The translations under genes were made by a program, and so were the position numbers. This document shows positions 1 through 64,000 of a stretch of 64,000 nt of DNA, one piece after another. The DNA is from Octopus vulgaris. Lineage: Eukaryota. The stretch is taken from positions 34,224,001 through 34,288,000 of the forward strand of contig OX597818.1 of the NCBI GenBank assembly GCA_951406725.2, given 5' to 3'. The notes beneath the pieces were generated by a model, which ran no database searches, was not told where the DNA came from, and was given only the letters and a program-made list of their open reading frames with translations. The first letter of the stretch is position 1. The number at the start of each line of letters is the position of its first letter.

Positions 1-659
1 AATAAGAGATAGCGAGCATTGCCGCCTTTAAAATATCACATTATATTTGCCCGTTTAGCAATTGCAGGCAGAAAATAATATCTGTTATCTTTTATTTATT
101 TCAGTCATTACTCTGCAGACATGTAAGGGCTCAGCCTTGAGGGTTTAGACGAACAAATCGGCCTCAAAACAATTTTTAAAGTCTGGTACTGATGCTACCT
201 ACTTTTGCCAAACCGTTGTAGCAATGTAGATTTAACAATACTATCTCCTTTGTAGTTATCTTTTTTCTAAAGAATAAATTTATATTTCTGTAAATCAGAG
301 CTGAAATCCTAAACAACTACAAATATCCAATCACAAGTTAAAACTCTATAGTGTATTTGCATAAAAAATTTAGCGTAATTACATTTCAAGGCACTCTGTT
401 TCTACATTAATAATTTCGATATATAAGTGTGTATGGGTATACATATATATGTTTTGAAATAAGTATATATGAATATATATGTATGTGTATCATGTATGTG
501 TATACGCATGTGCGTATCTTTATATGTGTATGTATGGTGTATGGTAAGTATATATAGGCTTATAAATGTATGTATGAGTATGTGCATGCGAGCAATGCTA
601 GCTATGATGGCTTAGATAGTTCTGATTAGCCTTAATAAATATAAAACGCCTTAGATTGG

Positions 660-1406
660 TATTGTAAACCAAGTGGAACGGAAGTTCAGATAATTTGAGA
701 AAGTTCATACAAGTTGATAGATGGTGTTACGTTGACTATAAGACATTATTATGAAAGTTGTCAATAATTTCAGAAAGTCTCCGTAAGCTGAGTAAGTTTA
801 AAATTATTAAATTATTGTGAGCGGGCAAATCAGCGTGATTCAAAGCAATGACGTCTATATTTAGACCTCTAAAAAAGTTTCGGTAGATTTGAACGTGCAT
901 CTGCATTTCATTGTTGGGTTTCGTCTTCCGAGAACAACTTCTACTTTAGACATGTATATTGACAACTTATTTCAATGAAGAGACACAGTCATACCGAAAC
1001 ACCGGTGTCTCACAGTCCCTTACAGTACTGAACCATTTGTGTTATTAATATACATTATGTAAAAAGAATTACTTTCCGAAGACTAAGTCCTACAGCCAAT
1101 TGCACAATCATTTCCAAATCTGCCGGAACGTGTTGTCAACAAATATACATATCACTTTTTCATTCTTGTTGCTTTGCACGCTCCCAATAATTTATTGTCA
1201 GTTTCTTTCACTCTTTTATTCTTTTACTTGTTTCAGTCATTTGACTGCGGCCATGCTGGAGCACCGCCTTTAGAGTCGAGCAAATCGACCCCAGGACTTA
1301 TTTTATCGGTCTCTTTTTACCGGACCGCTAAGCTACGGGTACGCAAACACATCAGCATCGGTTGTCAAGCGATGTTGAAGGGACAAACAAAGACACACAA
1401 ACATAT

Positions 1407-1437
<31 letters not shown>

Positions 1438-1985
1438 GACATACATATATACGACGGGCTTCTTTCAGTTTCCGTCTACCAAATCCACACACAAGGCTTT
1501 GGTCGGCCTGAGGCTATATAGTAGAAGACACTTGCCCAAGGTACCACGCAGTGGGACTGAACCCGGAACCATGTGGCTGGTAAGCAAGCTACTTACCACA
1601 CAGCCACTCCTGCGCCTATAGTTTGGTAGACATTAGCACACATCAGCACATATTTTAGTATACTCATTTCTATAAATGAGAGCGACCGTTTTTGTTTACA
1701 TTTAATGTTTTGGGCGAAGTCTCTGAGTAAAGAGATGTCACACCGGTGTCTGTGTTGTTAACGCATTATGTCTGAAAGGAGAAGTTGTTCTGTGATAGTG
1801 AAACGCAACAACGAATAGCATATTCACGTTCACATCTGCTGGAACGTCTTAAAAGTGAATGTACACATTAGTGGTAGTGTACTTTCTGAATTTTTTTATC
1901 AATTGTTTCCTGTTGACCGAACTGTAAAACTGCTTCTAGTTTTCATTTATCACAGTTTCGTGAAAAAGGTCTTTTTTACGGAATG
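660..1985. mobile_element. Degenerate PLE-like terminal-repeat composite (one inverted and two direct copies) with relic HHR
   Basis: ~870-965 is a diverged reverse complement of ~1750-1850 and ~1040-1140. ATGAAGA(975)...GAAA-CACCGGTG-TC (996-1009) has a palindromic stem III, and ACACCGGTGTC recurs at 1740-1750. Confidence 0.45.
1210..1617 (-). mobile_element. tRNA-derived SINE family A, full length
   Basis: Minus strand head aggcgcaggagtggctgtgtggtaag...ggttcagtccc (A/B boxes), internal (TA)n/(TG)n, tail tgactgaaacaagtaaaag; matches 61522-62010 and 63029-63467. Confidence 0.9.
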
Positions 1986-2421
1986 ATAATGTATGTATGA
2001 GTGTGTGCATGCAAGCAATGCTAGCTATGATGGCTTAGATAGTTCTGATTAGCCTTAATAAATATAAAACGCCTTAGATTTCAACATAGAGGGTAAGTAC
2101 TGCTTTTGCCTGGTTTCTACCTTGCCGTATGTCCAAAATCACAGGGGGCCAAAAACCTGCCTACAACAATTATGTTTTCGTTCCTTCCCTACCATTAAAT
2201 TCCGCTAAAATTAATTATTTCCCATATCTTTATAAACATAGTCTTATAAACACTTATATACCATTGAGACCGGGTTGAGTTCCGACATTATGACTCCTAA
2301 GGCCCATGTGAGACCTAAGTAGGTATTAACGATTATTCGTTTTACTTATTATTCAGAGCAGTTTGTTTTCTCTTCTCCGCCATCTTATATGTAGGAAGTT
2401 GGAAAGTTGCCAATATCAACC

Positions 2422-2545
2422 ATGAGTCAACAGACCTTAACGCGGCACCTAACGGAGCTCCTGACACAGTCCTTAATGCAGTATGTTGACCAACCTACAA
2501 GAGTTAGCAGCTCAATGCCCTTCAGATTAAACTTTAATGTCTGGA
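2422..2545 (+). pseudogene. LINE apurinic-endonuclease relic (CR1/L2-like)
   Basis: LTELLTQSLMQYVDQPTR resembles the LxQxVxxPTR motif of LINE endonucleases; no further ORF. Confidence 0.4.
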
Positions 2546-2829
2546 ATAAGGAATGGTGTGTCGAACAACCTAGTTTTAGCTGTACAAAAAAAGACGCAAT
2601 GTTTATCTTTGGAAAGCGTTTCATCCATAGCTCTTATCTTAAAACCCTGACTGTGTCTTTATAAATCTATAATTATATTTATATTTTTTAAGGCAAATAT
2701 CTTCCTTTGAAATTTACGAGTTATTCTATTATTTTATCATTGGATGGGTGGGTTTTCTTTATTCTTCCCTTTTTTTCTTTCTCTCCCAGCTCTTCCAATC
2801 ACAAACTTTTCTCCCTCTCTCTCTTTCTC

Positions 2830-2860
<31 letters not shown>

Positions 2861-3524
2861 TTCTCTCCCTCTTCTCTCCTTTATAATATTCTATATTCAG
2901 CTCTTTTTATCTTATCCATATTACAACGTTCTCATACACTTTTCCTTCACCTTGGCATTACCCCATTTTTTTCTTTCTCTTTCACTCTCTCTCTCTTCTT
3001 TCTCTTTACCTCCATCTCTCTCACACTCTCTTCCTCTCCCTCTCTCTCTACCTCCCTTTCTCTCATCCAACCTGTTTTTTCTCACCCTCCCACTTTGTCA
3101 CTATATAAGGGAGGTTGCACCTTTCATTCTTTTTTCCTCACTTTAACATTGTCCCACACTCTCTTTCTCTCTTTCCCATCTCTTTCTCCGTATAAGGGAT
3201 GTGGCGTGTGGGTTTTCCTTCCGTGATTTATCTATTCTATTTCAGCCATAATCCTTGATTCTACACACAACAGAGAGAGCCTTAATCACTTAGCGCGATA
3301 TATATATATGATCGACCGAAATCCTTTTTTCCTACCTCCTCCTTGCATCCATACACACACCCGCTTACACACTCACACAAACGTACACTCGTACTCACAC
3401 ACACATACACACACACACACACACACATACACACAAACACACACACACACCTTTCTCAGCCACACTATCCAAATACGCCCTCCATTTTTTTCTACCAGCA
3501 ACTTTTACTAACAAGATCAACACA

Positions 3525-3540
3525 CCACACACAGCACCAA

Positions 3541-3583
<43 letters not shown>

Positions 3584-3599
3584 GCACACGCAGCACCAA

Positions 3600-3642
<43 letters not shown>

Positions 3643-4300
3643 GCACACGCAGCACCAATACTACTACTACTACTACTACTACTACTGCTACTACTACTAC
3701 TACTACTACTACAACTGCTACTGCTGCTGCTGCTGCTGCCAGTACTGCTACTACTTCTGCTACTTGTGTTGCTGCCACTACCACTACTGCCACTACTACT
3801 ATTACTGCTAATGCTGCTGCCACTACCACTACTACTGCTGCTGCTAGTACTACTACTACTACTACTACAACCATTTATCTCACCATCCCATGCAATTACT
3901 ACCACAACTGCTACTGCTACAACTACAACAATTACTACCACTATAACGACGACTACTACTACTACTACAACGACAACGACTACTACTACTACTACTACTG
4001 TCACTACTACCACAGCCTATTACGATGCTGCTGCTGCTGCTGATGCTGCTGGCTCTACCATTCTCCCACCTTTCCTACTCAATACTCAGGAACATGATTC
4101 CCGGACAGCTTACATTGATCATACTAATAACAACGACTTCATAATCATCACAACTTCCACTGCTACAACCACTTACTGGACATCACAACCACCACAACCA
4201 CCGCTGCTGCTGCTGCCGCTGCTGCTGTCACCACCATCTATACAACTACCAGCACTACTTCAACTGCTTCATTATCATAACTTCCACAATTACTACCACC
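3525..4300. repeat. (TAC)n/(TGC)n trinucleotide low-complexity tract with three gcaccaatac(tac)n units
   Basis: Direct reading of the sequence. Confidence 0.9.
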
Positions 4301-4411
4301 GGCAACTGCTGTGGAGGCAGCGGACTCGCGGTCGTAAGAACGCGGTTTCGATTCCCAGACCGGGCATTGTGAGTGTTTATTGAGCAAAAACACTTAAGCT
4401 CCACGAGGCTC

Positions 4412-4785
4412 CTTGTTTTAGTCAGTTGGCTGCGGCCATGCTGGGGCACCGCCTTGAAGGGTTTTAGTCGGAAAAATCAAACCTAGGACTTTTTTATCCT
4501 AGTACTTATTCTATTGGTCTTTTTGCCGAAACGGGGACGTAAACACACCAACACCGGTTGTCAAGTAATGATGGGGGAGAACTTCAAGCACAAACACACA
4601 CACACACACACACACACAGGCACACACACATATACATACGTGTGTGTGTGTGTGCATACGGCGAACTTTCGGTTTCCGTCAACCAAATCCACTTACAAAG
4701 CTTTGGTCGATCCGAGGCTGTAGTAGAACACATTTGCCCAAGGTGCCGCGTAGTAGAACTGAACCCACAACCCACGCCAGCGCCT
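4412..4785 (-). mobile_element. SINE family A, preceded by a family C head fragment (4310-4411, +)
   Basis: Homology to other A and C copies. Confidence 0.8.
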
Positions 4786-5310
4786 GTGTCGTAATTTTTT
4801 TCTTTTTTTTTTTTGGTGGGAGTAGGGATTGTCGAAGTTAAGCCGGCTGGTTTGGCTGCTACAACTATATGTTGTATTGATAGAGGGATGAAATCGAATG
4901 GTTATGAAGATCCGATAGAGAAAAATATGAATTAAAGGGCTCCACAGGCAAAAAAAATGATTGAGAACTACTGGTTTACACGATCTTGTCTTTCTATCTA
5001 TCTATCTATCTATCTATCTATCAATCTATCTATCTATCTATCTATTTATTTATCGATACAGCTGGCTGTTTACCTATCTTCCTATTTATCAAGCTATCTA
5101 CCTTTCAACCTAGCTAGCTATTTAAATTTCTGGCTACCAAGCTAGTTATCTAAATTTCTGTTTAACTTTCCAGCAAGCTAGCTAGCTAACCATTTATTTA
5201 ACTATCTGTCTGTCTATCCACATATAGGTCCATTTATCTATTTATCAAACTATCGAACCATCTACTTGTCCATCTGTGTATCTACTCATATATCTCGCCA
5301 CCTATCTAAC

Positions 5311-5375
<65 letters not shown>

Positions 5376-6652
5376 ATTTCTACCCAAGTGCCTGTCTGTT
5401 TAAATAACTACCTTTCTATCTATCTATATGTCCATCTATCCACCTATCTATTTATCTATTTATAACTTTGTCTCTGTCTATCTATGACTGCATCTGTTTA
5501 TCATTTATTCTAGTCTCTATAATCGGGAATATCTCTCGTTATCACTGTTTGTGTTTTTAACAATGTTGTTGTGACCAACCCATCACAATCATAATCATTA
5601 GTTCCTCCATTACCACAACCAACATCACCGACACCATCGCTGCAAACACCACTAGTGTTCCATACCAACATTTTCACCAACACTACCACCATTACTATCA
5701 ACAACAACTCCAGTATCACAACAACAATAAACACTGCCGCTATTCAACGTCTGATAATACTCAGATCAGTCAACAGAATATTTCTGTCTTCCTCTCTTTA
5801 TGAGCCATAGTATACTCCAGACAACATTATCCATATCTTTTATAATAGAACGGGATTTTAACAAAACTTGGCTGCTCTTTCTAACATGCCAACCAATTAT
5901 GTAGAGGCTGGCTCCCCCCGTATTACTCGGGAATGCTGAAATTGATGAAGGTAATAGCGGTAACTGAAGATGAGTATTAAAAAGAAAGTAGCTGTTGGGA
6001 TTCAAAGATGAAGATTGCAATGGTGCTCTTATTTACAGCCAGCTGGTATTTCTCTTTTGTACGCAAGCTACTTTGTGGAGATTACTTGGTCATGAATTGC
6101 CTGTAGAAACTCTTTGATATAGATTATAAACTTCTTGTATTTTTGCTATGCGTTTAACATTTTAGTGTGCGTGTTTTCATTTCGATAACCTTTGCGCAAT
6201 CTTTTCAGTGAATTTCATATATGTATGCGAAAATATTCTGTTTGTTTGTTTGTTTGTATCGACTGGTAATATCCGTGGAAATTCCACGGTAATTTTGAAA
6301 ACTATAAGCTTGTTGGAAGTTTATAGAGAATCACGAAATTGGTAATTTTTTTTTTTTCAGACACGTTTGAATTTTGAGTTGACATCTGTAGTAATGAAGG
6401 GACTGTCTTAAAAAATAGATATCTTTGAAAACTATACACTCTATTATACACTTGACAGCGCTTCACCTTTGAGAGTTGCTATTTATTCTTTCTATTTTCA
6501 TGTTAAAGGGTGTTGAATTCGTGACATTCTTTATGATAAAAATAATTATGAAAAGAATAAATATAAATAAATAACATAGCGGTTGGAAACGATATGCATA
6601 TAAAGGATTATATATGTGTGTGTGTGTGGAGAGAGAGAGAGAGAGAGAGAGA

Positions 6653-6960
6653 GGGGCGCAATGGCCCAGTGGTTAGGACAGCGGGCTCGCGGTTGCAGGA
6701 TCGCGGTTTCGATTCCCAGACCGGGCGTTGTGAGTGTTTATTGAGCGAAAACACCTAAAGCTCCACGTGGATCCGGCAGGGGTGGTGGCGATCCCTGCTG
6801 TACTCTTTCACCACAACTTTCTCTCACTCTTTCTTCTATTGGCCTGCTCGCTTAGCCAGATGGGTGTCGTCACTTGAAGGCTAAAACAATGCAAAGCGTA
6901 TTGTGACCAGCGATGTGTAGCAACATCTGATAGCCTGCTCGGTCACAGTAATCACGGTGA
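6653..6960 (+). mobile_element. tRNA-derived SINE family C with tail type 1
   Basis: A box tggcccagtgg, B box gtttcgattcc; tail ...gcgtattgtgaccagcgatgtgtagcaacatctgatagc. Confidence 0.85.
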
Positions 6961-6977
6961 TATATATATATTAAAGA

Positions 6978-7048
<71 letters not shown>

Positions 7049-7067
7049 GCATGTATATATATATATA

Positions 7068-7159
7068 TGGAAGCTCAAGGCAATTTTTCGCTGGCTAAGA
7101 CCAGCCTCAGTTTGCCTAACAATATGACCTCTTGTGCTGAATTTTTTTGTGCGTGGCAT
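7068..7159 (-). pseudogene. Tc1 transposase N-terminal HTH relic
   Basis: MPRTKKFSTRGHIVRQTEAGLSQRKIA resembles Tc1 paired-like HTH starts; truncated at a (TA)n array. Confidence 0.55.
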
Positions 7160-7499
7160 GGTTACTCTTTGCAAATGTTTAATATAATGGCACCTGGGAG
7201 GAAAAAGAATAATCACATTGTAAGTTCTACACCGCCAAAAACATATTACGACACGTAGATCAGAAATTTTGAAAATTAAAGATGTCTATTTACTCCTGTA
7301 TGTCTGTGTATATATGGGATTCTTTCAGTTTCCGCCCACCAAATCCACTCTTGAGGCTTTGGTCACCCCGAGGCTATAGTAGAAGAGACTTGCCCAAGGT
7401 GCTGCACAGTGGGACTGAACCCGGAACCATATGGTTGGTAAGCAAGCTATTTACCACACAGCTATTCCTACGCCTATGATCTATTATTAAATGTTATGT

Positions 7500-7557
<58 letters not shown>

Positions 7558-7909
7558 TCTTAGTGGAATTTTGTCTATCTTACGTTCAGTTTTCAAATTC
7601 CACCGAGGTTAACTTTGCCTTTCATCCCCTTTGGCGTCGATAAATTAAGTACCAGTTGAACACTGGTGTCGATGTAATTGACTTGACACCACCACCACTG
7701 AAATCAGTGGCCTTGTGCCAAAATTTGAAATTAATATTTAATTTAAGCTCCGCCGTTTACATTCTATATTAATGTTTCAGTATTTTGTCAACCTCCGTGG
7801 AATTTGAACTCAGAACGTAAAGACAGAACGCTAAGCATTTCGCCAAGCGTGCTAACGTTTCTCTTTTCGTTTATCATTCGTTTTTTTTTACTTGTTTGTT
7901 CGTTAAATT

Positions 7910-7973
<64 letters not shown>

Positions 7974-8070
7974 TTGGAAAAGGATGCGTGGCGTTCGATC
8001 ATATAATAATATAAATAATATATTTATACATACACACACACACACACTCATATATCTTTCCTTCTCCTTT

Positions 8071-8105
8071 GTTTCCGACGAAGAGCTCCGCTCGAAACGT
8101 TAAAC
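8071..8105 (+). ncRNA. Minimal type I hammerhead motif in PLE-like repeat F (~8053-8202)
   Basis: gttt-CCGACGA-a-gagc(tcc)gctc-GAAA-cg-TT-aaac; stem I gttt/aaac, palindromic stem III ACGT. Confidence 0.65.
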
Positions 8106-8408
8106 CCTCCTTCCCTTCTTTCCTGCGCGTCAAATAATACTTTAATTGTTCCACGTCCTCGCGTTGCTGTGTTTTTTTCTGTGTTTTCTTGTTTGGATTA
8201 ACTATATATATACATATTGGAAGGTTTGGAGATGATGCACAGGTATTTTATATTAGAAGAAATGAGGTACTCAGAAATTCGGATGGCTTTATATTTACAG
8301 ATATTTATTTGTATATTACATGTTTTTATACATCATATAACTTAGATCATGTATTAGCGCTTTCTCCCATTCTAGTGGGGTTTTCAAATCGAACTAAGTT
8401 TATACACA

Positions 8409-8445
<37 letters not shown>

Positions 8446-8549
8446 CTTTAGTTGGCCCGAGGCTATAATAGAAGACATTTGTCCAAAGTATAAGGCCGTG
8501 GGAAGTGAACCCGGAGCCATGCGGTTATGGAGCAACTTCCTTACCACAC

Positions 8550-8600
<51 letters not shown>

Positions 8601-8957
8601 CGCCCGCACACATACACACGCACGCACGCACGCACACACACACACACACATACACGCACACATAGAATAAAAAGTGAGGGAGAGAACGAATCATATAGGT
8701 ACATAAATTCGTTCCGTGTAATATAGATGTATGTAAATTACGATCAAACGTGTCAGAAAAGAATTTTGTTAGTGTCTTCAGAATGCTGCAGTTATGGTTG
8801 TAACGTTAAGACTATTACATGCAGGTTTCCCTATCTAACGTCAGAGTATTAGCCATTGCCCATCATGACTTACACATGGCGAAAACTCTTATAACTAACC
8901 TCACCCTATCCCCCAACATATACCCTCTCTCTGTCTCTCTTTCTTTTTCCTCTCTCT

Positions 8958-8998
<41 letters not shown>

Positions 8999-9277
8999 TC
9001 TGTCTATCTCTCCCTTGTTCTGCAATATGTTGGTGTGCAGGACGCGTATGACACATAATGTTCTATTCTTTGGCTATTGGTCCTATCATAACTTGACCTC
9101 CATTGACCAGAAGACTGACCGAAAACTGCAATGTGGCTGAATGTGGATGCACAAACACACACACACACACACATACACACAAACACACGCCAACACACAC
9201 ACATACACACAAACACACGCCCACCCACCCCCACACACACACACACACACACACACATACGCACAAACACACGCTGA

Positions 9278-9329
<52 letters not shown>

Positions 9330-9447
9330 TCTCAAGCCTCTGGTTTTCGCTTTCTTTCTCGGTGTTTCTTTCTCAATTAGACATACACATATTCACACAT
9401 ACATACATACATACATACATACATACATACATACATACATACATACA

Positions 9448-9481
<34 letters not shown>

Positions 9482-10021
9482 CATACATACATACATAAAT
9501 ATATACGTACATACATGTATGGAAACATACATGCTTGTAAACATACATACATAAAAACATACATGCATAGAGACGTAACTTTGTATCTAACTCTACACAT
9601 ACATACACGTGCGAGCGCACATGCACACTCATGCTTTCGTTTTCTTACTCGCTTTCTTTTTTGGATTTACATGGTACACACTTACATAGACGCACATACA
9701 TGCATACACACACACACACATGAACACACATACACACATACACACACGCTTCCAAATTGCATACACTCTGCCTATCTATCTATCTATCTCTTAGATATAC
9801 AGATATATACATATACACACACATACATATATATCTGGCTGTTACCGTCTCTCTCTCTCTCTCTCTCTTCCTTAGATATACTTATACATGCCCTACACGC
9901 ACTCACCAACTCGGATATAGGTGTCTGCGTGTGTGCGTATGTATATGTATGTGTGTATATATATATATGATTGATTCTAGTTTCAGCTCATGAGCTGTGG
10001 CCATGCTGGGGCACTGCCATT

Positions 10022-10052
<31 letters not shown>

Positions 10053-10054
10053 TG

Positions 10055-10133
<79 letters not shown>

Positions 10134-10509
10134 CCGAATAAATAGTTGACACTTTTACAATTTAATACAACTTTAGTATTGTGACTCTCGGTTCAGTTAT
10201 TGCTGTTTCTAAGCCAAGGGCATCGCTGATTGACCATATTTCAAATTGAAGATAGTCTAACCGTGACCATTCCGTCATTTCTCTCAGATATTGAAGACCA
10301 CATTCTTTTATGTTTTTAGGTGCAGGTATGGTTGTATGTTTTAAGAAGCTCTCTTTGTAGCCACGTGATTTGGGGGTTCAGTCCATTGCGTGGCACCTTG
10401 GTCAAGTATCTTTTGCTACAGCCACAGGCTGATCAATCCGTGCGAAGTGAATTTAGTTAACAGAAACTGTGTAGAGACTCGTCGTATGGCAGTCTATGTG
10501 TATGTGGCC

Positions 10510-10766
10510 ATGTGACCGACCAAGCTAATAGATGTTGTTACACATCGCTGGCCACAATGCGCTTTTGCATTCTTTTTATCTTCAAATGACACCACCCTGC
10601 TGGCCAGGTGAACAGGCCAACAATCCACCCCCTGATCGAAAGTGGGGTTGGAGCAACATGAAAGGAAGTGGTTTGCTCAAGAACACAACGTGCTGTCCAG
10701 TCAGGAATCGAGCCCACGATCTAGCGATCGTGAGTGCAACAGCCTAACCACTAAGTCACACGCCTT
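10510..10766 (-). mobile_element. SINE with family D-like head and tail type 1
   Basis: Head/body gttgtgttcttgagcaa on minus strand; tail shared with 6840-6960. Confidence 0.75.
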
Positions 10767-10792
10767 CTTATGAATGTATGTATGCATAAGTA

Positions 10793-10900
<108 letters not shown>

Positions 10901-11281
10901 TGTGTGTGTGTGTGTGTGTGTTTCTGTGCGCGCGTGTGTGCGTATGTGTGTGTGTGTGTGTGTGTGTGTGTATTATATTATATATGGCCTAGTGCAGGGG
11001 TCGGGAAGCATTTTAAAATCAATTACCCCAAAATATATTTATTTATGTAGACATTACCCCCTTGATTTGAAAAGAAGGAAATCATAGATTCTTTAAATTC
11101 AAAAGGTTTATTGAATCTATTTATATGTAAAATACAATTATAAATATAACAAGTATAAAACAAATGCAATAAGATAAATTAATGTCCTTATTATGAAACG
11201 AAAGGATTTTTCTAGAAACTTTTTTATTTCAGGTTTTGGGGAAATGATGCTGTCTCAGTTTTATTACAATTACATTAAAAT

Positions 11282-11647
11282 TGTGGAAGCGCAATGGCCC
11301 AGTGGTTAGGGCAGCGGACTCGCGGTCGTAGGATCGCGGTTTCGATTCCCAGACCGGGCGTTGTGTGTGTTTATTGAGCGAAAACACCCAAAGCTCCACG
11401 ATGCTCCGGCAGGGATGGTGGTGATCCCTGCTGTACTCTTTCACCACAACTTTCTCTCACTCTTACTTCCTGTTTCTGTTGTACCTGTATTTCAAAGGGC
11501 CGGCCTTGTCACTCTCTGTGTCACGCTGAATATCCCCGAGAACACGTGTCTGAGGAGTGCTCAGCCACTTACACGTTAATTTCACGAGCAGGCTGTTCCG
11601 TTGATGGGATCAACTGGAACCCTCGTCGTCGTAACCGACGGAGTGCT
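11282..11647 (+). mobile_element. SINE family C with tail type 2
   Basis: C head followed by ...gaaccctcgtcgtcgtaaccgacggagtgc; near-identical to 44905-45285. Confidence 0.9.
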
Positions 11648-12041
11648 TCCACCACATTAAAATTGGAGCATTTTGATGCCAGAGCAATTTTGATACAACC
11701 TACAGTTTTTGGGGTCCAATCAATTTCTCCGCTTTGCTTTTATGTTCATTAAAGTGGAAAATCTTTGTTTACAAAGGTATGGTGTTGCAAAAGGCAGCAA
11801 GAACTTTTTGTGTCACCAGAAAAAATTTCCTTCGTAACAAGGAACACGTTTTTATATAATTTTACATACGTCTAATGAGTCCTCATAATCCCCAAGAACT
11901 TCAGTTTTACTCCACTTGGAGTAATTTACCCGGTTCGCCGACAACTGGCCTAGTGCTTAGGGTGTTGCACTCATGAGCGTGAGATCGTGGTTTCAATTCC
12001 TGGACCAGGTGGTGTTTTGAGTTCTTGAGCAAACACATATA

Positions 12042-12415
12042 CTCTACCGTCAGAAATTAATTAGCACCCTTGATTTGCTCTTCACTCAAGGTATGTACTG
12101 TCACCTAGTATCTCGAACTATTGCTTTGTTGCGAGTTCACTGTTGCGCAGAACGATGACGTAACTTTGTTTGCAGAGCAGTTTGAGAGTCTACAGCCTTA
12201 TGATGTTGACATAGCAGTGCAACAACAACTTGGAGTGCGGATGCAGACAAATCTTCCTTTGTTTAATAGATATAGGTAGCGCCTCGCAAGGACCGAAATC
12301 ACACCATACTAAGTTTTCTCATCGCGTAAGACGTTTTGAACAGCTCATAGGTTAATTGATTTAACCTATTTAATGTAGAAATTTGAGAAGTGCTAATTAA
12401 TTTCTGACGCAAGTG
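12042..12415. mobile_element. Tc1/mariner-type MITE
   Basis: 26-bp TIRs with a perfect 20-bp core cgtcagaaattaattagcac; TA on both flanks. Confidence 0.8.
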
Positions 12416-12639
12416 TATATGTTACTGAAAATCGCTTAGAGATACAAAGCATGTTATACAAATTTGCTTAATCTCAGTGTCTATGGCAAAAAAACCATTA
12501 GTAGCTCTTATCTTGGTGCGTCTTGGAAGAGTCATTACACAACTCGAGACTATTCATAGACAGGCGATTCAATTCGCCACTGATTCATATACGTCAGTTC
12601 TCAAATTTTCTGATGTGGCGTACCGGCATTTTTTCTTCC

Positions 12640-12902
12640 AATGTACCTGGGACCGGTGATATTTCTTCGTAATATTAATTTATGCCGAAAACAATATATA
12701 TATTGACAATTGTTTTTATCTTATATTTATTTTGTAAACAAATAACATAAAATTACATAAGCATTTTATAAGCATTTTATGAGTATTTTATAACGTTTCT
12801 TTCTTTTCAGGAAACACCGCGTACCAGCAGCTGATGGTTCACGGACCGGCACAGGTCCGTGGACCACTACTGGTCCGTGGACCACCACTTTGAATAACAC
12901 TG
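12640..12902 (+). mobile_element. hAT (Charlie-like) right-end fragment
   Basis: Repeated ggtccgtggacc subterminal palindromes ending ccactttgaataacactg. Confidence 0.55.
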
Positions 12903-13040
12903 ATGTACGTCTTGTTGATAAACTATAAAAATGACGAAATATTGAATTCGATTAGAGTCGAGTTTTAACACTTGGCGTTTTGAGGGAATCCTTCCCAATG
13001 CGCTAACCCGCAGCCTACAGACGAACAAGCAAGGTTCATA

Positions 13041-13132
13041 TATATATATGCTATGGTGGACCGTGAAGTCTGGCGCAACATAGTAAATTCCATTGTCTCG
13101 ACCACGGTCGAACAATGATGATGATGATGATG
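13041..13132 (+). mobile_element. 5'-truncated RTE LINE 3' end
   Basis: Encodes AMVDREVWRNIVNSIVSTTVEQ* (RTE AxDRxxWR end); (TGA)n tail; TSD aaggttcata at 13031-13040 and 13133-13142. Confidence 0.85.
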
Positions 13133-13508
13133 AAGGTTCATACATTGAGTATGTGTGGTCGATAATGTTTACAACACTAGCGCTCCTTCTAATTCGTATT
13201 TGAATATGTTCTTACACATCACCCGAGCATACCAGCAAATGGTTTCTACACTATTTGTACACAGCTATAGACTGACAATTCAATTCGCCTCCGTAGCGAT
13301 TCAGGCATGGGATGTTTATAAGTAACAAAAATGACGAGATATCTATAGCCATCGCTCCTGAATGAGATTTTTGGGTGAGCCGTTCCACCTGGCTATGACT
13401 TTCGGATGTTTTAACATCTGGTGGTTTGAGGGAGTCATCCCCACCACGCTTACCCGCAGCCTGCCAGCGAACAAACAGACCACATACACTGAGTATGCAT
13501 TGTCAATA

Positions 13509-13539
<31 letters not shown>

Positions 13540-13586
13540 TGTATGTACGTATGTATGTAAGAATTCATGCAACCACACACACATAA

Positions 13587-14061
13587 TTACTTGTTTCAGT
13601 CATTTGACTGCAGCCATGCTGGAGCACCGCTTTTAGACAAGCAGTCGATCCCAAGACTTCTTCTTTGGAAGCCTATTACTTATTCTATCGGCTTCTTTTG
13701 CCCAACCGCCAAGTTACGGGGACGTAAACACACCAGCATTGGTTGTCAAGCGATTTTGGGGGGACAAACACAGACACACAAACATACACACACACACACA
13801 CACACACACGCACATATATATATACACACACACGCACGTACAAGCACACACGCACACATACACTAAGTTAAGCACAGTTACTCGCCGTACACACAAAAAA
13901 ACGCACACGTACACACACGCATATTACAACAAAACACACGCACGATACATATACACGAACACACACATACCTCCCTGTTTCTGACCTGCCTTTCTGACTT
14001 GCTAGGGTACTCCCACACCACTCCTTAATTCTACTACCGCCTGCTACTAGCCATTGTCCAC

Positions 14062-14102
<41 letters not shown>

Positions 14103-14398
14103 TTCATCATCGCACACCTTCTTTACCATTCCTTCTTTGATATAGCTCTCCTGTTTTTAAAAGCATTTTCTTCCATTTTCACCACTTCCGTCTTTTAGTA
14201 TGTGACCTCGTGAATACCACTGGCGATTTTTTTCCTCTGTCCTCCCGTCTCGGGATCTTTCCTTCTCCTATGTTTCCGACGAAAAGCTCCGCTCGAAACG
14301 TCAAACCCTCCTTATTCCCTTCTTTCCTGAGCGTCCAATAATACTTTATTTGTTCCACATCCTTGCGTTGTTGTCTTTTTGTTTTCTTGTTTGGATTA

Positions 14399-14461
<63 letters not shown>

Positions 14462-43377: not shown

Positions 43378-44904
43378 CATACGTACATACGTAAGTACAT
43401 ACATACATACATACATACATACATACATACATACATACATACGTGATGCCAGATATCTTGCTTTTTCAGTTTTTTATTTTAATCTATAGCCATCCGCTGA
43501 GAGAGAAATCACTTCTAGCCGCTTTTGATAAACAGTCTCAACACCACATTTTTCTGTTGCAGCTCAAGCCGGAATTTTAGTGGTAAAGCAAATTGAGCAC
43601 CCATAGTACATACCTAGATATTACGTCAATTGATGAAAATATCTTGTATATTACCTGCATACTTATATACATACATACGTAAATATATACATCCATGCAT
43701 ACATACATACATGCATACATACATACATACATACATACATACATACATACATACATACATACATACATACATACATACACACTCTATCCAGATTAAAAGT
43801 TCAGTTTTATACCTGTAAGTAATCGGGTACTGGTATATGTAACACACTGCCTAAATACCAATCTTAAAAAATTAGGCTTCTCAAAACCAGACAGGAGAAA
43901 GCTGATTCGAAGACTACAGATCCAATCCATCACTGGAACTGTGAAAATTTGTAAAACTTTCCAGAAGTTTATCATTTAAGTATAAATGATCATGTCTAGA
44001 TATGTAAGTATATGCATGAGAAGATATACTTAAAACAAAACATACAAATCTGCATACATACATACATACATACATACATACATACATACATACATACATA
44101 CATACATACATACATACATACATACATACATACATACATAGAAAATGCCCTGTTGTTTGTGTTGAAGTTCCAATGAAGGAGCCTTGGATCTAGGCTAGAA
44201 ACTGGCTCTTTCTCTATTGGCAAGAAATCTTGAAATAAAACTGAATAATGATATGGATAAATGCATACATGCATGTATGCATGCATGCATACATACATAC
44301 ATACATACATACATACATACATACATACATACATACATACATACATACGTACATACATACATCATACATACATACACGGAGATACGCCATGAGAAGACAA
44401 TGCAGTTGTACAGTAGCCCTCTAAAATTATGTTAATGAGGTAACAACGAAAGTTGGGAATAAAATAAAGCGATCTGCTCATATGCGCCAAGACTAGACTC
44501 ATGGGAGAATGGTGACCGTAAGATATTATGCTTCTGTTATTATTGTTGTTGCTGTTGCTGTTGTTGTTGTTTAGCTCGAAGATTACCCTGACCAAGCGGA
44601 TCAATAAAAGAAGTGTTCCAGCAGCGGTCACCCCATCGTTGTTGTAGTTATTGTTTCGTTCAAGGCATAGTATTTCCCAGACTACGTCATCTAATATTCT
44701 CTTATTTGTAAGAGATAAAGTGTTACTTGAAGGAGATCTGGCCGCTTTCTTCCAGTAGTTAAACAACCGCAAGGAGGCTCTCTGATTGGTTCGCCTAAGA
44801 TTACGTCGTTTGTAACAGCAGCAACGGTTTTGGTGGCAGTAACGATAGCAATGTGGAAGATTTGTACGTGGAAGTAGGTTTCGAGATAGTGGTAGTTGTC
44901 ATGG

Positions 44905-45285
44905 TGGAGGGGCAATGGCCCAGTGGTTAGGGCAGCGGACTCGCGGTCATAGGATCGCGGTTTCGATTACCAGACCGGGCGTTGTGAGTGTTTATTGAGC
45001 GAAAACACCTAAAGCTCCACGAGGCTCCGGCAGGGGATGGTGGTGATCCCTGCTGTACTCTTTCACCATAACTTTCTCTCACTCTTACTTCCTGTTTCTG
45101 TTGTACCTGTATTTCAAAGGGCCGGCCTTGTCACTCTCTGTGTCACGCTGAATATCCCCGAGAACTACGTTAAGGGTGCACGTGTCTGTGGAGTGCTCAG
45201 CCACTTACACGTTAATTTCACGAGCAGGCTGTTCCGTTGATTCGGATCAACCGGAACCCTCGTCGTCGTAACCGACGGAGTGCTT
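44905..45285 (+). mobile_element. SINE family C with tail type 2
   Basis: Near-identical to 11282-11647. Confidence 0.9.
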
Positions 45286-45299
45286 CCATCCATCCAGTT

Positions 45300-48110
45300 G
45301 TCATGGTGGTGGATGATTTTGGTAACATTACTAGGGTTAGGGTTAGGGTTGCGATGGCTGTGGGTTTGGTGGTGGTAGTGGTGGCGGTGGTTGCGTTGGT
45401 GGTGATGGCGATGGTTATGGTTCTGGTGGTGGTGGCGGTAGTTTGGATGTTGGTGGCGATGGTTAAGAGTTTGGTGGTGATGGTAGTAGTATTGGTGGTA
45501 ATGATTTTGGTGGTGGTGATGGTTATGGTTTTAGTGGTGGTGGTGGTGGTGGTGGTGGTATTGGTGGTGATGGTGATAGTTATGGTTCTGGTGGTGGTGG
45601 CGGTAGTTTGGATGTTGGTGGCGATGGTTAAGAGTTTGGTGGTGATGGTAGTAGTATTGGTAGTAATGATTTTGGTGGTGGTGATGGTTATGGTTTTAGT
45701 GGTGGTGGTGGTGGTGGTATTGGTGGTGATGGTGATAGTTATGGTTCTGGTGGTGGTGGCGGTGGTTTGGATGATGGTGGCTATGGTTATGGTTTCGGTT
45801 TTGAATGACCATAAGATTTCACCTAGATTACACTCCGAAGCACAAATCCTTCCAAGGTTGTATTTTAATTCCTATTTAGTGCTTTATTTCATTTCCTATT
45901 TCCAAGGGAAAGACCGATTAGGGAAAGCACAAGGGAAAGCACTAATGACGTCACAACTCATTTCTAGAGCTGAGTGAACTGGAGCAAGGTGAAATAAAGT
46001 GCCTTGCTCAGGAACACAAAACACAGCCCGGTCTGGGACATTTCCTATTTCAAAGGGAAAGACCGATTACAGCTTGGCACTAATGACGTCACAACTCATT
46101 TCTAGAGCTGAGTGAACTGGAGCAAGGTAAAATAAAGTGCTTTACTCAGGAACACAACACAGAGCCCGGTCCGGGAATCGAACTCGCTACCTCATGACTG
46201 TGAGCCCGACGCTCTAACCACCGAACTATGCGCTTTCACTAGTGATAAGGTTCTCTAGAACTAGTTAGTGGTGTTTGTAGATTTGGTGAGAATCAAGGTT
46301 GTTGTCTTGGTTGTTGTGTTTGGAATGTTGGTTTTGGTAGTGGTGCTGGGTAGTAGCGACGGATTTGGTGTCGGTAGTGGGAGGAGGCGGTGATGAATTT
46401 GATGATAGTTTTGGTACTGGTTGTCAGGCTGATGGTGGTGGTGGTGGTGGTGCTGCTGCTGCTGCAACTGCTGCTGCTGGTGGTGGTGCTGGTGCTGGTG
46501 CTGGTACTGGTGATTTGGTTGGGAATAGTCTGATGGTGGTGGTGGTGGTGGTGGTGATGGTGATGGCTATGGTGCTTGAAGTAGTGGATGTTGTTTGGAT
46601 GGGAATGGTCTGATGGTGGTGGTGATTGTGGTTACAGTGCTAGAGGTGGTGGTTGCGACGGTTATGGATTTGGTGGTGGTAGTGGTGGTGGTAGTGGTGG
46701 TGGTAGTGGTGGTGCTTGCGTTGGTGGTGATGGCATGGTTCTGATGATGGTGGTGGTGGGTTTGGTGGTGGTAGTGGTGGTGCTTGCGTTGGTGGTGATG
46801 GAATGGTTCTGATGGTGGTGGTGGTGGTGGTGGTGGTAATTTGGATGATGGTAGCGATGGTTATGGGTTTGATGATGATGGTAGTAGTAGTGGTAGTAAT
46901 GATTCGGGTGGTGGTGGTGGCGTGGTGGTAGTGGTGGTAGCGACGATGGTTACGGTTTTGGTGGTGGTGGTGGTGGTGGTGGTGGTGGTGGTGGTACTGG
47001 CGGTGTTGGTGGTGGTAGCGGTGGTTATGGGTTAGATGGTAGCGATGATGGTGATGATGGTAGTTATGGCGTTGGCAGTGGTGGTGTTAATGGTGATGGT
47101 GACGAGGGTGGAGGGTTTGGTTGTGGTGAGATGTAGAGGTGGAAGTGGGGGGAGGGGTTGCTGCATCTGGTAATCGGAGGTGAGGTGGCGCTTTATCCAC
47201 TCATAATATATAGCCTTTGTTCAAAAAGGTCGTGTAAAGGTGAAGTCGTTTCTTGAAGACAAGTCGGATGTCACCATGACTGCCATTTATAGAGAGGGGA
47301 CAGCGAGGGTGGAGGAGATACAGAAGATAAGAAATGTGGTGGTGGTGGTGGTGGTGGTGGTGTTGGTGGTGGTGGTGGAAGGTGCTGCTGCTGTTGCTTC
47401 TGTTGCTGCTGCTGCAGGTGATGGAGATGATGATGACGACGATGACGACGACGACGATGATCATGATCACGGTTTTGGGGGTTGTGGTGGAGGTGGTGGT
47501 GATGGTGATGATGATGATGGTGGTGGTGGTGGTGGTGGTGGTGGTGGATGTTGGTCATGAAGAAGACGATGATGACAGAAATGGTGATGATGATGATGAT
47601 GATGATGATGATATGATGATGATGATGATGGTGCTGGTGCTGGTGCTGGTGTTGGCAGATGTGGTTGTGGTGGTGGTTTTTGTGGCCGTTTTGGTGGTGA
47701 TGGTGGTGGTGGTGGTGGCGGTGGTGATGGTGGTGATGGCGGCGGCTTTTGCTGCAGAGATGGCGACGGCAATGAAGGTGATAGAGGCTGTAGGGGCTAT
47801 GAGCGTGCTTGGTGGTTGAAGGTAGTTGTGTTTGTAGTGGTGGTCATGCTAGTGGTAGTGATGGTAGTTGTGGTTGTAGTACTGGTGGTGGTGGTGGTGG
47901 TGGTGGCAGTGGCTTTAGTGGTAGTGGTAGTGGTAGCAGAGTAGTAGTGGTGGCAGTGGTGGCAGTGGTGGCAGTGATGGTGGTGTTATGCTGGTAGTGC
48001 TGGTGGTGCTGATGGTACCGGTGGCGGTAGCGACGGTGGTCTTGGTAGTGGAGGTGGTAGAGGTTGCACAGAAGAGGTAGTGGTGTCGATGTTGGTGGTG
48101 GTGAGGTGTA
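45300..48110. repeat. (GGT)n-rich low-complexity region with internal ~165-bp duplications and a SINE D copy (45890-46239, -)
   Basis: gtttggatgttggtggcgatggttaagagtttgg is repeated; the SINE D segment is itself partly duplicated. Confidence 0.85.
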
Positions 48111-49146
48111 GTCAATGTGGCTGACTCTAGCAGAAGTTGGGTGACAATAATATTGATAAATGAATCGATTATAGGACAATTGAGGTGAGCGAAGATGGGG
48201 GACCTGGAGAAAAAGAGAAGAGAAGAAGGAGAAGGAGAGGGATAGAATCAGAACAAGAACAATAAGAAGAACAATAAGAAGAACAAACAGAAGTTTGAAG
48301 ACAAGGCAGAGATGAAACAATAGGAACATTATGAGGAACAATAAAGCTGGTAGGAAGAATTAATCACATCGGGTTAATTCGAGATTAACGCTGAAGTGGA
48401 GTAGCGGGCTCCTTGCGCGCTCATTAAGTATGTCCTTATTTCAAGAGAAACAGCCGGTTTCTAATCTAGATCTAATGCTCCTTCATTGGAATTTCAACAC
48501 ATGCAACAGGGTATTTTTGTATGTATGTATGTATGTATGTATGTATGTATGTATGTATGTATGTATGTATGTATGTGTGTGTGTCTCTTCTATTTTTTTA
48601 GTTATTATAAATCTTCCACCGAGGAGGGAGTCGGTTTCCAACAAAAATACAAGGCTCTGGATACGGAAGATAGAATTTACTGGGAACTTTATCACAACAA
48701 TCGTTTCGACACATCCTGTATTGCTCCCTCGCGAATTATAGTGTACCCTACAATGTAGATGCATCCCATCAGGTGATGCAACACAGATTCTCGTTACATA
48801 AGTAATGTTTCGCTCTTAATAACAACTAGAGCATGTTGATAGTAGTCGTATCTAAAATACATTGAGAAAGAATGCCAAAGAATAGATTATGTTGCTAAGC
48901 TGTGGATACAAACAGGAAGTAATTAAGGAAAATAATATAATGATACAAACAATAAGGAAAATAAAGCATACAATAAATTAAAAGAAAACACACTATTAAG
49001 TGTGTCAGTATCTGTCCCGCTGCTCTGTAGACTACCTGCTGGTAATGTCCTTTGATAGTTAGCTATCCTTGCCAGCGTGACACCGTACTGCCAAACATCA
49101 TTCCGAATGACTATTTGGTAAACATCTATATCTCAACATACTCCTA

Positions 49147-49184
<38 letters not shown>

Positions 49185-49214
49185 CATATATACATATATA
49201 TATATATATTTCAA

Positions 49215-49934
49215 ACTGTAAAGACACACATTTGTGTTCTCATGCGCTGCTAGAATCTCCTCCGTCTCAGCCAGAAAAAAGGCCTTTTCGTTTGTTTTCT
49301 TGTTTGTTTTCTTGTTTATTTTTATTTCTCGTATTGTATTTTCTTTTTATTTCTCGTATTGTATTTTCTTGTACATGTATTTTTATCTTGTATTTTATTT
49401 TGTAGTTTTATTTGTATCGTTTTTACGTCCTGTTTGTGTTACATTATTTTCTTGCTTGTTTTTACCCCTCTGCGAGGCAATTTTATTTTAATTCTCTCGC
49501 AGGAAGGACTGGTTTGGCGAGTCGTGTCTTGTCTTGCCTTCGAAACACGCTGGAGCCGAACTAGTGACAGCTGATGAAGGTGATTTTTCCTTGTGTGATA
49601 TGTCCTGTACTCTGTTTTTTTTTTCTGTTGTAAAAAAATGGTTTTTCCATTTTCCTTTCTCGTTGAGTTCTACGTCTCTGTTTTTCTGTTGTAAAAAAAT
49701 GTTTTTTCCGTTTTCGTTTCTCGTTGAGTTCTACGTCTAGTTGTTGTGTTGTACTCACGTGTATATATATTTATATATGCATGTATATATACATGTAGAT
49801 GTAGGTACGTACATATATGTTTGTATGTATGTATATATTTTATTTATTACACTATTGTTTGACAGCGCCCTCGCGTCGGGTTCGATTCGATTCGTTCGCT
49901 TCGTTCCGTTTCTTATTCTCCCAGTACTGTTTTA

Positions 49935-49935
<1 letters not shown>
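49215..49935 (+). mobile_element. Repeat H, copy 2
   Basis: Homologous to 25255-25835; bounded by (TA)n. Confidence 0.7.
49523..49582 (+). ncRNA. Candidate non-circularly permuted (S-G-C) hammerhead, copy 2 (intact core)
   Basis: cgtg-TC-ttgtc / ccttc-GAAA-cacg / gacag-CTGATGA-aggtg. Confidence 0.55.
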
Positions 49936-49981
<46 letters not shown>

Positions 49982-50155
49982 GCATATATATAATCAAAAT
50001 AAGCAACAAGGAGGATATCCAGAGGTAATGCAGTATGATCGTTTCAAGCAACTTCATGTAATTGAACAATGTAATCATTACATCAATTTAAATGCGGAGC
50101 AATCCTCTGCTGCGTAAAGACATAGAATTAAATTAGATAATTTAATATATATATA

Positions 50156-50555
50156 TCTTCTTTATATATAAAAGTGAAGTTGTGTGTCTGTCTCCTACGA
50201 TTTAGATTCCTAACTACTCCCACATTTTGCGGTGCAGTTTAACCAAAACCGGGTATCTTATAGTCGTGATTCATATCGAGCCCTTCTGGGTATTAGCGCG
50301 CGTCTACGATGAGTCTACGATTTTTAAAAAAATTTACCATAATTTTTTTTCCATTTTAATGCATTTTTCGCTATTATATAAGGGAAGTAACTCTCTAAAA
50401 ATGTCTACGATGAGTCAACGATTTAAAAAAAAATTTACCATCATTTTTTTTCATTTTTCATGCACTTTTTTGCTATTTTTTGGCTATAACTCTCTAAAAA
50501 TGCTTATATAGTTATTTCCCTTACAAACCCGAGCAACGCCGGGCGATACTGCTAG
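50156..50555 (+). mobile_element. Non-autonomous Helitron
   Basis: A|TC start, 3' hairpin cccgagcaacgccggg, CTAG|T end, no TSD. Confidence 0.85.
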
Positions 50556-50689
50556 TATATTGATAAAAATGGTAAGACAACAAAAGAATGAAAGAGACCT
50601 CGATATTATGTAAATAGAGGAATTTATCTGTAAATGTAATACGTGACAATTATCATGGGCACCGAATAATTGTTACATAATACAATTAC

Positions 50690-50747
<58 letters not shown>

Positions 50748-50764
50748 AGATATATATGCTCAAG

Positions 50765-50823
<59 letters not shown>

Positions 50824-51277
50824 TATATATGCTCAAGATATATATACTTTTATATCAAGTTATATGAAAATAGTTTTACAATAAACTGAAAGATTACTCA
50901 ACACTTTTTGTACATTACATATTTATTTTTTCACAAAAATAGTGATGACAGTGACTTCGAAATTTCGGCTTGCTATCTTTCATAGGACAGTCCAATGAAG
51001 AGTGTTCTTATTTCAGTGAGATTTAGTCACTATATATTAATAGTAATATCTTATCTAACTGCCTTTAGTTGAGCCCAAAGCTAAAAGTGTGCATTTTATT
51101 ATGACGTATTTTTAAATTGCCCACGCTTACAAACTAAAATATTGGTCTTAGGTACCTTTACGTAACATCGTGTTGATAATGTTTAACCAAAACATAGTCC
51201 TGATGAAGCAGATCTATGTTAAAGACGTTCTAGATGTACTAATCCTATCTCATTTTAGATGTTTAGTGTCTAGGATT

Positions 51278-51570
51278 GTGGAGGCGCAATGGCCCAGTGG
51301 TTAGGGCAACGGACTCGCGGTCGGAGGATCGCGGTTTCGATTCCCAGACCGGGCGTTGTGTGTATTTATTGAGCGAAAACACCTAAAAGCCTGACGAGGC
51401 TCCGGCAGGGGGTGGTGGCGACCCCTGTTGTACTCAACTTTCTCTCACTCTCTCTTCCTGCTTCTTGAGTAACGCTGTGGTGGACTGGCATCCCGTCCAG
51501 CTGGGGGTAACACATATGCCACAGAAACCGGGAAACCGAGCCCATGAGCCTGGCTAAAGTTGAAAAGGGC
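51278..51570 (+). mobile_element. SINE family C with tail type 3
   Basis: Homologous to 30828-31138. Confidence 0.8.
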
Positions 51571-51841
51571 GACGTTTTACGTTTTTGACGTATCTAGGAC
51601 TATTGTCTTCTGTATTGTCTTTTCTTTTCATTTCTTTTATGAAATACTGAGACCTGAGCAGAAGATTTGGTTGCTATCTTTAACTAGTCGAGAGTCTACA
51701 TTGAGGCTTACTTCAGATCTATATAAAAGACGTTCCAGCTGTGATGATTCCGTCTAATTTTCAAATGTTGAGTATCTAAAACGACATTAGTCAATGTATC
51801 ATTTTCTTCTCTTTCCCCCCCCCCTTTTTCATTATATATTT

Positions 51842-52124
51842 ACAATTGCAGCGTGGAAGGTGTTTATAAACCATTTAAGAAACACACATTCAAATTTAAT
51901 TTGCCAAAATATTTTCGTCGCTTTGAGATCGCGACCTGTTCACTGACAAAATTCCGTACTGCAGCACAAAATTCCGAGATGCAGCACGAAATTTTGTCAG
52001 TGAACAGGTCGCGGTCTCAAAGCGACGAAAATATTTTGACAAATTAAATTTAAATGTCGAAGTGAATCTAACGGGTTTTGTGTGTTTTTAAATGGCTTAT
52101 AAACATCTTCCACGCTGCAATTGT
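51842..52124. mobile_element. Foldback element with a G3-C8 hammerhead motif on each arm (51900-51950 -, 51993-52043 +)
   Basis: ~115-bp inverted arms; tttgtca-GTGAACA-g-gtcgc(9 nt)gcgac-GAAA-atat-TT-tgacaaa. Confidence 0.75.
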
Positions 52125-52348
52125 TTTCGTTCCAGCACACGATCTCAGATCAGATCACTTGCTATGCAAGTACATCTCCATAATTATATATTTATTTATT
52201 TTGAAAATAGTGGGGCGAGATCCGAAGGAGACTTGGCTCCTAATTCTATCCAGTCGAGAGACTACTTGTTGCTTTCAGTAAACTAAGTTGAGGTCCAATG
52301 CGACAATGGTAATTCTGAGGCTCTTATCTAAATGCCTTTATAATAAAA

Positions 52349-52740
52349 CTAGCAGTATCGCCCGGCGTTGCTCGGGTTTGTAAGGGAAATAACTATAAAG
52401 CATTTTTAGAGGGTTATAGCCAAAAAATAGCAAAAAATGCATTAAAAATGAAAAAAAAATTATGGTAAATTTTTTTTTAAATCGTTGACTCATCGTTAGA
52501 CATTTTTAGAGAGTTACTTCCCTTATATTTAAAAAATATGCATTAAAATGGAAAAAATGATGGTAAATTATTTTTTAAATCGTAGACTCATCGTAGACGC
52601 GCGCTAATACCTAGAAGGGCTCGATATGAATCACGACTATAAGATACCCGGTTTTGATTAAACTGCACCGCAAAATGTGGGAGTAGTTAGGAATCTAAAT
52701 CAGGTAGACAAACACACAACCCTTCTTTTATATATAAAGA
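52349..52740 (-). mobile_element. Non-autonomous Helitron, second copy
   Basis: Reverse complement of 50156-50555 with A|TC and CTAG|T ends. Confidence 0.85.
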
Positions 52741-53165
52741 TTTTCTCCTCCAGTTTCCACTTTATTAACTGCGGAAGACGGCGAGCTGGCGCAATCGTTA
52801 GCAAGCCGGGCAAAATGCTAAGCAGCATTTCGCCTGTCTTCCCGTTCTACGTTCAAATTCCGCCGAGGTTGACTTTGCCTTTCATGGGGTCGATGTAATC
52901 GATAAGTCCTTTCCCCACCAAATTTCAGGTTTTGTATCATAATTATTATTATTATTATCTTGCCGGCGAACGACAGGAATCGTTAGCACGCCGGACAAAA
53001 TGATAAGCGGCATTTAGTCCGTCTTTACGTTCTGATTTTAAATTCTGCTGAGATCGATATTGTCTTACAACTTTTCGGGGTCGATTAAATAGGTACCAGT
53101 CAAGCACTGGCGTCGATTTAGCTGTTTATACCCGCTGCTTCAAAATATCAGGCTTTGTGCCTATA

Positions 53166-53512
53166 AGGGTAAAGACCCCCTTCGGTCATGAATGACCATG
53201 GGATTGCACCTAGAAAGTTACCCTCCTACACACAAGTCCGGGCAAGGTTGTTTATGGAAGACCAGCAGTCGCCCATGCATACCAGCCTCCCCTCTCCACG
53301 CCACCAGTGTTATCCAAGGGAAAGACAAAGGTCGATACAGCTTGGCACCAGTGACGTCGCAACTCATTTCTACAGCTGAGTGAACTGCAGCAATGTGAAA
53401 TAAAGTGTCTTGCTCAAGAACACAACACTCAGCCCGGTCCGGGATTCGAGCTCACAACCTCACGATCGTAATCTCGACGCTCTAACCACTGAGCCATGCG
53501 CCTTCAATAGAA
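53166..53512 (-). mobile_element. SINE family D inserted in a SINE B tail
   Basis: TSD tgtgcctata at 53156-53165 and 53513-53522. Confidence 0.9.
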
Positions 53513-53779
53513 TGTGCCTATAGTAAAAAGAATTACTAACTGCTAAATCAAATTCACTGTCCAAATCCATGGTCACAACGTGCACATATCTTGTCTACAT
53601 CCTGTCCAAATTCATTACATTAACTATCCTCGTCCGTCGCTTTATCATCAACCCGACAAGAAAGGACGACAAAGCAAATAACATGTTGCAGAATAAAAAA
53701 AAAAAATTAAATACCCCCCCCAAAAAAAAACAAGATATAAAAAAAATAACAAAAACAAAACATTAACAACATCATGGCG

Positions 53780-53945
53780 GCAAAACGGTAAAAGGAATTT
53801 CTGTCGCCACCAGGTGCAACTTCACACTGTTGCACATATGGTTCATATTTTCTGTTTGTATTTAGCCGTAACATCTGCACAGAAATTTTGTTTGGGGGTA
53901 AAGAATGTTGCAATTCTGACACGCCTCTTTCTGTTTCTTTCTCAA
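53780..53945 (-). pseudogene. Possible piggyBac C-terminal cysteine-rich domain relic
   Basis: Frameshifted CQNC...[17 protein letters not shown] resembles CxxC...CxxCxVxLC....RNCFxxFH. Confidence 0.35.
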
Positions 53946-54000
53946 ACCATTTTGCGATATTTCTTTACATCGTGCTTTCATTTTTCTTACTGTCTATCTG

Positions 54001-54067
<67 letters not shown>

Positions 54068-54073
54068 ATGTAG

Positions 54074-54155
<82 letters not shown>

Positions 54156-54218
54156 ATATATATAAATATATATATATATATAAATATATATATATATGTG
54201 TGTGTGTATAAATATGTG

Positions 54219-54250
<32 letters not shown>

Positions 54251-54273
54251 TATATATGTGTATATATATATAT

Positions 54274-55174
54274 TGGCACTGTTAGTTTTGAGCAGATCTT
54301 CAGAAGTGATAACAAGCCGAAAGGGCATGCTCCCATTTTCAGTGTTTTCAAATCCAAACCAGGGAGTTCTGAGCTGATGATAGAAGTGTCGATTTTGACT
54401 AATCTTGAAACGTACGTTCTCAAATAACCTTTGCATTTGATTTTTTAATGTCTCTACCCCCATACTTTTGTGAGTTGAATTGAGCAAACACTATATGAGA
54501 GAGGTTTTCTTTAAGTATTGGAAATAGTTTTTAAAAAAGTTTTTTTTAGCTGCTATTTCTAATGAGTTCAGTATGCGGCAAAGTAATTTATTTTACTAAG
54601 CCCTTTTATATAATGTAATAATTTGAATTCGCCTTAAATGGTCCCTTTGTATACTGAATACTTGGTGAAATTGATTAATTAATTAATTTTACCCTCAATT
54701 GTTGAAATTATAATTCATCTCTCTCTATATAATGCCTCGGATTTTACCGAAAAAAGCATAGTGTTTGCTGATTTTAACCCACGCTGGTGGAAAGGGGAGA
54801 GCAGAAATTCTTCGCTTGCATATTTGAATTTGCTGGCACTGTTAGTTTTGAGCAGATCTTCAGAAGTGATAACAAGCCGAAAGGGTATGCTCCCATTTTC
54901 AGTGTTTTCAAATCCAAACCAGGGAGTTCTGAGCTGATGATAGAAGTGTCGATTTTGACTAATCTTGAAACGTACGTTCTCAAATAACCTTTGCATTTGA
55001 TTTTTTAATGTCTCTACCCCCATACTTTTGTGAGTTGAATTGAGCAAACACTATATGAAAGAGGTTTTCTTTAAGTATTGGAAATAGTTTTTAAAAAAGT
55101 TTTTTTTAGCTGCTATTTCTAATGAGTTCAGTATGCGGCAAAGTAATTTATTTTACTAAGCCCTTTTATATAAT
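54274..55174. repeat. 341-bp direct duplication (54274-54614 and 54834-55174)
   Basis: 2 mismatches; outer ends abut (TA)n arrays. Confidence 0.95.
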
Positions 55175-55178
55175 ATAC

Positions 55179-55273
<95 letters not shown>

Positions 55274-55526
55274 TATAAATATATACATATATATATATAT
55301 GCATATATATATCTAGCGAAATATGGTGGTTATGAGTGGTAATGGTATCATTGAGACCCAAAGGTGTTAGGTAATGCTGAATAAGTGCTATAGATAAACC
55401 ATAGTTAAGTTCCAGGTTCGGTGATAATGCGAATAAGGGGTTCAATATTGGTCATATGTCAGCGTGTGTTTATCTCATTACGAAACAAAAATTATATATA
55501 TATATATATGTGTGTGTATGTATAAA

Positions 55527-56052
55527 TTTTGCCGAACCGCTAAGTTACGGGGACGTAAAAACACCAGCATCAGTTGTCAAGTGATGTTGGGGCAACAAAC
55601 ACAGACACACACACATATATATACATATACATATATACGACGGGCTTCTTTCAGTTTCCGTCTACCAAATCCACTCACAAGGCTTTGGTCGGCCCGGGGC
55701 TATAGTGGAAGACACTTGCCCAAGGTGCCACGCAGTGGGACTGAACCTGGAACCATGTGGTTCGTAAGCAAACTACTTACCACACAGCCACTCCTGCGCC
55801 TATAAACTTAAACACAGGAAAAATACCTATTTCTTTACTACCCACAAGGGGCTAAATACAGAGAGGACAAACAAGGACAGACAAACGGATTAAGTCGATT
55901 ACATCGACCCCAGTGCGTAACTGGTACTTAATTAATCGACCCCGAAAGGATAAAAGGCAAAGTCGACCTCGGCGGAATTTGAACTCAGAAAGTAGCGACA
56001 GACGAAATACCGCTAAGCATTTCGTCCGGCGCGCTAACGTTTCTGCCAGCTC
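55527..56052 (-). mobile_element. SINE A (55527-55801) and SINE B (55823-56052)
   Basis: Homology to other copies. Confidence 0.85.
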
Positions 56053-56146
56053 ATATGCATCTTATAGCAGAAACAGCTGAAAATGAAGCCCATCACATAA
56101 TTTCCTATTCCCTTGTTTATATAATATCTTATGTATATATGTATGT

Positions 56147-56229
<83 letters not shown>

Positions 56230-57285
56230 CGTGCGTGCGCTGAATTATTCACTGAATTGCATACCAAAACATATCCAACGGGTTGGGCTTCCACACAGCT
56301 TTCATTTCTCGTATTTCACCCGGAAGGTTTTGGTCGACTCTAAATTATTGTAGTATTTCCTTAAAGTACCTTACAATGAGATTGAACTGGAAAACCAATG
56401 TTCTCTGCATGAACTTCTAAACCACACTTACTGGCTAAGGTGTTAAATAAAGAGATATCAACACGTAAGTTATAAAAGACATTAGCGTAATTTTTTTTTA
56501 AAGAGATGTTACGGAAGACATTAGCATAGAACTTAAAAAGAGAGAAATTAAGCAAGATTTTAACACATAAGTTAAGAACGATATTAACACGAGAGTTAAG
56601 AAGAGAGAAATTTAATGGGTTTTTATTTGGAAATTTTTCTTTCTAAAATTCTCAGTTAAATCCCAACAGATTTTTTATCACATGAATAGAAAAAGAAATA
56701 TGTTATGATCGGAGCTGTTATTGTTATAGTCCCTGGAAATTACGCTTCCTTTTATAAACTTTATCACCATTATAAAATAGTGTTAAATTATTTCTTTTAC
56801 GTGGATTGTAGTTTCTTTGTTGGTTTTTTAAAATTTATCTTTTAAAAATTCATTTCTTGTTTGTTACTGAGGGCAAGAAATCCTTACTTGAAAGATCGAC
56901 TGATTAGAATAAGAGGAGAAAAAGCGAGAGAATGAGTGAAATGAGAGACGGAGAGAGGGGTAGACATTATAGAGTAGATGTGTGACTGGAGAATATGATA
57001 GAAGGTAAAATATGAGGAGGAGGAAAGATGAGCATTGTTTGGTGGGGGAGAGATAATAAAGGATGTGAAATGATTGTGAAAAGAGAAGAGGAGAGACAGG
57101 CAGAAAGAACCAGAGGTGGAGAGAGAGAGAGAAAAAGAAAGAATGAGAGAGAGATGATTGAGAAGACGCGATGTGGGGTGAGAGATGAATTTAGAATGTG
57201 AGAGGAAAAAGGTGAAATGAAGAGATGCACAGCTTGAAAATAATAAAGAAGGAATCAGAGTGTGAAAAAAAGTGAGTAAGTGAGT

Positions 57286-57319
<34 letters not shown>

Positions 57320-57702
57320 GAGTGAGTGTGAGTGAGTGAGAGAGAGAGTGAGAGTGAGTGAGAGAGAGAGTAAGAGAGAAAGAGAGAGAGAGAGAGAGAA
57401 ACAAAGGAATGATTGAAGAAGAAAGTGAAGAACATTAATGCATTTCTCCTTTTCTAGAAGAAGAAGAAGAAGAAGAAGAAGAAGAAGAAGAAGAAGAAGA
57501 AGAAGAAGAAGAAGAAGAAGAAGAAGAAAATGAAGAAGAAGAAAATGAAGAAGAAGAAAATGAAGAAGAAGAAAATGAAGAAGAAAATAAAGAAGAAGAA
57601 GAAAATGAAGAAAAAATAAAGGAGGAGGAGGAGGGGAAGAAGAAGAAGAAGAAGAAGAAGAAGAAGAAGAAGAAGAAGAAGAAGAAGAAGAAGAAGAAGA
57701 AG

Positions 57703-57749
<47 letters not shown>

Positions 57750-58469
57750 GATAATTACTTAAAAGAAAAGCTTTCTGTTTTTTTCATATTAAGATCCAAA
57801 CATTGTTAGTCTGTTCTGTTCTGTTTTGTTGTGATCTTTCAATGTATTTGATCTGCCCAGCTGCTACCTTGTATTCTAATTTATATTTTCCATCATTACG
57901 GTTCTTCCAACATTTTATAAAATACCAGTTTGTTTTTGTTTTTTTTGGGAAATCTTCACCACATAACAACATACATCTATAGTCAGCTGATTGTGATTGA
58001 ACAGAGGAACAGAAACAAACAAACAAACAAACAAATATACAAACAAAAGGAACCTCGATGAAAGCAGAGCAGTAAAATTAGAGAAACAATAAAATACGAG
58101 TGTCTAAAGATGTAGGAAGCAATGGCTGGCAGAAACGTTTAGCACGCTGCGCGAAATGCGTAGCCGTATTTCGTCTGCCATTACGTTCCGGGTTCAAATT
58201 CCGCCGAGGTCAACTTTGCCTTTCATCCTTTCTGGGTCGATGAATTAAGTACCAGTTACGCACTGGGGTCGATGTAATCGACTTAATACATGTGTCTGTT
58301 CTTGTTTGTCCCCTCTATGTTTAGCCCCTTGTGGGTAATAAAGAAATAGGTAGTGGATTGGTAGACAGTGGTGTTTAGTTATCATATATTTTTTTACCTG
58401 TCTCAGCCATTCGATTGCGGTCATGCTGGGCCACCGCCTTCATGGGTTCTGTCGGACAAATCGGCCCCA

Positions 58470-58871
58470 TTATTTACATTATTTACATTCGACGGATATT
58501 TGTCCTCATCTTGTTTGTTGTTCACACAGCGTTTCGGCTGATATACCCTCCAGCCTTCTTCAGGTGTCTTGGGGGGAAATTTCGAACCTGGGTTCTCATT
58601 CCTAAGGTATTTTTCGATGTTATTATTATTATTATTATGCTAGGACACAACAACTTCCTAAGCAGACCGAGTGCAGATATGAGCAGCATATGGGAACCGG
58701 TATTGAGGAAGGATAGAAAAATATTAGATTTTTAAGCCCTAAAATTCACTCCATAATTACCTACGGCTAAGAGCGCGGGCTACTAACCCCAAGATTCCGA
58801 GTTCAATCCCACGCAGTGACTTGAACAACAACAACAACAACAACAACAACAATAACAACAACAACAACAAC

Positions 58872-58932
<61 letters not shown>

Positions 58933-59110
58933 TCGAAAAATAATTTGGAATGAGAACCCAGGTTCGAAATTTCCCCAAGACACCTGAAGAAGGCTGGAGT
59001 GTATCTCAGCCGAAACGTGTTAACAACAAACAAGATGAGGACAAATATCCCTCAAATGTAAATAATGTAAATAATGTACATATTTCCTCATCTCTTAAAT
59101 ATAGAACTGT
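58470..59110 (+). mobile_element. PLE module E inverted composite: ORF end, tRNA-like segment and HHR
   Basis: HNNFLSRPSADMSSIWEPVLRK...* (stop at 58735), tRNA-like 58761-58822, HHR 58979-59021, inverted copy 58470-58638; TSD aaatcg(g/a)cccca; lies inside a SINE A. Confidence 0.8.
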
Positions 59111-59415
59111 AAATCGACCCCAGTGCTTATTCTGTTGGTGACTTTTGCCAAACCGCTAAGTTACGGGCACGTGTACAAACTAGCACCAGGCCCAAAATAT
59201 GCATTCCATATCAATGCACAAACGCAAATATCTGTGGAGAGATTTGATGGAATCGTTTTACAGCCATACTTTGCTTCTTTTCTTATTCAATGGTATTACC
59301 TGCATAGAACTGTAAGAATTAGAATTGTATTACTATCAAAGACTCACTTCTATTACATAGCCCAAAAGAATATTGATCTTGTTTTATACTCCAAACTCAA
59401 CATTATTTATATATA

Positions 59416-60271
59416 TGAACTGGCAGAATCATTAGCATGCCGGACGAAATGCCTAGCGGTATTTCGTCTGCCGCTACGTTCTGAGTTGAAATTCCGCAGA
59501 GGTCGACTTTGCCTTTCATCCTTTCGCGGCCGATTAAATAAGTACCTGTTACGCACTGGGGTCGATATAATAGGCTTAATCCGTTTGTCTGTCCTTGTTT
59601 GTCCTCTCTGTGTTTAGCCCCTTGTGGGGGTAGTAAAGAAATAGGTATTTCGTCTGTCTTTACATTCTGAGGCCAAATTCCGCCGAGATCGACTTTGCCT
59701 TTCATCTTTTCGGACTCAATAAATTAAGTACCAGTGAAACTCCGAGGTCGATGTAATCGACTAGTCCCCTACCCGAAAATTTCAGACCTTGTGTCTGTAA
59801 GTAGGAATAATTATTTAAATAAGGCGGTGAGTAAAATAGTGTTCTTAGTACATAAATAGATGTAATATATTTTCTTTGCTTTTCTACTCTAGGTACAAGG
59901 CCCGAAATTTGGGGGGAGGGGTCAGTCGATTAGATCGACCCAGTACGCAACTGGTACTTAATTTATGGAACCCGAAAGGATGAAAGGCAGAGTCGACTTC
60001 GGCGGAATTTGAACTCAGAACGTAAAGACAGACGAAATACCCATTTCTTTACAACCCACAAGGGGCAAAACACGGAGAGGATAAACAAGGACAGACAAAC
60101 GGATTAAGTCGACTATATCGACCCCAGTGCGTAACTGGTACTTAATTTATCGACCCCGAAAGGATGAAAGGCAAAGTCGACTTCGGCGGAATTTGAACTC
60201 AGAACGTTACGGCAGACGAAATACAGCTACGCATTTCGCCCGGCGTGCTAACGTTTCTGCCAGCTCGCCGC
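59416..60271. mobile_element. Two SINE B dimers, tail to tail (59416-59810 +, 59879-60271 -)
   Basis: Mutual reverse complements with a ~70-nt spacer. Confidence 0.9.
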
Positions 60272-60823
60272 CACAGATGCAATATAATACAATACAAAAG
60301 TGGAAATGATGGTCAGTAACGCCTATATAATATATCATACTCCCATCCACGAGGTCGATGGTTCGTATAGTATCACAGACCTTGACACTACTATGATTGT
60401 GTCCGTAAAATAATCGCTGGTATACTTGATGTCTTGAACCAGCTAGTTAAATTAGTTAACATCATCTTAATCATGAAAAACTGGCAAGGAAACTCCAACA
60501 TTCAAATTTATTAAAATAAAAAGAAAATGTAATGTGGTGGACATTTAAATCTGATCTTTGGCAGTACGTTAGGAACACCGAACATGTTTAGATCTTATTA
60601 GACCTCATTAGGGAAGTTTAGTCTAAGTATGGCTTCAGGATATTAGATTGAATTCAGAAGGTATAGGATATTTTTCTGAGCTCACCCGACTTTTAGTATA
60701 TACCACGGTGTAAACATTAGCGAGTTTTTCTTTTACTTGCAGTCGTTGGTGGAGCGGGAATGATATTCCGGGGTCGACAATTCCATTCGTCCTATCCGCC
60801 TCTCTTTATGACCCTCTCTCTGA

Positions 60824-61367
60824 CACTCCGTCAGTTACGACGACGACAAAGGGTTCCAGTTGATCTGATCATCGAAACAGCCTGCTCGGGGAATTAACGT
60901 GCAAGTGGCTGAGCCCTCCACAGATATGCGGCGAGCTGGCAGAATCGTTAGCACGCCGGGCGAAATGCTTAGTGGTATTTCGTCTGCGGTTACGTTCTGA
61001 GTTCAAATTCTGCCGTGGTCGACTTTGCCTTTCATCCTTTCGGGGTTGATTAAATAAGTTCCAGTTACGCACTGGGGTCGATATAATCGACTTAATCCGT
61101 TTGTCTGTCCTTGTTTGTCCCCTCTGTGTTTAGCCCCTTGTGGGTAGTAAAGAAATAGATATGCGTACCCATAACGTAGTTTTCAGGGAGATTCAGTGTG
61201 GCACAGACTGAGACATGGCTGGCCCTTTGAATTACAGGTCCTGCTTATTTTTGTCAGCTGAATAGACTGGAGGAAACGTGAAATAAAGTATCTTGCCACT
61301 GGGAATCGAACTCACGACCTTACGATCGTGACCCAAATACCCTAACCACTAAGCTAACGCGTCTTCA
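60824..61367 (-). mobile_element. SINE D-head/tail-2 copy interrupted by SINE B (+)
   Basis: TSD agatatgcg at 60922-60930 and 61157-61165. Confidence 0.85.
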
Positions 61368-61521
61368 TTGGGCCCTGTGTCTATTGAATAACAAATTATA
61401 CTACAATTTATCACCTACAAACGTGATGAATAGACTCAGTGTACAACTGTTCTGAATAAGGATATCCATTGCTACATAGTTCACGCTATTGAACTCCGGG
61501 GCGATTACAAACTTTACAAAT

Positions 61522-61688
61522 AAGGCGCAGGAGTGGCTGTGTGGTAAGTAGCATGCTTACCAACCACATGGTTCCGGGTTCATTCCCACTGCGTGGCACC
61601 TTGAGCAAGTGTCTTCTACTATAGCCTCGGGCTGACCAAAGCCTTATGAGTGGATTTGGTAGACTGAAATTGAAAGAAGCCCGTCGTA

Positions 61689-61773
<85 letters not shown>

Positions 61774-62010
61774 ATGTATATGTGTGTGTATGTGTTTATG
61801 TGTTTGTGTTTGTCCCCCCAACATTGCTTGACAATCGATGCTGGTGTGTTTACGTCCCCGTAACTTAGCGTTTCGGCAAAAGAATAAGCGATAGAATAAG
61901 TACTAGGCTTACAAAGAATAAGTCCTGGAGGTCGATTTGCTCGACTAAAGGCGGTGCTCCAGCATGGCCACAGTCAAAATGACTGAAACAAGTAAAAGAG
62001 TAAAAGAGTA
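61522..62010 (+). mobile_element. SINE family A, full length
   Basis: Complete head, microsatellite and (agtaaaag)n tail. Confidence 0.9.
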
Positions 62011-63028
62011 AATAACTTTACAGCTAGAAACACTTTCTTGAGAGTTAAGATTCCATACACATAAGAAGAAATACTGTTGTGAGAATTCGAACCTCCGTTG
62101 GATTGATTTATTAGTGACCGAGCATTCAATAGACAGAAGCCATTTCTGACTTTCCTTCTAAAACATATATATTGTAAAATATAGGCTACAGTTAGGCTGC
62201 TATCAAACAACTAATATACGTTGTCTAAAATCATAAACTTTTTATTTATTCTTCATTAATAACATCAAGTGTAGATTGATTAAAAACGAGATGTTTAACA
62301 TAGAAACACATTTTTGATTCCTCCATTCAAAAACGAATTTGTCTTTGAAGTCATCCACTCATTAGTTATACATCTACACAAGTTATGTACGACACTAAGA
62401 TACTAAATACGTAATATTAATGATATCGTAGATCTAAGTCATCGAATATCTCTTCATACAATTATATACTAACAACCCACTTGTCAGTAGTATATATATA
62501 TGTGTGTGTGTACCTATTCTTGTCTCTCTCTCTCTATATATATATACGTGTGTGTCTATTTATTCATCTCTCTCTCTCTCTATATATATATAGAGAGAGA
62601 GAGAGATGAATATATATATATAAAGATACATATATATGTATGTATGTGTGTGTGTGTGTGTGTGTCGTTTATTCTGCATGATGCTTAGTACAAATCCAGC
62701 ATTTTCAGGGGAGGGGTTAAAATCGATTATATCGACTCCCAAAGATGAAAGGTGGAATTTGATCTCAGAACGTAAGTACAGACGAACTAACGCTAAGCAT
62801 TTTGCCTGGTGCGGTAACGATTCTGCCAACTCACTACATTGGCGCATATACTAAAATATAAGGGTATAGGAACAAAATAATAAAATCCAACAAAAAAGAA
62901 AAGAATAATAGTCATCGTTTCCAAATTCTTCTAACTCTTATGCGAGATCTACTGAAGAATTACCCACGGACGCTAAAATTCAGGTATACTTAAAATGGAG
63001 GGCTAATTCTGATAGCTTTTTTAATAAT

Positions 63029-63202
63029 AAGGCGCAGGAGTGGCTGTGTGGTAAGTAGTGTGCTTACCAACAACATGCGTGGCACCTTGGGCAAGTGTCT
63101 TCATCTACAACCACGGGCCGACCAAAGCCTTGTGAGTGGATCTGGTAGACGGAAACTGAAGGAAGCCCGTCGTATATATATATATACATATACACATATA
63201 TA

Positions 63203-63268
<66 letters not shown>

Positions 63269-63467
63269 TGCGTCTGTCTTTGTCCCCCACCATCGCTTGA
63301 CAACCGATGCTGGTGTGTTTACGTCCCTGTAAACCAGCGGTTCGGTAAAAGAGACTGATAGAATAAGTACTAGACTTACAAGGAATAAGTCCTGGGGTCG
63401 ATTTGCTCGACTAAAGGCGGTGCTCCAACATGGCTGCAGTCAAATGACTGAAACAAATAAAAGAGTA
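63029..63467 (+). mobile_element. SINE family A, near full length
   Basis: As above, with a B-box deletion. Confidence 0.9.
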
Positions 63468-63504
63468 ATCCTTTCAAATCTTTAGCACAGGATCAGCAGT
63501 TTTA

Positions 63505-63718
63505 GGATCTTTACCTTTTGACAAACAACGGCAGTAATTTTATTCAGCTGAATATACGTCATTGATTGGTTGAAAATACCAAAATACGACAACTTTAACA
63601 CGAAATAACTTCGTAAATATTAAACTTTTCTCAAAAACGCTAAGAGTAAAAGATGTTTAAAAGTGTTTAGTTACAAAAAATTAATTTCTCGATCTGCCAT
63701 TCAAAGGGAAAGGGATCC
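63505..63718. mobile_element. MITE with GG-starting TIRs (Merlin-like), nested in a SINE B
   Basis: ggatctttaccttttga / tcaaagggaaagggatcc; TSD cagtttta/cagttttg (7 of 8). Confidence 0.65.
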
Positions 63719-64000
63719 CAGTTTTGTAGGAAAGGGAATAGGCGATTACATCGATTCCAATACCTGACTGGTACTTTGTTTTATCGACAACGAAAGGCTA
63801 AACGGACAAGTTGACCTCGGTGGTATTTGAACTCAGAACATGCCTGAAGAAATACTGCTAAGCATTTTTTCCGACGCGCTAACGATTCTTCCAGCTCGTG
63901 ATATGTTTTTAATAATAGAGAGTAATTGTCAATATAACATGATCATGGGCGCGCATGTGTATATATGTGCGTATGTGAGTATGTGTGTGTGTTTGCTTGT

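Follow-up and report, generated by a model that had tools for sequence, protein, structure and literature searches.

The 64,000-nucleotide stretch of Octopus vulgaris DNA analysed here (the window) contains a well-supported new variant of Penelope-like element (PLE), in which a promoter-like, tRNA-derived head is the 5′ limit of short and long copies alike. Because this head stands at the 5′ end of most copies and the ancestral sense strand lacks any run of four T residues (T4), transcription of the element by RNA polymerase III (Pol III) from the head is likely, with a probability that we put at roughly 0.6; an autonomous element transcribed by Pol III is the interpretation that we infer to fit the sequences best. 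For a retrotransposon that encodes protein this would, if true, be unusual, and it would account for the thousands of short SINE-like copies. Even a weaker reading would trace those thousands of copies to a promoter within a PLE.

A two-armed insertion in the window

The host genome is large (2.8 Gb) and microsatellite-rich. Positions 58458-59122 of the window are an insertion of a Penelope/Poseidon-type element with two arms, flanked by target-site duplications (TSDs). Its parts, and two further members of the family in the window, are as follows.

58458..58469, + strand: left TSD, 12 bp with one mismatch, within an older host repeat
58468..58638, - strand: inverted arm, with microsatellite end, ATG, hammerhead (GCU at the cleavage triplet) and short tail
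58636..58735, + strand: end of the 5′-truncated PLE ORF, with the final GIY-YIG endonuclease codons and the stop
58736..58758, + strand: short (23 nt) 3′ UTR
58759..58824, + strand: tRNA-Arg-derived head
58825..58930, + strand: (AAC/AAT)n leader from head to start codon, very variable in length among copies
58950..59110, + strand: ORF start, about 55 codons (ATG 58950), up to the long-tail end GAACTGT
58979..59022, + strand: minimal type I hammerhead (predicted) within the ORF start
59111..59122, + strand: right TSD
33530..33852, - strand: second family member, short, its A and B boxes intact and its fold-back junction lying at the 5′ hairpin (about 33776-33793)
33133..33228, + strand: third family member, a tail-only fragment

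Every part of the module listed in a preliminary description of this region was recovered at its position. The TSD, described as 12 bp with one mismatch, reads AAATCGGCCCCA at 58458 and AAATCGACCCCA at 59111; elsewhere, TSDs of at least 9 nt flank 20 of 37 two-armed insertions, compared to 4% of shuffled pairings. The direct arm (58636-59110) has the order ORF end, 23-nt UTR, head, (AAC/AAT)n, hammerhead and tail, and the inverted truncated copy said to precede it corresponds to 58468-58638, which is 92% identical to 58912-59076 over the shared part. The ORF end, thought to resemble a PLE GIY-YIG C-terminus, lies in a frame ending HNNFLSRPSADMSSIWEPVLRKDRKILDF (stop codon 58733-58735), and this ending indeed matches the C-terminus of an intact relative, P0006, at 12 of 24 residues (pairwise E 1e-6). 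Two parts of the description need amendment. The tRNA-like segment is present (58759-58824) and retains a B box, GAGTTCAATCC at 58799-58809, but its A box has gone through a 16-nt deletion in the head; the putative RNA-start position, 58759, is A in this copy and G-6 in most others. Likewise, the hammerhead and the (aaataatgt) tail are both there, but they are coding: the ATG at 58950 opens MRTQVRNFPKTPEEGW..., the N-terminus of the element ORF, so that hammerhead and tail form its first ~55 codons. Both hammerheads of the window copy are damaged, the direct arm having a 3-nt deletion at the cleavage site. The earlier statement that no copy has an intact hammerhead therefore holds for the window arms, but not for the family, as 10 of 107 arms examined outside the window are intact.

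An endonuclease-bearing PLE with a hammerhead in its ORF start

Extension of the module in the 5′ direction, as the preliminary description had proposed, recovered an ORF for reverse transcriptase (RT) and GIY-YIG: genomic copies run 5′ through GIY-YIG into RT (GSPLS, YVDD), and the upstream ORF is PLE-like. Majority columns of 21 long copies give an 835-codon frame with the motifs GSPLS, YVDD and CVYSIPC..YKGET, a match to RVT_1 (E 1e-6), and 57% identity to intact P0006, aligned over full length; the closest relatives, P0001-P0011, are 55-76% identical. The Pfam GIY-YIG profile found no match in this frame, and the endonuclease call comes from motifs and alignment. The alignment has the CCHH features CxC, R..EH, H, E and N, and the CxxC linker is absent; for Penelope/Poseidon, CCHH with two cysteines inside GIY-YIG, conserved R/H/E/N and no zinc-finger linker have been described (PMC8557442, in part). 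The element is accordingly classed as an EN+ PLE of Penelope/Poseidon, a clade assignment made by features and not by a tree. Its 2.85-kb unit has the order head, (AAY)n, ATG, hammerhead, tail, rest of the 835-codon RT/GIY-YIG frame, stop, 23-nt UTR and head again, and the family shows a pseudo-LTR, an inverted 5′ partner and a tail of 30-40 nt. A splice donor in the AAATAATGT repeat was considered and dropped, because the frame runs unbroken through that repeat.

The predicted ribozyme in the ORF start consists of helix I GACAC, core CTGAAGA, a bulged A, helix II GGCTG/CAGCC and GAAA-CG. It has the features of a minimal type I hammerhead, with core CUGANGA and GAAA-UH, helices I and II, and a palindromic remnant of helix III. 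Its helices fold as drawn, with z of only -0.8 to -2.0, and N7 is polymorphic (T/A); Rfam did not recognise the hammerhead in the family. Distant relatives keep the core and differ in helix sequences, and the amino acids that the ribozyme core specifies (TPD/E..PKRCV) are found again in P0006. Tails end at one of two places: long, at +160-164, in 29 of 70 arms, or short, at +109-139, in 39 (three insertions were sampled from both arms in this count), and 35 of 41 arm pairs combine one long and one short tail. Separately, four of 17 arm ends in the hammerhead region (L223, L237, L239 and L242) lie no more than 2 nt from the predicted cleavage site; as a GTTAAC palindrome occupies that site, cleavage and microhomology would leave the same ends there.

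At 5-6% non-CpG divergence the family is old, and none of its copies was found to have a complete open frame; the viral contigs searched yielded no relative. Exact 23-24-mer matches are most frequent for the tail (8,224), followed by the head (1,657), the UTR (702), the endonuclease (680) and the tail-to-ORF junction (66), and reversed control motifs for head and tail gave none. The tail motif is kept exactly in 30 of 90 arms, which, with its 8,224 matches, suggests roughly 25,000 arms in the genome. The head motif is exact in 2 of 63, and the copy estimate from it is several-fold above the others, so we limit the claim to the order of 10^4 copies. The (AAT)n leader is often broken by other repeats, including LINE-like coding fragments (L065, L067, L084, L093, L097, L107 and L148), and appears to be an insertion target.

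The tRNA-derived head is a fixed part of the element

Among 30 ORF-anchored loci read by eye, the head follows the ORF in 26; three of the others are cut before it and one has a larger deletion that also took the ATG, and no clean head-less allele occurs among the 30. The head is a fixed part of the element, and not an independent SINE absent from most copies. Of 30 tRNA loci compared, which did not span every isotype, the tRNA-Arg(TCG) of this genome matches the head best, with 49 of 72 positions identical (z about 9 versus shuffles). Neither ARAGORN nor Rfam called the head a tRNA, its T-stem is unpaired, and its cloverleaf is not recognised by tRNA models. The A box TGGCGTAGTGG and B box GAGTTCGATTCC have nonetheless been kept; they lie 44 nt apart, the spacing in tRNA, and are intact in typical copies, and in three natural copies the A/B-box score was reached by 0 to 2 of 300 shuffles. 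The 5′ hairpin of the predicted RNA is GCCC-ac-GGGC.

5′ ends of copies pile up at the head

The 5′ ends were collected from two directions. The head-anchored sample comprised 70 of the first 71 head matches on C1, for which the script alone placed 48 of 70 ends between +17 and -12. Nine ends that it had placed at -13 to -22 were reassigned by eye to the head, because the alignment had run into the inverted arm or the flank. After this hand correction, 57 of 70 ends lie at +17 to -8 and 13 copies continue upstream, compared to 4.9 ends expected at the head if truncation occurred there as often as in the ORF (25 ends in 8,894 nt); a pile-up at the tRNA start had been proposed as a check. The tail-anchored sample took the first 30 tail matches and 40 later ones, leaving aside matches in loci already sampled and most partner arms. 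Here 33 of 70 arms reach the head, of which 26 stop within it, three in the UTR and four in the ORF, and 20 of the 70 ends cluster in the microsatellite. Finally, in 65 of the 66 tail-to-ORF junction loci, the direct repeat upstream extends as far as the head in 10 cases and goes beyond it in none.

The start of the RNA is, we infer, G-6 or a base close to it. Five jump junctions (L406, L407, L415, L426 and L446, with L406 and L407 sharing one breakpoint) start at G-6 after untemplated A-rich bases, without the palindrome. By our reading, the ends of about a dozen copies that have no inversion likewise fall at -8 to +12; a few ends, at -8, lie beyond the proposed start. Many junctions read atatGCCC-ac-GGGCatat on either strand, as expected from a cDNA that ends at G-6 and folds back on the hairpin. 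Pol III typically starts at a purine 10-20 nt before the A box, and G-6, as read from DNA copies, lies 13 nt before it, where the RNA start of a type 2 Pol III unit would fall. Processing by RNase P was rejected as the source of these ends because the clean jump junctions start at -6, not +1.

Short copies share variants with ORF-linked copies

Approximately 80% of head-bearing arms are without ORF. These short copies have several marks of SINEs, being short and numerous with a tRNA head and Pol III boxes; a master lineage of their own is what they lack. Specifically, 57 short and 71 ORF-linked arms carry the same polymorphisms at like frequencies, with strong differences only in the search motif and weak ones at a few CpG and other sites (p 0.006-0.03, uncorrected), and non-CpG divergence is 5.4% for short and 5.8% for ORF-linked arms. 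Because the two kinds share variants, the short copies do not form a SINE lineage of their own; they look as if the same master RNA had produced them. The simplest reading would be a single master RNA with RT start sites ~300 nt from its 5′ end. The preliminary description had proposed a PLE whose internal Pol III promoter could spawn PLE-mobilised SINE-like RNAs, and this proposal is supported: the upstream ORF belongs to a PLE, and the head to the element. The evidence goes beyond the spawning of SINEs, in that it points to the head as the start of the full-length RNA.

Most copies are dispersed head-to-head pairs, and a few are short tandems (L405, L406 and L415). The short tandem units seen at L405, L406, L407, L409, L415 and L446 contain head or hammerhead, tail and 36-230 nt more of the ORF, and arose by template jumps; the breaks in L406, L407, L419 and L452 lie near one shared ORF position. 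Such units may be secondary masters or precursors of retrozymes. Among the 65 junction loci, full units were never seen as a head-to-tail dimer.

The unit lacks runs of four T

A type 2 Pol III unit should have no internal oligo-T terminator, and none is found in the 2,849 majority columns of the unit, UTR included (P 0.005-0.03). The expected number of T4 runs is 5.0 by base shuffle (P 0.005), 2.9 by codon permutation (P 0.026), and 4.4 if Phe codons followed the other two-fold pairs (P 0.006). Natural copies contain 18 runs in 37 kb where 80 are expected, or 29 in 55 kb versus 118 in a second count on partly the same loci, and nearly all of these runs are private. In the controls, 22 other PLE units have 184 runs versus 147 expected (none has zero and the lowest has one), a second PLE family of the same genome has 14 versus 8.2, and four of its LINE families have 25 versus 16.6. 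On the other hand, G4 is also absent from the unit (1.0 expected), and seven of 86 control ORF stretches have no T4, including that of L319 (4.3 expected), which has no A/B box and carries seven T4 runs in its UTR. The absence of T4 is, moreover, read from one ancestral (majority) sequence. The signal is suggestive, not decisive.

A similar arrangement in a distant relative

L306 is a tandem PLE from a metagenome contig, with a period of 2,791 nt and an open 855-codon frame, whose RT is 39% identical to that of the element. Its corresponding feature (L306:2821-3030) has an A box TAGTTCAATCGG and a B box GGTTCAACTC, 158 and 102 nt upstream of the hammerhead, followed by an A-rich leader and the hammerhead at the ORF start. 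A full-score A/B pair arose in 0 of 300 shuffles and in 1 of 100 in another test, and L306 alone, among 18 hammerhead-bearing relatives scanned, has such a pair in the UTR. In addition, it has the longest T4-free stretch of 23 units (2,672 nt), with two T4 runs less than 400 nt from the head. Rfam and ARAGORN recognised neither head nor hammerhead in L306. An A/B-box candidate in L374 (p 0.02) was discounted, as it lies inside the ORF.

Proposed mechanism and alternatives

In the proposed mechanism, Pol III would start at the G six nt before tRNA +1 and, meeting no oligo-T terminator, could read the whole unit. The PLE protein would nick both target strands, and reverse transcription would start inside the ORF at about +120-139 and +160-164, as for PAc in vitro (PMC11167929, in part). 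About 80% of the cDNAs that reach the head would run off there, and SINE-sized copies would be common because the RT start sites lie only ~300 nt from the 5′ end of the RNA. Copies would be finished by fold-back on the GCCC-ac-GGGC hairpin, by joining a second cDNA, or by a jump to another RNA, and an ORF-bearing copy would arise when initiation falls in the second repeat of a read-through RNA. More tentatively, the Pol III RNA could serve as both full-length template and mRNA. A tRNA promoter, once captured, would then drive end-to-end transcription of an autonomous element whose 2.85-kb unit had been purged of terminators and whose uncapped RNA was translated via the A-rich leader. L306 would be another such case, only distantly related, and would mark a group of Penelope elements that are driven by Pol III and make SINE-like copies from their own RNA. 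Pol III RNA is uncapped, and the (AAC/AAU)n leader recalls A-rich viral translation enhancers.

These data can also be read as the work of two polymerases, with Pol III making only the short RNA as a SINE-like source, Pol II making the mRNA and the ORF-bearing template from an internal promoter or by host read-through, and the lack of T4 due to chance. Such a division accounts for the pile-up at the head and removes the problem of translation, and a T4-free ORF does exist without a head, in L319. A Pol II start at the same base would give identical 5′ ends, and the internal promoter mapped in D. virilis Penelope is LINE-like (PMC2377424, in part). Moreover, Kojima holds that the autonomous partners of TRIMs with Pol III promoters must use Pol II (PMC10886601, in part). 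We nevertheless consider this division unlikely: the 5′-repeat copies joined to the ORF N-terminus also stop at the head, the whole unit is T4-free down to its UTR, unlike the 22 control units, and freedom from T4 in the ORF would be of no benefit to a short Pol III RNA.

It is less probable still that the head is a passenger, left by an old insertion of a tRNA or SINE that became fixed in the master, with the pile-up caused by a coinciding Pol II start or by the GCCC-ac-GGGC palindrome as a hotspot of joining or resection. The A-tailed jump junctions start at G-6 without the palindrome, the copies without inversion also end at -8 to +12, and ends left by RT stalling would lie on the 3′ side of the hairpin, whereas many lie on its 5′ side; in addition, the start precedes an intact A box at 13 nt, and the boxes persist in a head whose T-stem is unpaired. 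What speaks for a passenger is that many junctions are fold-backs at the hairpin, and that the ends in the microsatellite indicate that microhomology does shape ends. Least credible is an independent tRNA SINE, possibly one of the octopus SINEs of 1994, with a borrowed PLE tail and its own master genes. The predominance of head-bearing arms without ORF would fit this reading, and the short tandems with head, hammerhead and ORF start (L406, L407, L409 and L415) could be its secondary masters. However, short and ORF-linked arms have no diagnostic site between them outside the search motif and the CpG and weak sites, they match in divergence and in polymorphism frequencies, and the 11 of 70 heads without a tail have no common alternative body. 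Transcription of the element by Pol III remains the preferred reading.

Relation to known systems

Schistosoma SM-alpha has a tRNA head and a hammerhead, and the octopus tRNA SINEs OK, OR1 and OR2 were reportedly described in 1994 by Ohshima and Okada; the short form of the element may be one of the latter. Like these tRNA SINEs, the short copies have a tRNA head, a short body, a 3′ part in common with the mobiliser, and copies of the order of 10^4. They differ in that the head lies within an autonomous element and the short copies have no separate lineage.

PAc of Anolis resembles the element in having one ORF with RT then GIY-YIG, a hammerhead that overlaps the ORF start, two tail ends within the ORF and separated by about 30 nt, and an inverted truncated partner arm; its reverse transcription starts at two sites inside the ORF, and its ribozyme is dispensable in vitro (PMC11167929, in part). 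Penelope/Poseidon PLEs share the minimal hammerhead with a bulged base before helix II (PMC4209133, in part), and both the hallmarks of PLEs and their minimal hammerheads have been described before (PMC4209133 and PMC8557442, in part). The element's own features are the tRNA-derived A/B-box head, the (AAY)n leader in the terminal repeat, the 5′ ends at the head and the lack of T4; no such head is mentioned for PLEs there (PMC11167929 and PMC4209133, in part). The TRIMp3 elements Cassandra, Helenus and Ajax likewise carry a small-RNA-derived Pol III promoter in the terminal repeat, with boxes kept and tRNA function lost, but they are non-autonomous LTR elements of at most 1.3 kb, whereas the element is a protein-coding PLE of 2.85 kb (PMC10886601, in part). 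Animal non-LTR retrozymes, similar to the short copies, are short, bear hammerheads and derive from PLE terminal repeats; they are tandem arrays by definition, whereas copies of this family are mostly dispersed head-to-head pairs (bioRxiv 10.64898/2026.07.22.740005 and PMC7761336, in part).

In the literature searched, no PLE with a tRNA head was found; Repbase, Dfam, the 1994 octopus SINE paper, preprint supplements and the consensuses of PMC8557442 lie outside that scope and may contain the family. The terms 'tRNA', 'Pol III' and 'polymerase III' have no occurrence in the retrozyme preprint (bioRxiv 10.64898/2026.07.22.740005), nor has 'Penelope' in the SINE papers PMC5786205 and PMC4494074, and two cephalopod repeat papers give PLE and SINE families with no such link between them (PMC13282606 and PMC8967140, in part). 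Autonomous retrotransposons are usually assigned to Pol II and short non-coding passengers to Pol III, a division argued from the weak processivity of Pol III (PMC10886601, in part). If real, an autonomous element that combines a tRNA promoter with a terminator-free unit would break this division, and it would fill a gap between PLEs, SINEs and retrozymes. The inverted 5′ repeat of these copies would also be explained, by fold-back on the 5′ hairpin of the RNA itself, and two questions would become testable, namely the translation of a Pol III RNA and the purpose of a hammerhead in an ORF start.

Other repeats

A second, young PLE family in the same genome (L522:1733-4760, L523 and L525) has copies 98-99% identical to one another, an open frame of about 1,000 codons, a zinc-finger linker as in Neptune, and oligo-T after the stop, and may be active; our hammerhead pattern found no match in it. 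Sixteen PLE-bearing contigs in bacterial genome bins (L381-L396) are most likely eukaryotic contamination. One LINE family (L462-L491), with many open 949-codon frames, is the main source of RT matches in the genome, at 24 of 30 loci. In the window itself, another tRNA-like SINE family is dense (55823-56056, 58139-58352, 59413-59628, 60037-60271 and 60928-61162), its copies being 88-92% alike, and at least two further SINE families lie at about 61520-61740 and 61280-61370.
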